Below are positions 1 to 64,000 of a stretch of DNA of 64,000 nt, piece after piece (positions within the stretch are counted from its first letter, which is position 1; the number at the start of each line of letters is the position of its first letter). The notes beneath the pieces are model-generated. The model was given only the letters and a program-made list of their open reading frames with translations. It searched no databases and was not told the origin of the DNA. The DNA is from Candidatus Thorarchaeota archaeon (lineage in GTDB: Archaea; Asgardarchaeota; Thorarchaeia; Thorarchaeales; Thorarchaeaceae), in assembly GCA_046482545.1 (NCBI GenBank), contig JAWOEX010000021.1, positions 32,001 to 96,000 on the forward strand. Reading direction: 5' to 3'. The translations under genes and the position numbers were made by a program.

Positions 1-1116
1 ATTCGTCTCATCTAGAAGTTCCTTCGCCCGCTTGAGATAAGCAATACCGTCAGAGATACAAGTTTCTTCATCAAACATACCGTGTGCAAAACCGAGGCTA
101 CACAAGCACCTATACATCAGTTGTGATTGAGCCGGTGTTCGATTAGGAATACCTTCCAGCAAATTCAACGCTTTCTCTAACCGTTCTATCGCATCAGAAA
201 TACCCGCCCTCCAGCCATTTACCAAGATACTTGAGCCGATAACAAGATATGCAAGAGCCAATCCATCCTTGTTTACTTCGTCGGTGTCGAGGATATTACC
301 AAACATAGCCGCAGCTTTGTCTGCCAGCAATCGAGCTCTTTTGTGCTCAACCTCATCGTCCCGTGTTTCATTCATAGCAAGCTGGAGAGTAAGAGCTGCG
401 AGCCTTATCGAATCCCCAGTAGCACGAATCCTTTCATCTAACTCATTGAGAATTTCTCGTGATTCATCATAAAGCCCCAATTCTGTAAGAACTCCCGCTT
501 CATCCAAGGAAGCGTCACAATATAGCTGCTCCAATCCGAGATCATCAGCCATCTTCATTAATCGATTGAGAAGAGCCTCAGCGCCCTCGAAGAAGCCAGC
601 CTCCACCAAGTAGGTGGTCAGTTGGTGAACTTCGTGAAGGGCAAGATGGGTAGATGGTTTGTGCTGTCGCGACGTGATAGCTTCCATCGTCTGCACCATT
701 TCGTCAACCAAAAAAGGAACCAATGGACGAAGATTCAGTCCCAGCGCAAGGTCAATTCCATGCGATAGCTCGCCAAGAAGATCAAGAAAAACAGGAATAG
801 CCTCTAAATCCGGCTCCAACTCAGTATCTGCCCGCCTAGCGCTGTGAGTATAACGTGTATCAAGAAGACTAAGCATCTGTGGAAGAGTGCGATCGTCTTC
901 AAAAGCCAACTGAACAATGATTTCAGTCAATTTCGAATTCGCTACTTCTGGCCTTCGTAGGATTATCTCTTCGATTGCACGAGCAATATCAAAAGCAAGT
1001 TCCTCATCAACCGCCCCTCCAATTGCAAGGTTCTGAATTGCCGAGAGACTATCATCAAGAGACACCGTGGCACAAAGAACATCCCTCAGTGTTGCTTTTA
1101 ATCTGGTCTCCATCAT
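1..1116 (-). CDS. TPR/alpha-helical repeat protein, 3' end outside the window
   Basis: Not in the ORF track because it is truncated. Manual translation from ATG at 1116 gives MMETRLKATLRDVLCA...EAGFFEGAEALLNRLMKMADDLGLEQL...ELGLYDESREILNEL..., open to position 1, with TPR-like helical pattern. Confidence 0.75.
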   Translation of the reverse strand, partial: MMETRLKATLRDVLCATVSLDDSLSAIQNLAIGGAVDEELAFDIARAIEEIILRRPEVANSKLTEIIVQLAFEDDRTLPQMLSLLDTRYTHSARRADTELEPDLEAIPVFLDLLGELSHGIDLALGLNLRPLVPFLVDEMVQTMEAITSRQHKPSTHLALHEVHQLTTYLVEAGFFEGAEALLNRLMKMADDLGLEQLYCDASLDEAGVLTELGLYDESREILNELDERIRATGDSIRLAALTLQLAMNETRDDEVEHKRARLLADKAAAMFGNILDTDEVNKDGLALAYLVIGSSILVNGWRAGISDAIERLEKALNLLEGIPNRTPAQSQLMYRCLCSLGFAHGMFDEETCISDGIAYLKRAKELLDETN

Positions 1117-1189
1117 ATGCTACCTACTGATTTCGTGTCGAATCGAGTATTGAGTTGTTAAAAGTGTTCACAGAAGCTTCTCCGAAGAA

Positions 1190-1909
1190 TCATCCGCCAG
1201 GTTGTTTCAGGACAAAATCATGCCATTGTCGGGATGTATCAGTTCCACGCATTCTTTCCATGCGTACCTGATGAACAGGACGGTCATCAGAATCGTCAAC
1301 TCTGAACCTGAGAACGGCATCTACGAGATAGGAGAAGGTGGCATACGTTTTTTCATCATGTACACCTTCTTCGAGAATGAACATGATGCTATGAGAATTC
1401 TGGGTAACTCGACCACTTATTCTTTGCACGGAACCGGGCATTTTGGTAGCAGATGAGTTCAGTATTAGGGTTGAAAGACTGTCAACAATCACTCTTGCAC
1501 ACACTAAATCATCAAGGACATCAGAAAGCACAATCCCAAGTTCGCTAATATCATCCACTTTTGAGAGTGTACGTGCAGTACCCGTTTTTGGGGCCCCCAT
1601 CCGTTCTGAATAACCATCGATAAAGACCAACTGTCCATTACTCTCGCATTTTTCAACTGGCCATCCATGACGGCTCATATCATTACGAATCACACGAGGT
1701 GATACATCGGTTGTAACAAAGACACCAGGAAAACCTAGATTCAACCCCTCAGCCAGAAACGCCTCTGCGTAAGTGGTTTTTCCAGAACCTATAGGACCAA
1801 GTAGCATGTATGAGACCTGCGTAAGCTGACCAAACTGGACCAAATCCCCAATCATTGGCTTCACCGTTGTCGGTTCGCCATTGCAAGAGTCTATTACATC
1901 TTCGGACAT
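1190..1909 (-). CDS. KaiC/RAD55-family ATPase, probably catalytically degenerate
   Basis: Walker A GPIGSGKT, IVDSL Walker B, RMRG arginine-finger region. The usual catalytic EE is replaced (FVTTDV). Confidence 0.8.
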   Translation of the reverse strand: MSEDVIDSCNGEPTTVKPMIGDLVQFGQLTQVSYMLLGPIGSGKTTYAEAFLAEGLNLGFPGVFVTTDVSPRVIRNDMSRHGWPVEKCESNGQLVFIDGYSERMGAPKTGTARTLSKVDDISELGIVLSDVLDDLVCARVIVDSLSTLILNSSATKMPGSVQRISGRVTQNSHSIMFILEEGVHDEKTYATFSYLVDAVLRFRVDDSDDRPVHQVRMERMRGTDTSRQWHDFVLKQPGG

Positions 1910-1919
1910 GAATTATCAC

Positions 1920-2666
1920 CTAGCCTTGACCTGCGATTTCACCAGGCCACACACGGATACCGTCACTAGTAATACGCATTGAGTGGATTCGAGAGCTATG
2001 TTTGGATCCTCTTAGCTTGAGCACCTCTATTGAACGCGATCTGGATGTATCACTCACTTTCTCATAATAAAGGACTATGACTCCAGAAGCCAAGAAAGCC
2101 TCGATATCAAAGACACCTAGACCATCATGATGCGCAGGGATTTCGCTTGTCAAAAGAAGCGTTGCTCCTGTACGAGTGATAGCTGCGCAGAGCTTGAAAA
2201 ACTCCTCTCGCAGGATTTCTTGGCTCTTGAATTTGTAAGCCATGATAGACAGTGTATCGATAACTACACGCTTGGCACCAATCTTTCTAATATGGTTCAG
2301 AATTATAGCTTCTAATCCTGATAAATCAAAACTTGGATACTCCCCGATTGGTACAGGTGAACGCTCCTTTGTAGGTGATAAGTCAACAATCGATAGCATA
2401 CCTTCTTCCTCTAGATTCTTCAGATTCATACCGAATCGTCTCAAGTTTCTTCGTATCATTTTTGGTTGTTCTTCCAAGGTAACAAGAACACCTGGTTCAC
2501 CGTACTCAGTTGCACCATTGTAAAGAAATTGATTTGCCAAGATAGTCTTTCCGGTTCCAGCTTTACCAGCAACCAGAATAGTATCCCCTCTTGGAAAACC
2601 ACCTTCAATCAATTCGTCCAAGCCGGGTATTCCCGTTTTCACCCGCTCAATTTCAAAATCACTCAT
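1920..2666 (-). CDS. Single-domain KaiC-family ATPase (KaiC CI-like)
   Basis: TGIPGLDELIEGGFPRG, GKAGTGKT, QFLYNG, VTLEE, FDLSGL, RVVIDT, EVLKLRG. Confidence 0.9.
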   Translation of the reverse strand: MSDFEIERVKTGIPGLDELIEGGFPRGDTILVAGKAGTGKTILANQFLYNGATEYGEPGVLVTLEEQPKMIRRNLRRFGMNLKNLEEEGMLSIVDLSPTKERSPVPIGEYPSFDLSGLEAIILNHIRKIGAKRVVIDTLSIMAYKFKSQEILREEFFKLCAAITRTGATLLLTSEIPAHHDGLGVFDIEAFLASGVIVLYYEKVSDTSRSRSIEVLKLRGSKHSSRIHSMRITSDGIRVWPGEIAGQG

Positions 2667-2989
2667 CCGGTACCACCTCTCATGGATACCTTAGCTCCAA
2701 GTATCATCTTCATCACCATTTCAGGCTCAGGAATGCCTGTTACCGACGTGCCAGCAATCATTATAGTTGGCAGGGCAAACACTCCATATTCCTCCGCCGC
2801 CTCAGGATTCTTTTTTACATCTATTATCCGCATCTTGAAAGATTCAGAACTGAAATCAGCAATAGTCTCACGTACTACCTCTTCAGCTCTTGGACAAAAG
2901 GCGCAATCATCTGACTTGAACAGCACAATTTCAATAGGAGTTAACTGTCTCTCTTCTGAATTTTCTATGCTCTTCGCTTTCTCGCCCAA
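2663..2989 (-). CDS. Thioredoxin-fold protein with CxxC and a KaiB-like segment
   Basis: CAFC motif; IIDVKKNPEAAEEYGVFALPT; overlaps the KaiC-like start by 4 nt. Confidence 0.8.
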   Translation of the reverse strand: MGEKAKSIENSEERQLTPIEIVLFKSDDCAFCPRAEEVVRETIADFSSESFKMRIIDVKKNPEAAEEYGVFALPTIMIAGTSVTGIPEPEMVMKMILGAKVSMRGGTG

Positions 2990-3061
2990 TCGACTGCACT
3001 CCTGAACCTAAGCGCCGGTATGATGTCTGTGATGCTAAGCCAATTGAATCTTTTGTGCTTG

Positions 3062-3457
3062 TCACCGCCCTTTTCCTAACACGTTCTTAATACGTGTGCC
3101 CCCCTTCCCCAAAGGTCGCAGATGATATCGAACCGTCCGCGGCATGACAGCAGCCAGAACCAGGTCATCTTGATGTGCTAGATCGAGCTTTTTGAAAACG
3201 GCCTTTCCAGCTGTGCATCTCACATTGATATCATTGAGTTCACCCAGAGAAAGCTCCTCCCGCATTCGTTCAACCGTGGAAGCCACGTATCCTGACATAG
3301 CGGCAATAACGTTCTTATTGATATTTGGAGCAGTCGCTGAGGCGATAAGAAGACCATCGTCTCTGGCCAGTATACTTGCATAGAAACCGCCTTCGCGATT
3401 CATGTCTTCAAGAATTTCCTCTAGGGCAGAGTAGTCGGGACGTTCCATGATTTGCAC
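3062..3457 (-). CDS. Roadblock/LC7 (MglB-like) protein
   Basis: SILARDDGLLIAS, IAAMS and LGEL patterns typical of Roadblock. Confidence 0.85.
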   Translation of the reverse strand: MQIMERPDYSALEEILEDMNREGGFYASILARDDGLLIASATAPNINKNVIAAMSGYVASTVERMREELSLGELNDINVRCTAGKAVFKKLDLAHQDDLVLAAVMPRTVRYHLRPLGKGGTRIKNVLGKGR

Positions 3458-3634
3458 CAGCCAGCATGCTAATTCTGTGATTGCAACTTATCCCTATTAA
3501 ATAATGTGTGAAGCCCGTATATTTCAACTGAACCACTAGATAGGATGGAAAACATGATAATTCATAATAAGAAAGGTGAGATATTGAGAGGATAGATTTT
3601 AAGGTCATCGTTCTTCTTAGGAGTATGCTGAGGA

Positions 3635-4189
3635 ATGAGTCATATGCCTGCAGAATATAGATTCAAAACCGTCATGCTTGGAGATGGTGCAGTAGGCAAA
3701 ACTGCACTTACTATACGCTACACCCAGGAGCGGTTTGAGTCAGACTACAAGCATACCATTGGTAGCGATTTTGCTATCAAGAGAACAATACTTCCTGAAA
3801 GAGATACAAATGTCACCCTACAAATCTGGGACCTAGCAGGTCAGCCCAGATACTCTGTGGTTCGAGAAGGCTTCTACAGAGGGGCTAGAGGGGGATTGTT
3901 GGTCTATGATGTTACTCGACGGCGAACTTTTCTGAATGTAGAAAACTGGAAAGATGAAGCTTTCAAGGCCATCGGGCACTCGATACCAATGATTATTGTT
4001 GCGAACAAGGTAGATCTTGAAGAGAGTAGAGTTGTTGGTACTGAGGAAGGAAGAGAATACGCTGAAGAAACAGGCTGCCTCTATGTGGAATCCAGTGCAC
4101 TGACTGGTGAGAATGTAGAAAAAGCATATACTGATCTTTGCAGGCTCATGATAGATAGTGTGAGAAAGAAAGACGAAAGGAAAATATAA
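3635..4189 (+). CDS. Rab-like small GTPase
   Basis: G1 GDGAVGKT, G2 YKHTIG, G3 WDLAGQ, FYRGA, G4 NKVD, G5 ESSAL; no C-terminal prenylation cysteines. Confidence 0.92.
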   Translation: MSHMPAEYRFKTVMLGDGAVGKTALTIRYTQERFESDYKHTIGSDFAIKRTILPERDTNVTLQIWDLAGQPRYSVVREGFYRGARGGLLVYDVTRRRTFLNVENWKDEAFKAIGHSIPMIIVANKVDLEESRVVGTEEGREYAEETGCLYVESSALTGENVEKAYTDLCRLMIDSVRKKDERKI

Positions 4190-4207
4190 CAAGGCGTAAG
4201 CTCATTC

Positions 4208-5371
4208 TCAGCGTTTGCGAGGCTTGCCTTTCAATAAGCCAAGAGCCCTTTTGCATTTCCAAACAGCATAGAAGACGCGCTTGTCCCTTAGTGTTTCCTC
4301 ATCATACCGGGATTGCAGGTTCCTTAATTTTTCTATCAGTTCATCTCTTCTGCTACCGTCTTCATCAGCCTTGATTTCATCTAATAAATCCTCAAAAGGT
4401 TTTAAAACAGCCCTGAGCAGCTTGAGGTCCCATTTAATAATAGCCCCTGAGCCATCCGAGCTCAGAAATGCTTTATGATTCGGATACCATTCAAGGCCAT
4501 CAATTTCACCGTCAGTTGAAGTATCGCCCTCGATAGTTCGATGCTCCATAGACCAAACAAAAATCTCCTTGTCACTTGACCCAGAAGCCAAGAATTTACC
4601 ATCGCCACTAAATGCTAAAGCGCGTACCTCGGCAGAATGCCCTCGAAGAGTTTCATCAAGTTCTAATTCGGGATTTCCTTTCCACAATTTGATTGTCAAA
4701 TCCGAACTTCCAGAAGCAAGAATTTTCCCATCAGGAGAGAATCGTACTTCGTGGACAGCTGTTCTGTGCTGTTCAATAGTCTGGATTTTCTCGCCACTAT
4801 TCGCATCCCAGATGCACATGAGCGCATCGACACCGCCTGAGGCAATTCTATTGCCACTTGGATCCCAGTCACACGAAAGAACATATAGAGTGTGCCCTTT
4901 CATCTGTCGGATTTTCTCCCGATTGTCAATATCCCAGACGATTAGGGTTGTATCACCGCTGCTTGAAACAAGCCTATCTCCGCTTGGTGAAAACGAAAGA
5001 GAGAGAACCGGGTATTCATGCCCTTCAAACGTTGCTAGGCAATCCCCAGTTCTTATATCCCACAGTTTCACAACACGCTCAACAGACCCAGAAGCGAGGA
5101 TATCACCCCTCGGGCTGAAAGCGAGCGACGTACACAAATAGTCGTCTTCCATACATTGAATCTCTTTGCAATCATTAGCGGACAATATGCGTATTGTTCG
5201 ATCTTGCATTCCAGCAGCCAGCAGACGCCCAACATCGTTCATTGCGAAACGTCGAGTGATTTCGGATGTTTCTTCAGCTTTTGGTTTCAATGTATGCCGC
5301 TGAAGGAAAAAGGCCATTTCTTGCTCTTGCAGTATGTTCACCTCGGCAGGAGATATCATGCAATACATCAA
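4208..5371 (-). CDS. WD40 beta-propeller protein with C-terminal helical extension
   Basis: About 7 GH...SGSxD...WD repeats. Confidence 0.92.
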   Translation of the reverse strand: MMYCMISPAEVNILQEQEMAFFLQRHTLKPKAEETSEITRRFAMNDVGRLLAAGMQDRTIRILSANDCKEIQCMEDDYLCTSLAFSPRGDILASGSVERVVKLWDIRTGDCLATFEGHEYPVLSLSFSPSGDRLVSSSGDTTLIVWDIDNREKIRQMKGHTLYVLSCDWDPSGNRIASGGVDALMCIWDANSGEKIQTIEQHRTAVHEVRFSPDGKILASGSSDLTIKLWKGNPELELDETLRGHSAEVRALAFSGDGKFLASGSSDKEIFVWSMEHRTIEGDTSTDGEIDGLEWYPNHKAFLSSDGSGAIIKWDLKLLRAVLKPFEDLLDEIKADEDGSRRDELIEKLRNLQSRYDEETLRDKRVFYAVWKCKRALGLLKGKPRKR

Positions 5372-5496
5372 AGATGCACTAAAAGTGTTCTGAACACAGC
5401 CAAGTCTAAATTCGGGGCGACTTGTGTTTGCAGATACTGTTTCTTTAAGAATTTCGTCATTATCCAGCTATCAGTAAGTGTTAAATCGAGCTCCGC

Positions 5497-6720
5497 ATGA
5501 TATATACAGTGGGGAAGCTCATGAAGAGTCAACAAGGGGGGTCACTGCTGCAGAAGCTTAGGGGTATTGAGGCTCTTCGCTATGTTAAGGATAGTGTTAG
5601 GAGATTCTTGCGGCCGAGGGCAGAGAAGCTGGCAGGTCAGCTGGCCCAGCTTGAAACATTACAGGCTTGCAAAGATGCTGCGCTTGTGGGCGATGATGAA
5701 CTCAGGCTCTTGTCGGTTTGCAGACTTGCTGAATTTGGAAAGGAGGCCAGAGAAGCTCTCGAAATTGCACTATACGATATGAGCAATTCTGTTTGTGCTA
5801 CAGCCATAGGGATGCTACATGTTATCGAATTAGATATCGCACGTGATGAAGTTCCTAAAGAAAAGTTGTATGATGAAAAAGTGAAATCCATTCTTAGCTA
5901 TATAAATCAGATGCGTGGTATAAGAGAAGAGCAGGAAACCGAGACATTCACTCAAGTTGCCGCTAGGAGAGCAGATTCATTCTCTAGTGAATTGCCGGTT
6001 CGAACGACCAACTACATTGATGTTGAGAACAAATGCCAAGAGCTTGGTGAGAGAATATCGCTTCTTCTTACCATCACAAACGAAGGAAAGTACGATGTGA
6101 AGGATATGAAGGTCTCACTTCTGACCTATCCATCGGAAAGTCTAGAACTGGAAAGTGATAGAGCTGTAGAAATTGGAAAGGTGTCATCTTCAGAAAAGGT
6201 AAAAATCAAATTCAATTTCAAGAAAACTGCAAACTACGTGGAAGGCGAGATGGTGACTGCTGTTGTTATGAAGAACCATCTTGGTCTGGATGTATCCGCC
6301 AAGTCAGGAAATTGCCTTGTCAAATCCCTCTATCCCCAGATGAAGCCGTTGGACCTTTCATCAGCTGACTTCCGTGTGGCCAGAATGCAAATGAAACCCT
6401 GGAGCAGAGAGCATGTCTTAGGCTTCAATCCGAGAAGCCTTTTCAGGGTACTCAAGAAGGTGTTCAGCGAAAAGAACCTGCATACAATCAGAGAAGATGT
6501 ATCAGAGAAGGACGGTATGATGATGGCATCGCTGGTTGGAGCTGCGGAAAGTATCTTCGATCAGACGAGAATAGTGATCCAGCTAACGCTTATCGGAAAG
6601 CTGGAAGAATCAAGAACCAAAGTCAGAATAGAAGTACACTCGGATGAGGAGGAGCTCCTGCATATTGCAGCCAGTAGGATTTACGAAGCGGTATATCGAC
6701 GGGTTGAGCCCGCTACCTGA
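5497..6720 (+). CDS. HEAT-repeat protein with a putative beta-COP/adaptin-like appendage (Ig sandwich + platform)
   Basis: N-terminal HEAT-like helices; ISLLLTITNEG...KIKFNFK sandwich; QMKPLDLSSADF...AAESIF...VRIEVHS platform-like C-terminus. Confidence 0.6.
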   Translation: MIYTVGKLMKSQQGGSLLQKLRGIEALRYVKDSVRRFLRPRAEKLAGQLAQLETLQACKDAALVGDDELRLLSVCRLAEFGKEAREALEIALYDMSNSVCATAIGMLHVIELDIARDEVPKEKLYDEKVKSILSYINQMRGIREEQETETFTQVAARRADSFSSELPVRTTNYIDVENKCQELGERISLLLTITNEGKYDVKDMKVSLLTYPSESLELESDRAVEIGKVSSSEKVKIKFNFKKTANYVEGEMVTAVVMKNHLGLDVSAKSGNCLVKSLYPQMKPLDLSSADFRVARMQMKPWSREHVLGFNPRSLFRVLKKVFSEKNLHTIREDVSEKDGMMMASLVGAAESIFDQTRIVIQLTLIGKLEESRTKVRIEVHSDEEELLHIAASRIYEAVYRRVEPAT

Positions 6721-6739
6721 TAGGACAACTTGAAACAGA

Positions 6740-7309
6740 CTACATCATATCCCCGCTTTCGAGAATCTTAATCGCAAGCTCTAGAAAAGCTGTGTCCACA
6801 TTAGCGCCGGTCTTAGCAGAAGTTTCTATGAAGGATGTGTGAACGCCGTTGTCATTCGAAATCTGGTCAGCCAGTGACTTGCCTTCATCCGTTGTGATTA
6901 TGGCCTCCTGCATGGAAGGATTACCCTCAAATTTCTCTCGCAGGTCGATTTTATTGCCAATCAATACGATGGGAATTTTTTTGCCAGCATTCTCAAAACA
7001 CTCGTCTATCCATTCGGGAATATGATTGAAAGACAACCGTTCAACAACTGAATATACTGCGAGGGCTCCCATGGTCCCTCGATAAAAGGTTGAACGCACA
7101 TTTCGGAAGTGTTCTTGTCCTGCCAAGTCCCAAATCTGTATGCTGATATCATGCCCACCTTCCAGCTGCATTTTCTTGACAGCAAAGTCGGCTCCGATTG
7201 TGATATTGTAAGAGGCTTTGAAACCTTCACCCATGTACGTTCGACGCAGGCTTGTCTTACCTACTGAGCCGTCTCCCATCAAAACTACTTTGAATACTGC
7301 TTTAACCAT
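6740..7309 (-). CDS. Rab-like small GTPase
   Basis: GDGSVGKT, TIGADF, WDLAGQEHF, FYRG, NKID, ETSAKT. Confidence 0.92.
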   Translation of the reverse strand: MVKAVFKVVLMGDGSVGKTSLRRTYMGEGFKASYNITIGADFAVKKMQLEGGHDISIQIWDLAGQEHFRNVRSTFYRGTMGALAVYSVVERLSFNHIPEWIDECFENAGKKIPIVLIGNKIDLREKFEGNPSMQEAIITTDEGKSLADQISNDNGVHTSFIETSAKTGANVDTAFLELAIKILESGDMM

Positions 7310-7407
7310 GCTACTTGAACACCGCCTTCATAGGGGATTATCTAAGGGAATAATGGGTTGTTTAGATGTATCCTCTGATAGACATCCCATATTTGAGTGT
7401 AACCCGC

Positions 7408-7580
7408 CTAGATACCTCGGATAAGAAAGAATAGCAATAGGATGATGAAGATAAGCCGGTCACAGTGGCAGCAGAAAGCATAGATAACTCACGTTGAATA
7501 CTGTCTAGCCTATTGTCAATACGCTTTAAGGGATGTAACAGCTCTTCTTGCTCATCACTCTCATCTTTACTATGAGACAT
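7408..7580 (-). pseudogene. Small coiled-coil protein with a C-terminal TM helix, apparently frameshifted
   Basis: MSHSKDESDEQEELLHPLKRIDNRLDSIQRELSML...TG continues in an adjacent frame as IFIILLLFFLIRGI*. Confidence 0.35.
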
Positions 7581-8222
7581 TACTAAACACGAATTGCATT
7601 CCTTAAATTGTTATTTGTTTTTTATGCCGTAGATTTAGTCGATTCTGTATCTTGTGCGGACGTTTGCATGAAATGATTTGCCGACCGATGATGCATCATT
7701 GAACTCCTGTAAAGGCTTACTACACCTAATGTATAGTCAGTGCCTCGGTGTATACGTTGGAAATGAGTATAAAGAAACGTAGATTGATGCAGGGGTTAAC
7801 GTATCTGGGAATTGGAGGGGGCTATTCGCATATCTCCTTGGCCTCCTATTGACCTAGAATTTGACTGATTGGTCTTCAGATCTACTTCAGCGATTTTTGA
7901 CTATACCGGTCACGTTCATCGGAGGTATCATAGTATTCGTTATGTTAGGAATGGGAATCTATTATGTAATTAGAGCAGCTCTAACGATTGAAGGTCAAAA
8001 AAACACATCTGTGACTCCGCACTACCCGCCCATCAAGTTTGCCCAATACCGTGTCTCGTTGACTGACGAAATAAACTAGAAAGACAGTGCATTGTACATC
8101 AATCGTTTTACTTTCGGCAACCAGTCCACTCTCAACTTGTTCGAAACGGAGAAACAGCAAGTCCCAGAAGGAACAGAATAATTCTTTCACACATTTTCTA
8201 CAGCACCCAATGTAGATTCCGG

Positions 8223-8528
8223 GTGACCAAGCTTTGTAATCAAAAAGACAGACCGGGAAGAACCATTATGTGCGGCAGGACAATCAAGACATTTCGAGAT
8301 GCGGTGGATACTGAAGAAGCGCGTTGGAAAAACTTCAGACGTACCCTTAAGCCAGCACACAGAAAGTACCTAGATTGTATATTCGACTACGCCAGAGAAT
8401 ATGCAGATGCAGGAACGATGATAGCAGCTCCCAATGTTACAGATGTGGTCTTCATGGCAACCATGATGGAAGCCTTGAAAGAGATCAAAAGGCTCCAGGA
8501 TATGATTCAAACATTGAAAGAGGACTAG
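8223..8528 (+). CDS. Small PolB2-associated protein (arCOG07300-like); real start probably ~8268
   Basis: GRTIKTFR...E...WKNFRRTL...LDCIFDYAR pattern, directly upstream of PolB2. Confidence 0.75.
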   Translation: MTKLCNQKDRPGRTIMCGRTIKTFRDAVDTEEARWKNFRRTLKPAHRKYLDCIFDYAREYADAGTMIAAPNVTDVVFMATMMEALKEIKRLQDMIQTLKED

Positions 8529-8540
8529 GAGGAGCCCATA

Positions 8541-10820
8541 GTGGAGGTAGGGTGGCTTCTTGATGGCAGTATTGACAGGGAGAGCAAAGAGCTTGTCCTC
8601 TGGATCAAATCCAATGGAAAGACACAAGGCTATCCATATCCCAGTTTCAAATCATCACTGTTTGTTGATACAGACTTGTTACGGAATAACGAGTGGGAAG
8701 ACTCTGAGGTATTGCATGCAACAACTGAACACGAAGAAATAGTAGAAACGCGCCTTGTCAAGAGATACCTCAGTGTATACGAGGATACCAAGAAAGAAGT
8801 GGTACAGGTTTTTACTCAGCCAGGGTCACACTGGGAAGTCGCAAAGGATTTAGAACAACTTCCAGGAGCCACAGTATACCATACGGACATCAATCCAATC
8901 CAACAGTTCTTCATCACGCAAGAAGTCTTTCCATTTGGAAAAGTGGAGTATGATTGCGAGAATAGTGAAATCGTTGAATTGAAGAATCTAGATAATCGGG
9001 AAGCGGTTCACTATGAAATTCCTGATTTGGAAGAGGTTGAACTTCAAGTATCTGTTAGCACGAAGCATCTTTTTCCCAGAATGGAAGACCCAATTCACCA
9101 TATCCGAATTCTGCATCGGGGTCATACCGAAGTAATTGAAGAAGCTGATGAAAAAGCCACACTTCTAAAGCTGCAACAAAAAATCGATGAAATCGATCCG
9201 GACATAATCATAACGAGAGGGGGTGATGAGAAACTTTTCAGGTATTTGAGTCTTAGAGCACGAATTCATGAAGTAGAACTGTTATTTTCTAGGGATGGAA
9301 CGCCTCTTAATGTAAAGGAAAGGAATCCTCAGTCATTTTGGCAATACAACAGAGTAGTTTACAGATCTGGAAGACCCGTGATGTTCAACGGCAGAATCCA
9401 CATAGATAGGAATGAGAGTATGTACTACTCGCCATCTGGAATAGAAGGAGTTGCTGAGGGGTGCAGACTAGCATCTGCACAACCTCAGAGAGTAGCAAGG
9501 ATGTCAATTGGTAGCGTAAATGCAGCAGTCCAATACTATAACGCCTACAAGAGGGGACTCCTCATACCCCCGATTAAGAAAAATCCGGAGTTTCTGAAAT
9601 CAGTTAACGACTTGGCGACCATTGATAGAGGGGGCTTGATCTTTCAACCCAAGCCAGATATCTATGAAAAAGTTGCAGAATGCGATTTTTCCTCTATGTA
9701 TCCTACGCTCATGGTTACTCGCAATATCAGCCCTGAAACCATATGTATGCGAAATCAATGTCCATACAATCACAAGTATTGCGCAGATGTTCCCGGGGTG
9801 AATTTCCGCATATGTGAACGAAGAAGAGGGTTGGTGTCAAAGTCTCTAGAACTGGTTATACAGAAACGGAAGGCGTTCAAGAAACTCATCAAAGAGGGAG
9901 AAGAGGCCAATAAATACAGACTAATGCAAAACACTCTGAAGGGTATACTTGTCTCCTGTTTTGGGTACCTTGGTTTCAAGAATGCAAGATTCGGAAGAGT
10001 AGAGGCTCATACGGCTGTTACAGCATTTGCACGAGAAACATTGCTTCAAACACAGGAGATTGGAGAGAGGTATGGTTTTGAGATAATCCACGGGATTGTT
10101 GACTCTCTCTGGTTGACATCAAAGAAAGAAATAGAGTATGACCAAGTTCAAAAATTCTGCAAAGAGGTCACCGATGTTGTGGACATTCCCATGTCCATGA
10201 AGGGAATTTACAAGTGGTTTGTCATCCCTTCCTCACGTGTAAAACCATCAATTGCCCCCTTGAACCGCTACTATGGGCTCTTTAGAAATGGCAGTATCAA
10301 GACAAGAGGCATCGAAGTAAGACGCCGTGATACTTGTCTCTATGTAGGGGACTGTCAGAATTCGATGATTCAGGTTTTGGCTCAAGCACGAGACAAGAGA
10401 GAGTTTCTAGATCTGGTCCCAGAAGCCTTTGGCGTATGTCAAGATTACATCACGAAGCTACGGGAAGGCGATGTCGACATGCGGGATCTAGTGCTCAATT
10501 CCCGTCTGAGTCGAGAACCTGAGGAATACCGAACAACCTCAAGAGCTGCGGTAGTAGCAAAGCAACTGGTAGAAATGGGGAAAGATTTGCACGCGGGCCA
10601 GAAGGTGAGATACGTGTTGATAGAATCCGATACAAAGAACCCCATGAAACGAGTCAAGGCCATAGAGCTTCTGGATGAATCCGTGCAGTGTGATTTCGAT
10701 GCGTATGCGAATCTCTGCCTAAGAGCATTCGAGAGCCTCGTTCCAGCCAAGTACGTCGGATTAAACAACCCTGAGGCTGGGAAACAGTTGCGTTCAACCG
10801 AACATGCCATCATTCAGTAA
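8541..10820 (+). CDS. polB2: Family B DNA polymerase, PolB2 group
   Basis: CDFSSMYP motif A, K...SCFGYLG motif B, HGIVDS instead of YGDTDS (PolB2 signature), degenerate exonuclease motifs. Confidence 0.88.
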   Translation: MEVGWLLDGSIDRESKELVLWIKSNGKTQGYPYPSFKSSLFVDTDLLRNNEWEDSEVLHATTEHEEIVETRLVKRYLSVYEDTKKEVVQVFTQPGSHWEVAKDLEQLPGATVYHTDINPIQQFFITQEVFPFGKVEYDCENSEIVELKNLDNREAVHYEIPDLEEVELQVSVSTKHLFPRMEDPIHHIRILHRGHTEVIEEADEKATLLKLQQKIDEIDPDIIITRGGDEKLFRYLSLRARIHEVELLFSRDGTPLNVKERNPQSFWQYNRVVYRSGRPVMFNGRIHIDRNESMYYSPSGIEGVAEGCRLASAQPQRVARMSIGSVNAAVQYYNAYKRGLLIPPIKKNPEFLKSVNDLATIDRGGLIFQPKPDIYEKVAECDFSSMYPTLMVTRNISPETICMRNQCPYNHKYCADVPGVNFRICERRRGLVSKSLELVIQKRKAFKKLIKEGEEANKYRLMQNTLKGILVSCFGYLGFKNARFGRVEAHTAVTAFARETLLQTQEIGERYGFEIIHGIVDSLWLTSKKEIEYDQVQKFCKEVTDVVDIPMSMKGIYKWFVIPSSRVKPSIAPLNRYYGLFRNGSIKTRGIEVRRRDTCLYVGDCQNSMIQVLAQARDKREFLDLVPEAFGVCQDYITKLREGDVDMRDLVLNSRLSREPEEYRTTSRAAVVAKQLVEMGKDLHAGQKVRYVLIESDTKNPMKRVKAIELLDESVQCDFDAYANLCLRAFESLVPAKYVGLNNPEAGKQLRSTEHAIIQ

Positions 10821-12177
10821 TAGCATGGGCCTGCATTGCTATTCTGGGCTTCAATTCTCGCATAGGGATGCCCGTTTCTCTGGAAACCTTCAACACATCA
10901 TCAGCTTCAGGCTTAATATTAACTACACTGCCATTGGCTGCCCGAGATACCTTGACACGAACCATGTATTCCTTATTCTCAATTTCGAGCCCACACACAA
11001 TTGTCTCACGAGCTGCCTTGATTCTATTCCATGTCGTATAGCGAATGCCCAGGGTTCCCAAGTGTCGAATGATGACTCTAGCAGCTTTCTTCACGTTGTC
11101 CCTCGTTGTAATTACCTTAACGACAAAACAAGGGCGGTTCTTCTTACCGTAGGCAGGGATTATGACAGCATCATAGGCAAGATTCCCATCTAGAAGAAAC
11201 TCAAACAAAGACCCTAGAGTTTCGCCATCAGTATCATCTACATTTGTCTCTATGACGACAACTTCGTCTCTTCCCCAGCTATCGGTTGTTTCGAATTCCT
11301 CAGGTGTGAGTTCAGATTCTGGTTCTCGCGGTGGCATTTCCATCTCTTCAGCATCCTCCGTCTCAATGTCTTGCACAGGTTCCTGCGGCTCTTCTTCCTC
11401 AATTTTAGTCTCTATTCCTGAAGCGCTCCCAACTGCAATCCGCAAAACATTTGGTACCCCTCCCAGTTCCCGTGTTCCAAAACCAAACGCTTCTTCTTCA
11501 ACCTCGAAACCCTGTGAGGATTCAACGAATTGATCCGCAAGTGTACCTAGAATTGCAGCACCCGTCGGAGTTAAGACTTCGGTATCGGCCGGTCCCGCAT
11601 GAAAAGGCATGTCGAATTCCTTGAGGAGTTCGGAAACTGCTGGAACGGGTACTTCCATTTCTCCATGCGCTGTCGTGATTGTTCCAGAGCCTACTGCCAA
11701 ACTAGTTACCAAAAGCCTTGAATCATCAAGAAGATCAGCCTTATCGAGAAGATAAGCAGTACCGACAATATCAAGAATTGTGTCAACAGATCCTAGTTCG
11801 TGAAGATGGAGAGAGGTGATATCTTCGTCGTGCGCCCGGCTTTCTGCTCGGAAAAGGGCTTCCAATGCATCCTCAGCCAACTTGGACGCTTTATCCGAGA
11901 GCTCAACCTCCTCGGACATAGTGTCGAGAACGTTTCTTAGAGCCTCGATATCCAGACTCATCTCCTCGTCCATTGTTACATCCATTTCTAGACCAATTGC
12001 ATCTTCGAATTGCCTTTTCTTAAAATTAACACGTAGAGTCGGATCATAAATCAGGAGACCTGCTGCAACGGGTGCAAGGGCTTCGTCATCCCCAAGCAAA
12101 TCAATGAGAGCTGAGAGAATCATGTCACCAGATGCACCAGCTGTTGCGCAGTCGAATAGAACATCTCTCTTTGCCAT
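10810..12177 (-). CDS. larC: LarC-family nickel insertion protein
   Basis: GASGDM, HLHELGSVDTILDIVG, HGEMEVPVPA, TPTGAAIL, ETNVDD, KKNRP, TLGIR, KPEADD. Confidence 0.88.
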   Translation of the reverse strand: MAKRDVLFDCATAGASGDMILSALIDLLGDDEALAPVAAGLLIYDPTLRVNFKKRQFEDAIGLEMDVTMDEEMSLDIEALRNVLDTMSEEVELSDKASKLAEDALEALFRAESRAHDEDITSLHLHELGSVDTILDIVGTAYLLDKADLLDDSRLLVTSLAVGSGTITTAHGEMEVPVPAVSELLKEFDMPFHAGPADTEVLTPTGAAILGTLADQFVESSQGFEVEEEAFGFGTRELGGVPNVLRIAVGSASGIETKIEEEEPQEPVQDIETEDAEEMEMPPREPESELTPEEFETTDSWGRDEVVVIETNVDDTDGETLGSLFEFLLDGNLAYDAVIIPAYGKKNRPCFVVKVITTRDNVKKAARVIIRHLGTLGIRYTTWNRIKAARETIVCGLEIENKEYMVRVKVSRAANGSVVNIKPEADDVLKVSRETGIPMRELKPRIAMQAHAITE

Positions 12178-12360
12178 CGTACTTTAGCCTCCGAGCCCCT
12201 GAGTCTATCTGGGTGGCATGTTAGGCGATTCACCTATTTGGTTCTTTAGATTAGGAGCTTCACAGGAAGCACAACTACTCAATGATTCTCTCTCTTAAAT
12301 AAGCTTCTAGGACAAAACAGAAGCAGGTACTGAAAACCGATTCTATGCAGCTGGTTGCAT

Positions 12361-13185
12361 TCATTTGTTTCGCCATTGCTCGAAAATCGCCATGTACATG
12401 CACTCTTCTGGCGAAATCCACATTTTCGAGGAATCAAATGATTTGTCAACGAAAGTAACAGGGGCATCACGGATAAGAGCTGCAGGTACTGATTCATCAG
12501 ACTCCCCCATAACGGCAGTGCAAGCAGAAGCAAGGTTGTCCGCTACACCTCTACGGGTGATTCTCAGCTCATTTCCAAACAAATCCTTTCTACCTCTATC
12601 ATCAGCAACTGGTTCAAATCCTGCCACGGCCAATGCTATTCCAATATTTCCCAATCGTAGAGGCTGAGTTCTGCTATCAATCACAATCACACCAATTGTG
12701 ACACCACATTCTTTTCGAACCTGTTCTCGCAGAAGCTCTGCACTGTGACGGGAATTCTCGGGAAGCAAAGATGCATAACCTTTTGGCACGTTTGATTTAT
12801 CCACCCCAGCATTTGCCATGAGTGTGTTGTTCTTGAGGGTCAATAGAACATGAGGAATTCCACCCAAGATTTCGTCGGATTCCCTTACAACAAGCTCTGC
12901 AACCTCTGGCTGTATCGTATATCGGGATGCCAGTTCTCTTGCCTTTTCAGACACCTCGATATCAGCAAGAGAGACAACTTGGCCTTCTGTTGTTCCAAGG
13001 GGGGTCTCCGCTATGCCCAGTATATCATGATTCCTTATCTTGAGGTCCTGTTTCTCCAAACCCTCCAATAACGCTTCGAGGAAATCATCATTCTCAGAAA
13101 TGACCTTTGTTCTTATCGGAACCACTAACAAGGAAATCACCATCAAGCTGAAAGAGCATACGTAACAAAATAAACTCTGCTGCAA
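12361..13185 (-). CDS. cofE: Coenzyme F420-0:L-glutamate ligase
   Basis: ANAGVDKSN, DSRTQPLRLG, DDRGRKDLFGNEL, ADNLAS, MGESDE. Confidence 0.88.
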   Translation of the reverse strand: MQQSLFCYVCSFSLMVISLLVVPIRTKVISENDDFLEALLEGLEKQDLKIRNHDILGIAETPLGTTEGQVVSLADIEVSEKARELASRYTIQPEVAELVVRESDEILGGIPHVLLTLKNNTLMANAGVDKSNVPKGYASLLPENSRHSAELLREQVRKECGVTIGVIVIDSRTQPLRLGNIGIALAVAGFEPVADDRGRKDLFGNELRITRRGVADNLASACTAVMGESDESVPAALIRDAPVTFVDKSFDSSKMWISPEECMYMAIFEQWRNK

Positions 13186-13191
13186 GGAGAC

Positions 13192-14643
13192 CTACTGGAA
13201 GCCATCATTGGGTGGTTCTCGAGATTCTTTGTCATCCTTCTGTAACTTCATTCGTGCACCCATTATACAAGCATCACCCTTTCGCCCACCCATCGGATTG
13301 TGCCTTGTCCCCATGGAATTCATACATCTGGCTGCGACAGCTGCACCAAGTGCAAGTCCATCATCGACAACAAGCAAATCGTGATTCTCAATCCAGAGTT
13401 TTCCATCCGCAAGGTGCAAGGTGTCTGCCAGAAGCTTGGGCTTCATTTCTGTTACAATAGCCCTTCCTGTGACGCCCAGTGAAGTATCTGGCAAAATGAG
13501 ATTGTTGGCTTCAGCTACTTCCACAAGCCGCTGGACTAACCATACCTGGGTAGTATCAACCAATGCCATGAGGCCGGAGATTCCATTTTTGTCCATAGCC
13601 CCTTCACCAATACTACTGAGTTCATCCAATTGTGAGCCATTGACTCCCACATCAACCCCAATCAGAACCACATCACTCTGTCGCGCAGCAGTTGGATTCA
13701 CAGGAACTGTACCATAGCGTTCGATACCTTCAGGCACCACTTCAACGGTGATGAGTTCATGTACTTCTTCTGCATCCTGTTCCATTTCCGCATATTTCTC
13801 AGGTGTAGTACTCGGCAAGTCAAGAACACAGCCCCTCTGAGAGTCTACAGAAGGAACAACCCTCGCCAAGGAGTCAGGAATGGCACCAGCTAGACCAGCA
13901 AATGATCCAATAGTCTTTGCGTAGGGATACCGGTCATCGGTGGCCCTTCCAGCTAGAGTAGTTCCGAAGTCTAACGTCAATACAGGGTTTCTGAAATCAA
14001 TATCACAACTCTTAGCTGCGCCCTTGAGTCCGGCCGTTACTAGTTCACCTTCCATCTCGTTTGCCACTACTGATCCTTCCGATGGGGGGAGACAGCTTGC
14101 CACAGCACCATCGAAATATACTTTCTTCAACCAAGTAAAATCACATATCCCCGGTGGAAGGTTGTCTGGAGATAGCACAGCAGTCATTCTGTTCGTTGGA
14201 ACACCAGCGTCAACACATCCTTGAGCAAGTGCCTTGACCATCTCACCAACTTCTTCAGGCTTCGCAAAACCAGCAGTCACTCCGGTGGACCTTACAACAA
14301 AATGTAAATCCCGATCTAACCTAATCCTAGCCTTCTTGATTACACTCTTGAGCAATTCTGAGATGAATTCTTTCACAGAGTCGCGAGTCAAATCCACTCC
14401 TACTAGAGTTCTTCCAAATGTTTTTTCGCCATCATATGGTGCCCGTACATTACGAGTGAATCTGACTTCTTTCTTGATTTCAAAGATTTCAGCCGTATTC
14501 AGATTTGTACTCACCAAGATGCATTTGCTTGTGGTGTTACCCAGTTCTACTGATGCTACTGTATAGAAATCTCCCATACGAATTGAAGAGATAGTGGTGG
14601 AACGAGGTTTGACCCGCCTGAATTTTCCTGGCATCGGACGCAC
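13192..14643 (-). CDS. Methanogenesis marker protein 14 (ASKHA-type ATPase)
   Basis: VASVELGNTTSKCI, FVVRSTGV, NEMEGEL, DFGTTLAGR, DDGLALGAAVAARCMNS. Confidence 0.85.
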   Translation of the reverse strand: MRPMPGKFRRVKPRSTTISSIRMGDFYTVASVELGNTTSKCILVSTNLNTAEIFEIKKEVRFTRNVRAPYDGEKTFGRTLVGVDLTRDSVKEFISELLKSVIKKARIRLDRDLHFVVRSTGVTAGFAKPEEVGEMVKALAQGCVDAGVPTNRMTAVLSPDNLPPGICDFTWLKKVYFDGAVASCLPPSEGSVVANEMEGELVTAGLKGAAKSCDIDFRNPVLTLDFGTTLAGRATDDRYPYAKTIGSFAGLAGAIPDSLARVVPSVDSQRGCVLDLPSTTPEKYAEMEQDAEEVHELITVEVVPEGIERYGTVPVNPTAARQSDVVLIGVDVGVNGSQLDELSSIGEGAMDKNGISGLMALVDTTQVWLVQRLVEVAEANNLILPDTSLGVTGRAIVTEMKPKLLADTLHLADGKLWIENHDLLVVDDGLALGAAVAARCMNSMGTRHNPMGGRKGDACIMGARMKLQKDDKESREPPNDGFQ

Positions 14644-14650
14644 CTTCTGC

Positions 14651-15580
14651 TCACAGCAGCTTCCTGTACGGATGATTTTCTACCGGTTCGATTCCAAATT
14701 CCTTGCTCAGAGCCTCTGCTGAGAATATATCGCCCATCGCAACGACCGGAAATACTCTCTCTGCATTCTCTATAGGACCATATAGCAGATAATCCGCACC
14801 CAGAATCTGGGCTATGAGGTTTGATGCTGCGTCGCACGTTCTATAGATTTCCTTGTTTTCAAAATCCTTTATCCAACGCCACGAAGAGGGAGCATTATGC
14901 ATTCCCGAGCCGGTCGGATGACCAAAGGTTACCTTGGAAACAAAAGTGAAAGCAACAGCTGAGCCTGCTCCTGAACCTATACTTGTAGTAGCAGTATCGA
15001 TGAGAGGTTTATCGATACCAATTTCCTTGCTCAAGTCAAGCAAACCTTTTTCCAAATCTCCAGCACCTTCTTCCAGAACAGCCCGACGCCCTGCAACTGA
15101 AGAATCCTGTGGGTTGAAAGCAAGTACGATTGCACAGTCATGCCCTATCTCTTTCAAAGCGGCAATCTCTTCATCATTTGTGGAAATATTGAGAGAATTG
15201 TAAATGGCCTTGTCGAGCAAGCCAACTTCCTGAGAATACCGAAGGCCTTGTATTCTTACATCAGAATCTGTGGAATCGATTAGATACGGAGCATCAGTCA
15301 CAGTGGATACAAAATCGATGTATTCCTCTATCGCATCAGGAGATTCTGAAAAGATGTGTACTAGGGCTGGATTTCCCGTTGAGTCTGACATTTCTTCTTG
15401 TGCCTTGATTCGAGATTCAGCAGTTGGACGGTCAAAAATCCCCTTATCAGGATCTTCAACTATCTTGTCTCCACTATAGAAAATTGTCCCAGCAAGGACA
15501 GTCGGATTTTCACCGGGCATACCTCCAATACGAACGTTTCCAACATCATAGACATACTGCTCTTTCTCGAAAATGTACAT
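14651..15580 (-). CDS. mtrH: MtrH-family pterin-binding methyltransferase
   Basis: IGGMPGENPTVLAGTIFY, IDST, IYNS, GSGMHNAPSSW, LYGPIE. Confidence 0.9.
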   Translation of the reverse strand: MYIFEKEQYVYDVGNVRIGGMPGENPTVLAGTIFYSGDKIVEDPDKGIFDRPTAESRIKAQEEMSDSTGNPALVHIFSESPDAIEEYIDFVSTVTDAPYLIDSTDSDVRIQGLRYSQEVGLLDKAIYNSLNISTNDEEIAALKEIGHDCAIVLAFNPQDSSVAGRRAVLEEGAGDLEKGLLDLSKEIGIDKPLIDTATTSIGSGAGSAVAFTFVSKVTFGHPTGSGMHNAPSSWRWIKDFENKEIYRTCDAASNLIAQILGADYLLYGPIENAERVFPVVAMGDIFSAEALSKEFGIEPVENHPYRKLL

Positions 15581-16288
15581 TCAATCAAACTCCTTTCCAA
15601 CGAGTATGGTTCCACTATCAGTATCTTGAACCTCAATGCCGACTTCCGAAGGGTGCACCGATATCATCGCCTGTATGTGTTGATGTGTGATTAAAGACCT
15701 AGAAGGATCAAGACATACTCCAAACTCAGGTAGAACCGCCACAGATGGAGTCGGACCCATTGCTTTCGCACCACTATCTCGCACTTCGAAATCAATCCAT
15801 AGAGGCTTCTTTGGATATGACTTACGGGATTGAGACAAGAGACTCTGCACTCGATTGCCGATTTCTTCTACATTGGATACCCCCATCATATCAACAATCT
15901 CCACCTGATTCCTGAAGCGCTCTACTGCGTCCAAAGGAATATTCTCAACGTAGGGAATAGCTCCAGGAGCCTCGAATATCTTGTGTGTGGTTTCGTCGAG
16001 ACCATTTTCGTGTAGACAGCAAAGTGTAGAGCCGGTACGGTGCCCTGGAACTTCAGGTCCTGCTAGAATGAGGAAACGAATCGCCGGATTCGACACTACA
16101 TTTGCGATTACCCGTTCGATGCCGATATTCTCAGTCTTGCATGTTCCAGCTATTGCGTAGGGAGGTGGTAGTGGAATCTTCTTTCCAAGAGTACATACAG
16201 CGACTGATAAATCGGGATTGTCGACTGTATAGTCTCCCGGAATTGGTGGCCAAGACTTGTCCTTATTTGTATCAGACATGGTAATCAC
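15581..16288 (-). CDS. mtrA: MtrA-family corrinoid protein, soluble (no C-terminal TM helix)
   Basis: WPPIPGDY, CKTENIGIERVIANVVSNPAIRFL, EVPGH (His ligand), GAIPYVEN. Confidence 0.9.
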   Translation of the reverse strand: MITMSDTNKDKSWPPIPGDYTVDNPDLSVAVCTLGKKIPLPPPYAIAGTCKTENIGIERVIANVVSNPAIRFLILAGPEVPGHRTGSTLCCLHENGLDETTHKIFEAPGAIPYVENIPLDAVERFRNQVEIVDMMGVSNVEEIGNRVQSLLSQSRKSYPKKPLWIDFEVRDSGAKAMGPTPSVAVLPEFGVCLDPSRSLITHQHIQAMISVHPSEVGIEVQDTDSGTILVGKEFD

Positions 16289-16291
16289 AAC

Positions 16292-17209
16292 CTACTCGAA
16301 TGAGGTCGGCTCAAATATCTCAGAATCAATACCTAGAGCGCGATGTGATTCAGCAGCAGCGGAAGCAATTGCATTCCCAATAAGTGCAAAAGCTGTGTAA
16401 ACCTCCTTAGTTCTGGACATCGAGCCGTACATGATGCAATCTGTTGCTAAAACTTGGGCGGCAGTGGTCGATGCGACTATTGCAGCAAGATGCGTTTCGG
16501 GGTTATCCAGTTCGGGCCGTCTAAGGAATTTCCATGCTGAAGGAGCGTTGTGGGGACCTAGACAGGTAGGTAAACCCAACTCGGACTTGATTGCGATAAT
16601 AGTCCTGTAATCAAGACCGTAGCCTGCACCTACTGGCATAGTTGCAGGATCAACGACCATCTTGTCAATGCCCATTTCATCTGCTTCGTCCAGCATCGTC
16701 TCAATAACATCCATCCGTTCTTTCAACGTGGTTGCTCGGGGTGACCATCCCAAAACAACGGCCATATGGAGGGAACTGCCTGCCAAGAGTTCCTTTTCAT
16801 CATCCTTCATTGACAGATTGATGCTGTTGTAGATTGCTCTGTCCTGAAGGCCTTCTTCATCGCAGTACTCAATTCCTCGTCTCCGAGCCTTGGCACTCGT
16901 AGATTCGAACATGAAGGGGCCATCATAGTTTTCCACAAGCCACGATAGGTGGTTTTCCATGGCGGTAGCTGTTCTCCCGTAAATCTGAATGAGAAATGGA
17001 TGCCCAGTCTCCTCTTCCATGTCCTTGGCTCTTTGAATCCATTCTTTGGCTAGAATCTCGTCGAAACGTCCCTTCTTGCTGCTTTTGACAACCTTCTGAC
17101 CTCTGAAGAAAAGGCCTCCAATCGCAACAGTCGGATTCTCGCCCGGATTACCGCCAATTGGGATTCCTCCAAAATCGAATGTCTGCTGTTCCTTCTTGAA
17201 AACAAACAA
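16292..17209 (-). CDS. mtrH: Second, divergent MtrH-family methyltransferase
   Basis: IGGNPGENPT, IYNSIN, HNAPSAW. Confidence 0.85.
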   Translation of the reverse strand: MFVFKKEQQTFDFGGIPIGGNPGENPTVAIGGLFFRGQKVVKSSKKGRFDEILAKEWIQRAKDMEEETGHPFLIQIYGRTATAMENHLSWLVENYDGPFMFESTSAKARRRGIEYCDEEGLQDRAIYNSINLSMKDDEKELLAGSSLHMAVVLGWSPRATTLKERMDVIETMLDEADEMGIDKMVVDPATMPVGAGYGLDYRTIIAIKSELGLPTCLGPHNAPSAWKFLRRPELDNPETHLAAIVASTTAAQVLATDCIMYGSMSRTKEVYTAFALIGNAIASAAAESHRALGIDSEIFEPTSFE

Positions 17210-17211
17210 TG

Positions 17212-18144
17212 CTAATCACCTTTCTTTGGTCGAGGATGAAGACCAGATTGTTTCACAAGTACAGGTATGCTTTCCTCCCATCCAACGCCCATGATGTGCA
17301 TGCCATTTACACCTTCGATTGTCCTAATGGTTTCTATGGTCTCCAGAGCCATTGCAATACCTTCCGATCTGACTGCATTTCGCTTCTCCTTCCCCCTAAG
17401 TCCATCTCCAGCATCTTCAAGCCGCTTAATCATCCTTTCGGGAATCTTGATACCTGGAATTTTGCGATTCATGAATCTGGCCATTCTCGGGCCCTTCAAC
17501 GGAATAATACCTGCGATTATCTTGATATCACGTATGTCAAGTTCATCCATGAATTCCCTGAAACGGTTTGTACCGTATATTGCTTGTGTCTGGAAGAAGC
17601 GAGCGCCAGCATCATGCTTCTTGCCCACCCTCCAAGCTTGTAATTCGAGAGGGTCGGCATAGGGGTTGAAAGTTGCACCAAGATAAAAATTGGGTGTACC
17701 TTCCAGCTTGTCATCTGCAAGATCTCTTCCGCTCATGAGATGACTTGCCAGCTGCAGAGCTTGAATTGAATCCAAATCATATACCATCTTAGCCTCAGGA
17801 TGTGAACCAAGCAATGAATGATCGCCGGTCATAAAGCAGACATTTCGAATGCCTAGGGCATATGCACCATACAACTCGCTTTCAAAGAGAATACGATTTC
17901 GATCTCGTGCTGACATCTGCATGACTGGTTCCACGCCACAGCCAAGAACAAAATGACTGCAAGCCATACTACTCATAGTTGGAATACCACGGACATTGTC
18001 GGTCAAATTCAGAACGTCACAGTAGTCCTTCACTCGCAACACCCGTTCTACCAAGAGCTTCTCGTCTGCACCATGTGGAGGACCAACTTCCGCAGTGACG
18101 ACAAATTTATCGTCTTGAAGTAATCTTTGGAGATATGTTTGCAC
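17212..18144 (-). CDS. metF: Methylenetetrahydrofolate reductase, MetF subunit
   Basis: TAEVGPP, NLTDN, RDRNR, TGDH, GARFFQTQ, G.HIM. Confidence 0.9.
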   Translation of the reverse strand: MQTYLQRLLQDDKFVVTAEVGPPHGADEKLLVERVLRVKDYCDVLNLTDNVRGIPTMSSMACSHFVLGCGVEPVMQMSARDRNRILFESELYGAYALGIRNVCFMTGDHSLLGSHPEAKMVYDLDSIQALQLASHLMSGRDLADDKLEGTPNFYLGATFNPYADPLELQAWRVGKKHDAGARFFQTQAIYGTNRFREFMDELDIRDIKIIAGIIPLKGPRMARFMNRKIPGIKIPERMIKRLEDAGDGLRGKEKRNAVRSEGIAMALETIETIRTIEGVNGMHIMGVGWEESIPVLVKQSGLHPRPKKGD

Positions 18145-18231
18145 GAGGGTTCCTTTCTCCTTTCAAACGGTTTAAAGCAAAGAAACAAGGGGAACAGATA
18201 TTTGCTTTGGTCTTACGGGAAAATAAACCAA

Positions 18232-18900
18232 CTAGAAGAGGGTATCCTTTGCATCATGAACGATGTTTGTGGGACCCGCTGCCAAGCTCCAATCTTTCAT
18301 CTCCCAGATTCGTTTGATATTGTCAAGTTTGTCCAGCTTCTTCAACCGATCATAGATTAGCTGCCAGGCACATTCGGTATCATCATCTCTTTCGCACATA
18401 CCATCCATTGAGCCGCCACACGGACCATTGAGAAGGCCTTTGGCACAGCGAGTAATAGGACAGATTCCCCCAGTAAGATGTAGAACACATTCACCGCACA
18501 TGGAGCAGCGCTCATCATGATGAAATCGCTCAGGCATGGTTCCCAAGAAGTCCGAGTCAACCGCGGGGAGCGATTCTTTTTCTGGCACTATCTTGGTCAA
18601 ATTCTGTGTGGCAACACCACATGCTTGCACAAGAAATGCGTCAGCTTGTTCCAGCATTCGCTCATGTTTGTCCAATTCCTGTTTGGTAGCAAACTCGTCA
18701 CAAAGTCCGCCTTCGACAAACACGTATCCTAAGACATCTTTACCATGTTCGGTTAAGAAGTCGGTCATATCCTCCAGCTGGAGAATTCCACCTACGTCAC
18801 ACATTTGTGCACAACCGGAGTCACCAAAGAGGACTATCTTCTCGCAGCCTTCAAGCATCTCGAGGATGTCCTCCTTACTCTTAAGATCCATTACTATCAT
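18232..18900 (-). CDS. metV: MetV-like Fe-S subunit of methylene-THF reductase
   Basis: CSMCGECVLHLTGGICPITRCAKGLLNGPCGG...C...CAW. Confidence 0.88.
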   Translation of the reverse strand: MIVMDLKSKEDILEMLEGCEKIVLFGDSGCAQMCDVGGILQLEDMTDFLTEHGKDVLGYVFVEGGLCDEFATKQELDKHERMLEQADAFLVQACGVATQNLTKIVPEKESLPAVDSDFLGTMPERFHHDERCSMCGECVLHLTGGICPITRCAKGLLNGPCGGSMDGMCERDDDTECAWQLIYDRLKKLDKLDNIKRIWEMKDWSLAAGPTNIVHDAKDTLF

Positions 18901-18972
18901 TTCACCAAGTCCAGGAATAATTGTGATGAAGAATCTGATGCTAAAAAGCTGACCGTAGATGCAGAGGAAAAC

Positions 18973-20349
18973 CTAATTGAGACGTTCCGCCTCACCGCCG
19001 GGCAGATTATTCATCATCTGCTGGGCATTCTTCGGCGTAACGCTCGCTTCTAGTCTAATCGTATCCCCTTCAAAGGTTTGGTTCTTGACTTCACCTACAT
19101 CATGTAGCCAGCTGAGAAACGACATAGAGCGATTGTTGTTTGGAATCGAAATAGAATACTCGTGTAGTTCTGGCAGTTCTTTCTGAACAGCATGTAACAG
19201 GGCATCAAGATTCTCTTCCTGTTTGGCTGATATTGGAATGACTTGATCAAAAGATGTTTCAAGGACAGCCTTTCTATGTTCAAGAATCTTCGGGAAAACC
19301 AAGTCGATTTTGTTGAGTGCAACTACGATTGGTATTGTATTTACGTCAATCCGACCGAACGTCTCCATACAGGTCTGAGTTTTTCGCTCCATCTCATCAA
19401 GCGAGTCTGAGACATCAACTACAAGCACAATTACATCTGCATCGGCTATTTCCATGAGCGTGGTATCGAACGCCTGAAGCAACTTCGGGGGGAGATCACT
19501 AATGAAACCAACAGAGTCTGTTAGAACAACATCTCTCCCCGGTATTGTAAGCTTCGATGCCTTTGTTGAAAGAGTTGTGAACAACTCATCCGCAACCTCG
19601 GCATTTGAATCCGTCAGCTTGGTATGCAAGGTGCTCTTGCCCGCATTAGTGTATCCAGCCAGAGTCACCTCAGTAAAACCCAAATTATTCCTTCGTTTTT
19701 TCTTCAGCTCCTGTACATCAGATATCTTCTGCAGCTTTTGACGGATTTTCGCCAAGCGGTTCTGAATCTGATTCAGCCTGAGGCTTAGAATATCCTCACC
19801 AGCTCCAATCTGCTGTGCAGTAGGTCTATCTCCAGTATGCTCTCGCTGGAGACGCATTCGTGCTTGATGTTTCATAAAAGGGAGTTCATATTCGAGACGC
19901 GCCTGCTCAATCTGAAGCTTTGCTTGCCGTGTCCGAGCATGCCGTGAGAATATTTCCAGAATGACCTGTGGACGGTCTCGGACTTCGACTTCCCATTTCT
20001 CCATGAGGCGAAACATCTGGCTTGATTTGAGATGAGGGGAGAATAAAACAAAATCTGGCTCGTGAGCACTTATCCAGTCATCAATTTCCTCTGCCTTGCC
20101 GATGCTGATACCGTATCGGCCATGCTCAGCACCTACTATGTCGAATTCACCAATTACCCTGTAACCTGCAGATGTAGCTATTGATTCGAATTCGTTGAGC
20201 AGATTTGGCTCACCGTATTCACGGCGCTGAACAAGTAGCGAGGAAGTGGATATCATCATCAATCCAATCCAGCTTTGATTCATAAACGGTTTGATGACGC
20301 AACTGAACACGCTTTCTCCAAACAAAAGCTTCATGGGGGTATCTTGCAC
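18973..20349 (-). CDS. hflX: GTPase HflX (true start probably ~20258)
   Basis: ILEIFSRHARTRQAKLQIE, GYTNAGKST, LFTTL, DSVGFI, NKID. Confidence 0.92.
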   Translation of the reverse strand: MQDTPMKLLFGESVFSCVIKPFMNQSWIGLMMISTSSLLVQRREYGEPNLLNEFESIATSAGYRVIGEFDIVGAEHGRYGISIGKAEEIDDWISAHEPDFVLFSPHLKSSQMFRLMEKWEVEVRDRPQVILEIFSRHARTRQAKLQIEQARLEYELPFMKHQARMRLQREHTGDRPTAQQIGAGEDILSLRLNQIQNRLAKIRQKLQKISDVQELKKKRRNNLGFTEVTLAGYTNAGKSTLHTKLTDSNAEVADELFTTLSTKASKLTIPGRDVVLTDSVGFISDLPPKLLQAFDTTLMEIADADVIVLVVDVSDSLDEMERKTQTCMETFGRIDVNTIPIVVALNKIDLVFPKILEHRKAVLETSFDQVIPISAKQEENLDALLHAVQKELPELHEYSISIPNNNRSMSFLSWLHDVGEVKNQTFEGDTIRLEASVTPKNAQQMMNNLPGGEAERLN

Positions 20350-20351
20350 AG

Positions 20352-22418
20352 ATGACAGGAGTGATCATGAGCATCTTCGAGGTTCGATCAAAGGAAGGGC
20401 TTGCAAGGCTCGGTGTTCTTCGCACAAATCATGGCGATGTAAGAACGCCTCTACTGATGCCAGTGGTTCATCCAGAAAGAAAGGCGATTCCAGTCCAAGA
20501 CCTTACAGACAAGTATGGATTCCAGATGGTAATAACCAACTCATTCATAATCCATTCGAAAGAACATCTGAAAGAGACCGCCCTGAGAGATGGTGTCCAC
20601 TCACTTCTGAACTTCGATGGCCCAGTCATGACTGATTCAGGAACCTTTCAGATGTATTTTCACAAGCTACCGGAAGACCAAATAGAACCTCTTGAAATCG
20701 TCAGATTTCAAAGAGATATCGGTGCGGACATTGGAACAATACTCGATGTCTTCTCGGAACCTGATGTAGGCAAGTCTAAAGTCGAAAAAGATGCTGAAGT
20801 TTCCTTTGAGAGAGCCAAGAAATCGGTCGGAGAGAAAGAGGACATGCTCTTGGCTGGAACGGTACAGGGGGGGATTTACGCGGATGTCAGAAAGCGCTCC
20901 GCTCAACAGATGGCTTCGCTGGACATAGATATTCACCCAATTGGTGGGGTGGTGCCACTTATGGAATCTTATCGATATGCGGATATCGTCCAAGCCACCT
21001 TGGCAGCAAAGAGGGTTCTGCCTCTCAACAGACCCGTACATCTGTTTGGTTGCGGACATCCGATGTTCTTTGCTCTAGCGGCCCTCCTTGGATGCGATTT
21101 GTTTGACTCTGCCTCTTACGCAAAATTCGCCCAGTCCGATAGAATGATGCTTTCAACAGGTACTGTACATCTTCATGAACTTCGGGAACTACCCTGTTCT
21201 TGCCCGATTTGCTCACAGACCACCCCTGAAGAGCTACAATCCTTGCCAGACGCCAACAGGGAAATCATGCTTTCAAAACACAATCTGTACGTTGCCGCAG
21301 CTGAGATGAGGAGGGTTCGACAAGCCATATCTGATGGAAAGCTCTTCGAGCTAGCCGCTCTTCGAGCCAGAGGACATCCTCAATTGTATCAAGGGCTCCA
21401 CACTATGTTGCATTATCAAGATAGTTTTCTTCACCATTATCCGATGGGCGCTTCGAGTTCAGTATTCTTCACAGGATCAGAATCAGCCCGGCATCCTGCA
21501 TTCGTGAAGTTCCATAATCAGCTTATTTCCTCGTATCCATATTTTACGACGGGTTCTCTCCTATTGGTGCCAGCCCATGGTGAAAGACCATATTCAGAAT
21601 TGTTCCCTGATTTAATCGAGGCCATAAAGAAAACTAATGCGAACCAAGCGGTTCTCGTGTTCATAACACCAATAGGGGTTATTCCTTGGGAGCTGGAACA
21701 CGTATATCCAGCTCAACAGAGCGTTTTCCCAACGAAGGAATTCAATGGGGTTCTCAAGGCTGCTGAAGCAAGACTCATCCAGTTTCTAAATCGAATGAAA
21801 TGTAACAGCATATTTTGGCTTACTAATGATTTGCCTACCGATGCTTTCAAGGACGAAATTTCAACTGTGCACTCAGTTCAAATAATTCAAAACAAACGAG
21901 AAGCCGTAGAAATGCTGCGAAACTTGCAGGGTGAGACCGAATACTGGCCTGCAAGGAAATTCAATGCGTTACTGAATATTCAATGGAATATTCAAGCGAA
22001 TTTTGAGGAGGGAACGGATGATTGGAGTTTCACATTTTCAGGAAGTACCGGCAAAATACGGCATGTAAACAAATCAGACCAAATCATGTTCACTGTGGTT
22101 CCCACCACTGGGCTATTGACGCCCACATTCCACGGTGGTAAATGGTTTCTTGAAAATGGGTTGGATTCCAAGTACATCGTTGTCATGCAAGATGAGGCTG
22201 CCGAGTATGTAGGAAGGGGGCGTTCCGCCCTATCGAAATTTGTCGCAAATGCAAGTCATGAACTAGGGGCCGGGGAAGAGGTCATGGTAACGGATACATC
22301 TGGACGATTAGTTGGAACGGGCAAATCCAATCTTACGGGAAAGGGAATGCTTGATTTCAGGAGGGGTGTGGCCGTCGATATCAGGCACTCGCTTCAGCCT
22401 TCTGATGCCGAGCAATAA
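20352..22418 (+). CDS. tgtA: Archaeosine tRNA-guanine(15) transglycosylase with C-terminal PUA domain
   Basis: RTPLLMPV, MTDSGTFQ, IGGVVPLME, HLFGCGHP, FDSASY, CSCPIC. Confidence 0.92.
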   Translation: MTGVIMSIFEVRSKEGLARLGVLRTNHGDVRTPLLMPVVHPERKAIPVQDLTDKYGFQMVITNSFIIHSKEHLKETALRDGVHSLLNFDGPVMTDSGTFQMYFHKLPEDQIEPLEIVRFQRDIGADIGTILDVFSEPDVGKSKVEKDAEVSFERAKKSVGEKEDMLLAGTVQGGIYADVRKRSAQQMASLDIDIHPIGGVVPLMESYRYADIVQATLAAKRVLPLNRPVHLFGCGHPMFFALAALLGCDLFDSASYAKFAQSDRMMLSTGTVHLHELRELPCSCPICSQTTPEELQSLPDANREIMLSKHNLYVAAAEMRRVRQAISDGKLFELAALRARGHPQLYQGLHTMLHYQDSFLHHYPMGASSSVFFTGSESARHPAFVKFHNQLISSYPYFTTGSLLLVPAHGERPYSELFPDLIEAIKKTNANQAVLVFITPIGVIPWELEHVYPAQQSVFPTKEFNGVLKAAEARLIQFLNRMKCNSIFWLTNDLPTDAFKDEISTVHSVQIIQNKREAVEMLRNLQGETEYWPARKFNALLNIQWNIQANFEEGTDDWSFTFSGSTGKIRHVNKSDQIMFTVVPTTGLLTPTFHGGKWFLENGLDSKYIVVMQDEAAEYVGRGRSALSKFVANASHELGAGEEVMVTDTSGRLVGTGKSNLTGKGMLDFRRGVAVDIRHSLQPSDAEQ

Positions 22419-23535
22419 GTGGATGATCTGGTATTTTTCGCAAGGCATCAACGCCGCCTAAAGGCAGAACCATTACATCGGGCCTAGGAGCATACAAGGT
22501 TATGCTATCTCCGCGCTCAAAGCTAGTTTCCGGTGGTAACAAGGCAACAGCGGATATTTCGCCTACTTCGAAATGTACCTCAACATTGCTTCCGATGTAT
22601 ATCACTTCACTCACTTTCCCTTCTACCTTGTTATCACGAGGGTCGGTCTGCTCCAGTAGAAGATCCTCAGGACGTACTGCACATCTAACGTGTTCGCCAA
22701 CTTCAAACGGATATTCCGGCATTGTCGTTTCTCCAGACACAATCTGACCATCGGGCAGTTCAACACGAATGTAATCGTTCATTGAAACAATTTTCCCATC
22801 AAGGAAGGTGCACTTACCTATGAAGTCAGCAACAAATACTGTCTGGGGATGATGATAGATTTCACGAGGAGGACCATACTGTTGAATATACCCTTTGCTA
22901 ATGACGGCAACCATATCTGAGATACTCAGTGCTTCTACTTGATCGTGGGTGACGTAAACGGTTGTTATTCCAAGCTCTCGCTGGATTCTAATGATTTCTT
23001 GTCGCATTTCATTTCTCAGTTTTGCATCAAGATTGGAAAGGGGTTCGTCTAAGAGAAGGACATCTGGCTCTATAACCAGTGCTCTTGCCAATGCTACTCG
23101 CTGCTGTTGACCGCCGCTGAGCTGGTGAGGGTTCCTGTCCCCCAGCCCTTCCATATGAACAAGCTCCAATGCTGCATCCACTCTGTCCTTTATCGCAGCC
23201 TTAGTATATTGCATTCCTTCGATTCGCTTCATCTTTAGGCCATATGCTATGTTATCAAAAACTGACATGTGTGGCCATAGTGCATAGTTCTGGAAAACCA
23301 TCCCGGTTTTGCGTTCGTATGGAGGGATATCTGTCATCTCTTCATCGTCGAAATATATCTTGCCTCTGTCAGGTTGTAGGAAACCTGCTATGAGGCGCAG
23401 AAGTGTAGTCTTCCCACAACCGGAAGGACCAAGAAGCGTAGATAGTCTTCCATCTTGAAGCGTTATGTTTACGTCATCAGTCGCAACGACATCTCCGAAG
23501 GTCTTGCGAAGATTTTCAAGTCTAATTGATACCAT
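22381..23535 (-). CDS. ABC transporter ATP-binding protein (FbpC/PotA-like, TOBE domain)
   Basis: GPSGCGKT, LSGGQQQR, LLLDEP, VTHD. Confidence 0.92.
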   Translation of the reverse strand: MVSIRLENLRKTFGDVVATDDVNITLQDGRLSTLLGPSGCGKTTLLRLIAGFLQPDRGKIYFDDEEMTDIPPYERKTGMVFQNYALWPHMSVFDNIAYGLKMKRIEGMQYTKAAIKDRVDAALELVHMEGLGDRNPHQLSGGQQQRVALARALVIEPDVLLLDEPLSNLDAKLRNEMRQEIIRIQRELGITTVYVTHDQVEALSISDMVAVISKGYIQQYGPPREIYHHPQTVFVADFIGKCTFLDGKIVSMNDYIRVELPDGQIVSGETTMPEYPFEVGEHVRCAVRPEDLLLEQTDPRDNKVEGKVSEVIYIGSNVEVHFEVGEISAVALLPPETSFERGDSITLYAPRPDVMVLPLGGVDALRKIPDHPLIARHQKAEASA

Positions 23536-23545
23536 CTTGTAACAC

Positions 23546-25645
23546 CTAGATACCTGTCATAGCGGATGCTCTTGTCTTGAGAACCGCGTTCGTAATAGCT
23601 ATCACTACCATCTGCAGTAACATCATAACCACGCCCAGCACAGCAGCCGGCCCATGACCATATAATGGGGGTAAGCCCGCCATAACATCTTTCACCCAGT
23701 ATGTCAAAGGTGCCTGATAGTAGTTTGCTGAACCCAGAAGTATGCTTGTACTGACTTCGCTAACCGAATATACAAATGAGAGCAGCGAACCAGCCAGCAC
23801 ACTCACACCAATGAGTGGAATCACAATTCTGGCAAAAGTTTGGTTTCTATTTGCACCTGCACTCATAGACGCCTCCTCTAGGACTTCTGGTGTTTGTTGA
23901 AGCCCAGCATATGCAGCTCTAACAGTGAACGGAAACTTCCGGACTGTATATGATATGATGATTAGAAACATGGGCATATCCATTGGGAATATAGGCGTAT
24001 TGTAAAAGAGCGTGAAATAGCCGGTTGCAATGACAATACCTGGCAATGCTATGGGGGAGGTAACCAACAAATCGAGACCAGTACGGCCCGGAATATCTCG
24101 TCTGGAGATAATATACGCCGCAGAAACACCGAGCAAAACGATTATGAATGTCGCCACTGCAGCATATCCAAGGGTTCTAAACAATGCACCTTGGACCTTA
24201 GGATCTCCCAACACATTATAGTGATTGAGTGTGAAAACAGGAATTATCGAGCTAGATCGATACTTGGAAACAGAGAGTAGAAGTATACTGAGTTGAGGAA
24301 TCAGTGCATAGAAGAGAACTGGTATAAGAACCATATACATTAAAGCCGTTGTTTTTTTGGTCAAGGTTCTTGTTCGAGGATTCCATTGGCCACCTTTGCT
24401 TGTAGATGCGTAGCTGCGCAAACTAGCATATTTCCGAATTGCTAGAAAACCAACTAGAGCAAAGAGCAATAGTAGCATACCAATAGCAGGTCCAAGAGGA
24501 TCTATGGAGCCCGATTCAGCGGCTATACTGTCAAAGACCTGATAAGCCAAGACTCGTTGAGCCTGAGGATCTTCAGCGTACACAATAGGTGTGCCCAAGT
24601 CTTCGATACTCAGGATGAAGGTTAGGATAGCTCCAGCCTGAATGCCTGGCATAGCAAGAGGTAGAGTTACCGTCCTGAAAAGCTGAAAACCTGATGCCCC
24701 GAGATTCTCAGCTTGCTCTTCAAGCGATGGGTCTATACCCATGAAAGAAGAGTAAGCATTAAGATAGACGAGCGAAAACAAGGATAAACCTTGAACAATT
24801 ACTATGGCCGCAAGACCTCTAAATTCGGTTCTGATCCAGGTCATTCCAAAGAAAGCAAACAGTTCGGATGCCATATTGTTGAGAACACCATAAGACCCGA
24901 GGAACCACTTAATTCCAATAGCTCCAATAAAGGGAGTAGAAAGCATTGGAAAGAGTAGCAATGTTCGAAGAATGTTTTTCCCCGTGAAATCATATCGTGC
25001 CATAAGAAATGCAAAACTAGTCCCCAGTATTACTGCTATTGTTGTGGTCATAACAGCCGAATAAATTGAGTTTAAAATGATACCCATCTCAATTCCATAG
25101 ATATACCTTATTCCTGCGTCGGGATTGTACTGGATGAAGTCAAAGTCCTCCGCCCTCCATTGGGGGACGTACTTCTTGTTCGTGAATAGATTCAGAACTA
25201 TGTCGAGGGTAAAACCATCCTCTGTGAAGAACGAACCCCACACAACACTCAGCAAAGGCGCAATCAAGAAAGCACCGAATACAACTAGGATTGCAATAAG
25301 CTGGATCATCGATAGAGTATCCATTTCCCTTCTGAATCTACTCCATCCCGATTTCACTGTCTCAGAAAGACCCCTTTTCAAGGAACTGGCATTCTTGCGG
25401 GGGGACTTCAGAAAACCGCCGATTTGTACAATCATATTCCACAGAGAAACAAAAATACTCTTGATTCGATTACCTATCGAAGCTAAAAATCTCGCTATTC
25501 CACCAAAAAATGAAAGGAGGAAGTTGACGAGTGGATGATGTGGTTGCTGCAGTTCAGACTCCTCAGCATCTCGTTGTATCTCGTCGGCTTCAGTCAACTC
25601 GTCCACTTCCTTCTGAACGGGGGGTTGATTGCATTTAGGACCCAA
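23546..25645 (-). CDS. ABC transporter permease with two fused TM domains (FbpB-like)
   Basis: Multiple TM helices; two EAA loops (LEEQAENLGA, LEEASMSAGA). Confidence 0.9.
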   Translation of the reverse strand: MGPKCNQPPVQKEVDELTEADEIQRDAEESELQQPHHPLVNFLLSFFGGIARFLASIGNRIKSIFVSLWNMIVQIGGFLKSPRKNASSLKRGLSETVKSGWSRFRREMDTLSMIQLIAILVVFGAFLIAPLLSVVWGSFFTEDGFTLDIVLNLFTNKKYVPQWRAEDFDFIQYNPDAGIRYIYGIEMGIILNSIYSAVMTTTIAVILGTSFAFLMARYDFTGKNILRTLLLFPMLSTPFIGAIGIKWFLGSYGVLNNMASELFAFFGMTWIRTEFRGLAAIVIVQGLSLFSLVYLNAYSSFMGIDPSLEEQAENLGASGFQLFRTVTLPLAMPGIQAGAILTFILSIEDLGTPIVYAEDPQAQRVLAYQVFDSIAAESGSIDPLGPAIGMLLLLFALVGFLAIRKYASLRSYASTSKGGQWNPRTRTLTKKTTALMYMVLIPVLFYALIPQLSILLLSVSKYRSSSIIPVFTLNHYNVLGDPKVQGALFRTLGYAAVATFIIVLLGVSAAYIISRRDIPGRTGLDLLVTSPIALPGIVIATGYFTLFYNTPIFPMDMPMFLIIISYTVRKFPFTVRAAYAGLQQTPEVLEEASMSAGANRNQTFARIVIPLIGVSVLAGSLLSFVYSVSEVSTSILLGSANYYQAPLTYWVKDVMAGLPPLYGHGPAAVLGVVMMLLQMVVIAITNAVLKTRASAMTGI

Positions 25646-27062
25646 TCAGGTCATTCAAATCAGAAATGACCTGGTCATACTGATTTTCTGCCGCATCTCT
25701 CCAGAGCTGCTGCATACTATTGTAGAAACTACTATCATAGATCATGTCTTCATTTATCTCCTCAGCATAGGGAATAGTGAACTTGTGATCTTCACCGTCC
25801 ACAGTTACTGTAACCGGTTCACCCATCTGAGCAGCCAACTGATCGAGTTGTTCTCTTGTTATTTCCTCATCGTAGTATGCATCAACTAGAGCTTTCCAAG
25901 CGTCAGCTAGTGAGTCATGTGCGTCATTAAACACCGCCTCGAAGTAGGCAGTGAATGCTGTATTGATGTTGACTGATAGGGTCTCATTGAAATCAATACC
26001 CTCGTTTTCCAAAGTCTGGTTGAATAGAGAATACAATCCCTCATTCTCCTGTCCCAGTTCAGTATGGAAGGCTGACTCAAGCACAGGCATTCTCCTGATA
26101 CCCTCACTCAACCAAAGTGATTGACCTTCTGCGGAGAGTACATAATCCAAGAACGCTTCAGATGCATTCATGTGCTCACTATTCTCTACAATAGCAATTG
26201 GATCACCGTTTACAATGGACTCACCTTCAGGGAGGATATACTCGCAGTCAGGATTGTTGGCCTGAGTCGTATAGCCATAGAAGTCTATTGACATAGACAC
26301 ACCAACATCTCCATTCTCAGCAGCAGCTTGGGTCTCGACTGAACCCTGATAGAGCCTTGCGCTCCCAGCCATGCGAGCCATAGTTGCCCATCCATCATCC
26401 CAGCCCATACCTTGCGTGATAATCTCATAGATTCTTGTATTGGAGGTAGTCTTGGGCGCATTGCCCATAGCGATTGTAGCGGTTGGCAGAAGACTGCCCC
26501 ATACCGGTTTAGCAAGATGCGTCCAGTTATTTGGCATGGGTAGGTCATGATCGTCTAGGAAGTTGTGATTGACGGTGAAACCAAATGAGGAAATCGCAGC
26601 CGCAACCCAAATCACTTCGTCTTGTTCATTTCTCCGTTTCATATCGGCGCCAGCTATGCTATCAGGAACCCTGTCAACGACTTCCAGCATATACTCACTC
26701 GTAAGGGTTTCAAGATACTCATCTCTCTGCATTTGGTCAAAGAGGGTAGGACCACCGCCCCACAGCACGTCAATACCGCCAGCTTCTATGACATCGTCCC
26801 AGAATTGAGCTGCCTGTGTTTTCCATTTCAAATCGGTAATGCCATATTCTTCAGCGATGTCAGAAGCAAGAAAGGCTTCCTCGTAGACTGTATGTATGGC
26901 GGTATCGTGTCGTGTTAGTATTGTAAGAGTTATACCTTCGTCCTGAGAAGGACCCATGTTCAATACCACTAATACTGCGCCTACTCCTATGATAGCAATC
27001 ACAACAATCGCAATCGCAATCGTCTTGATATTTCGTCCCTTTTCAAGTTCTCCAGATGCCAT
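25635..27062 (-). CDS. ABC transporter substrate-binding protein (AfuA/FbpA-like), N-terminal anchor
   Basis: N-terminal TM helix; DVLWGGG, ESIVNGDPIAI, FLDYVLSAEGQ. Confidence 0.85.
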   Translation of the reverse strand: MASGELEKGRNIKTIAIAIVVIAIIGVGAVLVVLNMGPSQDEGITLTILTRHDTAIHTVYEEAFLASDIAEEYGITDLKWKTQAAQFWDDVIEAGGIDVLWGGGPTLFDQMQRDEYLETLTSEYMLEVVDRVPDSIAGADMKRRNEQDEVIWVAAAISSFGFTVNHNFLDDHDLPMPNNWTHLAKPVWGSLLPTATIAMGNAPKTTSNTRIYEIITQGMGWDDGWATMARMAGSARLYQGSVETQAAAENGDVGVSMSIDFYGYTTQANNPDCEYILPEGESIVNGDPIAIVENSEHMNASEAFLDYVLSAEGQSLWLSEGIRRMPVLESAFHTELGQENEGLYSLFNQTLENEGIDFNETLSVNINTAFTAYFEAVFNDAHDSLADAWKALVDAYYDEEITREQLDQLAAQMGEPVTVTVDGEDHKFTIPYAEEINEDMIYDSSFYNSMQQLWRDAAENQYDQVISDLNDLIGS

Positions 27063-27083
27063 AACTTTTCACCTTTGAGTGTC

Positions 27084-27121
27084 TAGTGCTTCTCATCATG
27101 ATTCAATTTTGAGAAGCACTA
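27084..27121. promoter_or_regulatory. 12-bp perfect inverted repeat in the leader of the ABC operon
   Basis: TAGTGCTTCTCA-N14-TGAGAAGCACTA, just upstream of the AGGTGA SD. Confidence 0.45.
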
Positions 27122-27335
27122 CTCAGAGTGTATCTTGGTTGGAGTCATCGTACGAAGATATTAAGTCTTTGGCAAAGAGAAGGAACTAATCGTGTCACTC
27201 AATCGCCCATTACATTAATCACAGGGATAGGATATATATGGAAGAAGTAGCTGAGAATACATGAAGCTGAGACTTAGTAACTAAAAGCCTAAATATATGC
27301 ATAGGCAAGAAGTGATGTACCGAATCTGAGCTTCG

Positions 27336-28409
27336 ATGACATTAGAAGAGCAGAAAGAGGAGAAACAAATTATGATACTAGAACAGAATAGCAAAAAGAT
27401 GGTTACCATGCTGTTTCTGGCTGCACTCTTTGTACCCTATCTCGCTGTGGGCTTCATGCCAGCACGAGTTCAGGCACAAGACGCAGGCAAGATTGTCTTT
27501 GACTACAGTCATGGACAGTATAGCAGCTACGTAGCTGGGAATGAAACTCATCCCGGCGCAGATTGGTGGCTTCGGCACAATCTGACCGACATGGGCTATG
27601 AGGTGGTATGGGCATTTGACGGACTCAACGACTCTGTCTTGTCCGATGCTGACGCCCTCATTATAGGAGCAATCTACGGTGAACAGGAAGGATTTGCACA
27701 GTCAGAGGTTGATGCAGTTGCAGACTGGTTCAACGCTGGCGACAAGTTCCTTTGGGTTGGTGCTGATTCAGATTATGGTGGTGCTAACTACATCAACGCC
27801 AACATGAGCTGGGTGCTTGAAGAAGTAGGCTCTCACGTGTACCCAGAGCCAACGTCAATTGAAGACCCAGAGTCAAACTGTGAAGCATCCTATCGTGTTG
27901 TGGCCAATGAGACAAGTGATGACTCCTACGTTGAGGATATTGTAGACGGTGTATCAGCTGTATTGATGCATGGTCCCACCTGTCTCTATGGAAGCACTTC
28001 AGCTACAGCAGGCGAAGATGCAGTTGCACTCGAAGAAGATGACATAGAGAATGTCTATCCACTTCTCTACTACGGAGATGCTGCATACGTAACCGATGCT
28101 GACTTGGTACCGCCCGTCGCACATGAAGAAGGTGATGAGGGCCCCTTTGTTGCTACGACAATAGAGACCAATGCTGGCGAAGATACGTCCGGAATCATTG
28201 TAGTTAGCGGCGCTTCACCGTACGGTGATTATAACCCGATGTACGCTGAGGAGTACTATGATGTCCCATTGGATGGCTACAATCTAGTCCTCCAAGCTAT
28301 TGCCTGGGAGCCCCCAGCAGCTGGCCTAGACTTGCTCCTAATCGGCGGTATAATTGGCGTCGTTGCTGTTGTGGTAATCATCATCGCTATCGTCATGAAG
28401 AGAAAATAG
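27336..28409 (+). CDS. Membrane-anchored extracellular protein with GldG/IFT52 (GIFT)-like domain
   Basis: Signal peptide, KIVFDYSHGQ, very acidic, C-terminal TM helix + KRK. Confidence 0.6.
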   Translation: MTLEEQKEEKQIMILEQNSKKMVTMLFLAALFVPYLAVGFMPARVQAQDAGKIVFDYSHGQYSSYVAGNETHPGADWWLRHNLTDMGYEVVWAFDGLNDSVLSDADALIIGAIYGEQEGFAQSEVDAVADWFNAGDKFLWVGADSDYGGANYINANMSWVLEEVGSHVYPEPTSIEDPESNCEASYRVVANETSDDSYVEDIVDGVSAVLMHGPTCLYGSTSATAGEDAVALEEDDIENVYPLLYYGDAAYVTDADLVPPVAHEEGDEGPFVATTIETNAGEDTSGIIVVSGASPYGDYNPMYAEEYYDVPLDGYNLVLQAIAWEPPAAGLDLLLIGGIIGVVAVVVIIIAIVMKRK

Positions 28410-28417
28410 ATAAATCA

Positions 28418-28468
28418 TCAAGAAGTAGCTTAATGCATTCAAGCTGCTTCTTGAACTCAACTTTTTTT
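28418..28468 (+). terminator. Hairpin + oligo-T terminator
   Basis: TCAAGAAGTAGCTT/AAGCTGCTTCTTGA stem followed by T7. Confidence 0.55.
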
Positions 28469-28578
28469 GCCAATCAATTCTTAGCACTGTTTCGTTCAAT
28501 CATAATCTCAAACGGAGCAGTATCACTGCCGGATGAGTTCAAGTAGTTTTTAATAGCAGGAGTGACCCCTATACAAAT

Positions 28579-30459
28579 ATGCGAAAGGGAGTTGCCTTAC
28601 TGGTTATTTTCATGTTACCCATGTTATCTGTCATGACATTCATGCCTCCAAAGGAGACCAGTGCATGGGGAATTAGCACTCACATGTTTATGGTTTCAGA
28701 AGCCATGAATGGTATTACCAACGATAGCTGGGCTGAAGCCTATGAATACTATGCGCCGGAAGTCCTATCGGGTTCCACAACTCCAGATCAAGCGTGGCAA
28801 GACTGGGAGAATCATCTCTATTACCCTGAGACAGGCGAAAAAAATGCCCCAGAAGCGGCTCAAAGATGGTTTGAATTCGCTCAAGACAATTTCACATCTG
28901 GTAACTGGGAAGACGGATTCTTCGCAGTGGGGGTCATGACACATTACTTCACCGATCCATGTATTCCTGTACACACTGACGAATACTGGCCCGGTCATAC
29001 CGGTTACGAGAGAGACATCAATGAAAATCTGGGCAACCTAGAAATCGATACACCTAGCGAACATAAAATCTCCAACGTGTCACAGCTGGTGGTTGATTGC
29101 GCTACTTTTTCGCATCAGTACTATGATACAATTCACGATGCATACGATGACAATGAATCGAGGGCTCTCGACAATCCTGAAATAAAGAGCCTGACTGAGG
29201 AATGCCTATCAATGGCCGTCAATGGTTGTCTTTCACTTTTCTACACTCTCAGTCTCTACTGTGATGCTCCTGAAGTATCGTACACTCTAGAACATGTAGC
29301 ACTAATTGACTATGCTCATTCCAATGATTACACTAGTGGTGATGAATCCGAACTCACCTCCATCAATCAGACCCTAGCGCGAAATGGGTTTGAAATGAAA
29401 ATACAGGAATCTGAATTTACGGAAAGCTCCTTGATGGATGTTGATTTGCTTATAGCCACATGTGGCTTCGATGCCTATACGAGCTCGGAGCTTTCAGAAA
29501 TCTCTGATTGGTTGGAAACGGGAAACAGGTCAATCCTGCTAACTGGGAGAGGCGATTACGACGAGTATACTGATAACGCTAGACCTAACCAAATCTTAGA
29601 GACTATCGGGTCAACAATTAGAATTAACGATGATAACGTCTACATGGAAGGAACGTATCAGCCATGGTACAACGATATCTACGACATACCACCGCCAAGT
29701 GAAACAGCCAATCTCACTCGTTCTGTTGGCTCGATTACAATGTTCTCCCCAGCAAGTCTTTACTTCGTTGAAGATGGCCCTCCGCTGCCCATTGTGTGGG
29801 CTGATTCTTCAGCATATCAAACGGACCAGAATTCCCCAGATATCACTGTGGCTTATGACATGAGACAGGATGGCGAGAATGGCAATCAGATTCCACTAGC
29901 AGCAGTTGAAGAAATCGGTTCGTCGAAGCTGCTGGTCGCTGGCACGACGTTTTTCAGTGATTTCGATTACGGTAAAACCGCTTTGTTCAATAATGTCCAG
30001 TTGCTGGAAAACTTCTTGGCGTGGGGACTGGGTGAAAATGTAGGGATAGTATCAGATACGGACGAAATTGGACCCAGAATCAGCAACGTGTCATGGTCAC
30101 CCGAACCACCTCAACAGGGAGAAGAGGTTACCTTTAGCGTAACTGTATCAGATCCAAGTGGCGTAGAAAACGTGTCTTTGCAAATCCCCGGAGATACACT
30201 CCCCCTGACAGGTGATGGCAATGAGTACTCTGTGGCTATTCCCGCCAATGATTATGAATCGGTTAACGTTACAGTGATCGCCTTTGACACAGCAGGTAAC
30301 CAAGCTCTCAGAACTGGTTTCACAATAGAATGGTTGTCGGCAACGCCCCCAGATGCTCCAACTATTGGCTTCCCCACGTATGTGTACCTAGGAATCATAG
30401 CTGCGGTTATCGTGGTCGGTGTAGTCTATATCCTATACAAGAAGAAAATGGTAGCTTAA
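28579..30459 (+). CDS. Secreted Zn-dependent phospholipase C / S1-P1-like enzyme fused to GIFT-like and Ig-like domains, C-terminal anchor
   Basis: Mature N-terminus WGISTH, TPD, NH, HYFTDPCIPVH, HTGYE; LIDYAHSN second domain. Confidence 0.75.
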   Translation: MRKGVALLVIFMLPMLSVMTFMPPKETSAWGISTHMFMVSEAMNGITNDSWAEAYEYYAPEVLSGSTTPDQAWQDWENHLYYPETGEKNAPEAAQRWFEFAQDNFTSGNWEDGFFAVGVMTHYFTDPCIPVHTDEYWPGHTGYERDINENLGNLEIDTPSEHKISNVSQLVVDCATFSHQYYDTIHDAYDDNESRALDNPEIKSLTEECLSMAVNGCLSLFYTLSLYCDAPEVSYTLEHVALIDYAHSNDYTSGDESELTSINQTLARNGFEMKIQESEFTESSLMDVDLLIATCGFDAYTSSELSEISDWLETGNRSILLTGRGDYDEYTDNARPNQILETIGSTIRINDDNVYMEGTYQPWYNDIYDIPPPSETANLTRSVGSITMFSPASLYFVEDGPPLPIVWADSSAYQTDQNSPDITVAYDMRQDGENGNQIPLAAVEEIGSSKLLVAGTTFFSDFDYGKTALFNNVQLLENFLAWGLGENVGIVSDTDEIGPRISNVSWSPEPPQQGEEVTFSVTVSDPSGVENVSLQIPGDTLPLTGDGNEYSVAIPANDYESVNVTVIAFDTAGNQALRTGFTIEWLSATPPDAPTIGFPTYVYLGIIAAVIVVGVVYILYKKKMVA

Positions 30460-30577
30460 GTATGAAGGAAAAACGGTAAATGTAACTATTTCCCAATGCA
30501 TCTGCCGTTTTTTTTTCCCTTTTTGCTCACCTGCAAATATTCATATGGTTTCTGGAGAATATATGGGCGAGATATAG

Positions 30578-31228
30578 TTGGGCAGGGTGTCCAAGTTGTC
30601 AATGAGTGCTCATTCCAAATCTCAAGATGCTGAAATTGAGGAAGCTATCATCTTATCTTTCGGATCGGCTATTATCGAATTCGAAGAGACCCTATTCCAG
30701 AAAGTACTGCTCATATCAGGAAAGCAATCTCTCATGACAATGGACATGTTCAGAAAACATCTCCAAGAAATGCATGCCAAGGGATATATCAAACCGGTGA
30801 TTTTCCATGGTAAAAAATGCTGGAAAAAGATGGTTGTACTTGATGACATTCAGCAAGATCTAACTCCAAGGGAAATTAGGGAATCAACAAGGAAGGGAAC
30901 AGGGTATCAAATAGCAACAGGCGCTAGACAACAATCGGAAGAGAAAGTTGTAAGCGAATCGCGAAGCATTGCAGAAGAGATATTATCCCATCTCAGAGAA
31001 GAACTGAGCTCCGGAAGAAAATTGGAGCCTAACAAAAAAATCATGTTGCGCGAAGAAACTGAGAAAATGCAGTACGCATTGGCCGATTCGTCAACGATAT
31101 TTTTGAATTATGTACGAGTCCATCTTCCCACATTGTATGAACCCATGAAAGAACTCCTTCTTTCGAAGGGCAAGGAAGTCATGCTGCCAGCCCTCAAAAT
31201 AGCTGAATCGACATTGGCAGAGAGCTAA
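30578..31228 (+). CDS. Hypothetical protein, possible N-terminal winged helix
   Basis: 216-aa ORF filling the gap; FRKHLQEMHAKGYI-like wHTH pattern. Confidence 0.55.
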   Translation: MGRVSKLSMSAHSKSQDAEIEEAIILSFGSAIIEFEETLFQKVLLISGKQSLMTMDMFRKHLQEMHAKGYIKPVIFHGKKCWKKMVVLDDIQQDLTPREIRESTRKGTGYQIATGARQQSEEKVVSESRSIAEEILSHLREELSSGRKLEPNKKIMLREETEKMQYALADSSTIFLNYVRVHLPTLYEPMKELLLSKGKEVMLPALKIAESTLAES

Positions 31229-31232
31229 GCAA

Positions 31233-32315
31233 CTAGTAGCTTCGTTGGACAAGGAATTCTGACATATCAATGAAGAAATTCTTGTAGTCTTCATCAAATG
31301 CTGGTTCTGCGAGGTCAAGAGCCTCTTGCCCAGCATCGAGAAGCTCGTTCATTCTGTTTTCTGCTGCTTCAAGGGCACCAGTATCCACAAAGATATCCTT
31401 GACCTCTTGAACTTGCTCTGCAGACATGTCAGGTGCTCCAAGAAGATTTTCAAGGCGTTGTCGTTTGTCTGAATTCGCTCTTCGGAATGCTTCTAGAACC
31501 AGCATGGTTCTTTTCCCCTCACGTATATCACCATCTGTTGGCTTGCCAGTAACTTCTTCATCACCGAATGAGCCCAAAATATCATCCTGAATCTGAAAGG
31601 CTTGGCCCACCTTCACCCCAAAGTTGCTCAGGGCCTTCATCTGTGATTCTGAAGCTCCTGCAATGGCTGCACCAATAAGAAGAGAATTCTCGAATAGGAT
31701 GGCTGTCTTCAGCCTTATCATTTCAAGATAGGTTTCAGGAGAAGGGTTATGACTTCCAACCATATGCATTTCCAGAAGAACACCATCAACCAAGCCCTGG
31801 TATGCAGTCTGATAGTAATGCAAACACTTCGTGCTCACTTCTGGAGAAAGATTCGCGGCTGTGATCGTTTGAGCTCCTATGTTGAGTAATGAATCACCAC
31901 CGATTATCGCCATTGTCATACCGAAGTGTTCTGCTTTCTTCTGAATGTCCTTCACCTCATTCTTGTACCAATCACGATAAAGAGCATGGAATGTGGGGCC
32001 CCCACGACGCGTTTCATCATTATCAATCAAATCATCATGAAGAAGCGAACCGTTGTGAAGAAACTCCACGGAACATGCTGCAAGATAGAGATGCTCCACT
32101 TCGTTCCGTTCCTTAATCGCCTTGTAACCGGTAGAGACAAGAATGGGGCGCAGTCGTTTACCGCCGCGCATCATGTATTCTTTCACATGACCATAGTACT
32201 TTCTGTGAACGTCACCGAGTCTACTGACCTCCTCGATTCTTGAATCCAAGTACTCTTCCAAGGCTTCATTTACCAATTCATATTCGGTATCCACAATCTC
32301 TTGATAGCCTGTCAA
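31233..32315 (-). CDS. Polyprenyl (geranylgeranyl) diphosphate synthase
   Basis: GGKRLRP, LLHDDLID...RRG, KTA, FQIQDD, GDIREGK. Confidence 0.92.
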   Translation of the reverse strand: MTGYQEIVDTEYELVNEALEEYLDSRIEEVSRLGDVHRKYYGHVKEYMMRGGKRLRPILVSTGYKAIKERNEVEHLYLAACSVEFLHNGSLLHDDLIDNDETRRGGPTFHALYRDWYKNEVKDIQKKAEHFGMTMAIIGGDSLLNIGAQTITAANLSPEVSTKCLHYYQTAYQGLVDGVLLEMHMVGSHNPSPETYLEMIRLKTAILFENSLLIGAAIAGASESQMKALSNFGVKVGQAFQIQDDILGSFGDEEVTGKPTDGDIREGKRTMLVLEAFRRANSDKRQRLENLLGAPDMSAEQVQEVKDIFVDTGALEAAENRMNELLDAGQEALDLAEPAFDEDYKNFFIDMSEFLVQRSY

Positions 32316-32507
32316 GGTCGCTCCTCCGCACTTGATACTCTGGATTCAGATAATTCCTCCTTTTTAGCATTTCTCAATCTGTCGAAGTACATTACAACAT
32401 TAAGCTTAGTCTATGAAAGGGCAATGGAGATGTCGAAGCGAATTCAGACGAGTCGAAAAGGCATCAAGATTAGGCTTATTTGCCTAGTTTTACCCATACA
32501 TCGTGAT

Positions 32508-33947
32508 ATGAAAACAGTACCCTCTCGAATTCTTCTGGCTATGATTCTCACCATGATTGTGACAGCTGGTGTATCGACATTTCCAGTAAGAGCGGTAGGA
32601 GAATACAAGCTTGTCCAAATCGATCCAAGTAATCATGTCCCAGACTATTATGCGGTTGAAATCCCCTGGTTTCAACAAGAAAACAGTATATCATGTGGGC
32701 CAGCTTGCCTCAAAATGGTTTTCGCTAAGCATGATTGGACAATTATCGAAGAAGAGATTCAGCAAGCCGCTAACATGAAGCCATCTCATGGTGGGACTTT
32801 GACGACTGATATGGTCAGAGCTGCACATTTCAGCAACAGGAGTACAGCCCTTGATAATGCAAGTCTTCGCGGTTACACATCCAAACCTTGTGGAAGTGAT
32901 TCAGTGGGCTCACGACCAACCGACGAAAACAAGGTCGATATGCTCAAACAATTCTTGCTTCAGGAACAAAGCCCCATACTCTTGATGTGGTACACCGTAG
33001 CTCACAATTACGGTCATTACAGGATACTGCGAGCATACGATGATAGATCAGAAACTCTCTACTTTGCTGATCCTATGGGCTACAATGCCACCCTTGGAGT
33101 GAATTGGACCCTGCCCTATGATGAGTTCATCAACGACTGGTGGTCATATAGCGGCTATTGGTTGCAAGTCATTTCTGATTGGAATATCGAGATATCTGTA
33201 AATGAGTCGGTATCTGAGCCATCAAGTTATGCCGTGAATGCAACAATCAGTACAGGGATAGAACAGAATCTTAGAGACCCACAATCAATTCTTCGGGCCT
33301 GTTCAGCTAGACTAAACCTTCCAAACGGCTGGGAACTGAACTCGGGAACCAGTGAGACACCAATTGAATTCAACCAGCAAGGTGTCACGTCCGTTCGATG
33401 GGAAATAACTCAACAGGATAGAAGTGAGCAAGGCAATATCACGGTAACTGCTAGGGGCCGTATTGGCGGACAAACTGCATCCTATGACTCATACGAAGAC
33501 CTGATCTGCACATCAGAGGGCGTAGACATTTTTGCGCTTCAGAAACCATCCCTTGGGAAGATTAACATAGGGCATACAGATGAGGGCTTAGAAGTTCTAG
33601 CGAGCATAAGAAATCCAAATCTTGTCAGAAGCTGTAAGCTGCTTTGGAGAAATAATCCCACCAATTGGAAAACAGTACCTATGGAAGCAGTTGATTCAGA
33701 GTCGTATTCTGCTAGTATGACAATTCCTGAGCCGAGAATGGAGAAGAATGAATCGGTTCAAATCAGGTTCGTTCTTACTGATGAGAACAGTGAATTGACA
33801 CAGACAGCAGCATATGAGTACAGATTCTATGAGTCGCCTGTTACAGTCGTCCCTATGATAATAGGAGGTGTAGTAATAGTGACTGTTGTCGCAATAATCG
33901 TACTACTACATCAAATCGGACTTCTTAGACTGAATGCACAAGAGTAG
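32508..33947 (+). CDS. Membrane-anchored C39-like cysteine peptidase
   Basis: Signal peptide MKTVPSRILLAMIL, QQENSISCGPAC, GHY, ADP, C-terminal TM helix (ORF track starts at 32301). Confidence 0.75.
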   Translation: MKTVPSRILLAMILTMIVTAGVSTFPVRAVGEYKLVQIDPSNHVPDYYAVEIPWFQQENSISCGPACLKMVFAKHDWTIIEEEIQQAANMKPSHGGTLTTDMVRAAHFSNRSTALDNASLRGYTSKPCGSDSVGSRPTDENKVDMLKQFLLQEQSPILLMWYTVAHNYGHYRILRAYDDRSETLYFADPMGYNATLGVNWTLPYDEFINDWWSYSGYWLQVISDWNIEISVNESVSEPSSYAVNATISTGIEQNLRDPQSILRACSARLNLPNGWELNSGTSETPIEFNQQGVTSVRWEITQQDRSEQGNITVTARGRIGGQTASYDSYEDLICTSEGVDIFALQKPSLGKINIGHTDEGLEVLASIRNPNLVRSCKLLWRNNPTNWKTVPMEAVDSESYSASMTIPEPRMEKNESVQIRFVLTDENSELTQTAAYEYRFYESPVTVVPMIIGGVVIVTVVAIIVLLHQIGLLRLNAQE

Positions 33948-34000
33948 TAGTTCATGTAGAAGGATATTGGGCCATCAACACCGGGGCTGCTGCTTTGACC

Positions 34001-34939
34001 TTATACGTAGAGTCTTCCCCGTAAGACAGTTACAGCCTTACCGCTGACCTTGACTTGGTTAATCTTCTCTTCATTACCTCTGATTTCCACGTACACCTTC
34101 CCTGGACGGCCAACAAAGTCTCCTTGTTCAATTACTATGCTGGTAACTGGATTAGAAGAATCCATCATACCGTATTTTACCATGTATGACGCCATCCCAC
34201 CCGCTGCAGACCCGCTTACTGGATCCTCGGGAACACCTAGACCAGGCGCAAAATGACGGGCATGAGCATCAGAAGTTTCCTCCCTTGCATCACGGGTGAA
34301 AACCTGAATAGAAACGTAATCGGAATCCTTGCGTAGCTCCTGAAGAGCTTTCCAGTCAGGACGAATTCTCTCAAGAGATCTGTATGTATTGACAGGAATC
34401 ATCAGGTGAGGAGTCCCAGTCGAGACAGTTTGAATGGGCTTCGGGGACATGATATCTGCAAGAGTCAAGCCAAGGGCGTTTGCATATTCCTTCGGATCGT
34501 AGCTTGTCAAGAATTGTGGGGGTTGATGCGTAATCTGAATTTCATAAACCTGAGAGCGTTCGTTTTGAACCACCTCTACTTCAAAGACACCTGTATTGGT
34601 TTCAAACGTAAACATTGTGATGTGATTCGTGGCCTGAGCGATGCCTTCACTCAGCAATGCATTAAACGCAGCTACAGTTGCATGACCTGAGAAATTGATT
34701 TCACGGTCTGGTGTCATGTACCTGAACCGATAATCGGCTATATCAGAATCCGATACGTAGACTGTTTCCCTTACATTGAACTCCCGCGAGATTTTGTGCA
34801 TCATTTCCCTGCCAAGCTCATCAGCACCTAGAATGACTGTTGCAGGATTGCCTCCGAAGGGCACGTCGGTAAATGCATCAACATGCACAACATCGAATTC
34901 ATATTCGTGAGACATCTTATGGGCATCTCCTTGAAGCAT
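34001..34939 (-). CDS. PhzF-family epimerase/isomerase
   Basis: VDAFTDVPFGGNPA, EINFSGHAT, EDPVSGSA, EQG..VGRPG. Confidence 0.9.
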   Translation of the reverse strand: MLQGDAHKMSHEYEFDVVHVDAFTDVPFGGNPATVILGADELGREMMHKISREFNVRETVYVSDSDIADYRFRYMTPDREINFSGHATVAAFNALLSEGIAQATNHITMFTFETNTGVFEVEVVQNERSQVYEIQITHQPPQFLTSYDPKEYANALGLTLADIMSPKPIQTVSTGTPHLMIPVNTYRSLERIRPDWKALQELRKDSDYVSIQVFTRDAREETSDAHARHFAPGLGVPEDPVSGSAAGGMASYMVKYGMMDSSNPVTSIVIEQGDFVGRPGKVYVEIRGNEEKINQVKVSGKAVTVLRGRLYV

Positions 34940-35354
34940 TATTATTCAGTACGCTAATTAACGATTCCATTGGCCTCATAGTATGAATGAAGCGGAACAA
35001 GAACAATCATTCATCATTTCCAGCAGAGAGAGAATATGAAACCTAAACCATGATTGAATGAGATACAACAGCGGCATGCGAATATCAGCATCAAGCGGAT
35101 TTTCATTCGTCTCGTCAACCTGAAATAACTGACTACTGATGTCTAGTAAAATCCAAGGGTTGGATATGACCTGATTATGAAACAGCCGCTCAGCATCTCT
35201 TGTTCTTATGTATTCGAGTCCTACATCAGGCTAATTCTCATCATTTTGACTCGCATCGTATTCGTTGTGTCAGATAATACTGTTTGCTGAACTGTGGTGC
35301 TGAACAAGCGTCCGGATGCAAAAAGGGGAATCTAGGCAATCAGGCCGCACAACA

Positions 35355-35362
35355 TTATTATT
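35355..35362 (+). promoter_or_regulatory. Putative TATA box for the structured RNA
   Basis: TTATTATT about 25 nt upstream of GGGCC at 35380, where pairing begins. Confidence 0.45.
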
Positions 35363-35379
35363 TGTAGACTATGTGCTAA

Positions 35380-36180
35380 GGGCCAAGTGGGTATCCGTCT
35401 CCACGGAGCACGGAGGTTGAGGGTGTTGAATTTGCCTTCACCTAACAGAGAACAGCAATCATCGGACACAGGGTATCAAGTCCTGGAGAGTCCGCGGCTG
35501 TTCACCATGTCCAGACGGACCTCCTCAGCTACGGTGACAAGGCTGAGGTGGGTGATCATGACCACGCCGTGGCAAGAACTGTGGAAGACCTCGCTGTCAC
35601 CGGGAGTGATGATCCGGGATGACGACAGGAGGAGGAAGCCAGGACCGCGGGAGGAATCCCATTCCGATGAACGTAGACAAAGCCCTGCTAACTCACGGGC
35701 CTACGGGTACCTTGGGGGCGGTGACGCTGGCAGGGGAAGGCCGGAACACAGAAGTTTCAAACAGTGTACGCAACTGTAAGAAACAGGTCATCTGGAGCTC
35801 CTCACTAGGAGGGAGCTGGCGGGACATAGATTGCGAAGAATGTTCACCTAGGGGCACTCGGCTGCTAACGCAGCTGAGTATGTTGAACTCTTCGATAGGA
35901 ACACCGTTGCCCGCCAGAGTTCCCAGAGAACCTGTAGTAGTCATATCAATTAGACTCATTGGCGACAACTCCACAGTTGCCGGTTTTCGAGGGCTCCAGG
36001 TTCACCTTACAATCTGTTTCTTGTAATTGAGTGAGAGCAACTTCGTAAGACTTCTGTACTCCACCTAGTCGATAATGAAGAGCTGACTGCGTCAAGTAAG
36101 CTCTCAATGCATTTGAAGGTCTGGATCAAGAAAAGTAGGAAGCAGTACTTAGATGCTCACCGGGAAGGCCAGAAAGAGAG
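35380..36180 (+). ncRNA. Large structured RNA candidate of unknown family (one RNA or two adjacent ~320-nt RNAs); 3' end uncertain
   Basis: Many nested long-range helices with G-U pairs on the + strand; no convincing ORF. Confidence 0.6.
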
Positions 36181-36229
36181 TGCAGATGCAAAGAATCCAA
36201 TTGAATTTGTAGATAATAGAAACAAAGCA

Positions 36230-36358
36230 AAAAGGTGGCGACCACGCGATCGTGGTAGGAGGGGGGAGTTTCGTAATTGAGGGCATGTAACGAAAAACTA
36301 GACGCGTGATCGCCTCAATTCATTCATGCCATTCCAACTACGTTTTCTTTCCTATCAC
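36230..36358 (-). ncRNA. Small RNA candidate, copy 1
   Basis: Own TATA (TTTAATAA on - strand, ~36382-36389), 52-nt core shared with copy 2, 12-bp closing stem, U-rich 3' end. Confidence 0.55.
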
Positions 36359-36634
36359 GAATTTTGTATACCGCCGACTTCTTATTAAACTTCCGATTGT
36401 AGACTAGTTTAGTAGACTTTAACTTCTATGGAACTCGGTTACTCTTTCGAAGTATCAAGTCTGAGTTTTTTGGTATTCGAAAATATTGGGAAAGAAGATG
36501 CATGAAAGTCTACAAAAGCGTAACCAAAGTCGAAGCCAGAAGAACTTCTAGAGGCATAGAAGGTGACGAGTGCGCGGATATAGTGGTAGGAGGGGGGAGT
36601 TTCGTAATTGAGGGCATGTAACGAAAAACTAGAC
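36252..36634. repeat. Two identical 52-nt direct repeats (36252-36303 and 36583-36634), 331 nt apart
   Basis: GTGGTAGGAGGGGGGAGTTTCGTAATTGAGGGCATGTAACGAAAAACTAGAC occurs twice. Confidence 0.95.
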
Positions 36635-36684
36635 CACGCACTCGCCTTGTTTATTCGTCATACCCTATGTTTTCCACCAATCAC
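36558..36684 (-). ncRNA. Small RNA candidate, copy 2
   Basis: Same promoter block (GACTTCTTATTAA 36701-36713), same core, different but pairing 11-bp closing stem. Confidence 0.55.
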
Positions 36685-36831
36685 AGGGTTCTAGAAAATG
36701 GACTTCTTATTAACTTTTGTAAAGCAGACCATTTTAACTCGGGTAAGACAAAGATGAATCAGAATGGGTTTAATCTATCAAGATTGTTCTCAAATGATGG
36801 AATGGGGGGAACGCCCCTAGAGTATTCATTC

Positions 36832-38481
36832 TTACTCGTAGGGGTGTGAGATGCTTTCCTCTTCCATTTTGTCAGGGCGACTGCGTTTCCTCCACTCCTT
36901 TATTGGCATACTGAACTTGTCCTCAACCCTGTCACGATGGATAGTATTCATAGTGCAGAATGGGATGATTCTTCCGTCAGGAACACTGTAATTGATATCA
37001 CAGTGCTGCACACGCTCCAAGTCGAAATTGTACGGATCTTGGAAGTGCATCATACCAATCATGATAATGCGGTGCATAAACTCAGATAGTGAGTCATAAT
37101 CGCCTTTCTTCAGAAAAGCACCAAGCAAATCTTTCATCAATCCTTTTCGCTTGACATGGCGCAGTCCTGCGGCTAGTTTGGCTTTGGCCCGCTTGCCGGC
37201 AGCGAACTTCCCATCCGCATAGAGATTGCAGATGCCTTCCATAAGCTCAATGAATTTATCCACATCGATAAGATTGGTAATCGGCTCGTATCTCCCATCT
37301 TCATTGATGTAAATGAAGGTAGCCATACCACAGGCAAAGTGAGCACTAAGTTCCAATTGTGGAGTTCCTTTCATGAGCCCCATTGCTCGACCGATAGGCA
37401 TCATTCCCGGCACCGGATACCATTCTGATGCGGGAATTTTGCCATCAGTCTGTTCTTCGATTTTGTGAATCACATCGGGGATTGTTATTCGCATTTCTTG
37501 CCGCTTCTCATAATCAATCCGTCCTGTGATGCTGACAGGCTGGAAGTTCACACAACGAACAACGTCCTGGTTCTCCACAGCAAACTCGATAATATCGCCA
37601 ACCTGATCATCGTTTACACCTCGTACAACTGTAGGGACAAGGACAATCGAATCTAGGCCCACCTCTCTGCAGTTTTCGATGGCCTGCTTCTTCAACGGCA
37701 GCAGGTTCATCCCTCGTGCCGCTTCATAGGGCTCGGGTGTCACACCATCAAACTGCATGTAGATTGTCGACAGACCAGCTTCTTCGAGCTCTTTGGTATA
37801 TTCAAGTGATTTACCAAGGCGTATGGCATTGGTTGCAATCTCAGTATGCTTGAAACCAACGTCTTTGGCCCAGCGAAGATACTGTGGAAGATGCTTGCTG
37901 ACGGTAGGTTCGCCCCCTGCAAATTGAAGTGCTGGAGTTGGAACAGGCTTGTTGCTTCGAAGGTTCTTCATCATTTCTAGAACCTCTTCAGGAGTTGGCT
38001 CATACACTTCACCAGATTCTGCGGCGTGAGCGAAACAAATGGGGCATCGGAGGTTACACCTATTGGTGACATCAAGAAGAGCAAGTGCAGTATGCGATTT
38101 GTGCTCTGGGCACTGACCACAATCTTCTGGACAACCGTGTACAGTCTCTGTGCGAGGGTTATCAAGGCCTACTGTTTTGTACCACCACTTCTGGGCTTTC
38201 CTGAACATGTCGGCATCGCCCCAGTAGACATCTATAAACTCTCCATGTTTCTCACATTCTTTCTTGTACATAACCTTGCCATCTTCTTCGTAAAGAGTAG
38301 CATCAATGACATTAACCTCATCATCTGCTAACAGGCAATCAGGGCATATGGATTGGGTAGTATATGGTAGCTGACGTATCTCGTGTTTCTCAACGTGAAA
38401 TCGTGAGATATCATGCTCTTCATCTTCGAAAGGAAGCTCACTAGAAGGAACTGGTTCAATATCTGGTTCCATGAAAATCAA
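36832..38481 (-). CDS. tes: Radical SAM tetraether lipid synthase (Tes/GDGT-MAS, MJ0619 family)
   Basis: N-terminal CPDC...C..HG, CPEDCGQCPEH, CNLRCPIC, C-terminal MHFQDPYNFDLERV...C...DGRIIPFC. Confidence 0.85.
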   Translation of the reverse strand: MIFMEPDIEPVPSSELPFEDEEHDISRFHVEKHEIRQLPYTTQSICPDCLLADDEVNVIDATLYEEDGKVMYKKECEKHGEFIDVYWGDADMFRKAQKWWYKTVGLDNPRTETVHGCPEDCGQCPEHKSHTALALLDVTNRCNLRCPICFAHAAESGEVYEPTPEEVLEMMKNLRSNKPVPTPALQFAGGEPTVSKHLPQYLRWAKDVGFKHTEIATNAIRLGKSLEYTKELEEAGLSTIYMQFDGVTPEPYEAARGMNLLPLKKQAIENCREVGLDSIVLVPTVVRGVNDDQVGDIIEFAVENQDVVRCVNFQPVSITGRIDYEKRQEMRITIPDVIHKIEEQTDGKIPASEWYPVPGMMPIGRAMGLMKGTPQLELSAHFACGMATFIYINEDGRYEPITNLIDVDKFIELMEGICNLYADGKFAAGKRAKAKLAAGLRHVKRKGLMKDLLGAFLKKGDYDSLSEFMHRIIMIGMMHFQDPYNFDLERVQHCDINYSVPDGRIIPFCTMNTIHRDRVEDKFSMPIKEWRKRSRPDKMEEESISHPYE

Positions 38482-38598
38482 ATCCTTGCTTATCTTTTGC
38501 CACCACTGAACGGAGTGGTATTCTATTGGTAGACCTTCTAGAATGAATATAACCTTTATCCAACGAATTATAATCTTAATCGTCGGAGTCTTGCGGAG

Positions 38599-38952
38599 TT
38601 AAGTCTCCATAACGAGAACATATCCCTTGGTAAAGGCCCCTCTTGAGGCGTTCTTCTTTTTCCGGATCTTTTCAATAGCTGCTTTCTCAATTCCTCTAAG
38701 CTTCAGAAGAGTATCAATTGCCTCAATGATATCAGCGATTTCTTCGACCTCCCCGGACTCCGAAAGCTCTATAGCTTCCTCCACAATCTTGGCGCGAAGC
38801 AATTCATCCATTTCTTCACGTGATGCGATTCGAATCCTTGGTTCTTCACCACTCTGATGAATTAATTCCGGTATTTTATCCCGCACGAGTTTCTCTCGTG
38901 TCAAAATCAAATCACCATTTGTTTGTTTCAATTCACTAAAGCACAAGCGCAA
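38599..38952 (-). CDS. MazG-like all-alpha NTP pyrophosphohydrolase
   Basis: KLVRDKIPE, K.VEEA.E, EEIADIIE, RGAF. Confidence 0.82.
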   Translation of the reverse strand: MRLCFSELKQTNGDLILTREKLVRDKIPELIHQSGEEPRIRIASREEMDELLRAKIVEEAIELSESGEVEEIADIIEAIDTLLKLRGIEKAAIEKIRKKKNASRGAFTKGYVLVMET

Positions 38953-39604
38953 CTTCTAATTGATCGTCAGCAATACTTGTAAATTCATCAAATGCCGCTT
39001 CAATCTTATCAGAGATTTCTGATGACCATACCTCGCCGGCTCCACGAGATACATTGTCTGCCATCTTCTCAAAGGGAAGAAATTGGAGGTGTCTATCTGC
39101 ATCAACGGATAGTGTCCCTATCCATTGCCCTTCTTCAAGAATCTCATACATTGGTGAGCGATCCCGCAATTCTGTAGCAGGAATAGCAACCCAGAAGAAG
39201 GATAATCCGTTGAACTGCGCGGCTTTTCCCACTCCGATAACGTAGCTGTCCATCTCACCCTTGGCCATTTCTAAGTCATAGAGAATACCTATGCGACAAT
39301 TCAGGCATTGATTGAATTCTATACCATCCCCACTCGAATCCATGTATGCTATACCGTTCTTCTCAACGTTATTGTCGTTACAATGCGGACAGAGATTGAT
39401 GCCCCAACGAACCTCTTGATAGTCTTCAAGAGCACCGTTGAGGATTCTCTGTCTTGCATTACTAAAAGCAGATTGGACTGCTTCGATTCCTTTGTTCTCC
39501 ATTTTTTCTCGAATGGCAGACCAAACTTCAAGCAGATTCTGCCACCTAATTTGCAAGATAAGGTCTGCTAATTCGTCAAGCGATTTTTCAGATAGATTAG
39601 CCAA
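38936..39604 (-). CDS. Hypothetical protein with Zn-ribbon
   Basis: CPHC...CLNC. Confidence 0.6.
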   Translation of the reverse strand: MANLSEKSLDELADLILQIRWQNLLEVWSAIREKMENKGIEAVQSAFSNARQRILNGALEDYQEVRWGINLCPHCNDNNVEKNGIAYMDSSGDGIEFNQCLNCRIGILYDLEMAKGEMDSYVIGVGKAAQFNGLSFFWVAIPATELRDRSPMYEILEEGQWIGTLSVDADRHLQFLPFEKMADNVSRGAGEVWSSEISDKIEAAFDEFTSIADDQLEVALVL

Positions 39605-39944
39605 CTTTGATCACCTTGAAACTACGCAATCATTAACAACAGATGTAATGATGCGCAATTAAGAGTTCCCTAGATGACCCTCACGAGAGAGCTAAGAATG
39701 GGAAAATGTTCTCCAATAATCTCCACGAAGTAGACAAGTTTTCCTAGCCTAAGGTTTTTAACTGACACAGACTTCACAAAATTGCGAAAGATCACTAGGT
39801 GAGACAAGGATGGATAGCCAAATCAGATAGGCATACAAGTTTACCTGATTCATTCAGCAACAATGCTGTCTCGCCGATGCACAAGACAAAGACCCACCTT
39901 TGTGCTTTCTTATTCAGAGAATACTATTCAGAGAGTAGACTATA

Positions 39945-42900
39945 ATGACCGAGTTGCCAAAACGATACTCCCCAGTCGAAGTCGAGCATGAGATACTTAA
40001 GTTCTGGAAGGAAAATGATATCTATCAGAAGACAGTAGATTACAGGAAATCTGGACCTCGCTGGAATTTCTTGGAAGGCCCACCCACTACAAACGGCTTC
40101 ATGCATGTAGGTCACGCTAGGGGACGCGCGATGAAAGACGCGCAGTTACGCTACATGACCATGAAAGGATACAATGTGTGGAGACGAGGGGGTTGGGACA
40201 TGCAAGGACTCCCTGTTGAACTCGAAGTAGAAAAGAACGAAGGCATTGCAGAAAAGGGAGAAATAGAATCTGCGATGGGTCTTGACCAGTTTGTTCAGAA
40301 ATGCAAAGACCTTGTAGATTACTATCTTGAGGGATGGGTGGAGGATTCCAGACGGTTAGGTCTTTGGCTCGATTACGAGAAAGCCTACAAGACGAGACGG
40401 GATGATTACATAGAGCATGTGTGGCATTTCCTGAAGCTTGCTAGTGAAGAGGGATTGCTGGGAAGAGGCTACAGAGTCAATCCGATATGCCCAAGATGTG
40501 TGACTGCGCTTTCCGGTCACGAGGTATCACAAGGCTATCAGACAAAAACAGACCCTTCGATATATGTCAAATTCAAAAGAAAGGGGACAGAAAACGAGTA
40601 CCTTGTGATATGGACAACTACTCCCTTTACCATCATATCAAACGAGATGGTATCTGTCCACCCAGAGTATGATTATGTAAAAGTGAAAGTAGATGACGAG
40701 TACTGGTGGCTCGTTGAAGATTTAATGGATACAGTTCTCGAAAAGGCAGGCATCAAAGATTTCGAAATAGTTGAGAAAATAGGGGGTGATGAAATGCTCG
40801 GGTGGAAATACGAGCATCCATTCGAAGACGAAGTCGAGTGGCACCAAAACCACAACGAGCAATACATGCATGCGGTTGTGACAGGCAGGCATGTTACCGT
40901 TGATGAAGGTACAGGGCTGGTTCATACTGCGCCTGGTTTTGGACCCGATGACTTCGACATAGGACAGGAATTTGGTGTACCTGTTTTTTGTCCAGTTACC
41001 AAACAGGGACGGTTTACTGACGAAGTTCCCATGTTCGAAGGGAAATACGTTTTCGATACAAATGATGTCGTTCCAGAGCAGCTGGATGAAAAAGGCCTAC
41101 TGCTTCATCAAGAGACCGTAGACCATGAATATCCTCATTGCTGGCGATGTGATACCCCCCTAATCTATCTAGCAGATAATACCCAGTGGTTCCTCAAGAT
41201 GAGGGGAGTACGAGAAAGACTTGTTGAAAAGAACCAAGAAATCGAGTGGACACCTGGATGGGCAGGCTCAGGACGTTTTGGCGATTGGGTGGCAAACGCT
41301 GATGACTGGTGCATATCGAGATCTAGAGTGTGGGGATCACCACTGCCAGTATGGGTTTGTGATGAATGTCAGGAAGAGTCGGTTATAGGTTCACGGAAAG
41401 AGTTGAGAGAAAAAGCAGTCGAATTTCCTGAGGAATTCGAAATGCATAGACCTTGGGTTGACAAAGTGTTGCTCGAATGTCCTGAGTGTGGAGGTGTCAT
41501 GCACCGAGAAAGCTTTGTCACCGACTGTTGGCTTGATTCAGGCATGGCTCATTCTGCTAGCGTGGATTATCTCAGTGATGAAACACTATTCCCTGAACTA
41601 TTCCCCTATGATTTTATCACCGAAGCTGTCGATCAATCAAGGGGCTGGTTCTACAGCCTCCTCTATACTGGAGTAGTAATGCATGGAGAAGCTCCATTCC
41701 AAGCTTGCGTAAGTCAGGGACATGTTCTCGATGAACACGGAGGAAAGATGAGCAAGTCAAAAGGAAATGTCGTATGGGCTGAAGATGCCTTCGAGAATGT
41801 TGGTGCAGATCCATTTAGGATTTTCATGCTAAGCAGGTCAGCACCTTGGACAAGAGTCAATTACAGCACGAAGGAAGTCAATCACGTAACAAAGCGACTT
41901 GATATTTTCTGGAATGTTTTCCTCTTTGCGGAGACGTACATGGACCTCGATGAGTTTGTATACAATGAGGAGCGTATGCTTTCTGGTCTTTCAAATGCCA
42001 AGCTGGAGGAGAAATGGCTTGTATCACGAGTTCAAAGTGTCCTTAGTGAGTTCCATGGATATATGAACGAATATCTCTATCATCATGCCTCTCGGGTGCT
42101 CCTTGATTTCATAACAGACGATTTGAGCAGGGTGTATTTACCACTAGTGAAGAGAAGAGTCTGGTTAGAAAGTGATAACCCTGAGAAGCTGATGACGTAC
42201 GATGTTCTGTTTTACACACTACAAACAATGCTGCATTGCATCAATATATTCACTCCCTATCTAGCCGAGAAACTGCATCAAGATTTCCTGATGAGGTTCT
42301 CTAAGAATCAGCCAGAGTCAATTAACATGACAGATATGCCAGAGGTTGATGAGTCCTATCTGGATCAAGAACTTGAAGCCACCTTTGATGTTTTAGAGGA
42401 GCTCCGTTCCGCGGCCAGTCACGCACGCAACAAGAGCGGAATAAAACTCAGGCACCCTGTGAAGAAGGTGATGTTTGTTCCTGCATCCGAAGATGCAGCG
42501 GAAAGAGCTAGAAATCTTCATGAGATACTCTTGGAGGATTTGAACACAAGAGAATTCGAAGTCATTGACCCAGAACAGGCATCCCAATTTGTTGAGCTAG
42601 AAGCAGACCCCAACTATGAGAGCCTTGGCCCCAAGTTCAAAGGAAAGACAGACGCAGTGGTAGCCGCTCTAACAGAAGCAGATGCTGCCAATCTGAAGAA
42701 GGAATTCGACAAGGGAACAGCCAGCCTAGAAGTAGATGGCGAGAAAGTTAAACTTGAATCTACTGATGTGACCTTCCGTGAGGAACTGGTTGGTAAGCTA
42801 AGCAGTTCAGATAGCAGAGTTGGAACAGTCTACGTGGATAACACACGAACGAAAGAACTTGAAGCTGAAGGTCTGGTCCGTGATGTGACTAGAAGAGTAC

Positions 42901-43142
42901 AGGTTATGAGAAAGGAAATGGATCTAGATGTGGAAGAGATGCTCAATCTTGCTCTCAAGTTTTCTGATGAAGAATCCATCGAGCTAACGAAGATATTCGC
43001 AGACTACCTAGCTACGGAGACTCGTGCCGAATCCATGGATCTCCTTGGACCCGATGATGAAACGGACTGGGACATCTTTGAGTATGTCAAGGAATGGGAC
43101 ATAGACGATCTTACGCTGAAGGTAGGTATGACTTCGAAGTAA
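39945..43142 (+). CDS. ileS: Isoleucine--tRNA ligase (archaeal/eukaryotic type)
   Basis: EGPPTTNG.MHVGH, GWDMQGLPVE, WTTTP, GTGLVH, WCISR, DQSRGWF, KMSKS. Confidence 0.96.
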   Translation: MTELPKRYSPVEVEHEILKFWKENDIYQKTVDYRKSGPRWNFLEGPPTTNGFMHVGHARGRAMKDAQLRYMTMKGYNVWRRGGWDMQGLPVELEVEKNEGIAEKGEIESAMGLDQFVQKCKDLVDYYLEGWVEDSRRLGLWLDYEKAYKTRRDDYIEHVWHFLKLASEEGLLGRGYRVNPICPRCVTALSGHEVSQGYQTKTDPSIYVKFKRKGTENEYLVIWTTTPFTIISNEMVSVHPEYDYVKVKVDDEYWWLVEDLMDTVLEKAGIKDFEIVEKIGGDEMLGWKYEHPFEDEVEWHQNHNEQYMHAVVTGRHVTVDEGTGLVHTAPGFGPDDFDIGQEFGVPVFCPVTKQGRFTDEVPMFEGKYVFDTNDVVPEQLDEKGLLLHQETVDHEYPHCWRCDTPLIYLADNTQWFLKMRGVRERLVEKNQEIEWTPGWAGSGRFGDWVANADDWCISRSRVWGSPLPVWVCDECQEESVIGSRKELREKAVEFPEEFEMHRPWVDKVLLECPECGGVMHRESFVTDCWLDSGMAHSASVDYLSDETLFPELFPYDFITEAVDQSRGWFYSLLYTGVVMHGEAPFQACVSQGHVLDEHGGKMSKSKGNVVWAEDAFENVGADPFRIFMLSRSAPWTRVNYSTKEVNHVTKRLDIFWNVFLFAETYMDLDEFVYNEERMLSGLSNAKLEEKWLVSRVQSVLSEFHGYMNEYLYHHASRVLLDFITDDLSRVYLPLVKRRVWLESDNPEKLMTYDVLFYTLQTMLHCINIFTPYLAEKLHQDFLMRFSKNQPESINMTDMPEVDESYLDQELEATFDVLEELRSAASHARNKSGIKLRHPVKKVMFVPASEDAAERARNLHEILLEDLNTREFEVIDPEQASQFVELEADPNYESLGPKFKGKTDAVVAALTEADAANLKKEFDKGTASLEVDGEKVKLESTDVTFREELVGKLSSSDSRVGTVYVDNTRTKELEAEGLVRDVTRRVQVMRKEMDLDVEEMLNLALKFSDEESIELTKIFADYLATETRAESMDLLGPDDETDWDIFEYVKEWDIDDLTLKVGMTSK

Positions 43143-43162
43143 TATCGAATCGACAAAGCATA

Positions 43163-44485
43163 CTATGAGAGAACATCAATGAGCTCATAGAAGAACTCGG
43201 CATTCTCTTCAATGGATGGCAATAACACCCATTCATTTGCTCCATGTAGGTTATCACCTATCGGACCAAAATCGAACACTTGGGTATTCTTTTCTGCAAA
43301 ATAACGCGAATCAGAAGCGCCTCCACCTTCAATCAAGCGTATCCTAATTCCGACACGATCAAGAGCTTTTCGAGCTGCTTTGATTAGTTGCGAGTTTGGA
43401 TCAGAATCAACATAGCCTTGGCCAGCACCAACCGTGAGAGATGCCACTTCAGCTTTTCCCCTCAGGGCTTCTTGGAATGCATGCTTCACACTCTTTGAGT
43501 CGTTAGTCATAGCCCGCACATCCAAGTAGAGATCCCATTCATCATCCTTCAATTCAAGCAGATTTGGTGAAACAACCTTCCCCATATCGGAATGTTCAGT
43601 TGAAAAGGCAGCTTGAGCCACCGGCAATGCCGCTCGGAGCAAGTCAGTGAGCCCCTGATCGTATTCAACAGTCTCGCCCGATTCATTAGCGTGTACTATC
43701 TTCAGCTCTATCCAGTCCGGAATCACATTTGATTTGACAAACGCACCATCTATCTCAACTACTCCTGCGAATGGGTTCAAATCGAGATATTTTGACGCAG
43801 CGAGCAAAGCATGTCTATCCACGCCTGGTCGCTGGTAAGCTGAATGTCGGGTGTCGCTGCCGAAGAGGTCAGTCCGGAATCGCTTTGTCTCAATCTCGCC
43901 TCGTATCTCAGAGGTCTCGCTCTGTACCTTGACGTGAGTCGGCAAAGCATTGCGTCTTCGGTGAATGATTACCTGCCCAATACCATCTGCGACCACAACA
44001 TAATCCGGCAGGAGATCATGTGCTTCCAGATACTTTCTGAGATTGCCAGCGCCATGAGCGCCACCAATTTCCTCATCGCCAGTAGCCGCCAGCATAATGG
44101 TCATAGACGGATTGACATTTTTTAGCTTCTCTGCCAGAAGAAGCATTGATACGATATTGCCCTTGTCATCGCACGTTCCGCGTCCATACGCACGATTGTC
44201 CTTAAGTACAAGCTCGAAAGGGTCGGTTTTCCAACCTTCTCCTGCCGGAACGGTGTCAAAGTGAGCTAGAAAAAGTAGCTTCGTGTCCCCATCACCTTTT
44301 CGTCCAAAGGCACTCCAGTATCCTTCCGATTCTAGAATCTCCGTTTCAAATCCAAATTCTTGGATTGTGTTGGTTATGTAGTTGGGACATGCGGATGTGG
44401 CTTTCTTTCCCTTGTCTCTGTCAGAAACTGTGTTAATTTCAACAAGTGTCTTCAGCTCGGATAATGAATCGAGAACCATAAGCAA
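43163..44485 (-). CDS. M20-family metallohydrolase (ArgE/DapE-like)
   Basis: AHFDTVP, YGRGTCDDKG, DEE, GGASD, HGANE. Confidence 0.88.
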   Translation of the reverse strand: MLMVLDSLSELKTLVEINTVSDRDKGKKATSACPNYITNTIQEFGFETEILESEGYWSAFGRKGDGDTKLLFLAHFDTVPAGEGWKTDPFELVLKDNRAYGRGTCDDKGNIVSMLLLAEKLKNVNPSMTIMLAATGDEEIGGAHGAGNLRKYLEAHDLLPDYVVVADGIGQVIIHRRRNALPTHVKVQSETSEIRGEIETKRFRTDLFGSDTRHSAYQRPGVDRHALLAASKYLDLNPFAGVVEIDGAFVKSNVIPDWIELKIVHANESGETVEYDQGLTDLLRAALPVAQAAFSTEHSDMGKVVSPNLLELKDDEWDLYLDVRAMTNDSKSVKHAFQEALRGKAEVASLTVGAGQGYVDSDPNSQLIKAARKALDRVGIRIRLIEGGGASDSRYFAEKNTQVFDFGPIGDNLHGANEWVLLPSIEENAEFFYELIDVLS

Positions 44486-44585
44486 TCATGATATTGTTGA
44501 CACGGTGTATGAAAAGTTATTCCAAATGCAAAAAGAGGATAGCTGGAGCGCAGACTGACCGCGCTCTTGCATTCCCTACAGGAGA

Positions 44586-46805
44586 CTAACCTGTACGTTT
44601 GTAGATGTACCTGCTCCAGGCACCCAAGTTGGGTAATTCTTTTGGCATTCCTTTGCGCTCACGAATTTCCAGAATCTTCTCCTCTTGCATGTTACTTGGC
44701 AATGGCTCGAAGCCTTTGAACTCATATCCAAAGAAGCTCTTGCCGGCAGTAGCGCTACGGAACTCATCAGCTATGCCGATTGTCTCAGCTGTGGGCAAGG
44801 TGCCCTTTACTGTGACAGCGTCTTCCTCGCCTTCTATTGTGATTATCTGACCCCGATGCGAGGTGAGTACCTTGATAACACCGCCCTGTGTCTCAGGGGG
44901 GGTCTTGATGTCAACATTAAGGATAGGCTCATACAAACCCGGTCGCCCGGTCAGGAATCCCATGTTGAGACCAGCACGTGTCATAGTAGCTATCTCGCTG
45001 TATCCTGTGTGGGCGGGATCGGTATGGACAGTAGCATCTGTCAGCACAACCTTTGCCCCCATAACAGGTTCATTCGCAAGGGGTCCAGAATCTACAAACT
45101 CGCGGAATGAACCTGTGACGTATGGTTCAATCCGATCGAACCTCTGTACACCCTTCATGCCATCAACTAGCATACAGTTTTCGTAGATATCAATAATTTT
45201 TCTGGCGACTTTAGGATCCCAGTCTGCTTCATCCCGTAGAATTCTGGCACGTTCCTTTTCGTCCATATCTGCAGTGATTTTCTTCTTGCGAATCAATTCA
45301 ACTGTTTCTTCGTTCATGGGTTCGAGATGCATTTCCAAGCGGTTGTGACCATTTGGTGACTTGGTGAAGAACTCATCTCCCCGCTCAGTCATTTTCTCAC
45401 GATACACAATAATTGGTTCTGAGACAATGATTGGTACCTGCTCATTGATACGACGGGTGAGAATTTCAATCTGAAGGGGATCAATCCCATCAAGCCTATA
45501 CTCTCCGGATTCCTCGTCATGGAAGAATCGGGCAGTGGGATCTGCCATAATCCATTTCTTGACAACATCACCAAGCTTGGCAATATCCTGAGGATCCTTG
45601 GGTTTGATGCTTCGACTTACAACTGGTTCACTTACATATTCGATAGCTTCGAAGCCTTTCATATCTGAACCGGCATCAACGAAACTCTCACCTGATGGAC
45701 AGATGAAACCGAATATCGAGAATAGATTTCCAGCTGGTATCTCTTCCATGGGCAGGATGTCTGTAATCTCTTGAACACCTAGACGCTTTACCCTCGCTCG
45801 CTTCTTCATGTTGATTAGCTTAATATCTTGTCCAGCTTTAAGAGTACCTGAGAAAACTCGACCGATAAGTGTTGGTCTCTTGCTTTTCGGATCGACATAT
45901 ATCTTTGTAATCATACCCAGCAGGGGACCGTTTCGGTCACATTCAAGTAGTGATTTGCCTTCAGGACTTTCGGGGTCTCCCTTCCAAATTCTTGGAATCT
46001 TGAATTTCTGGGCTTCCTTCGGGTTGGGAAGGTGTTTAACCATCATTTCAAGAAGGGCATCATCAAGCGGAAGGTTTTCTCTGAGCCATCGCTCATCACC
46101 GTCACTGTATTTCTCGAAGACTATATCGGGCTTTATTTCCTTGTCCTTTAGAGTCTCCATAGTGAATGCCCATCCAGTCTTGGCACTCCCAATAGCAACA
46201 CTTCCGTCCTCGAAAGAAACTCGCCAGTCAAATTCCGGAGGTGAATATTTCTTAATTAACTCGTTGACCTTTGCTACAATGATATCGATTCGCTCATAGA
46301 CTTTCTTGGGAGGTAGCTTGAGTTCGTTGATTAAACGGTCAACTTTGTTAACATACAGAACTGGCTTGCATCCCTCACCACCAACTGCGAGACGGATGTT
46401 AGTCTCAGTCTGTGTCATTACTCCTTCTAGAGCATCAACCAAGATGACTACACCATCACTGGCACGAAGGGCACGTGAAACCTCACCCGTGAATGAGAGG
46501 TGTCCTGGAGTGTCCGAAAGTTGAACAAGATACTCCTCACCCTCTATCTCGAAGTTGAGCAACACGACTGAGGTGAAAATGGTTATACCACGTTCCTGTT
46601 CTTCCTCGTCGCTGTCCGTCATTAACGCTTCGCCGGCAGATGCGTCGCTCATAAGACCTGCTCGACGCATAAGATAATCCGTAGTTGTCGTTTTTCCGTG
46701 GTCTATGTGTGCACTTATCGAAATAATCCGTTTATGTTTGTAATCATCTGACTTGATGAGCCTTCTAATGGCATCTGGCTCCTTGATTTTGACCAATATA
46801 ATCAC
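44586..46805 (-). CDS. Translation elongation factor 2 family protein (divergent aEF-2 or paralog)
   Basis: AHIDHGKTT, RGIT, DTPGH, NKVD, KSPNGHN; diphthamide loop reads HTDPAHTG. Confidence 0.9.
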   Translation of the reverse strand: MIILVKIKEPDAIRRLIKSDDYKHKRIISISAHIDHGKTTTTDYLMRRAGLMSDASAGEALMTDSDEEEQERGITIFTSVVLLNFEIEGEEYLVQLSDTPGHLSFTGEVSRALRASDGVVILVDALEGVMTQTETNIRLAVGGEGCKPVLYVNKVDRLINELKLPPKKVYERIDIIVAKVNELIKKYSPPEFDWRVSFEDGSVAIGSAKTGWAFTMETLKDKEIKPDIVFEKYSDGDERWLRENLPLDDALLEMMVKHLPNPKEAQKFKIPRIWKGDPESPEGKSLLECDRNGPLLGMITKIYVDPKSKRPTLIGRVFSGTLKAGQDIKLINMKKRARVKRLGVQEITDILPMEEIPAGNLFSIFGFICPSGESFVDAGSDMKGFEAIEYVSEPVVSRSIKPKDPQDIAKLGDVVKKWIMADPTARFFHDEESGEYRLDGIDPLQIEILTRRINEQVPIIVSEPIIVYREKMTERGDEFFTKSPNGHNRLEMHLEPMNEETVELIRKKKITADMDEKERARILRDEADWDPKVARKIIDIYENCMLVDGMKGVQRFDRIEPYVTGSFREFVDSGPLANEPVMGAKVVLTDATVHTDPAHTGYSEIATMTRAGLNMGFLTGRPGLYEPILNVDIKTPPETQGGVIKVLTSHRGQIITIEGEEDAVTVKGTLPTAETIGIADEFRSATAGKSFFGYEFKGFEPLPSNMQEEKILEIRERKGMPKELPNLGAWSRYIYKRTG

Positions 46806-46946
46806 CCGGTAATTTTGATATCATTTTCCCAACTGCTGAAGTTTATCCATACGAGAAAACTCTGTTGGGATGGCTCCGGCGGTGTCACCGGCAGCGTAAG
46901 AGGTCACGACATTGCTGGTCTTAAAAGATTATCGTCAAGGCAGCTA

Positions 46947-47804
46947 CTATTTGCTGGCTACCACAACAATTCGTTCGGAACTTGCGCTATAAGGCATCTT
47001 TGGCATCTTATTCGAACCATAGAGCTCAGTTTTCTTGAATCCAATATCCTCAAGCATTGTTTTGATTTCAAGTGCGCTGTAGATGCGGACATTATTGTTC
47101 GCCAAGGCATCCTGATTCATCGATATGAGTCGGTTTCCTTCAATATCAATGAATGTTGCTGGCTTTCCTCTCAGCACACTTGAAGCTGCATCAAGGGTGT
47201 GCGGCCGACTGAGGAGATATCCGCCATCGAGTTCGGTCCAAGTCTGTTGGAAATCTGGTAGGTTATATGGGTTGAGCAAATCGAGAAGCAAGTGTCCATC
47301 TTCAACAAGTCCATCGAAGGATCCTTGCAATACCCGTTTGTTCTCTCCATGATCGAAGAAGCCGAAACTGTGGCTTAGCAGTACTGCAGCATCAAACTCA
47401 TCTTCGAATTCCATTTCACGCATATCACCAACATGGAAATCGACTTTTACGGCTTGCTGTTTTGCACTCTCCTCGGCGACTGAGATTAGAGTCTCTGAAA
47501 GGTCAAATGCAGAGACTTCCAAGTTTCTCTTTGCGAACTTAATGGCATGATTTCCAGCACCGCAGGCTATATCAAGAACTCTGTTACCTTCTTGCAAATC
47601 CATAACTTCAATGCAGAACTCGGCCAGCATCTCATCATATTTTTCGATACCCTGAATAGAATTCCTGTGTTTCACACGGAAGATTTCCGCCCAAAATTCG
47701 TCCCAGCCAAGCTCTATGTGTTCCATAGGAGTCAACCGACATAGATTGTGCCTGCCAGAGAAATATGAAGCTTTGCATGAAAACAATCCTATGTAAAAAG
47801 TCAA
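46947..47804 (-). CDS. Class I SAM-dependent methyltransferase (start probably ~47726, MEHIELG)
   Basis: VLDIACGAG, GDMREM, FDAAV, SFGFF. Confidence 0.88.
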   Translation of the reverse strand: MTFYIGLFSCKASYFSGRHNLCRLTPMEHIELGWDEFWAEIFRVKHRNSIQGIEKYDEMLAEFCIEVMDLQEGNRVLDIACGAGNHAIKFAKRNLEVSAFDLSETLISVAEESAKQQAVKVDFHVGDMREMEFEDEFDAAVLLSHSFGFFDHGENKRVLQGSFDGLVEDGHLLLDLLNPYNLPDFQQTWTELDGGYLLSRPHTLDAASSVLRGKPATFIDIEGNRLISMNQDALANNNVRIYSALEIKTMLEDIGFKKTELYGSNKMPKMPYSASSERIVVVASK

Positions 47805-48211
47805 TCAAGAGGCAAAAAGCAGGAATACTCTAATTTCTGAAATGCCGAATTCAGAAATCATTATTCCTTCTTATGACAACACATATTCGTAGCCACAGAC
47901 TCATCACACAGGTCTCATGAAAACAGTCAGAAGAATTTGGTGGAGATCTCCCGTACCTGTTGCTCTTCGCCGGGAGGGACGTAGATATACCAACAGGAGA
48001 CTTGTCAATTAGCCTCTTTGTACGGGATTATTTCTCCAGTTACGTATAACCAATAAGACCTATAAACCTATAGATTTTCGCTAAATTGATAGAAATATTC
48101 TAACAATATTTGTTTTTTTATGGGTTTTCTTCTTGTATATATTAGGAAATATACTATTTGATTTACAAAGCCAATCTGAGTCCGATAAAGTTGATAGCAG
48201 AGAGAAAGAAA

Positions 48212-48287
48212 TGGTAGCCCCGCCAGGATTCGAACCTAGGTCAGCGGGACCAGAACCCGCCATGCTGGACCACTACACCACGGGGCT
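48212..48287 (-). tRNA. tRNA-Gln (anticodon CUG), CCA encoded, no intron
   Basis: AGCCCCG acceptor stem with A1-U72, anticodon arm GCGGG-TTCTGGT-CCCGC, GGTTCGAATCC T-arm, ACCA end. Confidence 0.96.
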
Positions 48288-48486
48288 ATGCTCAGTGACT
48301 CCTGAAAGCAGCCAAAATCCTGCTTCAATACCGTGCCACCATTAGAGACAATATTACCTTTTCGTTTAGGTGTGTGTCATATTAGGAAGTTCTGACCAGT
48401 TTCCTGTGGGATATCAGGATTTTCTGAGAATAAGAAAAAGGCCTTAGGGGATAACTCATTAATCCGTCTACAGCTCCCGAATTTGA

Positions 48487-49227
48487 ATGGCCATGCCTCT
48501 TTGGAGTGAGCTCACATACAATCAATTCATCAAAGCAAGTAAGAACACCGAAACAGCTATTCTCATTACCGGGGCGGTTGAAACACATGGGACCCATCTT
48601 CCCCTTGGAACCGACTGCATACTTCCATCATACCTTGCTGAGAAGGTTGCTAAAAAGACAGATGCACTTGTTCTCCCGACCATACCTTTCGGAGATAGCT
48701 GGTCTTTCCTACCTTTCAAGGGTACAATTTCAATCCAGCCAGATAACCTGACTAGATTTTATCAAGATATTATGTCTTCAGTTTTTGATGCTGGATTCAG
48801 GTTCATCATTGCGCTTAATGGCCATGGTGGTAATTATTCATCACTTCAACAGGCAGCAAAAAAGGCAACAGAAAAAGGAGCGCACTCTGTCATCATTGTA
48901 AATTGGTGGCGAGACCTGGGGGAGGATACACGCAATGAAGTGCTTGAGACTGAAATTGGTCATGCGGCTGAAGACGAAACGTCTGAAGTAATGGCTGTCC
49001 GTCCTGAGCTGGTAAGTATTGGTTCGGCAGTTTCTGGACGGGTGAAGTCAAAATTCAGAATTGTTTCAGCCATACATAGGGATGATCTTTTTCCAAACGG
49101 AATGCACGGTGAACCCAAGAAGGCGACTTCTGAAAAGGGTAGAAGGATACTAGAAGCAGCCGAAAAAGAACTCATCGAGCTGGTCGGTGAACTGGAACAG
49201 GGCAGATTTCCGATTGATAGAACCTGA
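48487..49227 (+). CDS. Creatininase-family amidohydrolase
   Basis: GAVETHGTHLPLGTD, NGHGGN, GHAAEDETS. Confidence 0.9.
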   Translation: MAMPLWSELTYNQFIKASKNTETAILITGAVETHGTHLPLGTDCILPSYLAEKVAKKTDALVLPTIPFGDSWSFLPFKGTISIQPDNLTRFYQDIMSSVFDAGFRFIIALNGHGGNYSSLQQAAKKATEKGAHSVIIVNWWRDLGEDTRNEVLETEIGHAAEDETSEVMAVRPELVSIGSAVSGRVKSKFRIVSAIHRDDLFPNGMHGEPKKATSEKGRRILEAAEKELIELVGELEQGRFPIDRT

Positions 49228-49229
49228 TC

Positions 49230-50144
49230 CTACATGCCAATCTTGAATACCAGCGCATCACGCAATACCCGCTGAAACATGCGAACTAGGTTTTTGCCTT
49301 CAGTGGCAATCGTCTCAAAGACCGGAAAGCCCTCTAAATCAAGCATTTGTACTAGATAGTCAGGAGGGAGAGCATTAGGAAGATCCCGTTTATTGAGAGA
49401 AACAATGATGGGCATCGTGCTTACACGATCGGTACCTAGAGCTATTCTCAATTCTTCAATAGAAGCAAGATTCTCATTCATGGACTCGGGTCTGGAATCA
49501 GCCATGAATATAATACCATCGGCATCTTTCAGTACACTGATTCTGCTCCTAGCATGCCTTCTCTGACCTGCTACGGTAAAGACATCAAATACAATATTGC
49601 TACCTCTTGCAGCAATCGGAAGAAAATCAAAGAAAGTCGTCCTGCCGAGATCATCAGATATCTCGACCATTTTACGCTGACTCAAAGAGGGAATATTAGC
49701 AAACAACCATCGTAGAGCTGTTGTTTTACCAGAGAGAGACGGGCCATAGAATACAATCTTGATGTGGATTCTGCCCTCTTCGTCCCTCTTCAGAAGCCTG
49801 CCGGGGACAATCTCTTCAGGAGTATGAGGCTTGATTTTCGCTTCTTCTGCTAGTTGTTGTGTCTTCTCTGTGTCTATCTGCAATGTTTCTGCCCTTGCAG
49901 AAACCGTGCCAGTTGGGGAAACGGGCAAGTCTATAGCCGATAGCGGCTGCTCAGAAGGACTTGTGGATGCCGCGTCAAAGGAGGTTTCCTCGTATTCATT
50001 TCGCTTCTCAACAGTCTCCTCTGATTTACTTTCCTTTCCGACCGCTCTCTTAAGGCGGTCTACTATCCTCCTGAATAGAGACAACTGCTTGCAACCTCCA
50101 TTGGCTTGAACTGCCTGCTCCATTATCCGCGAATGTATAGGCAA
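49230..50144 (-). CDS. MglA-like small GTPase with N-terminal disordered extension
   Basis: KIVFYGPSLSGKTT, RTTFFDFLP, TVAGQ, DGIIFMADS, NKRD. Confidence 0.85.
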   Translation of the reverse strand: MPIHSRIMEQAVQANGGCKQLSLFRRIVDRLKRAVGKESKSEETVEKRNEYEETSFDAASTSPSEQPLSAIDLPVSPTGTVSARAETLQIDTEKTQQLAEEAKIKPHTPEEIVPGRLLKRDEEGRIHIKIVFYGPSLSGKTTALRWLFANIPSLSQRKMVEISDDLGRTTFFDFLPIAARGSNIVFDVFTVAGQRRHARSRISVLKDADGIIFMADSRPESMNENLASIEELRIALGTDRVSTMPIIVSLNKRDLPNALPPDYLVQMLDLEGFPVFETIATEGKNLVRMFQRVLRDALVFKIGM

Positions 50145-50248
50145 TAGGGTGATATGGCGAGACTTAAACTTTAGGTGGGTTTGTTTGACTTAAGCATTAG
50201 GTGGACAAATTTATCAAAGAAGCATGTTCTTCCGTTTTTTGAACCGCT

Positions 50249-51373
50249 ATGTCATCTTCAATTGGTCAGGACTTCATTGATAACCAATTTCCAACGCTTA
50301 CTTCTATGACGTACCTAAATAATGCATCAGTGGGTATACCTCCTGCAAGGATGAGCTCTGCGATTCAGAAATACCTAGAAGACAGAGCCGTAGTACGCAG
50401 GGATTTTGAAGATACCCTAGCTCTGTTCAAGGATGTGCGAAACAAGCTCGCCCGTTTGTTAGGGGGTAAGCGAAATCAGTATGGTCTTGTTCCAAGCACT
50501 AGTGCGGGATTGAATGCGATAGCACACAGTATCGCATATCCAGCCGGCTCTAATGTGGTGATATGCGACCTTGAGTTTCCTGCGAACTACATTCCATGGC
50601 AAAATGTGAAACAGGCCCATGGTGCTGAATTAAGGGTAGTTGAATCTGCTGATGGAGCAGTACCAACAGAACAGTTTGCTAAAGCAGTTGATGAGAATAC
50701 GAGAGTACTAGCGGTCAGCCTAGTACAGTTTGGTACCGGCTACAAATCAAATCTAGAAGAACTAGGGAAGATAATTCATGCGGTTGGTGGCTACTTGGTG
50801 GTTGATATCATTCAGGCAGCTGGCTGTTTAGATATTGATCTCGTACATTCCAATGTGGATTTCGCTGCTGGACAGAGTGCCAAGTGGCTTATAGGCCCTA
50901 TCGGAGCGGGCTATGTTTATGCTGATGAATCTGTTGTGGAAGAGGTACAGCCAATTACCGCTGGCTGGTGGGGTGTTGAAGACTTAGTAGACTTTACGTA
51001 CCGTGAACGCAAACCATTACCCGATGCAAGGCGTTTCCAAGGAGGTTCCTTAGCAATGATGGGATATGTTGGATTCAGAGAATCTCTTGATGTTCTGCTG
51101 GAACTCAATGCGAAAGCTCGAGAGCAGGCAGCACTGGACTGTGCAGACTACCTCAGAAAAAGACTCAGAGAGGAAGAAATCGACTATTACGGATTCGATG
51201 AAGAAAATAGGTCGGCGATTGTTTCATGTACACCTGAAAATCCCGAGATCCTGAATGAGAAACTGAATGAGCATAGAGTATACTGCTCAGTACGAAATGG
51301 CAGACTCAGAGTTTCGCCACATTTCTATAACACGAGACATGATATAGACACGCTGATGCGATACGTTGTGTGA
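50249..51373 (+). CDS. Class V PLP-dependent aminotransferase / cysteine-desulfurase-like
   Basis: YLNNAS, EFPAN, DIIQAAG, KWLIGPIGAG, RVSPHFYN. Confidence 0.85.
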   Translation: MSSSIGQDFIDNQFPTLTSMTYLNNASVGIPPARMSSAIQKYLEDRAVVRRDFEDTLALFKDVRNKLARLLGGKRNQYGLVPSTSAGLNAIAHSIAYPAGSNVVICDLEFPANYIPWQNVKQAHGAELRVVESADGAVPTEQFAKAVDENTRVLAVSLVQFGTGYKSNLEELGKIIHAVGGYLVVDIIQAAGCLDIDLVHSNVDFAAGQSAKWLIGPIGAGYVYADESVVEEVQPITAGWWGVEDLVDFTYRERKPLPDARRFQGGSLAMMGYVGFRESLDVLLELNAKAREQAALDCADYLRKRLREEEIDYYGFDEENRSAIVSCTPENPEILNEKLNEHRVYCSVRNGRLRVSPHFYNTRHDIDTLMRYVV

Positions 51374-52058
51374 AACCATGTTTGAAGAAATAAATAACAG
51401 CATTCATTTTAGACAAAGTAAATCATTCGACAGTAACATCATCTGGATAGATGGTGGCGAGCGCCAAGCGTTGGTCGATACAGGCACAGGTATGTATCAC
51501 GAGAGTCTACTAAAAGACCTCAAGAAAATTGGTTCATCTGAGCATGAAATTACAGACATCATTTTTACACACAGCCATATCGACCACATTGGAGGTGTTG
51601 TCCCCCTCCTTTCTAGCAATGATTATAGGATGTATTTGCACCGCTCAGAAGGAAAAAGAATCAATTCTGGAAACATGGAACTGACTCTCAGTGACACGTT
51701 CGGGGTGGATCTTCCTCAGTTCAAAATAGGCATACTACTTGATGATCAAGACATAATCGATATTGGCGATGTTAGTCTTAAGGTGCATCATACTCCTGGC
51801 CACTCCTGTGGTTGCATCTGTCTGGAGGTGTTAGGTGAAAACATCATGCTTACAGGAGACACAATGTTCCCAAGCGGAAGCTTTGGTCGAGTTGATTTTC
51901 CAACGGGTGACCCCAGAAAACTAGTGAAATCTCTCAAGAAGCTTAGCGAGATGGAATTCGGAATCGCCCTTCCAGGACACATGCATGCTGTTAGACACGA
52001 TGCCAAAAATGCAGCTCAGCAATCCTACCGGATGGCAAAACGCATGTTCCGGATTTAG
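51366..52058 (+). CDS. MBL-fold metallohydrolase (glyoxalase II-like)
   Basis: THSHIDHIGG, TPGHS, GD, PGH. Confidence 0.9.
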   Translation: MCETMFEEINNSIHFRQSKSFDSNIIWIDGGERQALVDTGTGMYHESLLKDLKKIGSSEHEITDIIFTHSHIDHIGGVVPLLSSNDYRMYLHRSEGKRINSGNMELTLSDTFGVDLPQFKIGILLDDQDIIDIGDVSLKVHHTPGHSCGCICLEVLGENIMLTGDTMFPSGSFGRVDFPTGDPRKLVKSLKKLSEMEFGIALPGHMHAVRHDAKNAAQQSYRMAKRMFRI

Positions 52059-53056
52059 CCCCTAGAAGCTAGGTCAACAAGTCTCTCTGGACGAATTACA
52101 GGCAGCTTCTTTGAATTACTGTCCTCGGCTTGTCGTCTTCTCTCCAAAGCTCTGACTAAGGCTAGTACACTTTTGCTGTAAGGAGTCTCCAATCCCAATC
52201 CCTCTGCTTTGCGGACTATCTCACCCGTGATGAAATCAATCTCCGTTTTTTGTCCTTTCATGATATCCTGTAGCATTGAATTGATGTTGTCAGCAGTAGC
52301 TTTGGCCGTACCAAGGGTATACCTGACTGGGTCGTCTGCATCGAGAGCAATATCGAGTTTTTCGGCTACTTTCGCCGCTTCTTCAACCAAGTTGATGACC
52401 AATCCTCGAAGTTCTCTATCTTTATACACTTCACCATTAGTTAAACCAGTCAGCGCACCAACAGGATTGATCCCACAATTGACTATGGTCTTCGTCCAAA
52501 CTACGGCCTCTATGTCATCAGAACTAGAAGCCTCGAAAGAGGCATCCTGAAGCAGCTTGACTACTTCATCCACTATTTCAGAATTCTCTTCATAATGTGA
52601 GCCAATCTCGGTTATGCCAGTTCCTGTGATTGTCACTTCACCCTTTCCAGTCATCATGGCGCCCATACAAGAGGTGGCACGTAACACTTTTCGGGTGTTC
52701 AATTCCTCAGCAACCAGTTCTTCGGTTCCGATTCCATTCTGAAGGCAGATGAAGTATGTGTTCCCGTCAGCAAGATGCTTCAGTTCTCGGGCAGCTTCCT
52801 GAGTATCATATGACTTCGTGGTTATGAAAACTAAATCCGCATTCTCGATTTCAGTTGGATCTGATGTCGCTTCTATATCAACGGAGTGCTTGCCCAACAC
52901 ACCTTTGATACGAAGCCCGCGTTCCTTGATTGCCTGAACGTGTCGGGGACGAGCAACAAGTGTAACCGAAGCCATCCCAGCAAGCTGGATAAGACCTCCA
53001 TAGAGCGAGCCAAGTGCTCCGGACCCCATAATTGTAACACGAAGATGGTCTTTCAT
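52055..53056 (-). CDS. panE: Ketopantoate reductase
   Basis: GSGALG, TKSYD, LQNGIG, WTK..VN...N, NSMLQD...TEIDFI.G. Confidence 0.9.
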   Translation of the reverse strand: MKDHLRVTIMGSGALGSLYGGLIQLAGMASVTLVARPRHVQAIKERGLRIKGVLGKHSVDIEATSDPTEIENADLVFITTKSYDTQEAARELKHLADGNTYFICLQNGIGTEELVAEELNTRKVLRATSCMGAMMTGKGEVTITGTGITEIGSHYEENSEIVDEVVKLLQDASFEASSSDDIEAVVWTKTIVNCGINPVGALTGLTNGEVYKDRELRGLVINLVEEAAKVAEKLDIALDADDPVRYTLGTAKATADNINSMLQDIMKGQKTEIDFITGEIVRKAEGLGLETPYSKSVLALVRALERRRQAEDSNSKKLPVIRPERLVDLASRG

Positions 53057-53868
53057 GTCAAGGCCTCCTGTTCATCGTTAATCTCTTCTATGATTCTCGT
53101 TTTCGCCATTTTCTTGAGGTGTTCCGTGATGCCTTCGATTGCTATTCTCAGGTTCTCCTTGTTATCAAAGTCATGGACGATTTTGGCAAGTTTCTGCATC
53201 CCATAAGATTTCATCGCTTTGGCCATATCAACCATGATGGGCATTGCTCGAACAATATTGTCAACGATGGTAATGTTCGAGTAAATTGCAGTTCTGCTCA
53301 TAGGATTGAGGTCTATCGTAATGACACGTTTTCCAATCCTTCTAAGCGCTTCGGTCCGATCGCCATCCTCGAGCGGAACAAGCACTGTATCCGCAATGGC
53401 AATGCCTTCCGAATCAACTTTCCGACGATTGCTGCTCAGCTCGGGTATCTTTTCGGATGGACGATCACATGTTCCCAATACTTCCTTTGCACCCGCATCA
53501 GTCAGAGCCTGCAGCATGGCTTCCTCCCGCTCCCTGCGATAGTAAAACAGATTGATTTCAAGAGGTGCTCCTGTTATTTCAGAAAGCTCGACAAGCTCGG
53601 AGGGAACCAAAGCACAAGCATTTCCGTTTACGCTTATGACAGGATGCTCTGAAAGATGAAGAGCAGCAACTGTGGCCTGTGCAGCATCCTTTGCTGAAGG
53701 GGTAGTCTTTTCGCCAATCAAATAGTCGAACGCCTCTCCACGACCATGGGCTAGTAGCCCTGCTGTTGCCACAATATTGTCTTCATGTCCCTCAATAATC
53801 TGTTCCCTGATATCGAGCGATACCTTTCGAGGATGATCATCCGGTACCACTATCTTCTCCACATTCAC
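53053..53868 (-). CDS. Archaeal phosphopantothenate synthetase
   Basis: HPRKVSL, AHGRGEAFDYLIGE, ISVNGN, VPLEDGDR, IDLNPMSRT. Confidence 0.92.
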   Translation of the reverse strand: MNVEKIVVPDDHPRKVSLDIREQIIEGHEDNIVATAGLLAHGRGEAFDYLIGEKTTPSAKDAAQATVAALHLSEHPVISVNGNACALVPSELVELSEITGAPLEINLFYYRREREEAMLQALTDAGAKEVLGTCDRPSEKIPELSSNRRKVDSEGIAIADTVLVPLEDGDRTEALRRIGKRVITIDLNPMSRTAIYSNITIVDNIVRAMPIMVDMAKAMKSYGMQKLAKIVHDFDNKENLRIAIEGITEHLKKMAKTRIIEEINDEQEALT

Positions 53869-54800
53869 TCTAGCCTACCTCCATGTGATGAAATCGAAGT
53901 AACAATGATATGTTCATCTGTCCAATGTTCCCGCAGAATACGTCTAGCCGTTCTCCAATTCTGTTCACATAGGCAGAATACAGAGTCTCCGAGCATAACC
54001 ATACCGCTCCGACCCAAACCAGCCGATTTCAAATCGGACAAAGCAGCCTGAACCCTCGGAGTCACGAGGCCAACAGCATCAGAAAATTGTTGAGAGCATG
54101 ATACAAACATGTCTACTGTAGGATCGGATATGATTTGCTTAACTAGCCGCTGCCCAGTTGCATTGATACGTTCTCGATGAGTAGAATCTGTAAGTATCTT
54201 TTCTGTTTCTAATCCAGAAGATCCTGCAAGAATAACATGGGTCCTCTCACGATATGGAATCGATTTAGTCTGTCCTATACCAGGAGCTCCTGGTTTCGTC
54301 CTAATTTCGAATCCACCAGCGGTCTGTGCAATGACATCTCCAAGACCAGTATGATGTTTGACTTCTGCAACATGAGCATATTTCGCCGCTGAGATGATGT
54401 CTTCAGATCCGAAAAGTATCTTCTGGACAGCAATGGCAGTGCCCAGAGCACCAGCCCCTGAAGCTCCAAAACCAGCACCGATTACTAATGGGGACTCATG
54501 TGTCACATTAACATCATGCTCGATACCTTTATCGGCCAACATAGAGCTCACAACTTCTTTCGATACGACTCCACTAATCGGTTCTCCATTGTACTTGATA
54601 CTCACACGAGAAGCAGTAGAATCCAAGAGATGGACAGTAGTCCTAATGCCAGACTCTACCGAGAAGCCAGCACCCATAGAACCACAATGGAGAGGATCAC
54701 TAGCATCATCTTGTATCACAAAGAACCCGGTCACATGTCCAGGAACAAAAGCTGTGGCCATGTTTGAATTCGATTGTTCTCGTGTCAATTTCGCTTTCAA
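53865..54800 (-). CDS. Pantoate kinase (GHMP family)
   Basis: FVPGHVTGFF, GSMGAG, GAGFGASGA, AHVAEV..TGLGDV. Confidence 0.9.
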   Translation of the reverse strand: MKAKLTREQSNSNMATAFVPGHVTGFFVIQDDASDPLHCGSMGAGFSVESGIRTTVHLLDSTASRVSIKYNGEPISGVVSKEVVSSMLADKGIEHDVNVTHESPLVIGAGFGASGAGALGTAIAVQKILFGSEDIISAAKYAHVAEVKHHTGLGDVIAQTAGGFEIRTKPGAPGIGQTKSIPYRERTHVILAGSSGLETEKILTDSTHRERINATGQRLVKQIISDPTVDMFVSCSQQFSDAVGLVTPRVQAALSDLKSAGLGRSGMVMLGDSVFCLCEQNWRTARRILREHWTDEHIIVTSISSHGGRLE

Positions 54801-54873
54801 GGCATCTTACGAGCTTGTCGTTATATAAATGACCATGCAATTATGCATAGTGTATATACAATATATACAACTT

Positions 54874-55674
54874 TCAGCCATCAAAAGGAACAAGACTGGT
54901 GTATTTCTTGACGCGCGGGTCATCAGAAGGTTCAGCTGGATAAGCCCACCGGGCGTCTATATCTCGCCCGCTCAAATCGTACACATCAAAGCTGCCAGAA
55001 GACCACGTGAGGGGGCTGAAACCAAGTAAAAGAGTCTGTGTACGCCAACTGCTAACAACCAAGTGATTGTGCATATTTGTAGTAGGGACAACTAGAAATG
55101 CGTTTGATAATTCCATGAGAAGGCTTGTACTTATGCGATAGAAGAAGCTGTAGATTCTTCGATGTTCATCACTGCCTCGACTCCGCAAATCATTCAGATA
55201 TCGATATATTGTCTCGTCATGGACCTGCGGATCCATAACATCAGACAGCTCTTCCACGTCAACTACAACAGTAGTCTCAAAATAGTACGCAAGTGGGAAC
55301 TCAGTTATATGAAAAAGCAAGAATTTATCCTCTGTAATCGTCCGGTAAAGGTGCTGGAAAATGGATTGCTTCGAATAGAGCATGCTGGCATCTAAGTCAG
55401 CAGGCTCAAAATTGCCTGCCTCATCAGAAACCGTTAGTCTGAACATATCGTCCAGCATATCACCGTCATAGCCGATTCTCACCAAATGATACGGCTCTTC
55501 TCCATTTTCCTGCATCATGTCTTGAGATATGAGCCATTTGTTGAAATCATGCTGGAATATATCTACTTCGTCATCATCGTCAACTACAAATAGGCTCTGG
55601 CTTGGACTACCAAAGGCTGACACCGTCTTTTCGTATGCTTGGTAGCGAGCTTTCTTCTCCGGTGGTTCAGGCAT
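54874..55674 (-). CDS. Hypothetical protein
   Basis: Long acidic ORF with GGAGGGGTG SD before ATG at 55674. Confidence 0.6.
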   Translation of the reverse strand: MPEPPEKKARYQAYEKTVSAFGSPSQSLFVVDDDDEVDIFQHDFNKWLISQDMMQENGEEPYHLVRIGYDGDMLDDMFRLTVSDEAGNFEPADLDASMLYSKQSIFQHLYRTITEDKFLLFHITEFPLAYYFETTVVVDVEELSDVMDPQVHDETIYRYLNDLRSRGSDEHRRIYSFFYRISTSLLMELSNAFLVVPTTNMHNHLVVSSWRTQTLLLGFSPLTWSSGSFDVYDLSGRDIDARWAYPAEPSDDPRVKKYTSLVPFDG

Positions 55675-56096
55675 CGAGAGCACCCCTCCGGAATATTAGA
55701 ACCGAGTCCAGCAAGTCTTTAGCACCCACCAATCAGACAGCACATTGTGCAGGTAGCACTGCAACGCCCCTGCTGCAATCAACCGATTCATTTGATTCAA
55801 TTGTAGATAACTTTTGGTCAGGTATTCCTTGCACCAGCGGTAACGTGTTGGTTCAGTCCGCCTCATATATTCTTTGCCTTGCAGGGGGTACTTTGTAGGG
55901 AGTCATACCAAGATATCGGAATGATTCATGCTTTTGCTCCTGATTGTCAGGATTCATGCTTTTAAATAATGAATTGACGGCTCATCTATTCTTCTCACAA
56001 CAATTCCGCCTACTTTTTCCACAGAGCCCTTACAGGGTGGACTTATTGTAGTTAAAATGTCGTTTTTACACTCAATTCGTATTCAAAGCCGGATTA

Positions 56097-57392
56097 TTGT
56101 GTGCGGCGCTCAGTTTATCAGTAATGAATACCTTGAGGGGGTGTGTGCTGACCATGAAACACACCTCCAAGTTGATTACAGGCAGCTACAGCGACTTACT
56201 AGTAGGTAAGAGAATAGCTCTTTGTGTAACAGGTAGTGTTGCAGCAGTTACGACAACGTCATTGGCCCGGTTATTGATGCGTCATGGAGCTGATGTCCAC
56301 TGTGTTATGACAGAGGCATCCAGACAAATCATCCACCCTTACTTGCTGGAATGGGCAACGGGTAACGAAGTAATTACCCACCTGACCGGGAAAATAGAGC
56401 ATGTGACTTTGGCTGGAAAACATCCGGATAGAGTAGACTTGGTCATCATCTCTCCATCCACAGCTAATACAATTGGCAAAGTAGCGAATGGCATAGATGA
56501 TACTCCAGTTACGACAACGGTTTCATCTGCAATCGGAGCAGGTATACCGACGCTAGTAGTTCCTGCAATGCATCAGTCGATGTATGACCATCCGGCAGTG
56601 GTAGAGAACATAGAGAAGCTGAGAGGTTGGGGGATAAGAGTTCTGGCTCCAAGACTTGAGGAGGGAAAAGCCAAGATTCCTACTACTGAGACCATACTGG
56701 AATACGCCCTTCAGATGGCTACTGCAAACGATATGGAAGGTCGGAAGTTTGTCATAACTGCCGGTCCAACGAGAGCATGGCTCGATGGTGTTCGGTTTCT
56801 TACCAACCCCTCCACCGGGAAAATGGGAATCGCTTTGGCTGATGAAGCCTGTTCACGTGGAGCAGATGTAGATTTGATTATTGGCCCCACAGCTGAACGT
56901 CCTCCTTCGCTCGTTAATGTGGTATCAGTTGAGACTCCCGAAGAGATGCTGGAAGCAGTAATGCAGTCACTTTCTGCTGAGAGAGCTGATGCGTTAATAT
57001 CAGCGGCTGCTGTTTTGGACTATCAACCCACGAAGAAGATAGAAGGAAAAATGAAATCCGAAGAAGAAGGGCGTCACATTGATCTTGTCGCCACTCCAAA
57101 AATAATCGAGGAGGTTCGAGAGAGATATAGCGACCTCTTGATTGTAGGATTCAAGGTAGAAGTGGATGTCGAAGAAAAGGAGTTGGAAAAAAGGGCACAA
57201 AAAAAGATTCAATCAGGGATATGCAATCTGGTAGTCGCCAATGATGCCGCAAAGAAAGGGGTCGCCTTCGGTACAGACACAAATCAAGTCATACTGGTTG
57301 GAGAAAGTGATTTTGTTCAGAAGACTCCGAAGAAGAGCAAGAGAGACGTCGCCCGAATCATCCTTGAGGAAGTCATCAGAAGAATTGAGTAG
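56097..57392 (+). CDS. coaBC: Phosphopantothenoylcysteine decarboxylase/synthetase (start probably 56154)
   Basis: VTGSVAA, PSTANTIGK, PAMH, TAGPT, VRFLTNPSTGKMG, AAVLDY, VGFK.E, VAND. Confidence 0.93.
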   Translation: MCAALSLSVMNTLRGCVLTMKHTSKLITGSYSDLLVGKRIALCVTGSVAAVTTTSLARLLMRHGADVHCVMTEASRQIIHPYLLEWATGNEVITHLTGKIEHVTLAGKHPDRVDLVIISPSTANTIGKVANGIDDTPVTTTVSSAIGAGIPTLVVPAMHQSMYDHPAVVENIEKLRGWGIRVLAPRLEEGKAKIPTTETILEYALQMATANDMEGRKFVITAGPTRAWLDGVRFLTNPSTGKMGIALADEACSRGADVDLIIGPTAERPPSLVNVVSVETPEEMLEAVMQSLSAERADALISAAAVLDYQPTKKIEGKMKSEEEGRHIDLVATPKIIEEVRERYSDLLIVGFKVEVDVEEKELEKRAQKKIQSGICNLVVANDAAKKGVAFGTDTNQVILVGESDFVQKTPKKSKRDVARIILEEVIRRIE

Positions 57393-57436
57393 GGATTCAA
57401 GTCTGTAGATATAGCTCATATACTAATTTACACATG

Positions 57437-57799
57437 CTACAATACGTCGGCAAGGCTTTCGGACATCCTTTCCATATCTACAAAGATTAGCCCTAATTGT
57501 GCATCAGCCCTAGCTAGAACAAGTAATAGAGCACTTTCACCCACTGATGTCATTAATGTGTAGCCTTTGTCACCTTTAACATAGATTTCCATCAGCTCTC
57601 CACGATTCAGTTCCCTTGTAGCTTTTTCACCTAGCGAAAGCATGGCAGCACTTATGGCAGCGACTCGTTCCTGTTCACTCTCTGGGAGCGCTGCAGATAT
57701 CATGAGACCATCAAGAGAAACTAGAGCAGCACCCTGAACACCCGGAGTGCTATCGAATTCGCGGATTGTCGAATTTATCTTATCAACGCGGCTTGACAA
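57437..57799 (-). CDS. Roadblock/LC7 (MglB-like) protein
   Basis: AALVSLDGLMISAALP, VAAISAAMLSLG, EL.RGEL, LGLIF. Confidence 0.92.
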   Translation of the reverse strand: MSSRVDKINSTIREFDSTPGVQGAALVSLDGLMISAALPESEQERVAAISAAMLSLGEKATRELNRGELMEIYVKGDKGYTLMTSVGESALLLVLARADAQLGLIFVDMERMSESLADVL

Positions 57800-57894
57800 T
57801 GTGGGTTACCTCTATTATATAACAGCGCTATGGGTAAAAGACTTCACGGTCTATAAAATCTTGCTATGATTAAAGAGAAACTAAGTTTTGTAGG

Positions 57895-60800
57895 CTATTC
57901 AACCCCAAAGAACTCTCTGATGTCGAACTCTTCGTCTTCTTCTTCCTGTTCTTTCTTGGTTTTCCGATTCTTTGGCGGGGAATATGTATCGCCACCGAGG
58001 TCTATAATCTTCTCTCCTTTCCGTCGTTTCCGATAAGACCAAGCACCCAATATGACCAAAGCGCCGATTCCAACAATGGTGACTGCCAGCCAAGGAGATG
58101 GACGAATATAGAGGTAATCGTTAAACTGAAGGGTAAGCGTATCATAACCGGTCTTTCTTGCATTCAAGATGAGGTCATAGTAGCCGGTTCTATTGGCAGT
58201 CCATTTCTCATCAAGAACAATCTCATAGGTCCCTGTACCCGCAGCTCTGGCTTCGACTTGGATAGAACCAATCCTTGCTTGAACTTCAGCATCTGAAACG
58301 GCATTACCATTCCTGTCCGTGATGAAGAAGGATATTGTGACACGGTCTCCCTCCCATATGATTTCCTGAGAAAGCCCTATTCTTGTGAGCATCAGAGACG
58401 GCTGCTGGTACCACAGTGCGGCATTCTCAAGGAAAGCACTCTTCGAATTCCCTGTAGGACTGAGAGTTGTAAGTGCTACCTTTCCAAATCCATCTACGCC
58501 AGCTAGGAGGACGGGGTAATTCTCAGTACCAGCTAGTACGGTTAAATTGGATTCATAGCTCGTAAAAGTACCTAGATGAGTAATATTTTCACCTAGAGAA
58601 TTGGGTGACGTAATGAGCGGGTGTTGCGGTTCTGCTAATGTGAACTGTGAACCTGCCAATCTATCAGAGAATGAGAAGCTCCACGGTAACCAAGTGGCAT
58701 TTCCATCGATTCCCATGATAATCAGAGATCCACCATAATATACGTAGTCAAGAATCTCATTGGTATACTGGGGCATCCAATCTGAGAACAACGCAAGCGA
58801 AGCTGGTTCTATCAGAACGGATCGTCGTAAATTAAGCAACCACATGAAATCTGAACTGTTGGATTCCGAATAGAACTCATGTTCAATTGCCAATTCGTTG
58901 AGAGTAGCAGGAATATAATTGGTATGACCAAGAACAGCAACAGAAGGAATGCCACGGCCGGGAGTGTGACCATCATAGTTTTCAGATGAGGGGTCGCTAG
59001 AGGCAATCCGTGGCGTTGAATCTGGTTCATAGAGATTGATGCCGGGGTCGCCAAACAAGATGTATTGATTGGCATAGTCCACAGGGTTGCCATTCAGGTG
59101 ATTGGAGTAATCCATAGAGACAGCATGAAGAGCAGACGTTAGAGCATTGCCGGTAGCACTGCCATTTGCTAGCGACTCGATGACAAGAGTTGATAACAAT
59201 CCGGCTGCTCTAAAATAAACTGTTCTGGGAGAGGCCATGACCCCTACTGCACCATGTTCCATCAGCGTTACGGGTAGTTTTGAGCCGCCGAGCAAACAAG
59301 CAGTGATAAACACAATAGGCGAGCCAATATTGTCAATCGCCCTTGACAATTCATCAGTTGTTCTCATAACATGGTGAGCTTTTTCAGATGGGAAAGCTAC
59401 AGGATTGACGAGTCGGTCGTTGTCCTCATCACTTTCGCGGTTCGATACGCTTTCTTCGAAACCATAGGGGCTGTCTGCATCTCGGAGTGAGAAATAACCA
59501 ACACCATTGGGTCGGGCTGGGGGGTCAGCCGGATATCTGGTGAGTGTTCCATGTGTACTAAGTGCCCATAGAGACACTTGGGATGCTATACTGTCAAAAA
59601 CCTCGTTCACACCAACGTGCATTCGTGTATTGAAACCCATATTTTCCAAAGGACTCTGAGTGTCCTCTACTTGGTAAATGTCATGAATATTGCCGAAATT
59701 GTCGGAATAGCTGGCCCCGTCTGTATACGCATATAGTGAGAGTAGTGTGTCATCGGAGGATTCAGCAGTGTGGAACAGGAAACGGTGTAGGATGGCTTTA
59801 GAAATCATGACTGAGGCTAGCTCAGCATTTCTTGCTGGTATTCTGCCAGGTGAGAAATGTGTTTGTAGTGACCTGTCAAAACTCGGTTTTATGAGATTGA
59901 TTGGTGAGATGATAACAGCTGACTGACCTACAGAAGAATTGTAGGCTCCTCGTTCATCCAAAAAGGATTCGAAAGTATCTACGTTTCGGCGCATTGTATA
60001 CATATTTGGTATCCGGTCGTCATACCAGCCATTTTCGGTTCTCGTCGAATACCGACTGGTAACATAGATTTCGATTTCAGGGCCAATTTTGTATGGCGCC
60101 CAAGTACTCTCGGCCATTGTCGTGACTGCGTTATCCTCTCCACAGAGTGAGAAAACAGGAGCACCATGAAATGCACCCGATAGAGCGGCCGCAGGATAGA
60201 ATTCATTACCCGTTCCTCGAGGAACTGTGGCAACAATATCGTTGTTCTTTGAAAGATTCTTAATACAGTCGCTAACCATAGGGTGGTTTTCCAGAACTGT
60301 CAAGATACCTGTTGACTCTAGCTGTGATTCGACTTCTGCTGAATGCACATCATACGGATCAACAAGAAAGACAACATCAGAGTCCAGTCTGTTTAAAGCG
60401 TTTAGAGTAACCGCTGGTACACTTTGCTCTTCGGTGTACAGCAGGGGCGCGTTCATGAGAGATGCCAGGACTGCAGCATTCGCAGCGCTTTCGAAATACA
60501 CATCTGGATTGGTTTGCAGTTTCTCTGTCTGCCAGTTTAGTTCGATATTGTTGGTTTCACCATTGGGATCCATCCAAGCACCGACAGCTTTCCAAGAACC
60601 AGCACGCGGATAGGGTATTTCAATGGAATTGAGGCCTGCTCCCGAAAGAAGACTCCCAGCAGGTGCCCATTGAACCATTCTCCCCGATGGGTCCATCAAT
60701 GCAAGATTGATGTTGGTCCCTGCATTATCCCAGTCAGCTGTCAGATTGAGCCACTTGGTATTCGGAGGTACGGTAATTTCTTGTGAAAATCCGGGGTAAT

Positions 60801-61728
60801 ATGAAATGTCACAGTCCATTTCCACAGGAGCCGAGGGAATTGATTCAATCCCAATTTCCATGGTGTACTCTCCATCCAATCTCTTTGGCAGCCAGAAATG
60901 GAGTGGGACGAGTTCGTCTACAAAGTCAGGATCCCGCTGATATCGAGTTTGAAGGGCGAGAGAATAATCAATTACAACACCATTCGGGTCAATCAGCTTG
61001 TGGGTGAAATAATCAGTGCCCGCCCAATCAAATGAACCATATAGCCATCCAGCATCGGTTGGGGGAGTAAATGGAATGCTAGCACCGCTACTTGGTGAAA
61101 CTGTTGCAGATGTGTTATAGGATTGAGGGCTAGAACCATCCAATGAATGAGTTGAAGTTCCAGACGTTGTATTCAGGTTAGGCATAGCATCATTAGCAAT
61201 CCCAATGACAACTGCATCTGAAGACGTCCAGTCTGATAGCGCAAGCTGGGCAGCAATCTCAGCCGATGAATCACCTTCGATATGAGGGAATATCTCTTTA
61301 CCGAACGAGTCTCGGAGAGCCATGCTTTCCTGAATCGAATAATCGCCAATTGTAAGGAGTTGTTCTAATCCTCCATCAACTGACAGGTAATCCGCCCAAT
61401 CATCTATCAGCCAATCCTGTGAATCTGAACTTGACGATAAGATTACGGGCGATACATACTTGGTTCCGTCATAGTTGAATACGCTAGTTGGTACGGCTGC
61501 CATGTAAGAAAACTCATCGATGTATGAATTCGAATCAGGAGATACGAATACCGCACGACGCAATGCGGTGGAATTCTGTTCCTGAGCATTCGATGTAGCG
61601 AATTCTGCAGCTGCTTCTGATTGCGTCGAATACAAAACTCGAAATGAGGCGGCAAACGGTAGGAATAAGATGCTCAAGAGAAAAATGGTTGCAATCAATG
61701 AACGAGGTGCCTTCTTTCGATCGAGCAA
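57895..61728 (-). CDS. Large membrane-anchored surface protein with cell-wall-binding-2-like repeats and a C25 (gingipain-like) peptidase domain
   Basis: Signal peptide; AAVLASLMNAPLLYT..SVP; STHG...ITACL...YILFGDP; C-terminal TM helix + charged tail. Confidence 0.6.
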   Translation of the reverse strand: MLDRKKAPRSLIATIFLLSILFLPFAASFRVLYSTQSEAAAEFATSNAQEQNSTALRRAVFVSPDSNSYIDEFSYMAAVPTSVFNYDGTKYVSPVILSSSSDSQDWLIDDWADYLSVDGGLEQLLTIGDYSIQESMALRDSFGKEIFPHIEGDSSAEIAAQLALSDWTSSDAVVIGIANDAMPNLNTTSGTSTHSLDGSSPQSYNTSATVSPSSGASIPFTPPTDAGWLYGSFDWAGTDYFTHKLIDPNGVVIDYSLALQTRYQRDPDFVDELVPLHFWLPKRLDGEYTMEIGIESIPSAPVEMDCDISYYPGFSQEITVPPNTKWLNLTADWDNAGTNINLALMDPSGRMVQWAPAGSLLSGAGLNSIEIPYPRAGSWKAVGAWMDPNGETNNIELNWQTEKLQTNPDVYFESAANAAVLASLMNAPLLYTEEQSVPAVTLNALNRLDSDVVFLVDPYDVHSAEVESQLESTGILTVLENHPMVSDCIKNLSKNNDIVATVPRGTGNEFYPAAALSGAFHGAPVFSLCGEDNAVTTMAESTWAPYKIGPEIEIYVTSRYSTRTENGWYDDRIPNMYTMRRNVDTFESFLDERGAYNSSVGQSAVIISPINLIKPSFDRSLQTHFSPGRIPARNAELASVMISKAILHRFLFHTAESSDDTLLSLYAYTDGASYSDNFGNIHDIYQVEDTQSPLENMGFNTRMHVGVNEVFDSIASQVSLWALSTHGTLTRYPADPPARPNGVGYFSLRDADSPYGFEESVSNRESDEDNDRLVNPVAFPSEKAHHVMRTTDELSRAIDNIGSPIVFITACLLGGSKLPVTLMEHGAVGVMASPRTVYFRAAGLLSTLVIESLANGSATGNALTSALHAVSMDYSNHLNGNPVDYANQYILFGDPGINLYEPDSTPRIASSDPSSENYDGHTPGRGIPSVAVLGHTNYIPATLNELAIEHEFYSESNSSDFMWLLNLRRSVLIEPASLALFSDWMPQYTNEILDYVYYGGSLIIMGIDGNATWLPWSFSFSDRLAGSQFTLAEPQHPLITSPNSLGENITHLGTFTSYESNLTVLAGTENYPVLLAGVDGFGKVALTTLSPTGNSKSAFLENAALWYQQPSLMLTRIGLSQEIIWEGDRVTISFFITDRNGNAVSDAEVQARIGSIQVEARAAGTGTYEIVLDEKWTANRTGYYDLILNARKTGYDTLTLQFNDYLYIRPSPWLAVTIVGIGALVILGAWSYRKRRKGEKIIDLGGDTYSPPKNRKTKKEQEEEDEEFDIREFFGVE

Positions 61729-61868
61729 TCTAAGGGATCTCCTTTCTTCAAGTACTCGGATTTGCCCGACTACAAATAGCCTTTTCCCAACTGGCCTGAA
61801 AGAATACTTCCATGTTGAGTGAAATCAGACATTATTCTCAATAGAGGCGTTTTGGTCATATTTTGTCC

Positions 61869-62717
61869 TTAGATACCGGGTACTTCCCCGAAATCGTCAT
61901 CATCTTCTTCTTCGTCCGGAAGGGCGTCAAACACCGCATCGGTTCTCTTCCTTAATCGACGACGAGTTGCTTTCGGTATGTCCCAATACTTGCTCTCGGC
62001 CCTCTCGATAACTTCACGTGTAATCTCATATAGTTCGGCCTCGAAATAGTTCTCCGAGGCTTCTACGAAGTATTCAGCCGATTTCTTCTGGTTATTCTGT
62101 AGTTCGCAAATATCACCCAAGAGCGAAAGGGCATCTCCAATCCCGGCCTTGTCATCAATTTCTTCATAGATCTTCAGAGCTTTCTTGAACTCCCGCTCCG
62201 CCTTGTCCCACTCTTCTTGATCTGCCCTAGCATTACCCAAATCCATTCTGACGCTTGCCATGCCCTGCTTATTGTCCAAGTCTTTGTATATGCGCTTGGC
62301 TTTTCTGAACAGGCTAATAGCTTCATCAAATTCATCAAGACCAAGCTTGGTCAATGCAAGAGCATACATCGCATCAGCAGTTCCACTTTCATCTGAAGCT
62401 TGTTCGAACATATCAATTGCAGATTCGAGGGTCTTTTCGGAGGCTTCCAGCTCTTCATTGTTCATCTGGGCCACGCCGAGGTTGTACAACGCATCACCCC
62501 GCCCCTCTTTATCTCCCAGACTCTCGAAAATCTCAAGTGCCTGCCCGAAGCCATTGAGAGCCTCGTCAAATTCACCGATGCTCATGTAATAGTTACCGGC
62601 CGTATTGAAAGCGCGAGCTGCTAATTCTTCTTCCCCCGCCTCCTTTGCAGCCCTAGCCCGTTCCATCAGTTGTACCGGATCAAAGTCCGCGTCTTCTTCG
62701 CTCATGAGGCTCACCAT
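61869..62717 (-). CDS. TPR-repeat protein
   Basis: Repeated ~40-aa units A...LG......A......AL.IY..L.D..G. Confidence 0.88.
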   Translation of the reverse strand: MVSLMSEEDADFDPVQLMERARAAKEAGEEELAARAFNTAGNYYMSIGEFDEALNGFGQALEIFESLGDKEGRGDALYNLGVAQMNNEELEASEKTLESAIDMFEQASDESGTADAMYALALTKLGLDEFDEAISLFRKAKRIYKDLDNKQGMASVRMDLGNARADQEEWDKAEREFKKALKIYEEIDDKAGIGDALSLLGDICELQNNQKKSAEYFVEASENYFEAELYEITREVIERAESKYWDIPKATRRRLRKRTDAVFDALPDEEEDDDDFGEVPGI

Positions 62718-62772
62718 TCAACTCATAGATTCAGAGGATTTGACTTACTTTTGATTCTTTCTGATTGTAGTT

Positions 62773-63477
62773 CTAGCTAGACTGCATAACTAGAACCGGG
62801 TTTTCAAGCAATGGTTGGAGTGAGTCTTCCACCACAAACCGCTTGTCCCCGACATCCACTTCAAGGAGTTTTCTCAGCTCAAATCTGCGAAGATGGCCAA
62901 CTGCTTGTTCGCGCGATATGTTCAAATCAGACATAAGTCCCTGCAGACCATCGTCCGCACCACTATATTCAGCGAACTTTGCAAAAATTTCGCTCCACTG
63001 CATCATTGATAAGTAGAGCAGAGTACGTAGAGCATTTTCTACGTTCTTGCCCGTCCTTGCGGAACACGGAATAACCGGAAGTCCGGCTAGAAATTTCATG
63101 CTTTTCCGCAGTCCATCTACTCGTCTCGCTTCTTCCAAGTCTTGTTTGTTGGCAGCAACAACACAGGGTACACCTGGAAGAAAAAACGCAATTTCCCTGA
63201 AGAAGAGCTTCGCCCTGGCATCCGCTTCAGAGTCAACACTGTCGACCACAAAGATGATGCCATCTGCCCCCGAACTGAGAATCTTCCTCATTGTGCGAAA
63301 TCGCAACAGCCCGGGTGTTCCGAAGAGGAAGACAGGGATTTCAGAAATCTCGACTGTTGCATGATCCATAGCTATTGTAGTACCCCTTCGTTCAATATTG
63401 ATACAATTGCCATCGCTTAGGTTGTGAATGAGTTTACTTTTCCCAGTAGAATGGCTACCCGTAACGACGATTTTCAT
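62773..63477 (-). CDS. Small GTPase (MglA/conservon ATP-GTP-binding type) with C-terminal helical/wHTH domain
   Basis: KIVVTGSHSTGKS, TTIAMD, FGTPG..RF, DGIIFVVDS, NKQD, CSA. Confidence 0.85.
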   Translation of the reverse strand: MKIVVTGSHSTGKSKLIHNLSDGNCINIERRGTTIAMDHATVEISEIPVFLFGTPGLLRFRTMRKILSSGADGIIFVVDSVDSEADARAKLFFREIAFFLPGVPCVVAANKQDLEEARRVDGLRKSMKFLAGLPVIPCSARTGKNVENALRTLLYLSMMQWSEIFAKFAEYSGADDGLQGLMSDLNISREQAVGHLRRFELRKLLEVDVGDKRFVVEDSLQPLLENPVLVMQSS

Positions 63478-63727
63478 TTTGAATTTGCACCTATGTGTGG
63501 AACGAATTTCGTCCCAGCCATATGGAACGAACTTCGCCGTTAACTGAGTGGAACAGACTTCACAATTAAATCATTTGTCGTTGGCTAGGGGAATTCGGGA
63601 CGAAAAATCCAGATGAGATGAGCAGTCTGTCGAAGGCAATGTCGATAATTGTCATACCTATTAACAAAGCAGTTATATCGTCAAAACACGTATTTTTATG
63701 TGTAATATCACTTGGAGTGAAATCTGA

Positions 63728-63892
63728 ATGGCACAAGTTAAGAAAGATATGAAGCACGACTTCTGGTTGTTTCATGATGCAGAAGTGCAGGAGATTCTTG
63801 AGCTGCGAAAGTTCATACCTCCCCAGCTTGATACGGAGTCGCTTGACGGCATAGACAAGCTCTTCGACGAACTTAACCATCTGTTAGATTGA
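63728..63892 (+). CDS. Small acidic hypothetical protein (54 aa)
   Basis: GGAGTGA SD, then MAQVKKDMKHDFWLFHDAEVQEILELRKFIPPQLDTESLDGIDKLFDELNHLLD*; below the ORF-track cutoff. Confidence 0.55.
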   Translation: MAQVKKDMKHDFWLFHDAEVQEILELRKFIPPQLDTESLDGIDKLFDELNHLLD

Positions 63893-64000
63893 AATCAGCC
63901 CAGTTGGGTATGATTCAAAACTGGTGTACTCCCAGACGGTCAACTCGGACACAACTCAGTAGCTATTTCTTCCCAGTTATCGGCACGAGATGTGAACTCC

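Follow-up and report, generated by a model that had tools for sequence, protein, structure and literature searches.

Asgard archaea are the closest prokaryotic relatives of eukaryotes, and to our knowledge almost nothing is known of their non-coding RNAs. In the 3.05-Mb assembly of a member of the Thorarchaeota we studied a stretch of 64,000 nucleotides (hereinafter the window, whose positions are used throughout), in which the space between two minus-strand protein-coding genes harbors a 52-nt segment that is present twice without a single difference. The upstream neighbor (36832-38481) codes for a 549-aa radical SAM protein with an HMPTM-type zinc ribbon, and the downstream neighbor (34001-34939) for a PhzF-family protein; both were assigned with Pfam and serve here as context only. 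Beyond the latter gene, the plus strand encodes at 32301-33947 a 548-aa protein with a weak peptidase C39-like domain. The question raised by this locus is what kind of element would preserve such a core in duplicate, and whether it is RNA, DNA or an encoded peptide that is being preserved.

Strand and architecture of the tandem pair

The core occupies positions 36252-36303 and 36583-36634, as stated in the initial annotation, which took the two copies for paralogous small-RNA genes, and it occurs exactly twice in the window, where 0 matches are expected by chance. The copies of the core are 331 nt from each other and have different closing stems around them; a promoter-like block, repeated in direct orientation at 36376 and 36701, shows greater divergence. 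The combination of the core repeat with the diverged repeat of the promoter block indicates that a unit of ~330 bp was duplicated in tandem and subsequently diverged everywhere except in the core. Read on the minus strand, copy 1 is closed by a stem of 12 bp (36314-36303 with 36248-36237; 11 Watson-Crick pairs and one G-U), in which the 5' arm GGCGAUCACGCG at 36303-36314 pairs with the 3' arm at 36237-36248. Copy 2 is closed by a stem of 13 bp (36646-36634 with 36577-36565; 11 Watson-Crick pairs and two G-U), in which the 5' arm GGCGAGUGCGUGG at 36634-36646 pairs with the 3' arm at 36565-36577; both 3' arms are defined by pairing and covariation. When the plus strand is read instead, the G-U positions of both stems become C-A mismatches. 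The earlier description of flanks that differ and nevertheless pair is thus borne out. Between the arms lie the conserved loops (36249-36302 in copy 1 and 36578-36633 in copy 2), which comprise in the same arrangement a U-tract, box 1 (ACAUGCCCUCA), an inner 6-bp hairpin and box 2 (CUCCCCCCUCCUACCA), with 52 nt identical between the copies.

An alignment of 52 distinct sequences of the subtype found in the window (type A) provided the helix statistics. In this alignment the 14-bp closing helix is 96.6% paired, with changes on both sides at 7 of the 14 pairs; none of 500 shuffles was as good, and sliding the partner segment lowered the pairing to 31-59%. With the C-rich strand taken as the RNA, the helix contains 88 G-U as against 4 A-C cells, and the 96.6% pairing compares with 84.9% when the G-rich strand is taken, so that the minus strand of the window is identified as the RNA strand, in agreement with the minus-strand transcription and covarying closing stems that had been proposed. 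In subtypes B and C, which have no leader, the terminal helix is predicted to have 16-19 pairs, of which 8-9 show compensatory changes, and it contains many G-U; it begins with G(G)UGG and ends with CCAC(C). The inner hairpin of 6 bp (UUUCGU/ACGAAA) to which the initial annotation drew attention is present and invariant in type A, and hence uninformative there, but it is missing in type B and absent from the other subtypes, and so is no defining feature of the family. Some copies carry extra hairpins at two positions of the loop. Common to all subtypes, and unpaired, are the U-tract, box 1, a variable linker, box 2 with a C-run that varies in length from 5 to 8, and a tail ACC(U).

In BLAST searches the core (53 nt) is 100% identical in ~25 genomes of many genera, across which the orthologs of TFB are only 75-80% identical; ~45 nt of the loop are invariant across genera, and the helix alone drifts. 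The 3' tail CCACCUYCU, of which CCACCU is nearly invariant in the type A alignments, resembles the 3' end of 16S rRNA. Both the CCUCCU of box 2 and the CACCU of the tail fall outside the covarying helix, which corroborates the exposed C-rich tract of anti-Shine-Dalgarno (anti-SD) appearance noted earlier. The plus-strand ORFs of 9-10 codons that had also been noted found no such backing, as the lengths of the C-run and of the linker vary out of frame. A plus-strand gene for a small peptide or RiPP precursor, close to the radical SAM and C39-like genes, was likewise rejected, since it would lie on the wrong strand and be subject to the same out-of-frame length variation.

Each copy also has a candidate promoter of its own. 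On the minus strand the duplicated block reads as a TATA-like (G)TTTAATAAG / GTTAATAAG, the promoter of copy 1 being GTTTAATAAG at 36381-36390 and that of copy 2 GTTAATAAG at 36706-36714, with TATA cores at 36389-36382 and 36713-36707, respectively. The duplicated block in front of a shared GTGAT was thus correctly recognized at the outset, but the GUGAU begins 21-22 nt past the end of the block and not 17-18 nt; it lies ~23-24 nt past the last A of the TATA core, a distance that fits the normal TATA-to-start spacing of archaea. From these positions the transcripts are predicted to run from ~36358 to ~36225 in copy 1 and from ~36684 to ~36550 in copy 2, each starting at the GUGAU (at its G in copy 2). 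Across the family, 149 of 215 distinct copies are preceded on the RNA strand by a motif of the same type (YTTAWTARG and near variants), compared with 13/215 in downstream regions and 11/215 at the promoter position of the opposite strand, and its spacing is fixed. In subtypes B and C it forms a sharp peak 65-69 nt before the loop anchor, i.e. ~24-27 nt before the first base of the helix, from which it would follow that these RNAs start at the helix itself; the distance to the anchor in type A is mostly 80-83 or 101-108 nt, corresponding to a leader of 25-50 nt.

At the 3' ends both copies of the window are rich in pyrimidines and U (ACCUUUUUGCUUUGUUUC and ACCUUCUAUGCCUCU), as had been described. 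The tail of copy 1 at 36215-36236, read from the sequence as ACCUUUUUGCUUUGUUUC, contains oligo-U and is terminator-like, and the pyrimidine-rich, anti-SD-like tail of copy 2 (ACCUUCU..., 36550-36564) is the probable zone of termination; a U- or pyrimidine-rich tract is the usual form of an archaeal terminator. The promoter, the terminator-like tract and the strand-specific G-U pairs together suggest that both copies are transcribed, and support the view that the window holds two independent genes for a non-coding RNA of ~135 nt read from the minus strand.

The leaders of the two copies (36315-36358 in copy 1 and 36647-36684 in copy 2) are G-rich, like those of type A in general, and have the look of a degenerate antisense image of the loop, with GGUAGG, GGUGGG or GGAGG followed by GGGCAU or GGGA; in copy 1 the antisense match to the core is extensive. 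The alternative pairing of the 5' part with the core, raised by the initial annotation for copy 2, reflects a real complementarity that is stronger in copy 1 (-34.3 kcal/mol for the leader-loop duplex, z = -5 against shuffles) than in copy 2, and in the minimum free energy fold of the full copy 1 transcript this pairing replaces the closing helix. Over 55 type A copies the leader-loop duplex has a mean of -20.5 kcal/mol, as against -11.2 kcal/mol in downstream control segments, and only 31% of these copies beat composition-matched shuffles by 2 sd; moreover, in several clades the leader forms a covarying hairpin of its own (e.g. GGAGGG/CCCUCC and GGUAGG/CCUAUC). In view of these last two observations, masking of the loop in cis by the leader is best described as possible under the folding models.

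Distribution and genomic context of the family

A third, diverged member of the family is encoded on another contig of the host genome (G000:C24:24070-24189, ~1463-1582 of locus L003), with a 12-nt hairpin inserted in its loop and a closing stem of its own. BLAST searches against 60 relatives recovered the element in every one of the 36 same-family genomes, each of which gave 1-15 matches. A covariance model derived from 101 copies detected 1-9 copies per genome in 26 of the 26 sampled same-family genomes and also in the one genome sampled from a sister family of the same order (1/1), so that both the search for further copies of the core and the model reveal a multi-copy family. The model scores copy 2 of the window at 107.8 bits and copy 1 at 98.4 bits. 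One other genome of the genus also has a tandem pair, in which copy 2 carries two extra hairpins, and genera other than that of the window have a single copy at the radical SAM/PhzF locus. Outside this range the model gave one weak match (E ~1e-3) among 123 other Asgard genomes from 25 other families, a near-absence that means 'not found in those searched' and stops short of proven absence. In pattern scans of public genomes and metagenomes, the named ones among the matches listed are from Thorarchaeota, with one labelled Hermodarchaeota and several labelled only Promethearchaeota or uncultured archaeon. When transcript-sized metagenome contigs were sought, only genomic contigs of at least 1.1 kb were present among the matches listed. 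Judged by these searches, this is a Thorarchaeota-specific, multi-copy ('sibling') sRNA family that is as yet uncatalogued.

The main type A copy sits between the radical SAM gene and the PhzF-family gene, with all of them on one strand; the radical SAM protein cluster is found upstream of 51 family copies and the PhzF-family gene downstream of 40, usually ~100-140 nt away. The paralogs fill at least six conserved, functionally unrelated neighborhoods, with other slots next to genes for OsmC, VWA, a PAS histidine kinase, a methyltransferase, TldD and others, and they are often divergent from or convergent with the flanking genes. In the neighborhoods of the copies examined there is no RT, Cas or transposase gene near any family copy, and no conserved protein gene accompanies the RNA genes. 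The conserved and unrelated slots, the divergent or convergent placement and the lack of RT, Cas and transposase genes suggest that the members are independent, vertically inherited RNA genes.

In the window, the gap between the RNA genes and the PhzF-family gene contains a dispersed repeat of ~320 bp with sharp ends (35475-35797), 440 nt from the sRNA genes. A BLAST search with the gap (34940-36230) returned 72 matches in the host genome, all of which, except for the self-match, fall within the dispersed-repeat segment, at 70-93% identity; they include full-length copies as well as fragments, and one copy is located ~1.9 kb from the third family member. The repeat is present in 28 of 40 sampled same-family genomes, with at least 10 matches in some of them. 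It lacks terminal inverted repeats, matches nothing in Rfam or Pfam and gives no fold signal (z -0.9 / -0.6). Its presence in the gap accounts for the spacing of 1.3 kb between the sRNA and PhzF genes here, as against ~100 nt in relatives. A neighboring 'large RNA' was considered as a partner of the sRNAs and rejected, as it proved to be this ~320-bp repeat, with no fold signal and no fixed linkage to the sRNA genes.

A match to a known Rfam family, named at the outset as a ground for refutation, was not obtained: searches of Rfam 15 left the elements unmatched even at E <= 10 (1.1 kb searched), and on the whole window at the gathering threshold they report only a tRNA (tRNA-Gln). On other contigs of the host genome there are matches above cut-off for 5S rRNA, RNase P RNA and SRP RNA, which argues against the element being a divergent form of a universal RNA. 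A tRNA or tRNA-like identity was dismissed because ARAGORN and Rfam find only the tRNA-Gln in the window and because the sRNA tail is ACCU and not ACCA; 18 of the 21 ARAGORN tRNA genes of the host genome end in an encoded 3' CCA, mostly as ACCA. A C/D box sRNA was discarded in the absence of both the C box RUGAUGA and the D box CUGA from the conserved core and arms.

Anti-Shine-Dalgarno resemblance and competing explanations

The 16S rRNA gene of the host ends in GAUCACCUCCU. Box 2 of the sRNA contains CCUCCU, and the tail, which reads CCACCUUCU or CCACCUCCU and directly follows the terminal helix as in 16S rRNA, has variants with up to 9/10 matches to GAUCACCUCCU; furthermore, the 8-mer CCUCCUAC is common to the loop and to the end of the 16S gene together with the first two bases of its trailer. 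As regards the rRNA genes themselves, those for 16S (G000:C2:258-1487) and 23S (C2:80561-83864) share a contig but are unlinked, with ~79 kb between them. The full length of the 16S model is matched within only 1,230 nt, the match for 23S has 3,304 nt as against 2,987 positions of its model, and a second, partial 16S is located on another contig (C33:32736-33583).

Potential targets were approached by counting duplexes of -10 kcal/mol or below in the segment from -22 to +1 of 2,625 crudely called gene starts and in mid-gene windows. The real anti-SD, included as a control, gave 237 start windows as against 84 mid-gene windows; the corresponding counts were 180 and 55 for the short form of box 2, 382 and 216 for the full box 2, 163-286 and 92-145 for the tails, and 250 and 186 for box 1. 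The enrichment at start sites is thus of much the same degree as with the real anti-SD and, since CCUCC and CACCU are common to the sRNA and the anti-SD, is no more than the anti-SD core itself predicts. A wider scan (-35 to +20, with a long query) showed no enrichment at starts (-8.87 vs -8.66 kcal/mol, with equal tails), and there was no long perfect target in the host genome apart from the antisense strand of the genes themselves. Against 16S, 23S and 5S rRNA and their flanks the best duplexes were no better than those of shuffled queries, and on this ground an rRNA-directed guide or chaperone was rejected. In the ranking of predicted targets a 146-aa hypothetical protein and AOR precede TFB, which is third and was the only one covered by the comparative test. 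The main TFB gene (G000:C34:63360-64304, with orthologs in L326-L355) has a purine-rich GAGGAGGAGG leader within the genus of the window and AGGUGA in other genera; complementarity is kept in this genus only, elsewhere the pairing is at background level, and the TFB mRNA was accordingly dropped as a conserved target.

The most likely mechanism, to which we would assign a probability of roughly 0.45, is that the members of the family are sibling trans-acting sRNAs that pair with Shine-Dalgarno (SD) regions. A TATA-box promoter would start the transcript, which in type A would open with the G-rich 5' leader; a covarying helix of 12-14 bp formed by distant segments would then hold open an essentially invariant loop of ~55 nt, and would be succeeded by the single-stranded CCACCUYCU tail and a U/pyrimidine-rich stop. 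With the CCUCCU of box 2 and the CACCU of the tail as copies of the two halves of the 16S anti-SD sequence, the RNA would pair in trans with the GGAGG/AGGUG ribosome-binding sites (RBS) of many mRNAs and thereby block or otherwise tune the initiation of translation, and the leader, being a degenerate antisense image of the loop, might mask the loop in cis. A predicted independent transcription unit and an unpaired anti-SD sequence would place the family in the functional class of trans-acting anti-RBS sRNAs. We consider the structure, strand, promoters and distribution of the family, as read from the genomes, to be solid; its function is suggested by these features to be a regulatory one. Of the ~130-nt 'regulatory or guide' sRNA family originally envisaged, the small-RNA family remains, but a role as guide is unlikely, given that the paralogs do not differ in their conserved part.

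SD masking by sibling sRNAs does leave one feature unexplained, namely the invariance of ~45 nt, including box 1 and the U-tract, since masking needs only 5-8 nt; this invariance fits a protein or ribosome partner better. The RNA might accordingly be no base-pairing regulator but the core of a Thorarchaeota-specific housekeeping ribonucleoprotein (RNP), or a mimic of the 16S 3' end with the ribosome, or its factors of maturation or initiation, as partner. We regard this composite alternative as doubtful, though deserving of serious attention in that it would explain both the ~45 single-stranded nucleotides frozen class-wide and the presence of the same loop in all paralogs. Taken alone, its first component is unlikely: here the RNA would be the scaffold of a lineage-specific RNP with a logic like that of Y, vault or 7SK-type RNAs, and the U-tract and C-rich boxes would be binding sites for proteins, e.g. 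an Sm-like protein and a KH-type poly(C) binder. Drift of the helix alone around ~45 invariant nucleotides does imply more constraint than short seed pairing needs, the shared loop makes the paralogs resemble redundant copies of one function rather than different guides, the C-run of 5-8 and the variable linker are as expected of separate protein-binding boxes, and no conserved mRNA target was found (TFB tested). On the other hand, the RNA genes have no conserved protein gene alongside them and no partner protein was identified; no known protein-binding motif (e.g. a K-turn) is visible in the sequence, and protein binding and base-pairing are not mutually exclusive. The other component, a mimic of the (pre-)16S 3' end with a helix followed by CACCUYCU and with CCUCCU followed by AC in the loop, would act as a decoy for Nob1/Dim2-type maturation factors, for initiation factors or for the whole mRNA pool. 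This is distinctly improbable, for while the position of the tail, its 9/10 matches and the shared 8-mer speak in its favor, the matches are short, the 8-mer being CCUCCU with only two additional bases, and no complementarity to rRNA stands out as significant, though a mimic could do without it.

Two further explanations would remove the need for an independent RNA gene, and the genomic context bears on both. The main copy is on the same strand as its neighbors and in most genomes is followed by PhzF after ~100-140 nt and preceded by the radical SAM gene at ~320 nt; this placement would suit a role in cis, as the 5' leader or a riboswitch of PhzF or as a 3' UTR structure of the radical SAM gene. 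Yet each copy has its own TATA at fixed spacing, and PhzF is preceded by a U/Y-rich stop; at least three relatives (L019, L020 and L027) show another TATA-like box (UUAAUUAA) in the interval from the RNA to PhzF, and in the window the 1.3-kb gap with the dispersed repeat separates the two. The other paralogs, moreover, have flanking genes (OsmC, VWA, kinase, methyltransferase) that diverge or converge, with none downstream on the strand of the RNA, and there is no Rfam riboswitch match; with unrelated neighbors, often on the other strand, and a promoter and stop for each copy, we rejected the riboswitch or cis leader as a class and consider a cis-acting role very improbable. Hardly credible at all is a feature of the DNA itself, be it the ends of a MITE or transposon, a protein-binding site or a plus-strand G-quadruplex motif, notwithstanding the multiple copies, the inverted-repeat flanks, the G-rich plus strand and the true dispersed repeat 440 nt away. 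From one copy to the next the inverted repeats change, with covariation and with G-U pairs specific to one strand, which selection at the DNA level does not yield; each paralog keeps its chromosomal neighborhood across genera, the copy number is low (1-9), and the copies have neither terminal inverted repeats of fixed sequence nor target-site duplications, with transposase, RT and Cas genes absent from their surroundings. MITE or transposon ends were rejected on the same evidence of differing, covarying arms, conserved synteny for each paralog and lack of target-site duplications, a result that agrees with the RNA genes proposed initially.

Significance and comparison with known systems

The elements studied here constitute a class-wide, multi-copy family of predicted RNA genes with an invariance like that of rRNA, a clear structure, defined promoters and an anti-SD look. 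If masking of the RBS by these sibling sRNAs is true, they would represent the first proposal of a global riboregulator of translation in Asgard archaea, and the archaeal equivalent of the sibling sRNAs of bacteria; if instead the RNP scaffold or the mimic of the 16S end is true, the family would point to a lineage-specific ribosome or RNA biology. In either case the covariance model permits annotation of the family in all Thorarchaeota genomes and its look-up in sediment metatranscriptomes.

Several known systems offer points of comparison. The archaeal H/ACA guide sRNAs are similar in having a hairpin, sometimes two, in which a large internal region is unpaired, with a conserved trinucleotide immediately 3' of the basal helix. 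In the Thorarchaeota family, however, this trinucleotide is ACC and not ACA, the tail being ACC(U) in nearly all type A copies and AAC or ACC in other subtypes, and there is no tandem G-A motif (K-turn/K-loop) in the loop or the inner hairpin. The 14-bp basal helix uses all 14 nt of the 14-16 nt distance from the box, leaving no 3' guide strand at the place where the H/ACA pocket requires one, and the paralogs do not differ in their unpaired part, whereas the members of a guide family would; an H/ACA sRNA was rejected for these reasons. The RsaE/RoxS-type sRNAs of Firmicutes pair through unpaired C-rich motifs with the G-rich SD regions of several mRNAs; these bacterial RNAs carry a short CCCC motif in the loops of small hairpins and end in a Rho-independent terminator, and we take them not to be homologous to the Thorarchaeota family.

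Among archaea the closest systems are sRNA41 and sRNA154 of Methanosarcina mazei, which are intergenic, have their own promoters and mask ribosome-binding sites in trans with unpaired anti-RBS loops (PMC5867862). The intergenic position, the promoter and the unpaired anti-RBS sequence are common to both sides of the comparison, but sRNA41 and sRNA154 are single-copy and genus-restricted, with targets shown experimentally (PMC5867862), whereas the Thorarchaeota family is multi-copy and class-wide, with a far stronger invariance of sequence and no relation in sequence or architecture. The cuckoo RNAs of Alphaproteobacteria (RSs0680/CcsR, alpha-r14) are multi-copy sibling sRNAs, sometimes in tandem clusters, which occupy conserved intergenic neighborhoods; their stems drift by compensatory change, and the sole conserved sequence is an unpaired C-rich, anti-SD-like loop motif, with each of 2-4 adjacent small hairpins displaying CCUCCUCCC (PMC4615179). 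Membership in this family was rejected, as CCUCCUCCC is absent, box 2 being CUCCCCCCUCCUACCA, and as one long helix with a single large loop takes the place of the small hairpins; the two families have no similarity in sequence or model. The Thorarchaeota family differs from these bacterial RNAs in being archaeal and in combining one long terminal helix with a loop of 45-55 nt, two other boxes and an anti-SD-like 3' tail. In logic, the cuckoo RNAs are nonetheless its closest analogue, with sibling copies, clusters, kept neighborhoods, compensatory stems and an anti-SD-like loop on both sides.
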